The notes beneath the pieces are model-generated. The model was given only the letters and a program-made list of their open reading frames with translations, was not told the DNA's origin and did not search any database. Shown one piece after another: positions 1 to 64,000 of a stretch of DNA of 64,000 nt. The position numbers and the translations under genes are program-made. The DNA is taken from assembly GCF_001194135.2 (NCBI RefSeq), contig NC_068998.1:29364268-29428267 (forward strand), read 5' to 3'. Position 1 is the stretch's first letter. The number at the start of each line of letters is the position of its first letter. Source of the stretch: Octopus bimaculoides (Eukaryota).

Positions 1-42
1 AACTTTGTATGGGGTTCTGATGATTACGGTTCCATTACAAAT

Positions 43-98
43 CAGGCTGAAGAGAAATAGACAGTCGGTAAGATTGTTGAATTTGAAACCGGTACCTG
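43..98 (+). ncRNA. Candidate type I minimal hammerhead ribozyme (PLE-type)
   Basis: Helix I CAGG(43-46)/CCTG(95-98); core CTGAAGA(47-53); helix II region 54-84 (ACAGTC/GATTGT, AAAT/ATTT); GAAA(85-88); palindromic helix III ACCGGT(88-93); cleavage triplet GTA(92-94). Confidence 0.7.
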
Positions 99-241
99 TT
101 TAATAATGTTCCTTTTCAGTGATTTTAAATTTCTTGCCCGCTTACGTTTTGGTATCACACTATATTTCATGTTGAGAACAATTTAGGTCTTTTTAGACAC
201 AAGATGTGATCTATTTCTAGCACATTAAATGTCCACGTTAG

Positions 242-252
242 TGGTCAACGTC

Positions 253-285
<33 letters not shown>

Positions 286-465
286 GGTAGATATGTATTT
301 GTAAGTGTATATATCTGTGTATGTAAATGTAGGTATGTGTGTGTATCTGTATGTATGTATGGGCATATATATATATACATATATATCATCATCATCATGG
401 TTTAACGTCCACATGGAAAGCAGACATTAAACAATGATGATGATGATGATATATATATATATAGT
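242..465. repeat. Compound microsatellite (TA)n/(TG)n/(ATC)n with back-to-back RTE-type tails
   Basis: Direct inspection; (CAT)n-GGTTTAACGTCC and CATGGAAAGCAGACATTAAACAA-(TGA)n match the RTE tail at 54890-54920. Confidence 0.85.
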
Positions 466-699
466 TATTAATATTTCTAAGTCTCTTTAAAGGAGACTAC
501 GGCAGCGGTACTGGAAATTAATAGTTATCGCCAAGCCAACATGGCAGTCCCAAAATTAGGACGAATGCTGCCATGAATTAGCTCCAAGAGGCCATCACCT
601 CTAGCTAGCTATGTGACACACGAAACCTGTGTCCTTTATAACCTTCGAACAGGGGACGTCAGCAGCTTCCCCTTGCTGGTTTGGTGTTATTACCTGGTT

Positions 700-1860
700 T
701 TATCGATTAAGGATAAACATCATACTCATTTCATACAATTTGATATTTCAAACTATTACACTTCAATTTCACCAATCCTCCTTAATAAAGTTTTAATCTT
801 TGGTCATAACTTTAAAACAATTTCTCAACATGATACCGACATTATAACTACCACAAAAACTCTAATTTTAACAACACAAATTGGACCAGGACTACTATAC
901 ATGATTATTTTGATATAACAATGGGGCCATCTGACTCTGCACAAATTACAGATCTGGTGGGCCTATTTTTATTATCACAAACTAAATCGAACTTCCTTGA
1001 AATAGCAGGCAGATTATACAAAGATGATGCCCTTTTCACTACTACCAGATTATCCAAACCAGCAGTCGAACACACTAAAAAAAGGTTACTAAAATTTCTC
1101 AAAAATTATTATAACTTGCACATTTAATTCGAAACTGATACCAAAATAGCCAACTTCCTTGATGTTACATGGAATTTAAATACCAAGACATACCAACCAT
1201 ATCATAAGCTGAATCAAACACTACAGTACATCAATGTTATCTCCAATCATCCTACAAGCACCATAAAAAGTATTGTAACCAGAATTTTAATAAGAATCTC
1301 AAATTTATCTGTTAACTAGACAATATTTAACAACCACACTCCACATTACAAGCAAGTATTACATTTAAGTGGTTTCCAGGAAAAAATATATTATATACAT
1401 AATACTATACTAAAAACAAAAATAGCAAACATTTTCCAAAAAGAATGCTAAGTCTACTAAATCTGCCTCCACTGAAAATCAATTAAAAAATTTACAATCT
1501 AAATTACACACAAGACCACACTGGCTATATCAAAAATTTACATTCAGTTTGTATGACACTCCAAATAAAAATGTAATGCCACTCAACAATGTATCTAAAT
1601 CAAGAAAACGTGAAATCATTTGGTACACCCCTCACTTTTCCCTTCAAATATAATCATTACCAAAACTTTTCGTTAAAATTTTGAAAACAAACTTTCCGAA
1701 ACACCATAAATATTATTCTATATTCAATAAATCTTCTGTGAAAATTTGTTTCTCTACAACTCCTAATTTGGGATCGATAATATCCTCTATTAATAAATCA
1801 AAAATTAGTGCACAACCCTATAAATCTAATGCATTAGATAAATATAAGAAACTGGGTCAA
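700..1860 (+). mobile_element. Degenerate Penelope-like retroelement, RT and linker region
   Basis: Fragmented frames give HFIQFDISNYYTSIS (motif A), MGPSDSAQITDLVGLFLL (motif B), LYKDDAL (motif C), NFLDVTW, YINVISNHP, IIWYTP and NFPKHHKYYSIFNKSSVKICFS, in the order typical of PLE RT-linker. Confidence 0.85.
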
Positions 1861-1904
1861 TTTCCCAACTATAAAACACACGTAACTTGTAGCTCCAATA
1901 AATA

Positions 1905-4690
1905 TATGTGTGTATGTAGCTATTCTACTAGTAGAGAAATGGATGAATAAGGTGATTGAGGCAGTCAGGGTATGTGATAGAATTGTTAAGCTAAGAATAG
2001 CCTTCTTTGATGTAACTGTATCAGTTATCTCAGTATATGCTCCACACACCAGACTCACAGATACTCAGATGGACCGCTTCTACAAATCCTTTCTGAGGAC
2101 TACTTCAACAACATTCTCATTGTAGCAGGGGATTTTAATGGACATATTGGAAGATACCCCAATGGATTTCAGGGTGTGCATAGAAGCTATAGCTTTGGCT
2201 CTAGAAATACGGAAGGAACAAGGCTGTTGGAGTTTTGTGATGTGCATGACTTACTGGTCTACAACACCAACTTCAGAAAACTTACCAACCATCTGATCAC
2301 TTATCAATCTGGGGGACATGCCAGCCAGATTGATTACATCCTCACCATACACAGGGACAGATATATGGTCATAAATGCAAAATCTTTCTTGAATGAAGAA
2401 TGTACAACTCAACATAAGCTAGTGGTTAGTGACTCCAGGATTAGGGTCCGAAGGACCCAGAGACGCAAGCCGATATGGAAAAAGGAGGTTGTGGAAGCTC
2501 AAAGATCCTTCAAACAGACAGAAATTTAGAGGTGTTCTTAATGAAGCTTTTGATTAGAAGGAGGAAAAAAGAGCGACATATCTTGTAGACAACCACTGGA
2601 AGTTCTTAGAGGACAATCTACTGAGGGTGACAAACCAAGTCTGTGGTTGGAGTAAAGCCTCTGCCAGACCAAGAGTGACTTGGCAGTGGAACAATGAGGT
2701 TGACAGTGTCATAAAAGAGAAGAGACGGAGTAAGAAAGAATGGAAAAGAATGGGTAAGAAAGAATCATTCCAGAAATTTAAAAGAGAAGCATGGCATCAG
2801 GTTTATTTAGCTAGGGCATGAAAATCAGAGACTTGAGGTGTTCTGGATTGCTAGACAGTGTGTCAAAGAGAATTAAGATATTGTGAGAGATAAGTGCTTG
2901 AACTTAATGATGCAGACAAGAAATAGGCATGGAAGAGTTACTATGCAAAGCTATTGAATGTGGAGAATGATTAGGATAAAGGGAGTCTCCTTTATCCAAC
3001 AGAGAGACCAGCTATCCAAGTGGACAGCAATATGGTAGATAAGGGAATTATAGACATGAAAACAGGGAAAGCCCCTGGTCTATCAGGAGTCACTGCTAAG
3101 ATGCTCAAAATATCCGGTGAGGTAGAATACAGGCTAGTCACCTGCAAAGTTAATCAGGTTATTTAGGAAGGTGTAATACCCAGTGACTGGTGTAGCAGCA
3201 TTATAGTTAGCTGCTACAAAGGTAAGGGAGATGCCTTAGATATAAGCAATTATAGAAGCATCAAACTCCTGGACCAGATGATGAAAATTACAGTGAGAGT
3301 TATAGTCCAATCAATTAGGGGCAGAATTAGGCTAGACAAAATGCAGTTTGGTTTCATCTCAGGGAGAAGCTCTACTGACACTATTTTCATAGTTAGGCAA
3401 CTGCAAAAGAAGTACTTAGCTAAGAACCATTATACTTGACATTTGTTGATCTAGAGAAAGCTTTTGATAGAGTACCCTGATGTGTGATATGGTGGGCTCT
3501 GAGGAAGCTAAGGGTAGATGAGTGGCTTATGAAAGCTGTTCAAGCCATATACAGAGATGCTGCCACTAAGGTGAGAGTTAATGAGTACAGCAAAGAATTT
3601 CATACACAGGTAGGCATTCATCAAGGCTCAGTCCTCAGTCTTCTCCTTTTCATCATTGTCCTCCAAGCTATAACAGAGGAATTCAAGACTGGCAGACCCT
3701 GGGAACTGCTAAATGCTAATGATCTTGTCCTCATAGCAGATTCTATATCAGAGCTAGAAGAGAAATTCCAGGTGTGCAAAGACCCTACTCCTTCAGGTAG
3801 GTAGCCCTGCTCAATTTGTGGGAAAGGAAGAAGCAGGAATTTCATACAGTGTACTCACTGTAAGCTATGGACACACAAGAGGTACAGTGGAATAATAGGA
3901 AGATTATCAGAGAAAGTAGTGTTCATATGTGGAAGATGCATAGGAGCCTTAAAAACTACAGATACTCAGGAAATTGATTCTCTCAAATGCCTTGGTGGTT
4001 CATTAGAGGTAGTGGATAATTTCTGCTACCTAGGGAACCAAATAATTTCTGCTACCTAGGGAACCAAATAATTTCTGCTACCTAGGGAATGTATGGAGAG
4101 CATTATAGCTAGAATAAGAACAGGATGGAGGAAATTCAGAGAACTTTAACCTCTGTTGGTTTCTTTCCTGAGGGAAAGGAAGATTGTAGGATGCATGTAT
4201 ACGGACAGTTATTCTACATGGGCCCTGAAGGCAAGACATGCAAAGGTTAGAGAGGAATGATGCTAGTATGCTCTACTGGATGTGTAATATAAGTGTACAT
4301 GTTCAACAGAGTGCTAGTGTATTGAGAGAGAAGTTAGGCATAAGAGGAATTAGATGCAGTGTGAAAGAGAGATGACTGTACTGGTTCAGTCATGTGATGT
4401 AGATGGATTCCAACAGCTCCATAAAGAAGAGCCAGTATTCAATATAGATGGGACACATGGAAGAGGGAGACCCAGGAAGACATGGAACAAAATACTGAAG
4501 GATGACCTCAGGACACTGAACCTTTCAGACAAGATGACAAAGAACCAAGATACCTGGCACCTTGTTGTACCCAAGAAGACTCGTAATTCACAGCAGAAGT
4601 GTCAAGGCTGGTGAGGAGGATTGGCCTGCAAGAGTCCTGTGCCAATTCCACATAAAAGCATTCATGTGGTGTCACATTAAAAGCATCAGT
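1905..4690 (+). mobile_element. RTE-clade LINE, slightly 5'-truncated and pseudogenised (APE + RT)
   Basis: APE motifs VISVYAP, GDFNGHIG, GSRNTEGTRLLEFC, SQIDYIL, TQHKLVV; RT motifs GKAPG, QFGF, DLEKAFDRVP, GIHQGSVLSLLLFII; C-terminal GRGRPRKTW; many stops and frameshifts. Confidence 0.95.
4016..4089 (+). repeat. 26-bp tandem duplication (~2.8 copies) inside the RTE
   Basis: TTCTGCTACCTAGGGAA recurs at 4021, 4047 and 4073. Confidence 0.95.
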
Positions 4691-5430
4691 GCTCTATCTG
4701 AAAGGTCAATTATCCAGAATGGGGTAATATAGGGGATTGCCTTCAGACCACTATTGTTTGTAATAGCTTAAGCCAATTAATTTGGTTGACGATACTAAGA
4801 TATAAATAAACAGTAAAAGGACCCAAAATAATATTAAATGCCTTTAGAAGGACTTTGATGCTGTATACATACTGGACTAGAGAAAACAATATGAAGTTCA
4901 GTACAGTATTACCATACATTCTCCAACAATACAAAATGATGACACACAGCTCAAAGAAACTGCAATACCAAGGCCTGAAACTGTGAAGGTCCTGAGAATT
5001 GCAATGAATAAAGATACATCATTTCATGCACTTATTAAAAAAATGGAAAAAAAACAGGCCGAAGATTAGCAGGATGGATTCTAAGGATATTTGAACAAGA
5101 CCACAAGAGGTCATGATTGCTTTCTGGAAGACTGTTGTTCTTAGTCACCTAAATTATTGAGTTATAGTCAGTCCATACTACCAAGATTACTAATGAACTG
5201 AAGGTAATCATACTCAAAACAAATGACTCTATACACCAAATGTGCTCCTGAAAGAGGTTAAAGGCTTTGAAACTATATTTCTGGGAAAATAGAAGGGAAT
5301 GATGATTTACAAAAATCTATATCTGGAAAGTACTAGAGAAACTAGCACCAAACAAAACATCAAAAAGGACACTAATGTATAATCTTAAAAGTTCTGCTTT
5401 CTTGCTCTTATTGAGAACAAGGCACTTGAG
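4690..5430 (+). mobile_element. CR1/L2-group LINE RT 3' fragment
   Basis: GVI*GIAFRPLLFVI (approximates GVPQGxxLGPLLF), LVDDTKI (approximates FADDTK), GWILRIF, VMIAFWKTVVLSHLNY, VLEKLAPN. Confidence 0.7.
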
Positions 5431-5959
5431 TTTCAAATGTTCACAGCTATTCAGTGTTCTCCTTCAAAGCATGGGGATGGGTTATATATGCAAATGTCCA
5501 ATGAATGCAATGGAGTGAAAGTTGGTAGAGTTGGAAAGGTTGCCTCTCTTGGGATGCAACACACTGTAACATGCTTTCAAAGTTCAGGATAGATTTCTGG
5601 AGAGAATGAAGAGCTTGATGAACATTGTGGCTATTTCTGATGTGCAATATTCAAGAGTAATGGAAGACTGTCAAGACTGGTAGGAAGGAGATAGACTTGG
5701 AAGAGGTTTGACAAGTGTGTGGTATGGAGTTGACTGCAAAGCAGACATTAATGGTAGAGTCTTTCTTTACAGCAATACTGCTTGCAGAACCATCAATGTT
5801 ATGAAGCAAAGGAAAATTCAATTCAATAAACTTAGTTTCAGAGGTGAAATAACCTGAGAGCTGTATGAAGTCATTTTTAGCAGTTTGGATGATGACCTTT
5901 TAGATGTTGCATTGATGAGCAAATACGCCTAGTTTTTGGAGGTATAGTGGGTTTTGCCA

Positions 5960-6960
5960 CTTGCTGTGGCAGTCATTAAGTATGACATCTCTCTATACAA
6001 TCTGATTGATTATACAAGTGATTTGTGTGTATCCTACATCAGTGGATATCTTCAGCATCTGGTCTAGTTGCTTTCCCTTCCTTCCGATCCTTAATGATAC
6101 ATTCAATAGCTGGTCTCTTTCTCTCCTACACATTCTCTTCACTTGGCAACCTCTTTAGTAACACTTCTGCATCTTTATTCTCCTTATCAGTGAGGTCAAG
6201 CATGCCACTGCCATCACACCTTTCCTCAATGACATTTTGATTCACATTGACACTTTCTTTTGCACCCCAGTGCATATCAAGCTTCTGATTCCCTCATCAC
6301 AGAACATTAGCAAACCTCTTAGTTTCAGCAGCTTCTTTTAATGTTTATTGCTTCCCTCTTACTTCTGATCTATCTGGGCCAGTCTCTTAGTATTTACAGT
6401 TCTATTTAATGTACTATTCTACTTAACCTTACTTTATCCACAGACCTGATCTGTGACTCACAGCAAGTTATCTCATAGAAACTCCCAATTGTCCTTTATC
6501 TCTGTCTCCCAGCCATCTGCATGAACTGATATTTCTTTGAACCTCCAACTGACTGAAAGGTTTTTCAGCTTACATACCTTCCTTCTCCAGATTGTTTTAT
6601 GTCTCTTCGACCATGTAGGTCTTATAGAGAGATCAATGATCCCTTGTCTATGTTGTATGGTGCATTCTTCAATTAGTTATGTATCCTGTTTCTTGGAGAG
6701 TATAAAATTTATTTGATTTACATATTTACCTGAATGATCAGGTGGTTAAGTCAGTTGCATTACAGAATTTCAGGGTCCTTCATGAGTCCCTGTTCCTCAT
6801 ACCATATCCAAAGCATCCATGTACAATGGTGTATCCATCATGTATTTTGTCCAGTAAAATCGCCAGCCTTCATAACGTGGTCATTGTCATTCATCATTGA
6901 GGTAGTCACTGAGCTAACAAAGGAGCCTCTATACATTCACTTGACCAGCTTATAGTAGAA
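5960..6960 (-). mobile_element. Highly degenerate RTE fragment (APE C-terminus to RT N-terminus)
   Basis: Minus-strand translations KAGDFTGQ (approximates AGDFNGH), IWRRKVCKLK and EERCDGSGMLDLTD parallel the RTE at 1905-4690. Confidence 0.6.
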
Positions 6961-6974
6961 GCCGAACTATCATC

Positions 6975-7100
6975 TTAAAACAGGTAGGACACAGTGGGCA
7001 ATAGTCCTTGATATGTAAAAATGTGGGTAATCATGGACGGAATGACTCTGATTTTAGGTCTACTCGATCTGGGTTGACCTGAGGTTAAACAACAGGAGTA
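6975..7100 (+). mobile_element. SINE-like repeat fragment
   Basis: TCATGGACGGAATG...GGTCTACTCGATCTGGGTTGACCTGAGGTTAAACAAC; a related sequence lies in reverse at ~8950-9020. Confidence 0.45.
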
Positions 7101-7340
7101 ACAATGTGTCAAGCGTGCATTACGGTAAATACATACGTTTAACATGATAATAATACTAATATTAATGTCATAAACGGAATATGCGTGCACAGGCAGTAAG
7201 ATAACATGACAGACAGGTAGAAATCAAAACAGGTTGATATAGGTAATGCATGTTAGATAAGATAGAGGGAATGATACAACTTACATGACAGTCAGATATG
7301 GATACGGAACAAAAAAAAATAATGTTTGTATATGATCATT

Positions 7341-7430
7341 CGGCGAAGGTAAAGAATACGCACACCATCCGTTTTCGGCGGTTAGAGTTACGCCGAAAAC
7401 GGGTGGTGTGGGTATTCTTTACCTTCGCCG
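7341..7430. repeat. Near-perfect 40-bp inverted repeat with 10-nt loop; possible tiny MITE
   Basis: Arms 7341-7380 and 7391-7430 pair at 38/40 positions; GATCATTC occurs directly repeated at 7334-7341 and 7430-7437. Confidence 0.85.
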
Positions 7431-7899
7431 ATCATTCAATCAGGTTTACAATCAAAGAATATAGATGGAACAAAAGGACCAGAATTATTTTCATTCATGA
7501 CCGAAAGTAAGGTTGGATGAGTCACGGTGGAATGCTACAGTAGCATGGGTGGGTGTCCCATGGAAAGAAATATCAAACGTTTCAAAGACAGCTCGTTATC
7601 CAAACAAAATAAAGGTATTCAATATTTTGAAAGGTAAACATTGGTGTATAAAAAAAATATGACTTTCACAGTTACCTTTATAAAAGTACATGTCTGAATT
7701 ACGAAGAGCTGATATCTTCACTTAGCTGGGTTGCGTTGTCTGCGCACACGGCAGGAATATCAAGTACAAACACCCCAGCACGGAGTCTTGATATTCAACA
7801 TTTAATTAATATTGTTTGGGGGTGCGGATTATACCGACCTAACAAGGTACCTCATTTTAAGTACCTAAATCAACTGAATCTTAATTATATTTCATATAA

Positions 7900-7942
7900 T
7901 AGTGAGTGGATTTGGTAGACGGAAACTGAAAGAAGCCCATCA

Positions 7943-8005
<63 letters not shown>

Positions 8006-8034
8006 GTGTATATATTTATGTGTGTCTTTGTGTC
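7900..8034 (+). mobile_element. tRNA-derived SINE internal fragment plus (TG)n/(TA)n, cut by gap
   Basis: GTGAGTGGATTTGGTAGACGGAAACTGAAAGAAGCCC is identical to 43611-43647. Confidence 0.85.
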
Positions 8035-8879
8035 NNNNNNNNNNNNNNNNNNNNNNNNNNNNNNNNNNNNNNNNNNNNNNNNNNNNNNNNNNNNNNNNNN
8101 NNNNNNNNNNNNNNNNNNNNNNNNNNNNNNNNNNNNNNNNNNNNNNNNNNNNNNNNNNNNNNNNNNNNNNNNNNNNNNNNNNNNNNNNNNNNNNNNNNNN
8201 NNNNNNNNNNNNNNNNNNNNNNNNNNNNNNNNNNNNNNNNNNNNNNNNNNNNNNNNNNNNNNNNNATATACGTGTGATAAACGACATTTTGAAATCAGGT
8301 TTAAAGCACTAACAAGAGTCCCATCAATTTAGTTTATCAAGGTGTTACGTAGACTATCAACAGTTTTCATATAATCAAGAACTCCAACACCTTATTGGAT
8401 TTTGTTGTCGTACAGAACCAAGTTAACACTATTCAGCACACCTATGTTGAAGGGCGTGCGAAGCTTAATAATCCCGTGATTTTCTTGTTTTTTGTTTGTT
8501 TTTAATGTCCGTAAACCTAAAGACGATACAGCATGTTTTAGCTTTTTAAGACGGTACTATATGACTTGAGCGAGATTTGCTTGGTATTTCTAGGAGAAGC
8601 ACCCATGTAAAGATTTTCATGGCAAAGTGTTTTGATTAAGAGTGCTTGTGTTGACGTAGGTACTGTGTATTGTTTCAAAATATCTTTCTATTTCAATATT
8701 TACAAAACGAAAGTGTTTAATAAGGATACTAAATCGATGGGACACGTATTGCTCAGTAATACCGGGTTGGATTGATACACATTTACAACCAGTGAACAAA
8801 TGTTCCGTGGTATGGAACCAGAAGTATCTTAAAAAAGGAGGAAAGAACTATCTTCTTCCTTTCCTATGAGGTACGAGAC

Positions 8880-9130
8880 TTTGAGGGACAGCTGTTCTTT
8901 CCCATAAGGTATGGGACTTCGATGGACGGCTATTCCAAAACTCCGCCATGTTATCTTAAGTCAGCCTTGATTACGAAAACCTATGTCAAATACATCCAGC
9001 CATGACCATCACATCTTTTCTATATATAAAACTATATTGACCAATGCGGTCTTCTTGTTTTAATATAGTGGAATGTGATTTTGAGATTCGGCTGCTATAT
9101 CTAATAAGTCGAGCGACCGCACGGAAGCTT
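8880..9130. mobile_element. Degenerate SINE-like composite fragments
   Basis: CATCCAGCCATGACCATC-type segment is the reverse of the 6975-7100 repeat; the family is not determined. Confidence 0.35.
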
Positions 9131-10302
9131 TATCACTATATTGTGACGTGCACCACCTTTCATCTATGCACTTACAATTATCGACAAGGAATGACAGTGA
9201 AATATAAATGGATATTCATACTTATAATTGTACAAGCATGTACATACATACATACATAAGACACATTTGTTGTGACTTACCAATTGGCAACTCAAGTATA
9301 TTGTAAGCTTCCTTCCTTGTCAAGGCCATTTATAACAAAATATAATAAAGTCGAAGTTCCTTTCCTTTATTTGTATTATTGCACCGTAAACATCCAAGTG
9401 TCACCTCGCACGAACACAAGTAGCAACCGCCATATTCACTAAAGCATGTGAATATATCACGTGATCAAGCACAATTCGAGTATTATTGAATTATCCCCCT
9501 TCGATTCGTACAGTGGCTACTATTGAAATTCTTTAAATACTTTCTTTCTCTAGTTAGAAACTGCTTATAATACTGGGTTCAGCTTCTTGTTCTGACTATT
9601 AATCTAATTTTATGTTACGCTATATTAAGTTATTAATCAAGAATGCTATTTCTTTAACATCAGCCAGGTGCACTTCCTATGTCCAATAGTCGTATAACGG
9701 AGATGGATAAATAAAGAAAATATAAAAATGATATACGACGTGAGATGAAAATGAACTGGTAAGCGACGATTTATTCTCCGTTATAAAATACAATGATTGC
9801 CATACATGAAATAAAATAGATATAACAGGTTACAACAAAGATCTGTGAGAAACTTCGTGGTCAGGCTGTACTGTTGATCTTGTAGATAAGGTTGACATAC
9901 TGTTTTGTGGTGTGTAGAGGCAGCCGTTGGTCTTTTGGTTGTGTGGTGTTCATCCAACAACGATCTAAACAGGTGTCTGGTGGAGATGAAAGCAGAGAGC
10001 GGCTGGTGTCAGATACATCATTGTCAGAGACGAGTGGCGTGTGCCAAAGAATTTCTTTATTTGCCTATAGGAGCATACATAGAGGAGACAGAACAAGGAC
10101 GGTCTTTACACAGGGCTGGGGTTACAATCATAATGATAAAAATTGATTAAATCGGTATGTTAAATCAAAAAGATGAATGAGATTAAAAATTAAATGATTA
10201 TAATAAACACCGTTCTTGGGTTTTTATTTAACCCGCCGGCTTTTTTTTTTTTTTGTCCTTTGTTTTCCGTTCCTTTTTTTCCTTCTTTTTCGCCTTGACC
10301 GG

Positions 10303-13300
10303 CTACACTAGCACAGCCCCATTCAATCTCAGCTTCTTTACAACAGTTATCCATCTTTACTCGAACACTCTTTGAGACAGGCACTTTTCTCCAGACGGAT
10401 CTTTCTCATCAGGTGGTAGTTAAAATGACTTACTAACTCGTGTCCGGAGATAAAGTTGCCTGTCTCAGTTCCCCTTCCACGCGTCATCCATACCGTGTCT
10501 TTCAGTATGGCTACTAAACAGGAAAAAGACGCCTCTCTTTCCTTATTAAAGGAAAAAGGCAGTACGATCTTAATGATGGACTCAGTCGATAGCCGTACTC
10601 TTTCCGTTTCTGACATCAGTTGTTCGACATAGGTTATCAGTCACCTCAATTCCCACAATGTACGAAGGCGTGCGTGACAGTTTCACTGATGCGCCCACAC
10701 CTCGGGCATGGAAGGGGTGTCAAACCGTGCTTTGACAACCTCTCTCGAACTGGTAAGGCCCATCGATAGCACAGCCAAACTAAGGATTTCTGGAAATTAT
10801 CCGGAAACCTCGGCCCGAATGTCCCTCCGAACAGCTGGTTCCCATCGAAGCCCAGAGCCTCCCTCCAGGACGTCGTCGGATTCGTGCTCTACCAACCCGC
10901 TATAAAAATCCGCTGTGGTAGCCCCGCTGCCGGTACTACTCACCCGGGAGAACAGAGTGTGTGCTTGTCTGCACTCCTTCTGCCATTCACCCATTCTAGG
11001 TTTTCCCGTAGGAAGGTTAATTGCGGAAAAAAGAACTTGACGTGCGGTGACCACACCTGTTCACCATCCAGGTAGAGCCAGAGATGTCTCAGCCTCAGCG
11101 CAAACTTGCGCATCATCAGCCAAGGCATCCCTAACCCACCTTTTAACGGTTTCTGGCAGCAGATAGAGCACCTCACTAGTGGTGGTTTCCTTTTCCACAA
11201 AAAGTGGAAAAGGATCCGTTCCAACTTGATCAGCCACATGCCGAGGCAAGGCACGATGCACCTGTACAACCTCCGCTCTCCCTAACAAGGATAGCGTCCT
11301 CCCAGAGCAGGTCTGGGTTATGGCCGTCACCTTGTCTGTGACCTAGCTCCAGTTTTTCTCCATCTGGAGATCTGGTCCAAACCAGACCACGAGCAGTTTA
11401 ACCGGGCCCTCCGTCCAACATCCAACGACGCTGTTGGGAGGCTTCGACTTGCCCCTCCAGGTGTCGAGTTGCAAGTCATTGATTTATCCTGGTTAAGTTT
11501 TGCCCCTGCCACCGCTTCGTATCTTTTAATGGCATCTTCTACACGATGTAGCTGCCCTTCATCAGACATGATGATGGTGACATCATCCGCATATGCCGTT
11601 GCTCCCTTACCGTAACATAGATCACGCGGTTCTCCCCCCGCATCCCCCAACCTCCGCAGCAGTAGCTTAAGAGCCAATACATACAGAAGCGGGGACAGGG
11701 AGCAACCCCGGCGAACGGCTTCGAGAAGAAACCGTTCACCTGGACGACTGAATCGATGTCGCTATATATAGCATTGATCCAGCCGTCGAGCCCAGTTCGA
11801 CCTATCGAATGCTTTAGACTGGTCTAAATTCACCAGTGCCCCACCCTTGCCAGGAACTTTAGTAACCCTCTCTATGGTGTAGCACATGAGGTGAAGGTTG
11901 TTATGTGTCGTCCTTCCTAGGATGGCGCATGTCTACGCCTCTCCCACCAAGTCGCCTTCGACAAGCCTCACTATCTTGGCTAACACCTTGACCAAAATCT
12001 TTAACTCTGTATTTAGCAGAGTTATAGGCCTGAAATTATTAATGACTCCCCCCTTGTTCGGGTCCTTCCTGATCGGTGTTACTACTTCCCAACTCACAGA
12101 CTCGAACGTAGGGCAGGTAAACTCTACTTTCTCCCATTCTGTTGCCAGTTTGCGTATACAGCGTCCAATATGTTCCCGAACAAGTCTGGCATACTTTTAT
12201 AAAATTCGTATAGTAGACTATCCAGTCCCGGCGACTTGTCCCCGGTGCACTCAGAAAGCACCTCTATAACCTCCACAGCTGTGATCGGCCTTTCACAGCG
12301 CCCAGCCTCACGTACCGAGATACGCGGGCCGCTGGCCAGGAAATCCCGAAGGGCATCCCCGTAGTCCAGCGCCCCTCCCGAACAACGCGGCGAAGTGCTC
12401 GTGAAAGGCCTTTCCCATCTCTTCTTGTCCTTGGAACTCCCGTCCATGCTCATCTACCACAGACCTTATCGTAGCATCTATGCCACGTTGGGTTTCTACC
12501 GAGCGAGCCCACCCGAAAACGTTGATACCCTCGCGACCCAGTACACGTACTTTTGCCCGAACTCTGCATCCTTCATGTTTGGCATTGAGGTGTCGGTCCA
12601 AGGCCGATCTCGCCGCCAAAACTTGGAGTGCAGAGCCCTCTCTCAGCGCCTCGTCTAACGCCTTAACTAAACTCCTTTCTACTCTAGCCTGTTCTAGACT
12701 TAACAGTTTGCTAAATCTAATAAACTCAAGTTGAATGGCTCGTTTGAGGGCACACCACCACCGGTTATTTAACACAGTGCCAGTTAGTGCCCTCGTTGCT
12801 AACTCCTTAATCTGGCTACGGTAAGTTTCGCAAGCCAATAGGGATTTGTTCAACTTCCAGTAGCCAGACCCCTGTCTATGGACTTTATCTATATGCATCC
12901 TACACGTCACTAATTTGTGATCCGTGTAGGGTACATAGGTAAATTGTGGACAACTAAAACTAGACTTATCTCTAGAATTAACTATTATCCTATCTATATA
13001 AGACCTGATTGATCCGTCGTTATTACTCCAAGTCCACGTTGAAACGCTTGGATTCTCAAGTCTGTATCGATCTGCCAGCCTAAATCGCCTCAGCAAATCG
13101 ACGAGGCATGAGTTACATCTATCATTCGAGCCTACGCTATCCTGACGTGCATCCAGAATAGCATTAAAGTCTCCAAGCATAACTAGTGTCTTTGATGTCA
13201 CAAGAAAGTTCTCCAGGCGTCGATAGAAATTATTCTGTCTGCCTATCATGCCAGGCACGTAAATGCCAATCAACCTGAAGGCTTTACCTTTGAATGTTAG

Positions 13301-13576
13301 ATCCAGAACGACCGACTCACAAGATCGTACGTGTCTGGAGGGCCAAGTTTTTCTGGAGCAACACTACAATGTCCCCTTTCCCCCTGTCCGACTAGGAGAC
13401 ATGACTTTCTCATAGCCATTCAGGAGAGTTGAGAAGGCCTGCAGCTTGTCCAACTTGATCTCTGTAGCAACCATAACATCTATTCTATGTGACCGGAGGT
13501 GGTCGAGGAAAGAAGCCTGCTTCCGCTTCAACCTCAGACCACGCACATTCAAACTACCTACACACAGTGTAGCCAT
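10303..13576 (-). pseudogene. L1/Tx1 ORF2 (APE, RT, CCHC knuckle), frameshifted
   Basis: MATLCVGSLNVRGL, LGDFNAILD, SYIDRI, TDHKLV, GYWKLNKSLL, KSPGLD, LDQSKAFDR, AYADDVTII, CPRCGRISETVTHAFVHC; terminal TAG at 10303-10305. Confidence 0.92.
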
Positions 13577-13999
13577 GTCATAAAACGAAAAAGAAGGAAA
13601 GTAGAGCTTACCTACCCTTTCATCTTTCGAGGGGGATTGTTCTCGGTGTCACTGAGATCTGTTCCCCCTCCCCTTCCTCTCTTCCAGGCTTGGTTCCGCC
13701 TGTGGGTTAGATACTTTTGGCAACCCTTTCAGTTCTACAATATCTTTGGGGTTTTTCCTTTAAGCTCCGTGTACAGTTTTCGGGAAATTTTCCCGATTGT
13801 GATTTTTAACTGCCACTGTTGGTACAGGTTAGGCTTTGTTGGTGGGGTTTGATAACTCCTTCTAAGTATTTGTTATTGTTTTTATATACCACTGTAATGG
13901 TGTCAGTTTTCTCGGGGGTTTCGATTTTTCCTAATTTTAATTTTTTCCTTTTTTTATTTTTTTTATATTTTCCTGTTCTTATTTTTTAGTTATTTTAGT

Positions 14000-14890
14000 T
14001 TTAAAAGCCGCCTCCTGAGTCTTGGTTGGCGCTCCATTTTTTTGGTTCTTTTACGCGGCACCGTCTGATAATCCATGTCTTCCTCAGACGGTATCGCTGT
14101 AATCTCTGCTGGTTCCATTCCTTCAGTGTTGTCTTTACTGATGGCGATCGCCCTCTGAGAAACAGCCTCCTTAGCTGGGGGCGCCGCCTCTTCTTTTTTC
14201 CCCTCCTCTTCGGGGACTTTTTCTTCTTCCTTATCTTTTTTCGAAGGAGAGGCACTTAGACCTCAGGTGTCCCTTTTTCCCGCACTTGAAACACCTGGAA
14301 GAATGGTTTCCTCTCCGATGTGAATTGTCTCGGGGAGATTTTCTAGGTCGGTAGTCGTGGCCTGTGCCAGGATTTCCAGAGTTTGACCCCGCCAGTTTTG
14401 TGGGGCGTCTCTGGAAATCTGGATTATATTTATCTTGTCTTCCCTCTCAAATAAGAGAGGAGCCACGATCCACGTGACCTCTACCTCTGGGGGAATATTT
14501 TTTTATCTTTATCCGGGATGTTCTACGTCCCAGATATAGAGGCAACAACATAATGTTTCCATTTTGTAAGGTTCGAGTCAAAAACTCTCTTGCATTCTCT
14601 GCTGACTCGAACCTTGCTTCAACAGTTGCAAATCTTGTGCCTCGGACTAGATATTTAATCTGGTTAATTACTGGCCGAAGGCACTTCTCAACTGTACCTT
14701 CTTCCAAATGTTCCAATTTTTTTTCTACGTCGTAAGTTTTGTATATTATAGTCTTTCCCTTTATTTTATTGATTATCTCATTTGGAGGAGTGATCTTACT
14801 CTCTCCGTTATCTTCGGTAATCATACTGAAATATTCTCCACCCACAACAGCGGTAAAATTCCTTTTGTTTTTTTCTTCAATTGAAGACAT
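14000..14890 (-). pseudogene. L1/Tx1 ORF1 (RRM-like region, gag-type zinc knuckle, basic tail), frameshifted
   Basis: Likely start MSSIEEKNKRNF at 14890; RGTRFATVEARFESAENAREF (RRM-like); CFKCGKKGHLRSKC (CX2CX4HX4C) at ~14253-14294; Lys/Arg-rich tail. Confidence 0.8.
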
Positions 14891-15929
14891 TAATAATATT
14901 TTTCCAAAAATATTCAAAAATTGTTCCGATACGGAACACAGTTCAAATTCACCAAAAGCGGCTCACAATAATACACAATTTACAAATCCTTCCTCCTTGT
15001 GGGAGGATAACAGTTTCACAATGTTTATTACAAGAAACCACAATAAACCAATAACAAATCCTGTAAGCAGGCAACAAATTTCAAACAAACAAGCCTTTCG
15101 GTGTAAATCGTCAAACGTGTAGCACAGAATGATGTAACAACCAGGCGTGTGCCAAAGACAAAGCGTAGTCGAGAACTGCCGTTCTTATAGAGATCAGTAG
15201 GCTCCCAGAGCGAGTGATTTCCCGCGTAAGGTAAAACGAACTGTTGCGCCAACACAGTAGGACGGCTGAAACCGACCAATATAAACAAGTTCGGCTAATC
15301 ACAAGGTCATGTGACCTGCTGGAACGGAAAGGTCTGTGGAGCCGATATCCAGGTATTTAAGCCTAAACAACCGAAACGAAAACATCTCACACATAATGAC
15401 AGTGTAAATCACTTCTGCTACAGTCGGCTTGCCAAAACTCTCCGGTTCCTTCTGTGGTGTATTTAATACATGCAATCAGCCAGGCTCTTGTCTCCAGTCC
15501 ATTATTTGACATCGTCAGTCTATAAATGCTTTTGACAGTCTCTTGCTTTCTTCCCCGTCACACTTCTTTTCAAAGTGGTTTTAGACAATGATTCGTGGCG
15601 TATGTCCAAAATATAATAGCTTTGTGGGCTTGAGTCTTGTTAATATGTGTCTTTTGACCTGTCAGCTTTTCTACTACTGCAGCGTTTTTCCAGCGTATTC
15701 TTCCAATCTAAGAAAGATCAACATCTTATAGTTATCTTTCTCCACTGCTCTGTACATTGTGCAAGTTTTTCCCCGTAGAGGACGATTGGCATAACATGGC
15801 AATCTACATGCTTCAAGTTTAGGTTCAGTGTTATGCCTTTTGAGGTGAAGAGTTTTTTCATTCGTGTAAATGTAGTTTTTTAGCCTTTTATTTATTGGAA
15901 TACAATACGTATGTATATGATACATATAT

Positions 15930-16525
15930 AATGCAAAACTACATTAAAATACAACTACAAAACCAAAGAAAACTAACATGGGTGAAGAATGAGTAAAAAG
16001 AAGAAAAAATGGATGAAAGAAAATTAAAAAACATCAATTCAACACCAAGTGCCTCAATTGATCGCACACCACAAGGTTCAACGGGACCTACTGAAGCAAG
16101 CCAACACACTCGCGGCATTACTGTGGGCGATGACGATGCTAAGGCGGTTGAACAGCCAAGTACATTCGCGGGTACCACCTGATACCTCGGTAAAACGAGC
16201 CGCAAACGATGACAAGAATTTTGTTATTAGCGGCCCAGCTCCTCTAACGTCTCAAACGTCACAGGCTGGAAGAAATGGTTCACTGACAAGTCTCGATACT
16301 CAAGAATTTCGTTCCGTTCTGCTATGGAAACAGTGACCCTCCCATTTAGCGCAGCATCCAGAATGTGTGAGGAAGCAAAGGAGTCACAGACTGTGACGTC
16401 CCAGATGAGGCACCTACCTCTTACCCAGGGCCGAAGTTTCTTCCATCGCTTTTGGATAATCCCGCTGGCACCAGAACTGAGGAGATATTAACCCGAACCA
16501 AGGTCCGCTTTCCTTTCTTTCTTTT
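15930..16525 (-). mobile_element. CRE-clade non-LTR retroelement 3' fragment (restriction-like endonuclease)
   Basis: ISSVLVPAGLSKSDGR.., PWVRGRCLIWDVTVCDSF, FFQPVTFETL, and frameshifted WLFNRLSIVIAHSNAASV match the CRE RLE consensus EPxGLxRxDGKRPDG..PW..G..L.WD.T..ET.G..QRLS...RGNA. Confidence 0.8.
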
Positions 16526-17528
16526 CCATTTCTTTCTTCGCTCATGTTTGTATTTACTTCGGTTTTGGCTTCGTATTTTAATGTGGTTTTGTATTATATA
16601 TATTTCATATATATACGTGTTGTATACCAATAAATAAAAGGTCACAAAAAAAAAATCACGCTTAAAAAAAGTTTTAGCTTCATCTTTTACATAACTTCTT
16701 CACTATGAGCTTCCTGATCTTACTAATAACTGTAGTCTTTGTTTTACGTTCATATTTAGGCCTTGTCACCATAATCTTTATAACATCAACACTTTCTTGT
16801 AATTTCTCATTGCTGTCTGCCAATAATGCTGTATCATGGAGATCTTATGCTCATATCATTGACTGTGAGTCTTTTGACCTCATTTGACTCTCTGAATATG
16901 GTGAACATCGGCATTAAAAATAGGTATGGTGATAAAACACATCATTGTCTTATACCTCTTTTTTTATTTCTTCTGGTTCTGACAATCCCTGGTCTATGTT
17001 GATGACTGCTTTTTGGTTTCACTATAATACACAGATGTTTTGAAAAACAGGAATGTCAGCGACACTAAATATCCAACCCTTATAAAAATTCCAACACCAA
17101 CAACAAAATCTACAACAGAATCTCCCAGCACCTATATAACACCACAAGGTAGGACCCAACCCATTTTGGATCTCTCAGAAATGTTTTGCGGTGAAGTTGA
17201 ATAGATAGAAGAGAAGAAAACCATCCCCGTAAGAAGAGAAAGGAAAATTAAACAAGAAATAAATCATCCACGTAAAATGCAAGCGAAAGAAAACTAAAAG
17301 CAACAATTCCTACAGCAATGCGAAAACTAACTCCACATCGACCACCACTACCATCACTACAAACACTATCGTTACCACAAACATCACCATCACCACAAAC
17401 ATCACAACAAGCACAAAAGCAACCCAATTCACACTCATCAACAGCCAGGACAGCATCCACAAAGCGAACAAAAGAAAAACATCATCAATTATATGGCCGT
17501 AAATACAAACAATAAAAAATTAACGGAC

Positions 17529-17855
17529 TGTAGTAACGCCTGCGCATGCGTAGTCTTACGCATGCGTAGAATTAAACAAGCAAGCGTTTCCCGCTCAATT
17601 CATTCTCTTTCTCGCTGGCCAGCGATTGAGCATGGACGTGTGTTTAAAGCTGTCTCTACATCTTTCGGTTTTATACTCGACAGCTCGTTATTCTCACCTC
17701 TAAAGATGTATAACTAAAGATATGTATGTTTTACCAAGTAAATAAATGTTGTTTAAGTTGTTTAGTCTGGAGTTCAGCGTTCCGTCTATTTCTTTAATTT
17801 TATAGTAGAAACTCAGGTATACAATCTAAAGATGTATAACCCACTTTCTACTAAA
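17529..17855 (+). mobile_element. Solo LTR-like element
   Basis: Termini TGTAGTA...TACTAAA (6/7 inverted); flanking GGAC at 17525-17528 and 17856-17859 (4-bp TSD); internal AATAAA followed by a GT-rich tract. Confidence 0.65.
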
Positions 17856-18229
17856 GGACTATGTACATCAACATACGAACATTACGCACAGTCACTACAT
17901 GGTAGTACCACTTGACATGCCAAATCATATGTAAATTCTAAATATAAATTAGGAAACATGCAAAAACAAAATATCCCGAAACTATGATGAAAGACTACAA
18001 AGGAATAATAATGAAAACACCCACAAATAGTCAGAAGGGCGGAACACAAGTCCCTCCACAAAATTAAAGTGGTTTTCCTTGATTCCCTCCATCTTGCGAA
18101 CATGACCATACTCAGAATAGGTAGTATGTGGCCTGGGGTCACATTGGAAGTAGCTCAACGTATTTAGGTTACCAGATATGGACGTGGTAGCTATTAGCAA
18201 GACTGGAATTTCTAAGACACGAGCATTTA

Positions 18230-19482
18230 CGAGGGGACATCCAAAAGAAACCGGAATTTTGCAACATTATTTTATTCATTTAGTTTTACATGTTTACACT
18301 TTTATCGCCTTCTACATATTCTCCATTTGAAGCGTTTTCTACTGTTCAAAACAGTCCTGGAACTCTTGCGAAGTGATGCTTTTAACGCCTCGGTCGATTT
18401 TTTCTTCACCTCTTCCACATCTGCAAAACGTTTCTCTTTTAAAGACTTTTCTCCTCCGGGGGAACAGAAAAAATTCGCAAGGAGCAAGATTGGGTGAATA
18501 GGGAGGGTGAGTAAACAGGGTCATGCCATTTTTTGCAAAAACTGTCCCACACTCAAGGTGGTGTGCGCAGACGCATTGTCGTAATGGTACCACCACTCTC
18601 CACTTTTCCACAGGTCGGCGCGTTTTCGCCTCATCGCGTGTCTCGCAAGCGCTTCAAAACTGCCAAATAAAATATCCGGTTAACAGTTTGATCAGGAGGA
18701 ACAAATTTTGTGTAGACACTTCCTTTCGCATCGATGAAACAAATCAGCATCGTCTTGACATTGGAAATCACCTGACGCACATTTTGGGGGTGTGGTGACA
18801 TTCAGTGCTTCCATTGACTTGATTCCTGCATCGCTTCCGGGTCGTAGCCGTAGCACCAACTTTTGTCACCAGTGATGACCTTCGGGAAAAGATTCGGATC
18901 AATTCCAACCGTTTTTTCAGTTTACGACACACTTTCAGTCGTGATTGCTTTTGATCTTCCGTGAGCAAACGTAGCACATATTTTGCTGAAACTCTTTTCA
19001 TTCGCAATTCCTCGCTCAGGAGCTCCAGGATACACTAGTCATATCAAAAAGTTCGCCCTCCAAGATCAGTTCATGAATTTTCGGGAGGTCGACGGCCGCC
19101 CAGAACAAGGTTGCTCTTCAAGCGACAAGTGACTATTCTTAAAGCGTGAAAACCACTCGTAAATTTGTGTTTTGCTCATGGTAGCGTCCTTGTAAGTTGC
19201 TGGAAGCATGAGAACTGTCTTGGCCGCTGTTTTCCCCTGCAGTAAACAGAATTTCACGGAAGCACGCCGTTCCTTCGTTTCGGCCATCGCAAAAATCGAC
19301 GAACAAGGGAGAAGCACTGAAAAACAAAGTCGCACCACGTAGCAGTACGACTCCACCCGACAACGCCGGTTGACAGACTGATTCCCGAGGGCTGCATCAA
19401 GTAGCTTCTAGCATTGGAAGCCTGAACTACAACGGGCTTTTCCTACAGAGAACGTTTCCGGTTACTTTGGGGTATTCTTTCG
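18230..19482 (-). mobile_element. Full-length mariner (DD34D-type) transposon, inactive
   Basis: Imperfect TIRs CGAGGGGACATCCAAAAGAAACCGGAA and the reverse complement of TTCCGGTTACTTTGGGGTATTCTTTCG; TA on both sides; transposase MAETKERRASVKFC from 19287; HPPYSPNLAPCEFFLFP; frameshifts. Confidence 0.95.
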
Positions 19483-21059
19483 TATGTCTATTTTCGACGA
19501 CTACGAGATAGACGCATATACAACTCTGCTTGGAATGGGTGGCGGAGTACCTTTCTTGCTTTGAAGAGGGCAGAATCTTGGAATACGGGCCATTTTCCTG
19601 GACCAGATTAGTAAGTCTTTGGTGCTGGACGCAACCTTTCACCTAGTTACGCATATGCACCTCAATATTGTGCCTCAACTGATTTGTTCATCACATCTGT
19701 GCCCGCTCAGCTCTTTTCCCGACTCGATCCACGTCGAATGTTCACATGCTCTCTGCACCCTTGTTAGACATAACTTCCCTCTGTTAGACCCCTGTTTGGT
19801 CACGTAATAAATAGAGAAAGTTACCTGTCTCGTGCAACACGCCAGCATGCTGCGCTGTCGTTCTTGCTAGCCTCAGCAATTAACCACGACAACAGCGCCA
19901 GACACATTTGACTTCTGAAAAACCTTCAAGGTATTTCACACAATGCAATCCTGCAGGAAGATCTGCGACATCATGGATTGAGAATACACTCACTCGCTCC
20001 TCTGGGCTTATTTTATTGTGAATTTTGATAAGTGCCCTGCTCTCGCGCGCGCGCTCTCAAGCGCGCGCGCGCGCTAACTCATTCCTGCACTGCCCAGTCA
20101 CTGATTGCACGTTTTTGCTCACAAAGCGACAATGTTCTGTTCGGACCTATCCGAACAGAACATTGTCCAATATACACTTCAATGATCCTCTCTCCTGATA
20201 TGCGAAGTTTTTCCTCATCTATGCATTTCTTTCTCTTCCTAGATCGTTCGTTTCTTTTTCCTAGAAACTCTCTGCAGGTAAGTGATGTTGAGCATAGAGT
20301 AGATTCGAACCTAAATTGGCAAATTTCCCCTAACATTTTAACAGTTTTTTTCTCACAGAGAAACGAGAGTTGATAGGGGTTATATTCAACACATGGCTTT
20401 GCCAAGTCAATATATGTCTCTTCCACTTAAACTTTTAACCTCTTCTATACCATGAAAAGTTGAAATAGATAAGGAGCGACCTACATTAATTTAGCCATTG
20501 TTTAAACGATTTTTCTGACTGTAAAAGGAGATAAATAAAAGTTGGTGAAATGCAGACGCCAGAAACGACCAGAGACGACCACAGGCAGACAGCCACTGGA
20601 AGCTAACGGTCAAACAATCGGCCGCTATGATACAACTTATCGCTGCTCTCTCTCACTTTCACTGGTTCATCTTTCTTTACTAACAAACATCATTCTCTAT
20701 ACCTTTTTCCTACTACTACAATGACAAGAGTATTATGCACACTCTTACAAGGAAAAATTAACTCTCAATTATATTATACACGCCAGCCCGTCGTGGTTCG
20801 GCTATACATAAAGTAACGGCAAATAAAATTTGGAGTCAACATCAACTTCGACCACTGTGCTTCTTTCATCTTCTTCAACGTCACACCGTTACATTTTGGT
20901 AACGACTACGTTACACTTGGCTTCCCGATCTAAGGATTCATCCACCGTTACAGTTGATGCTCTCCCACGTTTAACTCAGTTTCAGATGGTAACCGCTGAC
21001 TCTAAGATTCATCGTTACATTTCCAACTGTTTGACAGGTACTGACTGGATTTTCTGAAT

Positions 21060-22010
21060 GAGTCAATGTGCACGGGCTGCAACTCGCCTGGTTTGGGTGA
21101 TCTTACCTAGGAGCTTTCTTTCTATATGCCAGAATTGTTTGAAGAGCTCTTGGTAGATAGCTACCGCCCCTAGCAGCAGAATGAGATAATTCCCAGTTCT
21201 GTGAGTCGAAGATCGACAGAACTGCTGTGTGGCCCAAACTAGAAGGATCACATTGCTAATTTTCGGCCATAACTCCGTTAAACGCAGATTTCAAAATTGT
21301 GGACAAGATGTTAGCAAAGAGGTTGGCGCTTGTTGTTGTTAATCTGATTGCTGATGGACAAACATGCACCATCCCAAACAGATTTATCTATGACATCCTG
21401 AACCTTATGTGATACATCATAGTGAGGGTGGGTAAAGAATAAATGAGACCTTGATCAATTTAGATCAATCAAAAGTTTTCGATAGGGTCGACCACAAATA
21501 CTTAACGTCTGTCCGCATGGTAGCCTATCTTGGGCCCGTTTTCCGCTGCTGGATCGCCGTAATGTACAGTGACATCTGCTCAGTGGTTAGGGTGAATGAT
21601 CCCCAATCAGAACCATTCAGTATCATGCGCTTGGTCCGCCAATGTTGTCCCCTCTCGTATATTCTCTACTGCAAATGTTGAAGGGCATTCCGCTCGAATT
21701 AAGATACATTAAAAACTGTCAGTTCATGCAGACGACGTCACCATCATAGTGTCGACACCAGACAAATCGAGGTGATTGGTATCGTTCTAAGCGATCACCC
21801 AAAAAAAGTCAGTGGGCCTGCACCTCAGCATGTAGAATGATCCAAGTTGTTAACAACATCGTAGAGTGCTGCGCAGACCGGTTAAGTTGCTTAGGTTTGG
21901 TTTGGTCCAGATTTCCAAATAGAGAAAAAGTGAGACAAGGTGACGAGTAGAGTTGCCAGTTTCACCTAGAAATGAGCCGAAATAAAGCTATCCTTGCAAG
22001 CTGGAAGAAA
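21060..22010 (+). mobile_element. L1/Tx1-like RT fragment related to the 10241-15330 element
   Basis: PGLGDLT*ELSFYMPELF...QQNEIIP, LNADFKIVDKMLAKRL, INLDQSKVFDRVDHKYL, VRQCCPLS, HADDVTII. Confidence 0.85.
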
Positions 22011-22675
22011 CGGTAAATTTTGATACGTCCACACGCACGATTTTCATGAAGAAAGAAAACTCTCGGATTTCTTGCGTGGAATCAAGTACCCTGACCTAAT
22101 ATGCTGCAAACCCCTTATTTTTGTTCAGAAAAGGTGGGGAACGNNNNNNNNNNNNNNNNNNNNNNNNNNNNNNNNNNNNNNNNNNNNNNNNNNNNNNNNN
22201 NNNNNNNNNNNNNNNNNNNNNNNNNNNNNNNNNNNNNNNNNNNNNNNNNNNNNNNNNNNNNNNNNNNNNNNNNNNNNNNNNNNNNNNNNNNNNNNNNNNN
22301 NNNNNNNNNNNNNNNNNNNNNNNNNNNNNNNNNNNNNNNNNNNNNNNNNNNNNNNNNNNNNNNNNNNNNNNNNNNNNNNNNNNNNNNNNNNNNNNNNNNN
22401 NNNNNNNNNNNNNNNNNNNNNNNNNNNNNNNNNNNNNNNNNNNNNNNNNNNNNNNNNNNNNNNNNNNNNNNNNNNNNNNNNNNNNNNNNNNNNNNNNNNN
22501 NNNNNNNNNNNNNNNNNNNNNNNNNNNNNNNNNNNNNNNNNNNNNNNNNNNNNNNNNNNNNNNNNNNNNNNNNNNNNNNNNNNNNNNNNNNNNNNNNNNN
22601 NNNNNNNNNNNNNNNNNNNNNNNNNNNNNNNNNNNNNNNNNNNNNNNNNNNNNNNNNNNNNNNNNNNNNNNNNNN

Positions 22676-22905
22676 GGGTGCTTTTTACGTGCCACCAGCA
22701 TGAGGGCTGATCAGGCGGTACTGGCATCGACCACGCCCGAATAGTGCTTTAAAAAGCACCCACTACACTCTCGGAGTGGATGGCGTTAGGAAGGGCATCC
22801 AGCTTGCAAGAACAGATTGGAGCCTGGTGCAGCTTCCTGGCTTGTCAGTCCTCAGTCAAACCGCCCAACCCATGCCAGCATGGAAAGCAGACGTTAAACG
22901 ATGAT
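22676..22905 (+). mobile_element. RTE 3'-tail sequence or RTE-partnered SINE 3' end
   Basis: AAAAGCACCCACTACACTC...GGCGTTAGGAAGGGCATCCAG...CATGCCAGCATGGAAAGCAGACGTTAAACGATGAT is shared with 54745-54920. Confidence 0.85.
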
Positions 22906-24429
22906 ATATAATATATTGCCATACCATTGAAACTTTAGGTAAATTTTGTCACTCACTTTCTTTCTCTCCTTCCCTCTCTCTCTACACACAAAAATGAAAT
23001 CTATTCTGCAATCTGGGATTATTATATCTTATATATATTATATCCAGTAATTCTAACAGGTATGAAAAAGATATTTTTGTTTTAATATTATACTTTTACT
23101 TGTTTCATACACATACACAAACTAACGTGTTTTTTTGTTTTTTTTTAGATTAATTATTTATCATTCTTTATCTCTCCACTGACTTCGATACCACTCTAAC
23201 TTCTATAACCTCTGCATTTTCATTTATTCATTTCAAACTTCTTTGAATTTTCAATCTAATGTAATCCACACTCTCGAAGAAGACGTATTTCTTCAAAATG
23301 TTATCTAAAAATATGGGTAAAGAAATAAACAACAAAAAATATTTGAAAATTGGTGGTGGTGGTGGTGGGGCTGAAATTTCCGAGACTTCCACCGCACCCC
23401 ACCCCATTTTCNNNNNNNNNNNNNNNNNNNNNNNNNNNNNNNNNNNNNNNNNNNNNNNNNNNNNNNNNNNNNNNNNNNNNNNNNNNNNNNNNNNNNNNNN
23501 NNNNNNNNNNNNNNNNNNNNNNNNNNNNNNNNNNNNNNNNNNNNNNNNNNNNNNNNNNNNNNNNNNNNNNNNNNNNNNNNNNNNNNNNNNNNNNNNNNNN
23601 NNNNNNNNNNNNNNNNNNNNNNNNNNNNNNNNNNNNNNNNNNNNNNNNNNNNNNNNNNNNNNNNNNNNNNNNNNNNNNNNNNNNNNNNNNNNNNNNNNNN
23701 NNNNNNNNNNNNNNNNNNNNNNNNNNNNNNNNNNNNNNNNNNNNNNNNNNNNNNNNNNNNNNNNNNNNNNNNNNNNNNNNNNNNNNNNNNNNNNNNNNNN
23801 NNNNNNNNNNNNNNNNNNNNNNNNNNNNNNNNNNNNNNNNNNNNNNNNNNNNNNNNNNNNNNNNNNNNNNNNNNNNNNNNNNNNNNNNNNNNNNNNNNNN
23901 NNNNNNNNNNNNNNNNNNNNNNNNNNNNNNNNNNNNNNNNNNNNNNNNNNNNNNNNNNNNNNNNNNNNNNNNNNNNNNNNNNNNNNNNNNNNNNNNNNNN
24001 NNNNNNNNNNNNNNNNNNNNNNNNNNNNNNNNNNNNNNNNNNNNNNNNNNNNNNNNNNNNNNNNNNNNNNNNNNNNNNNNNNNNNNNNNNNNNNNNNNNN
24101 NNNNNNNNNNNNNNNNNNNNNNNNNNNNNNNNNNNNNNNNNNNNNNNNNNNNNNNNNNNNNNNNNNNNNNNNNNNNNNNNNNNNNNNNNNNNNNNNNNNN
24201 NNNNNNNNNNNNNNNNNNNNNNNNNNNNNNNNNNNNNNNNNNNNNNNNNNNNNNNNNNNNNNNNNNNNNNNNNNNNNNNNNNNNNNNNNNNNNNNNNNNN
24301 NNNNNNNNNNNNNNNNNNNNNNNNNNNNNNNNNNNNNNNNNNNNNNNNNNNNNNNNNTATTAATATTTTGTTACTGTAAATAGGCAATACCAAATTATGT
24401 CCAGCAATAAATATTAAAGTTAAAGCCTG

Positions 24430-24890
24430 TGAGTTTGCTTTAGTTAGTGAGCACGCAGCTTTCCTCCAGATACGATCTCCGCGACACGAGCAGCACGCCG
24501 CACAGCCATATTGAAATGAGATCGTTTGTTTATTTTCGCACACTTTCTAGCCTCTGCACCGCGAAGGAGTACACTCAAGGCCTAAGATTCCTTGCTTGAG
24601 CATAATTGCCGTCCGCCACAATCGTAGATGCCACGGTTGCATGCAGAGTTGTCTACGAGTAGGCTAAACGTGCGCTCGGAGACTGTGATAAATCTGCTGA
24701 CATTCTAAACATTGTTTGAATTTGTCTTTAGAGATCAACCTGTTCAAGTCGGAGGTGACAAACGTGAGCTATGGTGAAGCTGAATTTCAGGACGTCGTAC
24801 TCAGCATCCAGACCGTCTTGGCGGGGGCTCGGCTGACACCAAGGAATGTTGTCTGCATTCTTGGCTTCCCAATCCTCCCTGTAAGGAACG
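24430..24890 (+). mobile_element. CRE-like RT central fragment (5' part of a split element)
   Basis: LSLEINLFKSEV...ILGFPI resembles the CRE post-YLDD pattern GLxLNxxKCE...LLGxPI; upstream motifs are very decayed. Confidence 0.55.
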
Positions 24891-26204
24891 ACCGTGTGAA
24901 CTCAAAAAAGGTGAAATGGTGACGAATGGAAAAACAGAGGACTCCTTTTATTTAATCGTGTCACACGGTCGAACACAACATATATATCAAATGATGATAT
25001 ACATGATATGTTATACGACGATAACATAGATGACCAGTAATGAAAGACCACAACCGTATTAGATGAATAACAGAGATATTTATTATGGCGTTAGAATGTA
25101 TGTCTGTGTGAGAGTGTGAATGCGACATATAAGAACATAATCAAAGACAGGCCGTCGTACAAAGAAAAGTATGTATGTGAGTGATACATGTGTGTGTATG
25201 TGAGTTNNNNNNNNNNNNNNNNNNNNNNNNNNNNNNNNNNNNNNNNNNNNNNNNNNNNNNNNNNNNNNNNNNNNNNNNNNNNNNNNNNNNNNNNNNNNNN
25301 NNNNNNNNNNNNNNNNNNNNNNNNNNNNNNNNNNNNNNNNNNNNNNNNNNNNNNNNNNNNNNNNNNNNNNNNNNNNNNNNNNNNNNNNNNNNNNNNNNNN
25401 NNNNNNNNNNNNNNNNNNNNNNNNNNNNNNNNNNNNNNNNNNNNNNNNNNNNNNNNNNNNNNNNNNNNNNNNNNNNNNNNNNNNNNNNNNNNNNNNNNNN
25501 NNNNNNNNNNNNNNNNNNNNNNNNNNNNNNNNNNNNNNNNNNNNNNNNNNNNNNNNNNNNNNNNNNNNNNNNNNNNNNNNNNNNNNNNNNNNNNNNNNNN
25601 NNNNNNNNNNNNNNNNNNNNNNNNNNNNNNNNNNNNNNNNNNNNNNNNNNNNNNNNNNNNNNNNNNNNNNNNNNNNNNNNNNNNNNNNNNNNNNNNNNNN
25701 NNNNNNNNNNNNNNNNNNNNNNNNNNNNNNNNNNNNNNNNNNNNNNNNNNNNNNNNNNNNNNNNNNNNNNNNNNNNNNNNNNNNNNNNNNNNNNNNNNNN
25801 NNNNNNNNNNNNNNNNNNNNNNNNNNNNNNNNNNNNNNNNNNNNNNNNNNTGCTGCTGTCGTGTGGTACACGGAACAGATCTCAAAGAGAAACTGGACCG
25901 AGACCAATTTGTTGGGTATGAGTTAAATCTATTTATAACAAACTATCGGCTCCCGAAGGCTTCAGTTTAATACTCTATCACGTGACCTTATTAGGGGCTG
26001 TGATTGGTCAGTTTGCGTTCTGGCGGGAACGGTTCGAAGAAGTTGCCGATTCGAATAATGATCAGTCACGTGATGACAAGGTTAATGTTTTCCGCTACGT
26101 TCGCGTTTGTTTATATTTAAATGAGAAGAATGGCGATAGCAGTTTTGTATCTAATGGCGATAGGTAGTTTTGTATGTAATGGCGATCGAGGTGTTAGTTT
26201 CACT

Positions 26205-27459
26205 ACATCCCGATAGCCATAACGGAGTACCTGGAGACCAAGATTACTGGCTTATCCTGGATGACTGAGAGACTGCACCTCATTAACGCGCACCCGGCAT
26301 CTTCCTCTTGAGGAAATGTTTTGCTCTGCCTAAGCTTGTTTTCTCACTATTCAATGTACCATGTCACTCTCTCATAAACCGTGTCAGTAATATCAATGGC
26401 ACTGTGCTGAACTGATCTGCAATATCAGTTTTGACAGTGCCGGCTGGCAACATGGTACACTGCCTGTTAGATTCGGTGGTCTTGGTCTCCCTTCCGCATT
26501 AGACTTATCTTTTCTCGGTCTCCTCCAGCCGCATCCTCATCGGCGAGAGGCCTTGCCATCCCCCAGAACACGGATGTCCAACGTAACTTGGATGACATCA
26601 GATGCAAGTCTATTTTCAAGTGGATTGAGACATCACTAAACCAGCACCGCATCACAGCCAAACAGCGGCGCATGGCTCAATTCGGTGCCTTCCTCATCTA
26701 TTGGTACCTTTCAGGATGATAAATGCACCTGTATTGGAGTGGCCCAATGTCTCGGTCTCTGCGTGTTTGAGTTTCACAAATACCGTTGTGGAGCTGTAGT
26801 CAATGAATTCAGCCAGCATCCATCATCCTGCGGTCTTAACGCCGATCGATTCTCACGACACGCCGCTCTCAATGACATAATTAGAAGGGGCCTAGAGGCG
26901 GCTGGCTTCCCGTTTTAACTGGAGCCAGTAAGTCTTAACCGCGGAGACGGTAAGCGCCCCGATAGAATAACCTTCTTCCCATTCGAGGGAGGCACGTTAT
27001 CCGGCTCCATCCTCACTTCATCGGCTGCAAACCCGAGTATTGCCACTCGTAACACAAAAGAGATAAAAATAAACAAATACAGGAGCCTGACCAGTCGCTA
27101 TAAGTTTGTGCTGGTCAGCCTCTTGACGTCAGGTGTTCTCAGACCCCGTACTGCCGATTTCCTTCGCAAAATCGGGATAACAGCGACCCGTCTGAGAAAT
27201 GAGCCCCTGGAGGTGGAGTGGCTGTTGCAACGAGTATCGCTGCCCATTCTCCGCGGTAACGCCATCACGGTCATGACTGCTGAGTGCGGCTGAGCACACC
27301 ATTTGTTCTAGGTTGGATGATCCATTGCTCCCCTCCTCCTCCATCTTCTGCTGCTTAACTCCCTCTTTTTTCTTTTTTTTTTTGTATTTAAATGTTATAA
27401 TTTAAAATGTGATCAATTGGTTTAAAATAAAAATATACTATCACTTATATAAAAAAAAA
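26205..27459 (+). mobile_element. CRE-clade retroelement 3' part (RT C-terminus, CCHC, RLE, 3'UTR, poly-A)
   Basis: MTERLHLINAH, FLLRKCFALPKL, GWQHGTLPVRFGGLGL, YRCGAVVNEFSQHPSSC, RHAALNDIIRRGL, EPVSLNRGDGKRPD, WLLQRVSLPILRGNA; AATAAA at ~27427 and A9 at 27451-27459. Confidence 0.88.
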
Positions 27460-27789
27460 TCAATCAACAGTGAGAAATTGCTAGTGAAAACGTGACGTTA
27501 TGAGTAAAATCATGAGACTTGGGAAGTCTGATATTCATTATATGCAATGACGCACATGCCCTGTACGTCTAACACAATATTAATTTGTTGATTGTGCACA
27601 TGTAAATACATTGTGGTGGTAAATAAAATATTTGGAAACTCAAATGAATCTTAGTGTTGTTATTGTCAACACACGCAACCTAACAGCCTACTTGAAAGAA
27701 CTGCCAGAAAAGAAGATAAGACCTACAACTACACAACAAATGTTTTACGACCAAAAGAGCGAAATAGTTCGATGAAACTTCAGTAGAAA

Positions 27790-27880
27790 CTCTGTTATGA
27801 TGTAAGTGGAACCCAGACTGTCAGTGTAAGGAATTTTATAACCAAGTTGTGCAAAACAAGGACCTGCTAAAAGAATTTTG
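27790..27880 (+). mobile_element. hAT transposase C-terminal remnant
   Basis: CKWNPDCQCKEFYNQVVQNKDLLKEF; DNA similar to 31250-31280 (CTGTCAGT(G/A)(T/C)AAGGAATTTT). Confidence 0.5.
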
Positions 27881-28068
27881 TGATTTTTGTTGGTATACAA
27901 TATTTTTCAGTTCTCTCACATTTTAAATTCGTCGAATCTTTGAAATAAAGGCAGTTGAGAGAATCTTCACTTTATTCAAAGCTCTGATAACTTTAATTCC
28001 GAAGACTCAGAAAATTCTCGATTTTTTTTTTCAGTAATCCATTGCGCGAATATTATTTCTTATTCATA

Positions 28069-28870
28069 TTAGGTCGTCAAGTATGAAAGTTGTAGTAAGG
28101 TATATAATAAACTTTGACAGCTGCTCATTTTGCGCCATTATTATATTTTGACAATCTTTATATTTTGTTAGAAACTGACACATCCATTTCTTTATTCTAA
28201 GACTTTATAAAGTATTTATAAATCGTTTTTTGTTATTTTTGTTTAGAGATGGATAAACCAGAAATTCGTACAGTTTTGAAATATGAGTTCTTTCTTGGAA
28301 ATACAGCATCACAGACAGTTCGGAATATTAATGGAGTATTTCATTCTAATCTTATTACACAGCAGACAGTATCAAATTGGTTTGCAAAATTTTCTTCTAG
28401 TAACTTTGACCTCACAAATGAGCAACGCGGTCGACTAGAATTAAAGTGGATAATGACGAACTGAAAGCCACCGTTGAATCAGATCCATCTCAAAGTGCCC
28501 GTGGATTATTGTTGTTGTTTGGTGTTAGCAACTAAACAATTTTGACTCACTTAGTTCAAATCGGTAAGGTGAAGAAGTTGTATAAGTGGGTTCCACATGA
28601 ACTCAATGAAAATAGCATTGGCGAAACTACAGGATTTGGAGTTGCAAGTTCTCCATCATCCACCGTACTCACTTGATCTTGTCCCCATTGACTACCACTT
28701 CTTCCAGAATTTGGATAACTTTTTGATAGGAAAGGAATTTAATTCCGATGATGCTGTAAAACATGCTTTCCAAGATTTTATTGACTCTAGATTGCCAGGC
28801 TTTTGCAGTTCCAGGCTGGACAAACTACCGCTGAAATGGCAATATGGGTGCATACCTTGATGAATAAAAC
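28069..28870 (+). mobile_element. Internally deleted mariner
   Basis: TA|TTAGGT left end; MDKPEIRTVLKYEF...WFAKFSSSNFDLTNEQRGR (HTH), KWVPHEL fused to LHHPPYSLDLVPIDYHFFQNLDNFL; the catalytic middle is missing. Confidence 0.9.
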
Positions 28871-29499
28871 TATTCCTTGTGTTTATAAAACATTAGCAAG
28901 CTTTTTTTCCTCTTCTACAAATTTCATACTTGACAACCTAATAGTTTTCAATTTCTATTCGGAAATGGACAAGGCCGGATTAATCCCTAAGCGCTTAAAA
29001 GATTTAGGTGCCCCTATATATATGTAATTAGGGAAATAATGTTTATTTTTGTATACTTTTTCAATTGCAAAGTCTTTGGTCAGATCCCCAAAATTAATCT
29101 TACGTAACACATCTGCTTTTATACTTACTAAAGATAAAGCTTCCCGATATTATTTTAGCAAGCAAATTTAGAGCGATTATTTTGTGCCGTAAGCCATTTA
29201 CAATTTCTTTCGTGTCCTTCCCCTTCCCTTAATATCATAAGCACGTGCTTATTTTGCTTAATGGTTAATCCCGCACTGGAAACAGGATTATGTACATTGA
29301 AAAACTAACAAACTTCATTGTTTAAAGGAACTTGTTAGCTGCGTAAAAGAGAGAGTTAATGAAAAATTTAACCTTCTAAGTGTTAGGACTTGCCTTGATT
29401 GTAACTACTACGTTTGTACAGAAAAGAAATTCCAAATTGAAGTGGATAACTATAACGGTACGTGATGACTATCTTGTGGAAGAAATTTTATCTCGAAGA

Positions 29500-31300
29500 A
29501 TTTGATAGTTTTACATGGATGTTACTAAATGCTCTTCCAGCATGGGAATAAGTGGACTCATTGTGTGTAGTGATAGATGAACACTGGATAAAAATTGACA
29601 ACAATGTTTTTTGTCAGTGGTCAGCATTTAGAATGAAGAAATGTAAGGTAAAACTGAATGATGAAAAAGCAAGCTATGGCATGAAAAATGGCTTTCTGTT
29701 CTTCAACAAACTGAATTTGAAGGGCAATCCTGAAGAGCAGCTATTTTTATGCCAATACTTGTTCAGCATACCGGCTCATAATGTTATTGCTCAGCGTGTT
29801 TTCTCGTTAATGAATGTTTAATTGCCAAAAGAGCGTAATAAGTTGGATGCAACTTTAATAGAAGCGATGTTATACAGGTTGGAGCAGAGAGGACGGCCGT
29901 TTCTGAAAAATTCACAAAATCATTAATTTTTGCTGGAAACAAATTTTATTGACATCAATGTGTTCGTATTGAATTAGCATTTATCAAACTCAAGTGTGGG
30001 GAAAACAACATCCATCATGCGGTGTCCGTTTTCATTGATGCATTTCTGAAAGCGTTCTTGGAAGTTGGCCCCCTACTTTCTCCAGCATTGCTCTGTCGAT
30101 TTGAGCGACTTCCACGCGAATAGTTTCTTTTAAATCGTCCAATGTACGCAATGTACAGGGCTTATGCGCGTACACACGGGCCTTGAGGTTTCCCACTAGA
30201 AATNNNNNNNNNNNNNNNNNNNNNNNNNNNNNNNNNNNNNNNNNNNNNNNNNNNNNNNNNNNNNNNNNNNNNNNNNNNNNNNNNNNNNNNNNNNNNNNNN
30301 NNNNNGGGGGGGGGGAGAAATGTCAGCAAATGAGGTGGTAACCGAAGAGAGCGCGAAGAACGTCCATTGATGCACTGGCTGTGTGGGCCGTCGCCCCATC
30401 CTGCTGAAACAACGCGCGTCGAATAGGCATACGTTTTCGTCGTAATTCAGGGACAAAGTTGTTTATCATCTCGTTGTAACGCTCGGAGTTCATAGTAACA
30501 TTTTCTTTATTGTCATCAAAAAAGTAAGGATCAATGACGGCAGCTTTTCCAACAGCACACCAGACCTTCACTTTGGGGCTGTGCTCTGCTCTTTCGTGCA
30601 GTTCTCTTGGATTTTCAAGAGTCTAATAACGACAGTTCTGTTGATTTACCATGCCATTGAGATGAAAATGAGCTCCATCACTTATTAACAAAATGAGGTT
30701 GTTATTTGCCTCAAAAAGTGCTTCCATCTGATGTGCGAAGCTAAACCGCTGTGCATAGTCCCATGGTTCCAAATCTTGCCCAATTTGTATGGGTACGCCT
30801 TACCAATCGATTACCGATGCCCAGTTTAGTGGAATGCCTCCGAGCAGAGCGATTCGGACTCCGTATCAAAGCTTGTCAGACGCGTTCCACATTTTCCGGG
30901 TTCCGTACTGTTCGTGACACCCCCACTAATCCCCAATTCATTAGTGTACCTCGTGTACACTCACCCAACGAAGTTTGTGTTTCGGGTGGGAACAGCCTGA
31001 TTTCGGTGAATGTTGAAGTGACGCCGAAACTCACACTGAACTGCTGTGACAGACTCGTTATTCTTCACGTAACTGTCTTAGGCAAACACGCGATGCTCTA
31101 TCGTCCACAGCGTCATAGCTTCGCTGAAAAAAAAATGGTAAGACACCACGGACCGAATGGTACCTGTCGGACATATCTCCCACCCCATGGGGCTGAGTAA
31201 TAGCCATTTCAAAAACGTCCGTCCTCCTGCCCCACCCTGTATAAGAACCAAAACTGTCAGTACAAGGAATTTTGTAAGAACCTCATCAGTGAAATAAAAT
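29500..31300 (+). mobile_element. hAT transposase dimerisation-domain remnant, interrupted at 29875-31239
   Basis: LCQYLFSIPAHNVIAQRVFSLMNV..KERNKLD..IEAML; the frame resumes after the insert as YKNQNCQYKEFC. Confidence 0.75.
29875..31239 (-). mobile_element. Tc1/mariner-superfamily transposon, DD41D (rosa/Visitor)-like, inactive
   Basis: TIRs CAGGTTGGAGCAGAGAGGACGGCCGTTT and CAGGGTGGGGCAGGAGGACGGACGTTT; TA on both sides; YVKNNESVTAVQREFRRHFNI, SDGAHFHLNGMVNQQNCRY, KVWCAV, FQQDGATAHT. The third catalytic residue falls at the gap, so the subfamily is inferred. Confidence 0.9.
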
Positions 31301-32652
31301 ATATATATGTAAAGCTATTTATGTTGTTTTTTTTACATATTTTTGTGAAATCAATTTAATTTTAATTGCAACATGTTTAGATATGTGGACATAAGTTAGA
31401 ATTCATTTGAATATGAGATGTCCTGTATTTATGTTCATGAAACCTGGCAACAATACATACAGCCTCTCATAGTGATTAATTTGCTTAAAAACATAAAATC
31501 TCGGTATAGATATTGCCTTTGTTACCATATTAAATTCTTTGCTTACTAACTTTATATTAAACCCTACACTGATCTCTATAAACAAAAAAACTTAATACAG
31601 CAGTGATCATCATATTCATAAACATTCGTGCCAGTTGCATTGCCCTGCCTCTACGCCTATTTACACATTTCACCCCACTGATTGATAGATCAAACTTTTT
31701 TCCGAATCACAAAAGCATATATTGTTTTTTTACAGACCTCATCAACTTGCCCGCTCACAAATATACATCTTCAAACTAAATCTGCATTCAAATAAAAGTA
31801 TATAAAAAAAAGAGAGAAAAAGATAAAAACAAAAATCCTCCCTATCTCTACATTTTAAACCCAACGAATAAAAATTCCATAAAATAATATCACAGTTCGT
31901 AAGTTCATATTCAGGACGGCTGTAAAATACTGAGCATTCCCATAAACAATAAAATTGTTACCACACAAAACGCGCGAGCACGCACACGCACACAACTCTG
32001 GGTTTAGATATTTCACATTTATAAACAATTAGTCGAAAATTAATGAACACCTGACACCCCTACCTAAAACAAAATCTTTCTTGCTTCCGAATAAACGTAC
32101 TACCATTTAAGCAAGACAGTCATGCGGATTTTCTTTCCACACTTAAAGACTCATTTCGATATGCAGCTCACGTCGGTTATATTTATTTTGGTAATCTTAA
32201 GTTTCTTTAAAATAATCTCATAAATGGCAAGATATCCTGTCTTAAATTAAATGGATTGGCGAAAATGTAGAGTAGGAATCAGTTATAAAAGAAATTGGAA
32301 GATTTTAATGTAAACGATATTAAGCATAATATATATGTAAACAACCACTTAAATTTGATTATCATTTCACACTTTCGTTTATAATATGAATAATATGTAT
32401 ACATATATGTAAAATCTGTAGACGTTAGTTTATAATTTATCCAAACATTCGTGCAGTAAGCCTATTTTTGAATTCGTTTTTCGGCAAATTCTCTCTTTCT
32501 CTTTGGTTTTTCGTTCCGTTTCGAAAAAGCCATTACGGGAAGTTATATTAACCAATAGAAAGCCTATACCAAAGCAGAAAGGAGACTTTATCAGCCCCTC
32601 TATTTTTTTGCGAATGATTGTCCAAAAGGTAACATATTTCTGCAGTTATGCA

Positions 32653-32654
<2 letters not shown>

Positions 32655-32693
<39 letters not shown>

Positions 32694-33168
32694 TTAATGA
32701 GAGAGTGAACTATATATATATATAAATGTGTGTTCATACACACATGTATGTGTGTGTTCATTGCACGTTCAAATATAGGTTTTTTGTGAATTAGAGCTAC
32801 ACGACATATTGAGTTTGTTGTTTATTTTCTTTCATTTGTCTTTATTGTGAAGAAAAGGCTTCAAAAATACAAAAAGCAAACAAAAAAATTAAATTCGTAG
32901 TCATTGTGTATGTGTATATATATATATTTCGTGTTAATCAGTTTGTCGAGTACTTTTACTCCTGGCGAGGGTTCTTTTGCTAGTTCTGCAAAGCTTTGAG
33001 ATCTCTCAGGCAACAAAGACAAGGGAAAACAAAACTGGACAAGAATTACTAAACTATATATTAGATTGTACTACTGTTACTACACTAATGTATTATACTC
33101 ATTACTAGGCTACTGTATTGCGCACACAAACACATATATGATTATAATAGTCCCATATTGGTTTGTGT

Positions 33169-33234
<66 letters not shown>

Positions 33235-33240
33235 TATATA
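32655..33240. repeat. Cluster of (TA)n, (CA)n and (TG)n microsatellites
   Basis: Direct inspection, e.g. 32655-32692 and 33171-33240. Confidence 0.9.
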
Positions 33241-34354
33241 TAGTACTTTTTGTGCTCAATTACAGTCGCTCTAAAAAAATATCTATTCGTATGTTTATCG
33301 GTGTGTGTATTGGGGTGAAGAAATGTGTGTGCTTTGGTGGGTGGAGAATAGTTGGATGGAAATAAGAATTCTTGGTTTGGGAAAAAACAGATATGCATAT
33401 TGTGTGTGTATGAAGGACTGTAAGAGAAAATAGAAATTGAAGTCGATGAATATGTTGGTATGTGTGTGGAGGACAGTAATCGGTGTGTATGTATCGATCT
33501 TGGTGCGTATGTGTATCGATCTCTGCGCATGTGCTTGTGTGTACATGTTGTAGTGGTAGTAACGAAGGGAATGTTCAGAGTGTTTTAACAAGGGAGGGAA
33601 GAAAGTAGAAGGCATGAGACAAAGATATATTGGGTCTGATCCGTGGCGTCATGGCGTCGGCTTTTACTTGTACTTTCCCTACTCCCACTTTTTTTTTAGC
33701 CTTTAACTCTTGTTCAGAGCACCGCTTACCAATAATTCTATAATTCCAGCTTTATTAGTTACTCAGATCCTGGGAAAAGGCTTGAACTCCACTATTATTT
33801 TCTTTCTCGAAAATCATGCTTATGTAATAGTAATCATTTTTAGTTTAAACCAGATCAAAGAAGGCATGAGCGTCACACAATCGCATCCACTTTTATTAAT
33901 TTATGGCATTGTGTCTGAATAAGAAATCAATATTGGTTGTAGTAATGGTGGTTGCAACACCAGAATATTATTTAGGGTAACTGTAGTGCTATGATAAAAT
34001 TATTAACGCATCCAATCCGTTGTTCTCGCATCACTTAGTTGCTACTCCTAGACATAGCTATAAACGTCAAAAATTTCAATTCTTTCCATTGTCACTGTTT
34101 CCTTGTTACTATCCTGACGAATTTATCACAGGTGAAGCTGTGTAAGTGCTTGGTGAAACTAGTTTGTAACCCAGGTTTTGAATTTTGATTCCACTTGGAA
34201 TTATTTTATTTGGCTAAATGCCGTGGGATAATAAAAATTCTAAGAATTCTATACATTCGGACACTATATCTAATTCTTACAATTCTGTAATATCTTCATA
34301 GTAATACTCTATCTTAGCAAATATCACCATCTCCCACACACACATCTGTCCTAT

Positions 34355-34800
34355 ACATGCCAGCACGGAAAGTGGACGTTAAATGATGATATATATATAT
34401 TTACTACTTGTTTCAGTCATTGGACTACAGTCATGCAGGGGCACCGCCTTGAATGGTTTAGTCAAACAAATCTGTTCCACTATTTATTTTTAAGCCTGAT
34501 ACTTATTCCATTGTTCACTTTAGCCGAACTGCTGAGTTACGGGGATGTAGACAAACCAATACTGGTTGTCAAGCGGTGTTGGAGACATGCACATAATACA
34601 AAAACACGTGTCTGTGTGTGTGTATACACACACACGTACTCGACGGAACTCTTTCAGTTTCTGTCCACCAGATCCACTCACAAGTTTTTGGTTAGCCCAG
34701 GGCTATTGTAGAAGCATTTGCCAAAGGTGTCATGCAGTAGAACTGAACCAGAAACCCTCAGGTTGAGAACAAATTTCTTATCATACAACCATGACTGTGT
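34355..34800 (-). mobile_element. Diverged full-length tRNA-derived SINE (34400-34800, minus) preceded by an RTE tail remnant (34355-34390, plus)
   Basis: Reverse-complement similarity to 43495-43845 (TTTCAGTTTCTGTC, CAAATCCACTCACAAG-like, GAACTGAACCAGAAACC). Confidence 0.8.
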
Positions 34801-35730
34801 ATATTATGTATCTTAATAGGAATAGTATTATTTGGCATATGTTCATTGTTGAAAACACTACCCCCCCCCCCNNNNNNNNNNNCATATATATATATATATA
34901 TATATATATTTAATAATGAGGGTAGAAATTGATATTAACCAATTAAAACCAGTGGCCTAGCATATTTAAAAAATCCGAAGATTAAAATTATATTACATAC
35001 AAAATTAAGAAGGATGACCACCAAAAGTGGACTCCTATATGTTAGAAATAGATGTCAAATCACCTAACCACGAAGAGTATGTTCTCAAGAAAAAAATTTC
35101 AGCAAGACGCCAGACTGTGAAAATGAGTAAGACAAATGAAAATATACGAAATAAAAAAACCATTACCTACGTACCAATGGTTTCACCTGTTAATATTTGT
35201 GTGTGTGTGTATATATATATAGGAGTCCACTTTTGGTGGTAATCCNNNNNNNNNNNNNNNNNNNNNNNNNNNNNNNNNNNNNNNNNNNNNNNNNNNNNNN
35301 NNNNNNNNNNNNNNNNNNNNNNNNNNNNNNNNNNNNNNNNNNNNNNNNNNNNNNNNNNNNNNNNNNNNNNNNNNNNNNNNNNNNNNNNNNNNNNNNNNNN
35401 NNNNNNNNNNNNNNNNNNNNNNNNNNNNNNNNNNNNNNNNNNNNNNNNNNNNNNNNNNNNNNNNNNNNNNNNNNNNNNNNNNNNNNNNNNNNNNNNNNNN
35501 NNNNNNNNNNNNNNNNNNNNNNNNNNNNNNNNNNNNNNNNNNNNNNNNNNNNNNNNNNNNNNNNNNNNNNNNNNNNNNNNNNNNNNNNNNNNNNNNNNNN
35601 NNNNNNNNNNNNNNNNNNNNNNNNNNNNNNNNNNNNNNNNNNNNNNNNNNNNNNNNNNNNNNNNNNNNNNNNNNNNNNNNNNNNNNNNNNNNNNNNNNNN
35701 NNNNNNNNNNNNNNNNNNNNNNNNNNNNNN

Positions 35731-36060
35731 TGGAGCACCACCTTTAGTCGAGCAAATCAACCCCAGGACTTATTCTTTGGAAGCCTAGTACTTATTCTAT
35801 CGGTCTCTTTTGCCGAACCGCTAAGTTACGGGGACGTAAACACACCACCATCGGTTGTCAAGAGATGGTGGGGGACAAACACAGACACATATATATACGA
35901 CAGGCTTCTTTCAGTTTCTGTCTACCAAATCCACTCACAAGGCTTTGGTCGGCCTGAGGCTATAGTAGAAGACACTTGCCCAAGGTGTCACGCAGTGGGA
36001 ATGAACCCGGAACCATGTGGTTGGTAAGCAAGCTACTTACCACACAGCCACTCCTGCGCC
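35731..36060 (-). mobile_element. tRNA-derived octopod SINE, well preserved
   Basis: Near-identical reverse complement of 43495-43845, including the head GGAGTGGCTGTGTGGTAAG...GGTTCCGGGTTCATTCCC. Confidence 0.95.
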
Positions 36061-36989
36061 TATATATATATGTATAGTTTACAGTTTTATTAAGGTAAGA
36101 TCAACAAAAACAGTACTCCATCCAGTATAAAGAGATAAATATCTTTTAATGTATTCAGTATAAAGATACAACATAATAATAGTTTCTTGCTGTGAAGACA
36201 CATGTCTAGGTAGGTTTTTTATTATATGCCCTTTGTCTCCAACCTTTTATCAGGCTCTGAGCACATGGTCTGTTCTATTTGAAAATCAGGATGCTGGTAA
36301 AGAAATTACAAGAAAAAAAAACTATAAGAAGGTTGTTGCAAAAAAGTGGATAGATGAATAAAAAACAGAAAAGGAAAGGAAAGAAAGAAAATTAGAGTTA
36401 CGTCCCCTTTGACTGTAGAAACTGTAATTAAACTAGCTGCAGAAAATACTTCAACAGAGAGGGGTCCAAAGTCTGTGAGACAGCTGCTAATTTCAGAAAG
36501 GGTTGTTTCCTCCAGTTCATCAAAATAAATTTGTTCATAATCTTGCATTTGCTGAAACTTTTGGATCTGGAATTAAGTAGTGCAGTAAAATTCTTAGAGC
36601 TAAAAAGAATATGCAATCTTTCAGTTATGCATAAGATGCATTTTTAGATTCATTTGCATATGGCATGGATTTCTCTATGATTCTCCATTTGATTGTTTGC
36701 CGTGGTCTTCAAGCCCCATACATGGCTAGCCAGCTTAGTGGCTTCAATTTTTGTCGATGTACTGGAAAGAAGATTGGTGGTTTGCATAACATCTTGCAGC
36801 ATCATGATTTTCAAATAGATTAGACCATGTGCTCTGTGCCAAAAGATTGTTTGGAGACACAGGGTGTGTTATAAAAGACCTGCTTAGACAAGTCTTCATA
36901 GCAAGGAACCCTTAGTAGCTTGTATCTTTATACTGTGTACATTAAATAATGTATATGTGTGTGTGTATATATATGAATAGTATTTATTA

Positions 36990-37135
36990 GCACAATATAG
37001 TTGAATGGTTAAGAAGTTCATTTTGCAACCGTGGGGTCCTGGGTTTGATCTTGAGCAATTATCTTTTAATGTCCATGACCAACTGATCCTGGTGAGTGAA
37101 ATTAGGTAGGCGGAGATGTACAGAGGCTCACTGGG
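36990..37135 (+). mobile_element. Degenerate SINE 5' half
   Basis: TGGTTAAGAAGTTCATTTTGCAACC...CCTGGGTTTGATC and GTGAGTGAAATTAGGTAG resemble the SINE head. Confidence 0.55.
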
Positions 37136-37288
37136 TGGATTGTACCTTCAAAAAAATTCAAGAGGTCCAGCTTTTACACTGATTCTACCTGGAGGTAGAA
37201 ATGTCTGTGGAATACCTAACATGAATTGAAGAGTAGGTAAATCAGTTGAACAACCAAAGCCTCATTGTTGAATGTGTAGGGAAGTGGT

Positions 37289-37670
37289 TATACACCATTA
37301 GGTGTACACCGCTTCCGTACATTAAATTTCTAGAAGAAACAACGGAACACAGATTCTGAACAACATAACAATATTTATTTACAGTGGAATTCAGTTCACG
37401 CTTGGAGGGAATTTGGTAGCTCATCGCCCTCGGTTACTGAGACGCCTCCTGAATGATTTCCGTGGTTATTTGTGAAGCTCTGGTGCTGACATGTGAGAGA
37501 GCTCTGTTGGACGTCTTGGCTCGACGGAGATCAGTCAACGAAGAGACTGAGAAAAGGCGCCAAAGCTGGGTGTCGAACTCTACGCATGCGCATGAGACTC
37601 TTTCTGTATTCCTTCCGGAACTAGTCCCTGCGCATGCGTGGATAAAACTCCAGACATTGAACATATAACA
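37289..37670 (-). mobile_element. Solo LTR-like element
   Basis: Minus strand begins TGTTAT; 5-bp TSD GTGGT/GTTGT (4/5); removing it restores the PLE frame LIADNHFP; AATAAA plus GT-rich tract, as in the 17529 element. Confidence 0.7.
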
Positions 37671-39339
37671 GTTGTCTGCTATAAGATGTCACTACAAATG
37701 ATTTGTAAATGATAGATTTATTAAAAAAAAAAAAGTTACCAGACAACAATGTAAAAAATGAGTTTCCTGATGCTCTGTCAATGATCAGTCCAAAAATGAA
37801 TGCAAACTTTTATCTTCTACATCTCCAGTATTCCCTTCCTATGATAGTTCAGGTAGGATTACAACTTCGTCATCATTAACCCACACTACAAGACACACTA
37901 TTGAATCTCATACAGGTTTGACATAAGGCTGTGATTTAATAAGTCTGCTTTTCCTTCCAGATGAAATATTTTCTCTTGATTGATATCTTACTTTCATTGA
38001 AGAGAATTCAGAATCTACTTGGATGGGATACTAAGTATAATCAGACAAACAAAATTGGATACAATGTGTCATATTGATCACACATATAGTTGTCATCCAC
38101 AAAGAATTTCTTATATAAATGGTGAGCAGTAGATAAGAACATATCATGTTGACTTCATAGAAATCGCTATCGTACAAGCTCCCATACCTACATGACAATT
38201 TCTTGCAAGCCACATACTTTTTCCCACCTCAGACACTGTTCTGTTGGCTGTATTTTACTGAGTGAACCTGGTGTTTTTTTCTGATTAACTCTGTTTCTTC
38301 TCAGCCATTATTGTGTTAGTTATTAGTACTAATTTAGTGAAATGGCCTGAAATTCAGCAACCATCATTGAACATCTCTCTTGGTGAACATGCATCCTCAC
38401 TGAAGACTGCATCTCAAAAACTGGCTACAAAATATGTAACCCTCTAACTACAAAACTCAGTTGAAACCTACTACAGAGGACTGCTCCCACATCAGAGATG
38501 GTACTGCTGTTACTCACACACAGACAACCTAAGCTGCATTCACAGAAAAGTCAGTAAACTGATTTGTATGGAGTTGTTTACAAAAAATACTCCAACTTCT
38601 GGCCTGCAGGTGTGTTGTTTACTCTTTTTCCTTTTTCTACTGCTACTACAGTGGTTTCTGCTTCTGGGAGCTGGTTGGCTTGTGTGATTCAGGCACTTCT
38701 GATTCATTTCTCTTCATATCACCCATGTTATGTCTACTCCACCATGTCCTGCTCTAACCATTATTTTCAGTTCTTCCTCTCTACCCAGTGAAATTCTCTC
38801 CTGGGATGTTTTTTCTTGTTGCTGTTACCTTACAACTGTTCAAGAGGAACATTAAAGGCATCAATTTCACCAGTCCCTGGGTCCTGTGAAATCCATAGCC
38901 ATTGCTACTTCTTCTCGACCAAATTAATAAAAAAAACAAACAAAAACAAAAAAAACATTCTGTACTGCAAGTCTGATATCTATACATTAAACTACCACAA
39001 CTTTATCTTTCTTTACCTCTGCTTTTTGTTTCTTACTTCACTAAGTACTTTTGCTGAATTTGGTCCGAGTATTTCCACACTATTACAGTCCTTTGCTTAA
39101 ATATGTAAAAATACAGTAAACTGACAATACTCTGTCTATGTATAACATCCCAATCTTATCTGTTTTCCTGATTTGGGCTTTTGCTGCAATGTTAAGCTTC
39201 ATTATAACAAGTTTTTTTTTTCCACTTAGGTGGTGTAAAATGAGGTATTGGTACATGTATGTGTGTATTTGTGTATGCATATATGCATTAGTAGTAGTGA
39301 CATCATAAAATAAAGTAGTAATTTAATCAACTTAAACTA

Positions 39340-39780
39340 GCTCTATAAACCACCTGGCTTCCCAACCCCTTGGTTTTGGGTTCAGCCCCATTGCTGCACC
39401 TTGGAAAAGTCTCTTGTGAGTGGATTTGGTAGATAGAAACAGAAAGAAACCCATTATATATATATGTTTGTGTCTCCTTGTTTCTACATTGTGTATTAGA
39501 TACAAGCAGGCTTGTCTCTTTTCTAGGCTCTTCTCTCATTACCATGCAGCATCACAATTCTAACATAAGCATCATACAATCTACTCTACTCTGAAGAAAA
39601 AAAATCCTTTGTTGCCAACAGATGTTGGAAAGGAAAGAAGTACTAACAAAACTAGATCAGTACATCAACCCTAGATCAATCAGCCCTAACCATAACGCAT
39701 TAAGGTACATTATCCACAATGTGGTGCTCTAGCATGGCCATAGCCTTAGGGCTGAAACAAATAAAAGAACGCGAAGGTAT
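39340..39780. mobile_element. Two SINE fragments (head region minus at ~39340-39470; tail plus at ~39630-39775)
   Basis: GTGAGTGGATTTGGTAGATAGAAACAGAAAGAAAC; GTGCTCTAGCATGGCCATAGCC...GCTGAAACAAATAAAAG. Confidence 0.65.
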
Positions 39781-40211
39781 AACAAGCAATTTTCTCAGAC
39801 CATTGAACTAACATTCATCATCATCAACCGTTATCTGTTTTGAAGCAGGGTAATATTTCCTCATGGCCAGACATGTTTTCACAGAATATTGGAAATGAAT
39901 GACAGGCATTCAGCTACAAAAACTCAAACCAAACAGTGGCTTGAAACATTTCCAGATTTGACATAGGATGTTTATGTTATGAGAGCTAAAATTTTACCGA
40001 CTTGGCTGTGATAAAGACATGGTTCTGTTGTTTTTGTTATACTGGTTTAAATTCCAAATGCCAATATACAATGTGCTTTTTGAAACAACTGTGCTTGAAA
40101 AAACTGATATTGTTTGAAATGCTTGATAAATATTGTTTATAATTATAGAATAGTCATCATTGATCAATTGTTAGAATAAGAAAATATAGTGCCCATTTCT
40201 ATATAAACCAG

Positions 40212-42534
40212 TGTTGTAGTGAAAGTACATCTACTGACAAGAATAGACAGGACCACTACTTATAAATAGTAGCGGTCTGACATAGTTTTGGTTTTTGAAG
40301 TCCAGGTACAGTTCGAGTTAGTGTGTTGGAAATAGTGATTGTTGGTTTGTTATATTACTGCTGCTGTTTCTATTTTGTATTGTTATACTCATAAAAATAA
40401 ATGGTGTAAACATCAAACTACAATTGGATATGGGTAGTGATATTTCGATCATAAATGCAGATACATGAAGAAAAATTGGGAAACTGAGGTTATGTAAAGC
40501 AGTGAAAATTGCACATGGTGTGACAGGAACATGTATAGACATCACATTTCAAGGAGAAACATGCGAAGCAAAAATATTCATTGTGGAGAATGCACTCAAT
40601 CTGTTTGGTACAGATTGGTTGGAGTTATTTGACTTATGGCACCTCCCCATTAGGCTCTACTGCAAAAACATAAATGGTTGTCCTGTTAAAAATAAATCAT
40701 CTGAGGAATTGAAGAGAAAATTGAAAAAGATGTTTCCTTAAGTATTATTGGAGGACTTAGGTCTATGTAAAAAGACTGAAGCCTGCTTTCAAGTAAGTGA
40801 AAATGCTGTGCCTTTATTTAAATCTAACAGAAAAGTACTGTTCATGGCAATTGAAATTGTACATGAAGAGTTGAACAGACTGGAAAAGAATGGAGCCATC
40901 AAAAAGGTGGATTACTCTAAGTGGGCGGCGCCCATGGTGTACTTATAAAGAAAAATAATAAGGTTAGGCTGTGTGTCGATTTCTCTACAGGATTTGAATG
41001 ACTGCTTAAAGACATGCCACCATCCACCCCCGACTCCAGAAGACATTTTCACAAAATTAAATGGTGGAAAAATTCTCTCCAAGTTGGATCTGTTTGATGC
41101 TTATTTACAGATTAAAGTAAATGACAAATACTCAAAGTATCTGACAATAAATACACATAGTGTATTGTACAGATATACCTGATTACCTTTTTAGATTAAA
41201 GGTTGCACCAGCAATATTTCAGCAAATCATGGACACTATGCTTTATGATTGTGAATTTGCAATCCCTTAGTTGGATTGATATGTTGATTAAGAGTAATTC
41301 GTGCAAACAGCATGTGGAACATATAAAAGCTGTTTTCAAGAAAATTAAAGAATACAGGTTCACTTTGAGTGAAGAACAACACAAATTCTTTTTGTCTCAA
41401 ATTAAGTACTGAGGGCAAATAATTGATAAAAATGGTAGATGGCCTGACCTTTTGAGGGCAGATGCAATAAAGAATTTGCCTGCTCCGACAAATATACCAA
41501 CATTACAAGCGTTTCTTGGGCTGGCAAACTACTACCAAAACTACATTCCTAACATGCACAAATGAAGAGCTCCATTGAATGACTTGTTAAAAAAGGAAGT
41601 AAAGTGGAATTGGTTGGTTAAATGCCAAAATACGTTTAACCAAATAAAAAAATTTTAATTGCGGATTTGTCTCTAGCATATTTCAATCCTGCTATGGATA
41701 TTGTTGTAGTGTCTGATGCTTCAGAGTACGGAATAGCTGTTTTGCTACACAAGTGTAAAGATGGAAGTATGAAATCGATGATTCATATTTTGCACTTGCT
41801 GATAGTGGCGGAAAAAAATACAATCAGATCGCTCTTGGGCACTACTGGTAAGATGTAACCCAGTGCAACCTGTTACGTGCACCGGAACATCGAGAAATTG
41901 GTAAAACTTGGTAGAGGTTGTGCACTCAACAGCCAAAGTACCACCAGTAAAATACCTATCATGTTCCATGAAAAGGCCGATATTGTGTAAAAATTCAAAT
42001 TCCAGGCTGATACTGTGTGGAAAGGCCAATATTGTGTAAAATTTCAAACTCCAGACTGAACACCTTGAGATAAGGTCCAAGCAAAAAGGATACTAAAACA
42101 TAATAATAAAAAATACAATTTCTTTATTCCTTTGGGACTCGAAATCGCACAAGGAGTGATGTTGTGGTGAGAGTACAACACCCCATGACGAGAATTGATG
42201 GGACCACTACATATAAATTGTAGCGGTCTGACATAGTTGGCAGTTAGTAGTTTGGTCTTCGAAGTCCAGGTACAGTTCGAGTTTGTGTGTTGGAAATATT
42301 GATTGTTGGTTCATTACTGCTGCTGTTTCTATTTTGTGTTCTTATAATGCTGTTAGAGTGTATTCTTTATTGGCGACAATATCAACCGTACTATGCTATT
42401 GGAGGTGTAAGGATATCACAGCCAGAAAATACAGAATCTGTAAAGTTGCTTGTGAAAATAGTTGCTTAACAAGTTTGAATAAAGCATTCACATTCTATCT
42501 TGTCTTCTCATCAATCAAAATCATCTGCTCCACA
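40212..42534 (+). mobile_element. Internally deleted Ty3/Gypsy LTR retrotransposon
   Basis: Homologous LTRs start TGTTGT(A/G)GTGA(A/G)AGTACA at 40212 (truncated ~40390) and 42160 (to ~42534), with purine-rich AAGGAGTGA before the 3' LTR. Pol remnants: NLFGTDWLELFDLW, KWAAPMV, PTPEDIFTKLNGGKILSKLDLFDAYLQI, RNase H LAYFNP...SDASEYGI. Confidence 0.92.
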
Positions 42535-42539
42535 AATAT

Positions 42540-42930
42540 TTGTTTACTTGTCTATGATGATGGAGCAAGGGACCCTGTCAAAAGCTTTCTCCGTGTCAAC
42601 AAAAGCCAAGTACAAAGGTTTATTCTTGACTAAATGCTTTTCCTGTAGTTGCTTTATCAGGAAGAAAACATCAGTAGAGCTTTCCCTGGCACAAAACTGA
42701 ACCACATCTCATCCAGGCTAATTCTCTTCCTAATTAGTTGAGTTGTCAATCTCTCTAACTTTCATGACCTGGTCCAGCAATTTAGTAGTTCTGTAATTAT
42801 TTCTAAGGCATCACCTTTTCCTATGTAGCACCTACACCAGTTGTTGGATATGACTTGCGGACAACCTGATTAACTATACAGATGACTAGGTCATATCCCA
42901 CTCAGCCAGATATTTTAAGCTTTCCCTATC
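42540..42930 (-). mobile_element. RTE RT fragment
   Basis: Minus strand gives NKPLYLAFVDTEKAFDRVPCSII; parallels 61380-61460. Confidence 0.75.
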
Positions 42931-43494
42931 TTCAAAACACAAATTAGATACTATTTTTAAAATTATGGTGTAATCAACTTCTGAAATTTTAAATGCTTTA
43001 CCTAAATACTTTATATCATCACTCCTAAACTAACAATAAATTGCATGTTCTTTCTATTTACCAGTTATTTCCTGCTTGATAAAATAATTAATAGTGATAT
43101 TTAACAGATGACTAAATTTACTATATTTCTCTCTTTCCCTACAAAGAGTAACCTTTCACCAAATTAAATCATTTTGAGTCATGTATCAAGGTGAGCAAAA
43201 TACTTTTAAAATTTATACATTACATGAATTCAGATTTAGTTAATGTCTTATTAAAGTATCTGGAAGTTACATTGAAATAACAAATGCAGTATTGATTTTA
43301 AAAATCTGGAAAAAGAAGCTTCACCTTTAAGATGAGGTGGAGGTGAAGGGGTTGCACTTCTGCTATTGGACACTGAGACTGAAGGAGCATTAATGTCGGA
43401 AAATCCACAATCTACTGTTGGAATAAAAGTAATATTTGCATGTCCTGATTTTTTTAATATTAATTTAGCCTAAGGAGATACTAAATCTAAACAA

Positions 43495-43845
43495 GGAGTG
43501 GCTGTGTGGTGAGTAGCTTGCTTACCAACCACATGGTTCTGGGTTCAGTCCCACTGCGTGACACCTTGGGCAAGTGTCTTCTACTATAGCCTCGGGCCGA
43601 CCATTGCCTTGTGAGTGGATTTGGTAGACGGAAACTGAAAGAAGCCCGTCGTATATATGTATATATATGTATGTATGTGTGTGTATATGTCTGTGTTTGT
43701 CCCCCCAACATCGCTTGACAACCGATGCTGGTGTGTTTACGTCCCTGTAACTTAGCGGTTCGGCAAAAGAGACCGATAGAATAAGTACTAAGCTTCCAAA
43801 GAGTAAGTCCTGGGGTCGATTTGCTCGACTAAAGTGTAAAAGAGA
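43495..43845 (+). mobile_element. Full-length tRNA-derived octopod SINE (OR/OK-type; exact family not determined)
   Basis: A-box-like TGGCTGTGTGG and B-box-like GGTTCAGTCCC head, internal (TA/TG)n tract, conserved body; at least eight related copies in this window. Confidence 0.95.
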
Positions 43846-44656
43846 GTAAGTGTATGTCACATAAACTCAGAGAAAATAAGGAAGGTTTCTTTTTTTTGCA
43901 TTTAATTGAACATTTCTGCCTTGTAATGAAAGTGTAGTAGTTTTGATGGAAGTAGATTCTGTATTACAACTAATACAATCTTTTGTTATCATTCATACAT
44001 TTAAAACAACCAACTGGCAAACGCTTTCTATTAAGAGTTTTGCAGTGCAGCTGTGTCTAATCATGCTACTGTCATTGACCAAAACAATTTAAACATTTAC
44101 ATAAAACAATATCTTATGAGTTCAGACTTAGATATGCTTTTGCTTACGTGTAAAAGACATTCTCTGCTTAGTCTGGATTGATGAAGTTACTTGAATGTCT
44201 ATTTAGCAGACTGAACTCATTGTAACAGCTTCAGAATAATCACTATGATGCCCAAATGAAATAAGTCCCTTCATCCAGAAATTGGCAGCATTTGTTGTTT
44301 CCACTTTGAGTATATTTAATTCCACATACCTGTTAAATAACTTCAAGGGAGGTCGTTTGGGTATTTGGTAAAGTTTGTTATGAAGCAGTGATGTTTTTCC
44401 TATTAGGTCTGATCATGTTAATAAGAATACTAGTTGGATGACCAGTTCATCATCATTGCCATTCATGCATTTATCACCAACAATATTTTGATTTCATCTT
44501 GCATTTTATGAACCAACATTTTTTTCAGTCATTCTACCAGAAAGTGCTGAATTTCATTTTCTGATCCTGCTTTTTTTCTGTTGCTTTCACAGCAGATGGA
44601 GTTCTTTTACTTCCAGCCTTTGGATGTCAGCTTGTGATTGTAGAGATTGTCTAGAC

Positions 44657-44979
44657 CAGTGGTTTTCAACGGGGGTTCATAAAAGACTCTTGGGGGTCCA
44701 CACAACAAAATAGTAAATTGGCAATCCACAATAGTATTTTAAGAGTCCCTGAAAAAATGTAATTTTGTATGTATTGGTATGTATTGCAAGAAACAGCTAG
44801 ATTTCTTTCTGTAGCATTTTGCATAGTTCAACCTACACAAGTTAATGTGTGATGAACTAAATAGGAATTTTGTAAAAGTTTCTATAAACTAGCTTTTAAA
44901 CATTGAATGGCTATGGGGGTCCACCAGAATAAAATAGTAATCAAAGGTGTCTAGGTTAAAAAATAGTTGAGAACCCCTT
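44657..44979. mobile_element. Non-autonomous hAT (Charlie-type) MITE
   Basis: TIRs CAGTGGTTTTCAAC and GTTGAGAACCCCTT; perfect 8-bp TSD GTCTAGAC at 44649-44656 and 44980-44987, fitting the Charlie NTCTAGAN target. Confidence 0.9.
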
Positions 44980-45283
44980 GTCTAGACAGTAAAGCTTTTA
45001 GCTTGTCTTTTGTGGTTCCGAGTATGAAATTATAAAATAAAATAAGTACTTATTCATTTCAATTCAACAAAAACCCCTCCTAGAAATTGCCTTAGTGTCT
45101 AAGAAAATGAGTTAAGACTTGAAAGCTTAAACATTTCAGTTTTTCATTTTTATTTACTGATAATGTCTGTTATAGTTAAATGAAATCTTGACATAGAACT
45201 TTTTAGTTCAATTATGCATGTAGTTGTTTAATCAGATGTACATGTATTTTTATATGCATATATTGTTTATTTAAAAAAATTCT

Positions 45284-45301
45284 TTTTTTTTTCTCTTACA
45301 G
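45284..45301 (+). promoter_or_regulatory. Strong 3' splice acceptor upstream of the zinc-finger ORF
   Basis: TTTTTTTTTCTCTTACAG|TG; implies that upstream (probably non-coding) exons exist. Confidence 0.7.
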
Positions 45302-45496
45302 TGTTTTATCTTGTGGCTTGAAGATGGTGAGCAACAGTGAAAAGTACCTGTTATAGAAACATTCACATCAACACATCCATTTCCACATTCACACACACAC
45401 ACACACACTCTTCTTACCATAACTGCTTGATCTACTTTTACATTCCTATTCCTTTGCTTTGAGGAACGTCTTTGCACATTTAGTGCAACAAGAATC

Positions 45497-48400
45497 ATGG
45501 ACCATGTTAAATACAATAGCAGCAGCAACAACAGCAGATGCTCACCATTACCCCCTATAGGCAAACTACAATCACCTGTACAGAACAATAGCAATGGTGA
45601 TAATACTCTTGGCAGCATCAGCAGCAATGGTCGCCACAGCAAGCCTCTCTACCATCACAGCTATCTTAGCAGTAAATCTAGTGTCTCTATGACTGGCGTT
45701 AAAAACTTGAAGAACACCTGTGGTAAATTCAGTGGCAGCAGTAGTCTGTTAAATGGGGCTACAGGCAGTGGTGGTAGTGATGGTGGTAGTGCATACAGTG
45801 TGTCAATGAAGGCCAACAGTAGCTACTTGAAACTCTATGGCACTGCCAGTCACAATAACAGCATCAGTTCATCATTGACAAATGCAGTTTCTGGTAACAG
45901 TCACTGCAGTCAACAGCAACTGCAACAGCGGCAGCAGCAGCAGGCAGTGGCCACAATAGCTACTTCAAATGCAGTCGTCAAAACAAACAGTCCAAATATA
46001 AACCTAGTTCTGAATCCAAAACCAATATTGGAAGCTGCAGCAGAGAAAGAGAAAGTACAAGAAAAAATGGGAAATGGCAATGATGACGATGACGACGACG
46101 ACGACGAAGATGATGGTGTTGACGATGATGATGATGATGATGACGATGACGATGATGACGATGATGATAATCATGATGATGATGGAGGAGGAGAGGAAAT
46201 GGGAAAAAGTGATAAAAAATTGGAAGGAATGATTGAAAATGATGTAAAAGTAGAGAAAGAGGAGCAGACAGAGGGTGGAGACAAGCAACTCCAACCAAAT
46301 AACAACACCCCAAATACAGGTAAAAGTAGTAGTACTGTTTCTGTTGATGGTGGTGCTACAGCATCTAGTCTCAGTCTGAAGGAAAGAGAAAGCATCTATG
46401 AGTGGTCATATGATGAACCAGAGGAGGAAAGCAACCAGCCATACAAAACTAAGTACCAATTGTTCTCACATCTACGCAAGAGCAACATTGATCGACCATT
46501 CAAATGTGTGCACTGCGAGAAGTGCTTTGCAACTACCTCACACTTGAAGTCACATGTGCGCACACATACAGGGGAAAAGCCACACAAATGTCACAAGTGC
46601 CCACGTGCATTCTCAGAACAGTCGTCACTGAAGAGGCATTTGCGTCTGCACAGCGGAGAGCGTCCATATGTCTGCCTGCACTGCAGGGAGTCATTCTACA
46701 ACCAAACTTCGCTGAAAAACCACCTGGCCAAGCACACAGGCGAGAAGCCATATAAGTGTCTAAAATGCCAAAAGTCCTTTATTCATGCCTCCCACTTGAA
46801 GTCACATCTGCGCACCCATACGGGTGAAAAACCTTTCATGTGTCTCGAGTGCAACCGACCGTTTTCAGAGCGCACATCATTACGCCGCCACATGCGTATC
46901 CACACAGACGAGAAACCATACACTTGCAAGCAGTGTGGCAAAGCTTTTCATAACCAGTCTTCACTGAAATATCATGTTACTAGCCATGACTCACAAAACA
47001 ATGACCAGAGCAACAACACTGAGGACGGTAAGGACAATAACAAAAAAAAAAACAACCGTTCTGCAAAAGCTAACAAATCAAAACGAGGTGGAACTCGAAC
47101 TAATGTAAAAGGTACATTTAAATGCAAAGAATGCAACAAGTCATATGTTGATGAATCAAACCTGAAGCGACATACTTCTTTACACTCAGGAGAGCGATCT
47201 TTCAAGTGTTTACGTTGTGACAAGGCTTTCTTTAGCCAAGCTGGTCTTCAACAGCATGTACGTACTCACACTGGGGAGAAACCATATTTATGTGTCCATT
47301 GCAGCAAGAAGTTTTCACAGCATTGTGATCTGAAGCGACACCTACGTACCCACACAGGAGTACGTCCACATCAATGTCCTCATTGTGAAAAAGTATTTTG
47401 TGAGCACTCTTCTCTAAAGAATCATTTAGCTACTGTCCACACAAGCAAAGAACAGCAGTCTGAACTGTGGCACTGTTCTTACTGCGCTGAAAGCTTTCCT
47501 GATGAGCTGACACTTCAACAGCACATGCATAGTGCACATAATGCTACAACCTTACAACCTCCTACTGATGAGAGCTCTGTGCAACGAAGTACAACACCAT
47601 TGAGGTGCAGTGAGTGCGGTAAAGATTTTTCGCAGAGTTCTCAATTAGAAGAACATTTCTCTGCATGTCATCAGCCTACCAACAAAAAGATTACTTCATC
47701 TCCCAGTAACCCTGTTAACACATTGAGCCAAAAGTCACCTTTCACATGTGTCTATTGTGGAAAGGCATTCAGCCATCGCACTTCTCTCCAACGCCACATT
47801 CGCATCCACACGGGTGACAATCTGTACAAGTGTACTCAGTGCAGCAAATCATTTTGTCAGAAGTCCTCCTATGAGTATCACATTACCATTCACTCAGGAA
47901 TTAAACCTTATGTGTGTGTCACGTGTGGTAAAGGATTTGCACATCAGTATGGGTTGCATCGTCATGTACGTACACATGCTGCAGAGGTTGCAGCTGAGGA
48001 TGCCTCAAACAACTTGAACATTTTAGCTAAAAAAGAAGATGAGGATGAGGATGATGATGACGATGATGACGATGATGATGACGATGATGATGATGACAAT
48101 GATGATGACGATGATGAGGACGATGACGATGATAATGATGATGATGATGACAAAAACAATGGCAATAATAATGATAGCAATAAAAATAACAATATTCAGA
48201 TGGATACATTGCAAATATCAAAATCTGCTTTAATTTCAAATCCTTCCCAAACTGTGTCTAATGGGTCAAAGACAGGTCCTTTGGCGCATCCACCTCACTC
48301 ATCACACTCCTCACATAGGCATTTACCTATTCATCTTAATCAGTCACAACAGCAACAAAATTCTCAACAAAAACAGCCCTGTTTAAACTCACAGCAAGCA

Positions 48401-48565
48401 CTCCATCATCAGCAGCATCATCACCATCATCAACAACAATCACAAATTCAGCATCAACAACAACAGCAGCAGCAAGTAACTGGACAACAACAGAATTATG
48501 ACAATGTTGATTTTAACCTTTGTTTGGCTACAAATATTTCTATCAACTCCACTTCTACAAGCTGA
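45497..48565 (+). CDS. Multi-C2H2 zinc-finger transcription factor, 1022 aa, uninterrupted ORF
   Basis: 15 CX2CX12HX3-4H fingers in clusters (6 + 4 + 2 isolated + 3) with TGEKP/SGERP linkers; Ser/Asn-rich N-terminus; poly-Asp at 46082-46183 and 48035-48151; Gln/His-rich C-terminus; in-frame upstream stop at 45428. Confidence 0.97.
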   Translation: MDHVKYNSSSNNSRCSPLPPIGKLQSPVQNNSNGDNTLGSISSNGRHSKPLYHHSYLSSKSSVSMTGVKNLKNTCGKFSGSSSLLNGATGSGGSDGGSAYSVSMKANSSYLKLYGTASHNNSISSSLTNAVSGNSHCSQQQLQQRQQQQAVATIATSNAVVKTNSPNINLVLNPKPILEAAAEKEKVQEKMGNGNDDDDDDDDEDDGVDDDDDDDDDDDDDDDDNHDDDGGGEEMGKSDKKLEGMIENDVKVEKEEQTEGGDKQLQPNNNTPNTGKSSSTVSVDGGATASSLSLKERESIYEWSYDEPEEESNQPYKTKYQLFSHLRKSNIDRPFKCVHCEKCFATTSHLKSHVRTHTGEKPHKCHKCPRAFSEQSSLKRHLRLHSGERPYVCLHCRESFYNQTSLKNHLAKHTGEKPYKCLKCQKSFIHASHLKSHLRTHTGEKPFMCLECNRPFSERTSLRRHMRIHTDEKPYTCKQCGKAFHNQSSLKYHVTSHDSQNNDQSNNTEDGKDNNKKKNNRSAKANKSKRGGTRTNVKGTFKCKECNKSYVDESNLKRHTSLHSGERSFKCLRCDKAFFSQAGLQQHVRTHTGEKPYLCVHCSKKFSQHCDLKRHLRTHTGVRPHQCPHCEKVFCEHSSLKNHLATVHTSKEQQSELWHCSYCAESFPDELTLQQHMHSAHNATTLQPPTDESSVQRSTTPLRCSECGKDFSQSSQLEEHFSACHQPTNKKITSSPSNPVNTLSQKSPFTCVYCGKAFSHRTSLQRHIRIHTGDNLYKCTQCSKSFCQKSSYEYHITIHSGIKPYVCVTCGKGFAHQYGLHRHVRTHAAEVAAEDASNNLNILAKKEDEDEDDDDDDDDDDDDDDDDNDDDDDEDDDDDNDDDDDKNNGNNNDSNKNNNIQMDTLQISKSALISNPSQTVSNGSKTGPLAHPPHSSHSSHRHLPIHLNQSQQQQNSQQKQPCLNSQQALHHQQHHHHHQQQSQIQHQQQQQQQVTGQQQNYDNVDFNLCLATNISINSTSTS

Positions 48566-51500
48566 CTGGATGCTGATGGGCTAGGGAACTGAACTTCTAA
48601 GCATAAGCTATTCACCATCCTCACCAGGAAGAGAGAGGTGTAGATATATATCTGCTTATCTATCAATTCATTATTTCTTAAACCATCTAACTCTATGTCT
48701 AAACCACATTTAACTGTTTTATCCTGTCTACCTGTCTGTCTATTTTTTAATGTCTATTTATTTGCCTATTTCTGGCTATTACCTATCAACCTATCTAGCT
48801 ATTTATGTGTATGTATGCCTAAACATTAGTGTGGTTCTATCTCCAACTATATTTCCTCTCACCTATTACTATTATCAGATTTCAAACCAAGGTTTTCATT
48901 ACATTTTCTTGGTTAAATATACCAAATTAGAATTATGTTTTTTTTTCCTTTCTTTGTTTTGATTTTTTTTCTCTACACTATCTTTTTTTCTTATGGGTCA
49001 TTTGGTTCTGCAAAGTCAGACCTTTTCAATTACTACACATGACATGTATAGTTGGGTGCTAATATTTGTTTGACACTTTACTTTGAAGTAGAAACTGAAT
49101 GAATAAAGTGAGCAACCAGGGCGAGAAGAATGTATTACTTGAGATTGAACTTGTGATTTGATCATCATACAATCATTAGGCCAGTTTATCATGTATGTGG
49201 GCATCTAAAAGCTCATTTAAGATTAAGGAAAGCAAAGTGGAGTAAGATGAGATCATAACCTTGTCTTCACTCCTTATGTTTAAGGAGAGCTGTTGGATCA
49301 TAAGTAAATAGCAAGAGTGAGCTGGAAAATTGTCCAGTTGAGTTTAGTTTTCGTTGCCATTACTACGCTACTTTCAACTGCTTTTGCCTTTTTCTGTTGC
49401 ATCCAAACATCATCACCATGCATCTAAATAGAATATCCATGCATGTCTCTATTGTACTAAGTAAAATGATTAAAATCTTGTGTCATATTTTGTAGTGAAA
49501 TACTACCATGGAAAAATGGGATAGTTTGACCTTATGACCTTTTAGGTTAGTGATAGTAATCCATCTTTCTCCCAAGCAAGACCTAATCTGTTGATGTAAA
49601 TGACTTTTACCTAAGGACACAATGAAATGCCAGCAGCTGAAACCAAACCTATTATATTTAGATTAGTATACCAGCAAGCTTAAATTCCCTCAGACAAAAT
49701 GTTCTTGGTGTAGTTGATTGGTAGAGATGGTTGTTAGCCTGAGTAGTTAGCCAATCACATCTTATCCTAAGTTCTATACACTCCACTTTTATGTCGTTTC
49801 ACTTTTTACTTTTGACCAGTATGTGAATTTTAGAATAAAGAATGCTTAGGATGTTCTGTCAACAGTTGTTCATGATAAATGTGAGACTAGAAAATGAGTA
49901 ATTCTTTTTTAGACTTTTCATTATTTCATTTCTAAAGAATCTTTGTGTAGATAGTTGTTATATGTTGAAGACTGTAACAGTCATATGTCACTTCTTGTTC
50001 ATATGGATCTCTATAGATTGTGCTATGCTAAGTCTGTTGAGCATTTATATGTTAAGCAGCTACCACTGTTTGCAATATTTAAAGCCATTTTTGTCAATTT
50101 TAGAATACTGCAATGACTATTGTGCAGGATTTATCCATTTGATGCAACTTTAAACTAATTCTCTCTCTGTTTCTAACCAGTTGCTTTTTGTTTTGATCTC
50201 TAACTAATGAAATTTTCTCCAGAATTATCATTCTGAAGGGACCACACTGCTAGACTGTCCCTTTTATTTGTTCAAAATTGCATCTGTGTCATTTTTGAGT
50301 CATTCCTCTCCCTTTCCTTTTGCTCCCTATACACACAAAATATCCCACCACATGGCTGTGGATCTTTCGTTGGTCTAATGATAAAAAAGAGCTAGAAATA
50401 AAAGATCCATAATGAATGACATAGTGGATAAGATCTAGCAATTTGAGTAACAGTATTTAATGCCAGGTAACCTAAGTTCACATATGCATGCATACACATA
50501 CATCAGTGCATGATGATCATCAAAACAGAGTTTAAGACAGAAACTCTAAAGATGGAATTAAAACCATACTACTTTAGAAATTGTATTTTCTAAATAAGGA
50601 AATGTTCCTTCAGTTACTATATCACATTGTTTATCACAAATAGTTGTGCAACAGTGTCACACCAACAGGGTTTTTGATTGGCTTATATTAAGCGTTTGGT
50701 TGTGTTAATAATATGGAACAAGTATAGTAAGTTACCTATAAACGTTTGATTGCTGGATAGAGTGAATGATTTTATTTTTATGGTCTAATGCAGTTGCTGA
50801 AATTACATGAACCACATTTTAAATTTCTTTTTTGCCTTAAAGCTAGCGGTAGGTTTTTATGTTTAAATAACAAACACTAATGATTATTATGATTATGATA
50901 GTATATATGTGTATTATATAAAAATATATGTGTGTGTGTGTATATAAAAGTATTTATGCATGTATATATATTTATATATATGTGTGTGTGTTGTACATGT
51001 TTATGTGTATACATATGTTTCATTGTATTTGCAATAATTGAAGTAGAGATTGGTTTGCATATATGAAATACATTCTTTTAAGCTGGGGTTAAATTACCTC
51101 AACTCCACATGCTGTACTGCTTGTGATAATGACAGTTTAAGAGAGGACAAGATATCCTCTCTTAGATTGTTTTCCAACCAAGTCAACTCTTCTCATCTGT
51201 TAGTAAATGAGTTGCTATGTTTAAGATCATTGCACTTTTTGTGAAGATTTTCTCTTAAATACATTTAAAAACTAGGAGGAAAAAAATTTAAAGAATGGTG
51301 CATTTAGACTGAAGAAACTGTATAAGGTATGTCACTTTCTGCAAACAGGACATTTACCTTTTGCCTGTTTGTCTCTCAAATATCTGGCATCAGTGTACCA
51401 TATCCAAGTCTACAACATTGTTGTGCACCTCAATATGCTTCTTGAATATTTTTGAGTAAAGTGATGTTTATAAACTACTTGTAATTTTCTTGAACATTCA

Positions 51501-53747
51501 TTGAAAAGTCCTTTAATAATCTAAGTGATATTATGCATAAAAACTGATGATGAATAACTTACAATATCTATTATATGTTATTCTGTTGGAAAGAGGCTAA
51601 ATATTTGCTTTAAGGTTCCAAGATTGTGACATGGCGACTCTCGATAGCTTTAAATGCATTTCATAGATCCAACATTCAGTTTTTATTAATTGCTCCTTCT
51701 TAATATTCTAAATGTATTCCCTATTAGACATTTTTTAGAAGACTTTTTATATTTTGCTTCAGTAGTTCACTAATACATATGAATGATATAGAGCATTATA
51801 TGATTGTCATTTGAATGACATATTAAATTTTCATTTGTATTTGCATGTTATTTGTTGATTTTCTAGTCTTACATGTGACTATGAAGTCAACAAATAGTCT
51901 GTTTAATTAACAACTTTGTTCTTCAAAGTTTACTCATAATGTATTTGATTAATTAATTAAGAGCTATTATAATCATGTGGAAGAAAAATAATGGTTAGCA
52001 TACCTGCTGTATTCATATATCACATCTACCCAGGCTGACATACTTGCTGTTTGTTTAATTTGTTTAGTCTGGTTACTAATTAGTGTATCTCTGGTTACTT
52101 CTAACCTTGTATATTTCTTTACACAATGTCTCAATAAAACATCTCATTCTATACCAAGTTATTTCACATGTATAGCACCAGTGCAACCAACTTTTATGAT
52201 ACAGCACCACATTGAGTTGCAGTATTTGACTTTCAGATATTGTTACATGGTCATTCAGCTGTATGTGTTCTTGTTGTCAAATGAAAGCTTCCTGATTCTT
52301 GGTGTATACTGTTGTGCTTACACCAGCATTTTCCATTAACATTATCATTGTTTTATGTTTATTCTGGCATAGTTTGGATAGGTTTTTTTTTTTTTTGAGA
52401 CATTGTTTTACAGCTGGATATCCTTTTGGTTACTTCTTACATCAGGCAAGGATGATGCTATACACCTTTTTCTAAAACTGGTGTATTCATGGTAATTCAT
52501 TATTAGTTCCTTTGTAAAAACTAAACTGTTGATGTTTTACTCATTTGAGCTATAAGATAAGATGAGCCATTTAATTCCTTAGTGGTTCCAGTATCTATGG
52601 AATTTACTTAAAATCTAAATTTAATCAATATCATGACTGCTGAAAATTGTAGAGGTAAGTTACTAGTAAACCATGTTTACAACTTGGTTTTGATCTCTTG
52701 TTGGGGGTGTTTTTTCACTTTATATCGCTACTATCCTTCAGAAGATATGAAAATTGTATGGTCTAATTTCTTTGTTCCCTATAAACCTGGAACTGTGGAA
52801 AAAATTAATAATTCAGCTATCAATGACAGTTTCATATGTATTTACAATATTAATATGATGAAAGGATGCAAAGAATTACACCTTGATATAGAGCACGTTT
52901 TGCTTTTTATAGTTGAAGCATGTTGTACATAGATATCCTGCACTTTTTGTAAAGTGTCTTAATTTTTCTACTCAAGGAAGTTCTGCATTATTTTCTGATT
53001 ATGTTCTAATCTTAAAATTTCTTTACTCTATCCCTGGGTGCTCATGTACAAAATTTCAAGTGATAATACTTAAGTCATTCTAGGTGTACCATTCTTTCAA
53101 TTTTTAAAAAAATTTTCTATAAGTTGTTTAATTGATTTATGTGACAACGTTGATAATTGTCATGGCAATATTTGGCTACCTACCCAACTCTATGAGTCCT
53201 GATGTCTTAATAATCCTTTTTTGGGGATTTGCTTAAAAAGATGGTGTCAGACACAAATGTCTGTAGCTATATTGTGCTTCAAAGTTTATTTGATCTTGAT
53301 TCTCAAGAAGTTAAGTCTATCTATAATCAAAAGAATTCAGTTTTTCCATTTCTCTCCTTGTTGTGTTCCACAATTCTACAACATAGATCATTTTAGAGTC
53401 AGAGGAAAAGAATTTACCGAACATCTTTGATGTCAGAACTATAAAGTCTACATCAATTTCATTGTGCTGTTACTGCTACGAAGAAATCCAAAGTGTTGGG
53501 AATGTCTCTATCATTCACTGATATTCATGTATGGCAGACTAAGTCAATTACTGCAAAATGAATACATATAATCCAAACATATATCTTGATCACTAATTAT
53601 AATGCTCTTTCATTGCATTCTGAAGCCTAGTAAATTATTAGATGATAATTTGACTCAATAATGTTATGATCTGTTTTTTAAAATAACTTTCCAAACATTA
53701 AATATGTGAAATTACTGTGTTAGACATGTATATATATATATATATAT

Positions 53748-54100
53748 ATCTTTCATTTTGTTTTTGTCATTAGACTGCAGCCATGCTGGGTTACTAACTT
53801 GAAGAATTTTTAGTTGAATGAATTGACCCCAGTACTTATCCTTTTTAAGCCTGGTACTTATTCTATTAGTCTCTTTTGCTGGATTAAGTTACAGGAACAT
53901 AAGCACACCAATACCAGTTGTCAAACGGTTGTAGGGAACATAGATATATGCATATATGATGGACTTCTTTCTGTTTCTATCTACCGAGTCCACTCACAAG
54001 GCTTTGGTCGTCAGCCTGAGGCTAGAGTAGAAGACACTTGCCCAAAGTGTCACACAGTGAGACTGAACCCAGAACCATGAGATTGAGTAGCACAGTCATG
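53748..54100 (-). mobile_element. Diverged tRNA-derived SINE
   Basis: Reverse-complement similarity to 43495-43845 (CCACTCACAAGGCTTTGGTCG, GAAGACACTTGCCCAA, GACTGAACCCAGAACCATG). Confidence 0.85.
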
Positions 54101-54104
54101 CCTA

Positions 54105-54920
54105 CGAACAGCCATGCTACATGGCAGTGAAACATCGGCCATAACTGCTGAGGACATGCGTAAGCTCGCAAGGAATGAAGCCAGTATGCTCCGATGGATG
54201 TGTAATGTCAGTGTGCATACTTGGCAGAGTGTAAGTACCTTGAGAGAAAAGTTGAACCTAAGAAGCATCAGTTGTGGTGTGCAAGAGAGACGATTGCGTT
54301 GGTATGGTCATGTGGCGAGAATGGATGAGGATAGCTGTGTGAAAAAGTGCCATACCCTAGCAGTTGAGGGAACCTGTGGAAGGTGGGACAAGGTGGTGAA
54401 GCACAACCCTCGAACATTAGGCCTCACCGAGACCTTTGGAAATACGCAATGCGTGAGAAGACCCGGCAAGCCAAGTGAGACCATAACCCATAGCCTATGC
54501 CAGGGGTGTAACCAACCCACTTATGCGTACCTTTCCTTCATTGGACACTAAATTCTGCCTGTGAAGACCTGTTGAGGCAAGTGAAATTGAAATCGAATCA
54601 AATTCGATGACTGGCACCTGTGCCAGTGGAGCTAAGAGCACCATCCGAGTGTGATCGTTGCCAGTGCAGCGGACCAGCTTCCGTGTCTGTGGCACGTGAA
54701 AAATCATTCGAACGAGGTCGTTGCCAGTTCTGCCTGACTGGCTCGTAAAAGCACCCACTACACTCTTGGAGTGGTTGGCATTAGGAAGGGCATCCAGCTG
54801 TAGAAACTCTGCTGGATCAGATTGGAGCCTGGTGCAGCCATTTGGTTCACCAGTCCTCACTCAAATCATCCGACCAATGCTAGCATGGAAAGCGGACGTT
54901 AAACAATGATGATGATGATG
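54105..54920 (+). mobile_element. 5'-truncated RTE LINE: ORF C-terminus, 3'UTR and (ATG)n tail
   Basis: MLHGSETS..RKLARNEASMLRWMC..LREKL..VQERRLRWYGHVARM; ends GCATGGAAAGCGGACGTTAAACAATGATGATGATG. Confidence 0.95.
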
Positions 54921-55354
54921 ATATATACATACACATATCTCAGATCAAATGATGGATGATCAAGATGAATAACAATACAACTTACTGTTCCATTCAGCAT
55001 AGAAAACTGAATATTACAATAGACACTGATGAGTGTGTAGATATGCTTTTGTTGGTTTCAATCATTGGAAAGTGGTTCTGCTAAAATATTAACTGAAGAG
55101 TTTCCTTTTAGTTCTTATTTCAGACTTGTACTTATTTTGTCAATTTCTATGAAATATTGAACATAAATATAGCTCCAGAACACATAAATATTTGCATATT
55201 TGTATGCATGATTGTGTGTTATGTGTGTGTGTCTATCCCCCATCACCATTTGACAACTGGTGTTAGTGTGTATTGTCCCCATAACTTAGCGGATCAACAA
55301 AAGATATTCCTGGAGTTGATTTGTTCAAATAAAACCTATTCAAGNNNNNNNNNN

Positions 55355-56313
55355 GACAGCTGTTTTGATTCAATAATCTTTAGATAATTAATTTATAAAA
55401 TTAAAATCATTATAAGATGAATCTCTTCAGAGGTAGTAAAGATATACCGATTAGAAATATATGTTGAGATAACAGCTATAAACTGTTAACTGATAGCATA
55501 TATACAAAAAGAGCCAGTTATAGAAGGCCTCAATCCAACATGGGGGGGAGGAGAAGGTAGTGTATATTTTATGTCTTAAAGAAAGAAAAGAAGAGATTAA
55601 TATAATATCATAGGATATTGAGAAGGAGAAAAAGCAAAAGAAGAAAACTGCTTGTATATATAAATATATAATAATGCCATATAATATCATACTTATCTAT
55701 AATACTGCAATACAAAAAATTTAAATTACGTAGAAGCAAACCGTGGCAATTATATATTAACCGAAGTTATCAGAAAGATATAAATAATTTCTAAATATAA
55801 TAATAACTTATTGTTTATGTTTATAATAATAATGAAATAAAAACATTATTATAAACATAAACAATAAGTTATTATTATATTTAGAAATTATTTATATCTT
55901 TCTGATAACTTCGGTTAATATATAATTGCCACGGTTTACTTAATTAAAAATTTTTTGTATTGCAGTATTATAGATAAGTATGATATTATATGGCATTATT
56001 ATATATTTATATATACAAGCGGTTTTCTTCTTTTGCTTTTTCTCCTTCTCAATATCCTATGATATTATATTAATCTCTTTTCTTTCTTTAAGACATAAAA
56101 TATACACTACCTTCTCCCCCGCCCCCATGTTGGATTGAGGCCTTCTATAACTGGCTCTTTTTGTATATATGCTATCAGTTAACAGTTTATAGGTGTTATC
56201 TCAACATATATTTCTAATCAGTATATCTTTACTACCTCTGAAGAGATTCATCTTATAATGATTTTAATTTTATAAATTAATTATCTAAAGATTATTGAAT
56301 CAAAACAGCTGTC
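55355..56313. repeat. Long inverted repeat (~470-bp arms, 14-bp spacer), probably two inverted PLE terminal-repeat copies
   Basis: 55355-55830 is the reverse complement of 55845-56313, with a few substitutions and small indels; spacer AATGAAATAAAAAC. Confidence 0.95.
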
Positions 56314-56500
56314 AGAGATGTTGTCATATTTTATAATTAATAAATAATATTTCATTAATTACCTCTCCTTATTCTTTAAATATATAAATATATGAACCAC
56401 GGCTTATATGGTTACCTTATAGTTGAACTTTCTATGGATTGGTATCTAACCAGTATTTTCATTAGATTTTATTCTCCCTTAGTTAGGTTTATAACTTTAC

Positions 56501-56535
<35 letters not shown>

Positions 56536-56850
56536 CAATGTTAATTCTCTAAATGAAGTATTAACAGTAACTGCACGATAAAGTGTAGTATATTGCCACT
56601 TAAGTGTGGCTGACCCCTAGGGGTGGATGTTACTGTTGCTTTTAGCCCCAGGAGGACATCTCCTCCAGCTGGAGGAGATGTCNNNNNNNNNNNNNNNNNN
56701 NNNNNNNNNNNNNNNNNNNNNNNNNNNNNNNNNNNNNNNNNNNNNNNNNNNNNNNNNNNNNNNNNNNNNNNNNNNNNNNNNNNNNNNNNNNNNNNNNNNN
56801 NNNNNNNNNNNNNNNNNNNNNNNNNNNNNNNNNNNNNNNNNNNNNNNNNN

Positions 56851-56887
<37 letters not shown>

Positions 56888-57009
56888 TATAATTATTTAA
56901 TAACAAATTGGAAATCTCCAAATGCTCAGGGCTGACTGAAACTTATTAAATAACATATGTAACTCCAACCAAATGTGTTGAGTGCCATTTTCTTCCATTT
57001 GTCCATTCA

Positions 57010-57230
57010 CTTGTATTTGTGTGTGTGTGTGTGTGTGTCTTTGTGTCTGTGTTTGTCTCCCACCACTGCTTGACAATCAGTGTTGGTGTGTTTATGTTCC
57101 CATAACTTAGTATATTGGCAAGAGGCCAATATATGAAGTACCAAGCTTTAAAAAAATAAATACTGGGTTGATTCATTTGATTAAGTATGGTCACAGTCTA
57201 ATGACTAAAACAAGTAAAAGATAAAAGATA
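57010..57230 (+). mobile_element. SINE 3' half
   Basis: GTGTCTGTGTTTGTCTCCCACCACTGCTTGACAATCAGTGTTGGTGTGTTTATG...GACTAAAACAAGTAAAAG. Confidence 0.8.
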
Positions 57231-58117
57231 TATGGATGAATAGATATGTATATCAAGCTTTGTTGGGGGAGGGGATTTGGTAGACAAAATATGACTGTGC
57301 ATGTGTGGTTGTACTTAAACATCCCAAGATAGCTGTAAATGAGTGTCACCGTAATACAAGTGGTAACATGTATCTCCAATCCTGTGGTCAGACATGTTTT
57401 TCAGAAAACTGGACATGATTGATACTGCTTGTATGACTGATATTCCTTTACATCTATCATGAGATGTCAAGACAAGGAGACACAAGCAGACACAATCTAG
57501 TCACCTGTATGTGTGTATATATATATATAACTTAAATTCTTGTAATGCTTTCTCTGTATAAATCTTTCATCTTTATTAGATACATGAGGTTTTGATGAAA
57601 TCCAGTTAGTATAAAAATCAAAAACTATGTATTAATTTCATGGGTAATAGTTTACATAAATAAATTTCTTATACAATAGAGACGTTGGTTTTGTTGTGAG
57701 TTTTCTGCAGCTCCATAAGAGCAGACATTTAATACAAAGGTATTAAATGAAATCTGGGATTGTGACCCTCGTGTTCTGTACACCCATTATCACATGCTTC
57801 AATCTGAGCCACAACCATGTTCAATGTTTGATCATGCAATATTTTTTCAGGAATATACATGGATTATTATGGTAGTTTAAGTATTTGCTATGTGGATAGC
57901 TTTTGTATGTTTGGGTAGTGATATCAGCAAAATCAGGAAAGATGCACTAAATTTGTGTGTGATAAATTTTGATGCAAAGCTCTTCCACATTCAACTTTTA
58001 TGTGGTTTATATGGAAGCTTATTCATCTTTTTTTTCTCCATAGACTTTTTTTTTTGTTTTGTGTTTAAATTTCAGTAATATTTGGTTTTTATATCTACTT
58101 TGTAATGCTTTAAAGCC

Positions 58118-58166
<49 letters not shown>

Positions 58167-59749
58167 AGATTTAGCTGAGTTAGAACTAGATTTCTGTACT
58201 CACATTCATGACCCCTTTGTAGGATCCTTGTATTAGACAATAGTATGCCTTCACTCAGTGAAATTTCTCCTTTAACAATAACCTTTAAGTGTTTATGCTT
58301 GTTTAATTTTTATAGTTAAAGCAATGTTGTTAATCTGGAATCAAAATTCTTAATGCATGTGTGTATGTGTGTGTTGAGGAATGTTTCTAAAACTTGCAAC
58401 TTACTTTACCAGTACCATAATTTCGTATTTCTTCTACATGATTGAGGTTTGCTAATAAAATGTTATTTTATAAAATCACAGCCCATAGCTGCTGGCAGCA
58501 CAGTGTAATGGCTACTACATGGAACTTCTAAATATAAATCTTGCTCATACTGATTTAACCCTTTCTCTGACTATTACACAGTTAACCCCTTTAAAGTCCA
58601 CAACTGCTGGCAGCATACTCATTGAACAGATATATTATTTCAATATGTTATCATCCTTATTCATTTATCATTGCTTTCTTTTCATAAAAATTCTCAGTCT
58701 TTTTCTCTACCAAGCAGATGAGGAAGGTCACTGGTCTGATTTTTAATTCAAACAAACTGTTTTAATGGAGGGGGAAGGGTGTTTATAAAACAATTTAGCC
58801 ATGTGGATTTGTGTTACTGTACATGTTTTCACATTATAACTAATAAATAAAAAAAAAGTATCTTGTGTATCTAGAACTAGAAGTTTATTCTTTTCTTTAC
58901 CTTTTATATTTTCTTTTCCATATTACATTAATTGTAACTTCATTTGATATGCCTGGAAGTGTGTGTATGTGTGTATCAGTTTCTTTTAACTAAACTGAAA
59001 GGTATGTTTTGTGTTGGTTGAATCTGCTGATATATTACTACGACTGTATCAACTCTGAAAAGATGGAAGACAAAATTGCCTAAGTGTTCACTATGTTGCT
59101 GTGTATGTGTATGGTCTTCGTACATAGTAATCCTGAAACAAAATGTTCAAATGCTACCTGTATTCTTTATGCTCACATTTTCCATCAAAATATAGAAACC
59201 AATATTAAATATACATGTATGCAAACATGACAGCAAGGTCCTTATCATAGATGGCAATTTCAGTGGTTATGCTGTATGCATGGAAGCTATGGATATAATA
59301 TGAGCAGAGAAGAAGGATCAAGCTGTCTTGGATTTGTACCACTTGCAACATGTTTCAGAAAGCCAGTTAACCAACTGACCATCTTCCACTCAGGTGCCAG
59401 ATGATTTTGTAAAGAGACCAGAAAACAAGACGTGCACAGTTATTGAGATCAGATGAATGTACCCTTACAGTTTAGATGAATAGCTCTCAACTTTAAACTG
59501 AAGATGAGAAAGAGTAAGCAAGCTGTGAGCCACTGACCAGTTTTGAGGAAGGGAAAAATAACCTAGCTACATAGACACGATGCAATAATATTAAACTAAG
59601 CATGAAGCATGACTAAAACAAATTGAGGTGATACATCTTGTATGCCTAACTAGGTGAGAAGCTAAGATGATATTCTGCCCTGTGAAAATGAGGTCTGCCA
59701 AGCAAATCTTTTTGCATTTATCGTTTGTTGCTTGTTCTTGGGTTTATGT

Positions 59750-60470
59750 AAGTTCCACTGTAAAAATACAAGTTGCAAACTTCACAAATCTGTATATTGG
59801 TCAGGGAAGTAAAACACTTTTGTAGATTTACCATGCATTTACAACAAATAAGCTACCATGAAATAAAGCTCTCCTGATGATGTCTTCAGCTAACTGGATC
59901 CTAATCCACCAAGGGAAGGTATGTCGGAAGAAAGTAATTCAACAACGCGGGTTGATGAACCGTAAGACGTGTGGCCAGAACCTCCTGGAAAATAACCATA
60001 GCGAGGGACATTCCACAGTTGAATTAGAACAGTCACAAACAGTGAAAGAAGACATGCACCCAACACCAGAGCTGAAGACACCTCTGAAAGGGGGTGGCCC
60101 CGCCACGTCAAAACGGTAGAGGAGTAGGGGCCGAAACCGGACGTGGTTCCTCCTCATGATGTCTTGAGCTAACTGGATCTTATAAATTCTTGAGCTAACT
60201 GGATCCTATAAATTCCCCACCACAAAAATATGTATTTGTGGAAGAAATAATCATATTACAACATAAAGTTAAAATTAATACACAAAACATACTCGCGTCA
60301 CAAACAGGATAGGCATTCTGCTGTGGACTTGTAACTCTACCAGCCAAAATATGTGCCTTGCATAGAACACTCATGATCAAGTTTTGGTTATAATGTTTGC
60401 ATAAACAAAAGTTTCCCACAATGAAAGAGATAATACAGAAATCAGTACCACTCCATATTCCAAAGATGGA
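59750..60470 (+). mobile_element. Probable PLE remnant (GIY-YIG piece plus terminal-repeat-like segment)
   Basis: CKNTSC..LYIGQ..RFTMHLQQI at ~59760-59850, followed by repeated TGATGTCTT(C/G)AGCTAACTGGATC. Confidence 0.45.
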
Positions 60471-61194
60471 CACTCAGCTTGGAATTGTTGATAAAAATGT
60501 ATTTGTGAATTTTATTGGTTTGGACATCACAAGGATTTAAACATAATAGGAGTGAGATGAAATGACATGAGAATTAAAGCTAGGAAAGAAAAACAAAATT
60601 GCTTAACGGAACATTTCTTCATTCACATCTGATTGGTATGGCTAGAAGCACTATGTTAAGTAATCCTAGTGAAACTGCTGTTTTTTTTGCCTTTAATTCT
60701 CACACCATTTCATCTCACCCTATTATGTCTAAAACCTTGTTATTTCCATGCTATTTGTTAAATAGTTAAGTTTAGCAATCTTAATGTTCAACTAAGCAAT
60801 TTCATTTTTCTTTTCTTGCTTTAATTCTCATGTCATTTCATCTTGCTCCTATTATGTCAAAAGCCTTGTTATTTCCTTGCTACATGTTAAATAACAGTTA
60901 AGCAATCCTAGTGAAAATCTGCTGTCTGTCTTTTTCACCTTTTTGTTTTGTTTGAATATTTTCTCCTAGAACCTCTGTACTGGAAACCTGTTCAGAATAC
61001 TCTCTTTCACCTCCTGCTTCTATTCTGTGGTCAATACCACTGCCTTGTCTCCTAGTAAATGTGGCAAATGTGAAGTGAATAAATGATGATGAATTAAATG
61101 CAGGTTGAGACCTATTTGGACTTTTATGATATGTTTGGGAAACGTCCATGCAAACTTTCTTTTCAGATGCAGAATGCTGTCCCCCATTACTGTA

Positions 61195-62765
61195 TTCCCT
61201 CTAGCCACTCCTTCCTTACCCTCAGAGTTGGCACACTCAATGTGGGCACATTAAAAGGTAGGTTTGGTGAGATTGTTGAGATGTTTAGAAAGAGAGCCTG
61301 GATAAGATGCAGTTTGGTTTCATGCCTGGGAGAAGCATGACTGATGTTATATTCCTGGTAAGGCAGCATCAGGAGGAGTATTGAGCCAAAAATGAACCTT
61401 TGTACTTTGCTTTTGTAGGCCTGGAGAAAGTCTTTGACAGGATTCCCTGCTCCCTTATCTGGTGGTCAATGTGGAAGCTAGGGATAAATGAGTGGTTGAT
61501 GAGAGCTGTACAAGCCATAAACAGGGATGCTGCCATTAAGGTGAAGATTGGCAATGAGTATAGCAATGAATTTAGTGTACAAGTAGTTCACCAAGGATCA
61601 GTTCTCAACCCCCTCTTGTTTATCATAGTGCCTCCAGGTATAACAAGGAATTAAAGACTTGCTGCCCTTAGGAGCTCCTCTACACTGATGACTTTGTTCT
61701 TATAGCTGAATCACTATCTACCTATAGAAGAAATTTCAGGTGTGGAAGCAAGGTTTGGAATCTAACGGCCTTTAGCAAAGGCCAAAGTCCCAGTAAGACA
61801 ATAGACAAATCACAGATCCCTTCAGAGTGATGACCCTGCTCAATTTGTAATAAGGGTGTTGGTAGAATTAGGAAAGTTAACAGAGAAAATAGTCTTTGTG
61901 TGTGGCATATGTGCTAGTACAATAAGCACTAAAAATGTGCATAGAAGAGACTTTCTCAAATGCTCAGGGGGCTCCTTAGCAGTGGAAGAGGAAGTTCTGA
62001 AAGCATAGTTGCTAGAATAAGAAGAGACTAGGCAAAGTTCAGAGAGCAACTACTTTTGTTAGTAACTAAGGGCCTATCCCACAGAGTGAAAGGCTGATTT
62101 TTATGTGTATATAGAGCTGTGCTACATGGCAGTGAAAATGGACTTTGATTACAGAGCACTTTGCAAAGGAAATGAAGCCAGCATGCTCCACTGGATGGGT
62201 AATGTCAGTGTAAATGATTTAAGAGGAAAACTGGGTATAAGAGACATCTGTTGTATGCAAGCGAGAAGACTGCTAGTATGGTCATGTGATGCACATGGAT
62301 GAGGACTTCTGTGTAAAGGTGCTGATCCCTAATTGTGGAGGGAACTTCTGGAAGAGGTAGCCTCAGGAAGACATGGAACAAAGTGGTGAGAAAGGATCAT
62401 CAGACACTAGGCTTCCCTGAGGAGATGACAAAGCACTGGGACTTGTGGTGATTTGCTCTATGTGAGAAGACAAGTCAAGCTAAGTAAAATCACAGCCACC
62501 ATACCTACAGGCATGTTCTTTATGGCCATGCACCCACTCCCTCTCTCAGCTGAGAGCTGCAGGGGCCAGTGCCATGTACTATGTGAAAGCACCCATGCCA
62601 GTGGCATGTAAAAAGCATCCGGCACACTCTGTAAAGTGGTTGGCATTAGGAAGGACATCCAGCCATAGAAACCATGCCAAAACAGACAATTGGAGTCTGG
62701 ACAGTTCTCCAGTTGGTTAACTCCTGTCAAACTGTCCAAACCATGCCAGCAATGATGATGATGAA
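61195..62765 (+). mobile_element. RTE LINE with large internal deletions, ending in an (ATG)n tail
   Basis: TLRVGTLNVGTLKGRFGEIVEM (APE N-terminus), FVGLEKVFDRIP, VHQGSVLNPLLFII, EASMLHWM, GRGSLRKTW, tail at 62745-62765. Confidence 0.9.
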
Positions 62766-62934
62766 GCTGGAAGATCTTATACAAAGATACAGATGAACTT
62801 AAAAATGATTAATTTGGAACATAGCTGTGTTTTCAATATATTTCTAAAATAAAAGTTGTTTGCTATATGTAAAGAAACATATACAAGTGTATGCACTATA
62901 TACATACATTATATATAAACATACTCTTATATAT

Positions 62935-63195
62935 AGCTCCAGGTCAAACAAAGCCTTGTAGATAGAATGGAAACTGTGTGAAAGCCTCTTGTATATATGT
63001 ATGTGAATATGTCTTTGTGTTTGCCACTGCTTGAGAATTAGTGTTGGTTTGTTTACGTCTCTGTAAATTAGTGGTTCAGACTGATAGAATAAATACCAGA
63101 TTTAAAGTAAGCCCTGGGGGCAATTTTCTCAACTAAACCCTTCAACATAGTGCTCTAGCATAGCTGCAATCCAATGACTGAAATGTGTAAAGAGT
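62935..63195 (+). mobile_element. Diverged SINE (head lost)
   Basis: AAAGCCTTGTAGATAGAATGGAAACTG...GTTTACGTCTCTGTAA...GTGCTCTAGCATAGCTGCAATCCAATGACTGAAA. Confidence 0.75.
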
Positions 63196-63209
63196 ATGTA
63201 TAATTTATG

Positions 63210-63900
63210 TACAAGGGTTCCACAAAAAGTAATGCTAGAGAGGGCATCCCTTTTTTTATTAACTGACATAGGTCATACACATTGCATGTGAACCACTGTG
63301 AAATACTGGCTCTTGAACTTTTTACGTCTCAGAAAAGATGTGTGATACCACTCCATGGACTGAGCCTTAGTTTCCAGATCATAAAGATATGCTCGCGTTT
63401 CATCTGTCACTAGATTAAGAAGGAAAAAAAAAACGTCTTCATTGGTCTCAAATTCTTCCAGCAGATCAGAAGAGACTTCCTTCAAATCAGGTGTCAACTG
63501 CCAAGCTAATCACTTTGCATACCTTTTCTGATACCCAAAGTCTTCCTCTATCTTCTGTAATGCATTGTGACTACAGTCTCATTGGGCAACGTGCTGACAG
63601 ATTGTAACTTGTCTGTCCACAGGTTCAGTTTGTCCATTCACTGGCAATTCATGTCAGTGGTCACAGTTGATGATTTCCCTCTGTGTTGTTTGCTTTCAGT
63701 GCTTATTTTCCATCATTAAACTTTGTCACCCCTCTGTGTGCATTGCTCTTGTAAATGCCTTCATCCTTGTAAACATACTGTAGTTTTCTATAAATGTTAG
63801 ACTGCCTGTACTCTTTCTTCGTCAAGAACTCAATGACAACATTGCTTCTGCTTTGAGCCCTTTACTTGCCTGCATTGTAGAAGAACAAGTGTTACTCTAC
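63210..63900 (-). mobile_element. Internally deleted mariner remnant
   Basis: VIEFLTK..IYRKLQYVY (N-terminus), NLVTDETRAYLYDLETKAQSMEWYH..KKFKSQ; TIR-like TACAAGGGTTCCACAAAAAGTAATG at ~63210. Confidence 0.8.
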
Positions 63901-64000
63901 CAACATGTATACATACAGACAAACTGTCAGCTAATAACAAAAGTATAGAGCCTTTTGCAGAACAACCTTTATACACACACACACAAACACACTGTGTGTG

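Follow-up and report, generated by a model that had tools for sequence, protein, structure and literature searches.

A near-perfect 959-bp palindrome at a contig edge in intergenic DNA of Octopus bimaculoides, a candidate inverted duplication

The window analysed here, a stretch of 64,000 nucleotides from Octopus bimaculoides (contig NC_068998.1 of GCF_001194135.2), contains an uninterrupted zinc-finger ORF on the forward strand (45497–48565), whose 1022-aa product carries multiple C2H2 fingers together with long poly-Asp and poly-Gln tracts. The best matches of this product were vertebrate zinc-finger proteins of the KRAB/SCAN type, at 30–40% identity confined to the finger arrays. The searches brought up no cephalopod orthologue, the full-protein search being dominated by vertebrate C2H2 matches and the cluster look-up being empty, and a protein search with the N-terminal 139 aa gave no matches. 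Two kinds of repeats occur elsewhere in the window. A SINE-like dispersed repeat of ~300 bp occurs in five copies 70–80% identical, two on the forward strand (35743–36023 and 53809–54085) and three on the reverse strand (43526–43833, 55185–55304 and 57012–57173), the last two of which flank the contig of the palindrome described below in the same orientation. In addition, three degenerate LINE-type fragments were detected: an APE-type endonuclease matching the Pfam family Exo_endo_phos on the reverse strand (12308–13273), a forward-strand ORF without Pfam match (54114–54551) whose 'RRLRWYGHVARM' motif we take to mark the C-terminal region of a LINE reverse transcriptase, and a further forward-strand fragment (61098–61654) with a weak match to RVT_1 (61400–61654). 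None of the three is a Penelope-like element.

The feature under study is an intergenic near-palindrome that spans 55355–56313 (959 bp). Repeat search and global alignment of arm against arm resolved it into a left arm of 476 nt on the forward strand (55355–55830, 74.8% AT), a spacer of 14 nt with the sequence AATGAAATAAAAAC (55831–55844), asymmetric and not palindromic in itself, and a right arm of 469 nt (55845–56313, 75.1% AT) that is the reverse complement of the left one; the centre is free of gaps. The length of 476 nt is a lower bound on the arm, which is cut by the contig edge, and the homology of the arms may in reality extend past the apparent outer boundary at 56313. The two arms match at 461 positions and differ by six substitutions (left-arm positions 55448, 55475, 55549, 55649, 55723 and 55737) and four indels, giving an identity of 98.7% without gap columns and 96.4% with them. 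All four indels sit in slippage-prone tracts: one nucleotide in a G run, the three nucleotides AAG (55588–55590) in an AAG-rich tract, one nucleotide in an A run and the six nucleotides ACGTAG (55728–55733). The differences are confined to the middle of the arms, leaving exact inverted runs of 93, 71, 58, 70 and 93 nt, so that the outermost and the innermost runs are both 93 nt long. Two of the three C/T differences between the arms are of the CpG/TpG type, with one CpG decayed in each arm.

The palindrome as a whole is 75.1% AT, against 62% in the window, and the proportion rises to 82–87% across the central 200 bp, the most AT-rich 100-bp segment reaching 87%. Folded as a single strand, the sequence gives one hairpin with a predicted energy of −706.9 kcal/mol, compared with −167 ± 7 for shuffled sequences (z = −80.7), and the palindrome is far beyond chance expectation. 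The first-pass annotation had described a palindrome of ~960 bp with two arms of ~470 bp and a 14-bp spacer, abutting a 10-N gap and lying about 7 kb downstream of the zinc-finger gene, and had noted that its arms differ by substitutions and indels and thus are no exact fold-back. Our alignment bears out this architecture and contains both examples of differences that had been quoted; the zinc-finger ORF ends 6.8 kb from the palindrome, and the caution then expressed over the gap was justified. The predicted fold likewise agrees with the earlier proposal that the locus would be prone to cruciform formation and could yield an RNA duplex of ~470 bp if transcribed or unwound. As to the CpG content, the observed/expected ratio is 0.54 in the palindrome and 0.32 in the neighbouring 19.6-kb contig (35731–55344), a difference that is not robust, as the palindrome holds only eight CpGs.

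The left arm opens at the first base past the 10-N gap (55345–55354), and the whole palindrome occupies 72% of a contig of only 1328 bp (55355–56682) with gaps on both sides. Beyond the right arm, this contig continues into a unique flank (56314–56654) that is not mirrored on the left and does not resemble the end of the left-hand contig. The far end of the contig is formed by a perfect 28-nt palindrome (GACATCTCCTCCAG|CTGGAGGAGATGTC, 56655–56682), which the next gap, a run of 168 N (56683–56850), cuts 14 nt beyond its centre. This short palindrome may be all that the assembly shows of a second one, or it may mark where a k-mer walk came to a halt. The hexamer CAGCTG, a PvuII site found only 15 times in the window, occurs at 55357, 56306 and 56666. 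Each end of the 1328-bp contig carries palindromic sequence centred on this hexamer, and in both cases GAGATGT follows at the same offset; the first two sites lie within ACAGCTGT (55356–55363) and its mirror (56305–56312). The shared pattern may have arisen by chance or from a rule by which the k-mer walk stops, or it may point to a second palindrome missed by the assembly. Remnants of adapters at the contig ends were considered as well and rejected, since the Nextera mosaic-end sequence matches over only 5–6 nt.

Other gap edges in the window place these observations in context. The window contains nine N runs and about eight local inverted repeats that are not of low complexity and have exact arms of at least 20 nt. 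Three of these ~8 repeats are truncated by a gap, among them a 29-nt inverted repeat (35012–35040 and 35217–35245, 97% complementary and 176 nt apart) whose second arm, inside a contig of 363 bp, ends exactly where a 485-N gap opens at 35246. In this assembly, inverted repeats are therefore associated with the edges of gaps. The remaining contig ends lie at poly-C, poly-G and (AT)n/(TG)n tracts, as exemplified by 11 C (34861–34871) before an 11-N gap and 10 G (30306–30315) after a 102-N gap, from which it follows that gaps here mark DNA that is hard to sequence or to assemble. The pattern of contig ends fits an assembler that stops at difficult sequence. Duplicated flanks, direct or inverted, were seen at none of the gaps in the window, so that gaps here are not generally subject to a duplication artefact. 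At the 10-N gap, no overlap between the contigs was found, and the end of the left-hand contig is not a mirror of the right flank of the palindrome.

The evidence for this sequence comes from a single source. Exact look-up of the zinc-finger ORF returned one record that encodes it, the chromosome CM046618.1 of the O. bimaculoides assembly GCA_001194135.2, in which the 23 kb around the ORF are identical to the window, gaps included; for the products of five other ORFs, from the arms and both flanks, exact look-ups found none on record. GCA_001194135.2 was obtained by rescaffolding the shotgun assembly of 2015 with Hi-C (PMC9068888), and that underlying assembly was built from short reads with Meraculous. 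Since the contigs of 2015 are reused, the chromosome-level version represents the same evidence and not an independent confirmation. Meraculous keeps only k-mers above a depth threshold that have high-quality unique extensions (PMC3158087), and it closes gaps by walking locally through the k-mers of reads that their mates have brought in.

Searches for a coding or structural identity of the arms were negative throughout. No Pfam match was found in the arms, whose longest ORF comprises 79 aa, and no reverse transcriptase or GIY-YIG coding sequence lies in or adjoining the palindrome. A Penelope-like element, which the first-pass annotation had brought into connection with the palindrome, finds no footing in these results, with no ORF longer than 79 aa, no domain of the expected kind and retroelement fragments in the window that are all LINE-like. 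Scans of the region for Rfam families and tRNAs yielded no match above noise, and a tandem-repeat scan (TRF) of the arms detected only trivial two-copy repeats of 8–13 nt. Within the 61 kb of sequence in the window, there were no further copies of the arm and no homology of the arms to any gene or other sequence. Among metagenome contigs, an arm 33-mer had no match, and an arm 20-mer had two, of which the one inspected was a chance match of 24 nt in a contig of 66% GC. The last bases ahead of the gap (..CTATTCAAG) are not repeated in the right flank (AGAGATGT..), and the left flank itself is a gap (55345–55354). Judged on the sequence, there is no evidence for any recognisable transposon identity.

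On balance, we lean towards the view that the palindrome is a real and fairly young inverted duplication in intergenic DNA. The ten separate differences between the arms, with CpG/TpG decay in each of them, bear the signature of germ-line mutation and not of one molecule read twice, in which case the arms would be identical. Given the depth and quality filters of Meraculous, which remove rare chimeric k-mers, both sets of variants and the junction of arm, spacer and arm should each have several reads behind them. The unbroken centre with its asymmetric spacer also favours a real repeat. The first-pass annotation had considered that two haplotypes might have been joined head-to-head, an idea that the amount of divergence disfavours: heterozygosity in O. 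bimaculoides is 0.08% (PMC7656900), and the substitution divergence of the arms (1.28%, besides the four indels) is ~16 times as high, so that an allelic origin of the arms is unlikely. Under a simple coalescent with this heterozygosity, the probability of at least six substitutions in 467 aligned bases is ~4e-4. The case has its weak points, namely a left arm that begins at the very edge of a tiny contig with two gaps, the palindromic far end of the same contig and a sequence source that consists of one short-read assembly, whose contigs the chromosome-level version reuses. Moreover, a palindrome is generally unstable in vivo when its arms measure several hundred bp and its spacer is shorter than 20 nt. 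As to the first of these points, Meraculous ends contigs where a repeat leaves into two contexts, so that a gap at the left arm is to be expected, and we propose that the gap at the left edge, a small one that resisted closure, is a consequence of the repeat and not evidence against the palindrome.

An assembly artefact, with a single arm copy in the genome or with two that lie apart from each other, is the less probable but still serious reading. The assembler would have turned at a short natural hairpin near 55831–55844 and laid an allelic or paralogous version of the arm in reverse until the walk stopped, leaving a placeholder gap of 10 N. In agreement with this, the arm opens exactly at the contig edge behind a gap of minimum size, the other end of the small contig likewise turns back on itself over 14 nt, a third contig end (that at 35217–35245) is an inverted copy of nearby sequence, the local walk of Meraculous can recruit reads of either strand, and the exact runs at both arm ends, at 93 nt, are about one read length. 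Against it stand, besides the mutational spectrum, the k-mer filters and the low heterozygosity, the absence of duplicated flanks at every gap in the window and the number of conditions that have to coincide: a real central hairpin, reads that carry another, diverged form of the arm, and a true left flank that was lost altogether. Conceivable as it is, this model is less economical than a real repeat. Among real repeats, a mobile origin, by which the palindrome would be a self-complementary element of the foldback transposon type or a MITE with long terminal inverted repeats, appears rather improbable. Two terminal inverted repeats of ~476 bp would then enclose a loop of 14 nt, and the transposase would act in trans. 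The compact layout of two arms around a tiny loop and the repeat-rich surroundings, with SINE-like copies and LINE fragments, are consistent with such an origin, and so are the arm ends, which begin with CAG inside ACAGCTGT and bear what we presume to be a weak resemblance to hAT-type ends. The density of near-perfect local inverted repeats, which is unusually high in O. bimaculoides, points in the same direction; in Xenopus, the corresponding signal is due to a palindromic Harbinger element (PMC5625713). This origin is opposed by the absence of another copy from the 61 kb of sequence in the window, by a protein search with the 79-aa arm ORF that matched only the other arm in the protein collection, by metagenome contigs that gave only chance matches of 20–24 nt and by arms that have no tandem sub-repeats, unlike Drosophila FB elements; a target-site duplication is unreadable, as the left flank is a gap. 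None of these negatives is strong, the copy searches having covered the window, the protein collection and the metagenome contigs. It is very unlikely that the palindrome, while real, belongs to an undescribed family of long self-complementary elements which would account for O. bimaculoides having, among the animals surveyed, the highest density of near-perfect local dsRNA-forming loci, and that the locus is transcribed into a 470-bp hairpin and either hyper-edited by ADAR or diced into endo-siRNAs. Least probable of all is a functional hairpin-RNA locus, whose transcribed 470-bp duplex would feed endogenous siRNAs or serve as a regulated ADAR substrate. Such a role would draw on the predicted duplex only, together with the general abundance of hyper-editing at structures of this type in octopus, and against it count the lack of evidence for transcription, the lack of an Rfam family match and arms that resemble no potential target gene in the window. 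The accumulated indels bulge the duplex, compensating changes are neither needed nor seen, and the sequence is AT-rich, non-coding and intergenic.

If the palindrome is, as we favour, a real inverted duplication, a segment of at least 476 bp would have been duplicated in inverted orientation with 14 nt left between the copies, most likely through local fold-back or through template switching during repair or replication. The insertion of a self-complementary element seems less likely than this route; with the left flank missing and any target-site duplication unreadable, the sequence does not tell whether a fold-back or a transposon lies behind the palindrome. The copies would later have diverged by the six substitutions and four small indels. 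With the estimate for octopods given in PMC7656900, a mutation rate of 2.4e-9 per site and generation, K = 0.0128 would place the duplication ~2.7 million generations ago, or longer if the arms undergo gene conversion. We infer that both arms are present in the animal, where the palindrome is probably a passive structure without dedicated function. At the DNA level it could extrude a hairpin or cruciform, and, if it lies within a transcript, it would form a duplex of ~470 bp of the type that ADARs hyper-edit. Nothing ties the palindrome to the neighbouring zinc-finger gene.

Structures of this kind have precedents in the same genome. Porath et al. (2017) scored a 50-bp locus as dsRNA-forming when a reverse-oriented sequence more than 95% identical over at least 40 bp lies within ±2 kb, and found such partners for 0.44% of random loci in O. 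bimaculoides, an exceptionally high value among 19 species that was linked to very strong hyper-editing (PMC5625713). Near-perfect local inverted repeats are thus common in this genome and, as a class, have support at the RNA level. The palindrome, with exact runs of up to 93 nt and 98.7% identity, falls within this definition, and it resembles the loci of Porath et al. in coming from the same species and the same underlying assembly and in lying in a non-coding, repeat-rich region. Most of those loci are believed to consist of two dispersed repeats in inverted orientation, separated by a longer loop, whereas the palindrome is a single compact hairpin with a loop of 14 nt and a sequence that is unrepeated elsewhere in the window. 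If real, the locus would be another member of an inverted-repeat class already known to be abundant in this genome; whether real or an artefact, it does not represent a new kind of genetic element.

Likenesses to other systems are partial. The human palindromic AT-rich repeats PATRR11, PATRR22, PATRR17 and PATRR8 share with the palindrome a size of several hundred bp, a centre that is the most AT-rich part, near-symmetric arms, a predicted cruciform and a position at an assembly gap. PATRRs are more than 90% AT, nearly perfect and without a spacer, and the same technical difficulties have kept them out of the human reference (PMC4940405). Our palindrome is of comparable length (959 bp) but, with 75.1% AT, a 14-nt spacer and asymmetric indels, departs from this class in features that lower cruciform extrusion in PATRR alleles; on composition and spacer it was rejected as a PATRR. 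As in palindromic MITEs and Drosophila Foldback elements, the self-complementary unit folds with a short loop, although it is ~5 times longer than the ~200-bp Harbinger-derived element of Xenopus tropicalis. Membership in the Foldback family was rejected for want of tandem sub-repeats in the arms, and membership among Penelope-like elements for want of reverse transcriptase and GIY-YIG coding sequence in or between the inverted copies. With fold-back artefacts of assembly the palindrome has in common its start at a contig end beside a gap and the very short contig; it differs from them in that the arms are not identical, showing ten sites of difference with a mutation-like spectrum, and in that the assembler filters k-mers of low depth.

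The two main readings carry different consequences for cephalopod genomics. If the palindrome is an artefact, the counts of dsRNA-forming loci derived from this short-read assembly may be inflated at contig ends. If it is real, it would provide a defined example of the long near-perfect inverted repeats that are thought to drive the hyper-editing load of octopus, and a simple test locus in a cephalopod for the germ-line stability of a palindrome with a short spacer, for cruciform formation and for processing by ADAR or Dicer.
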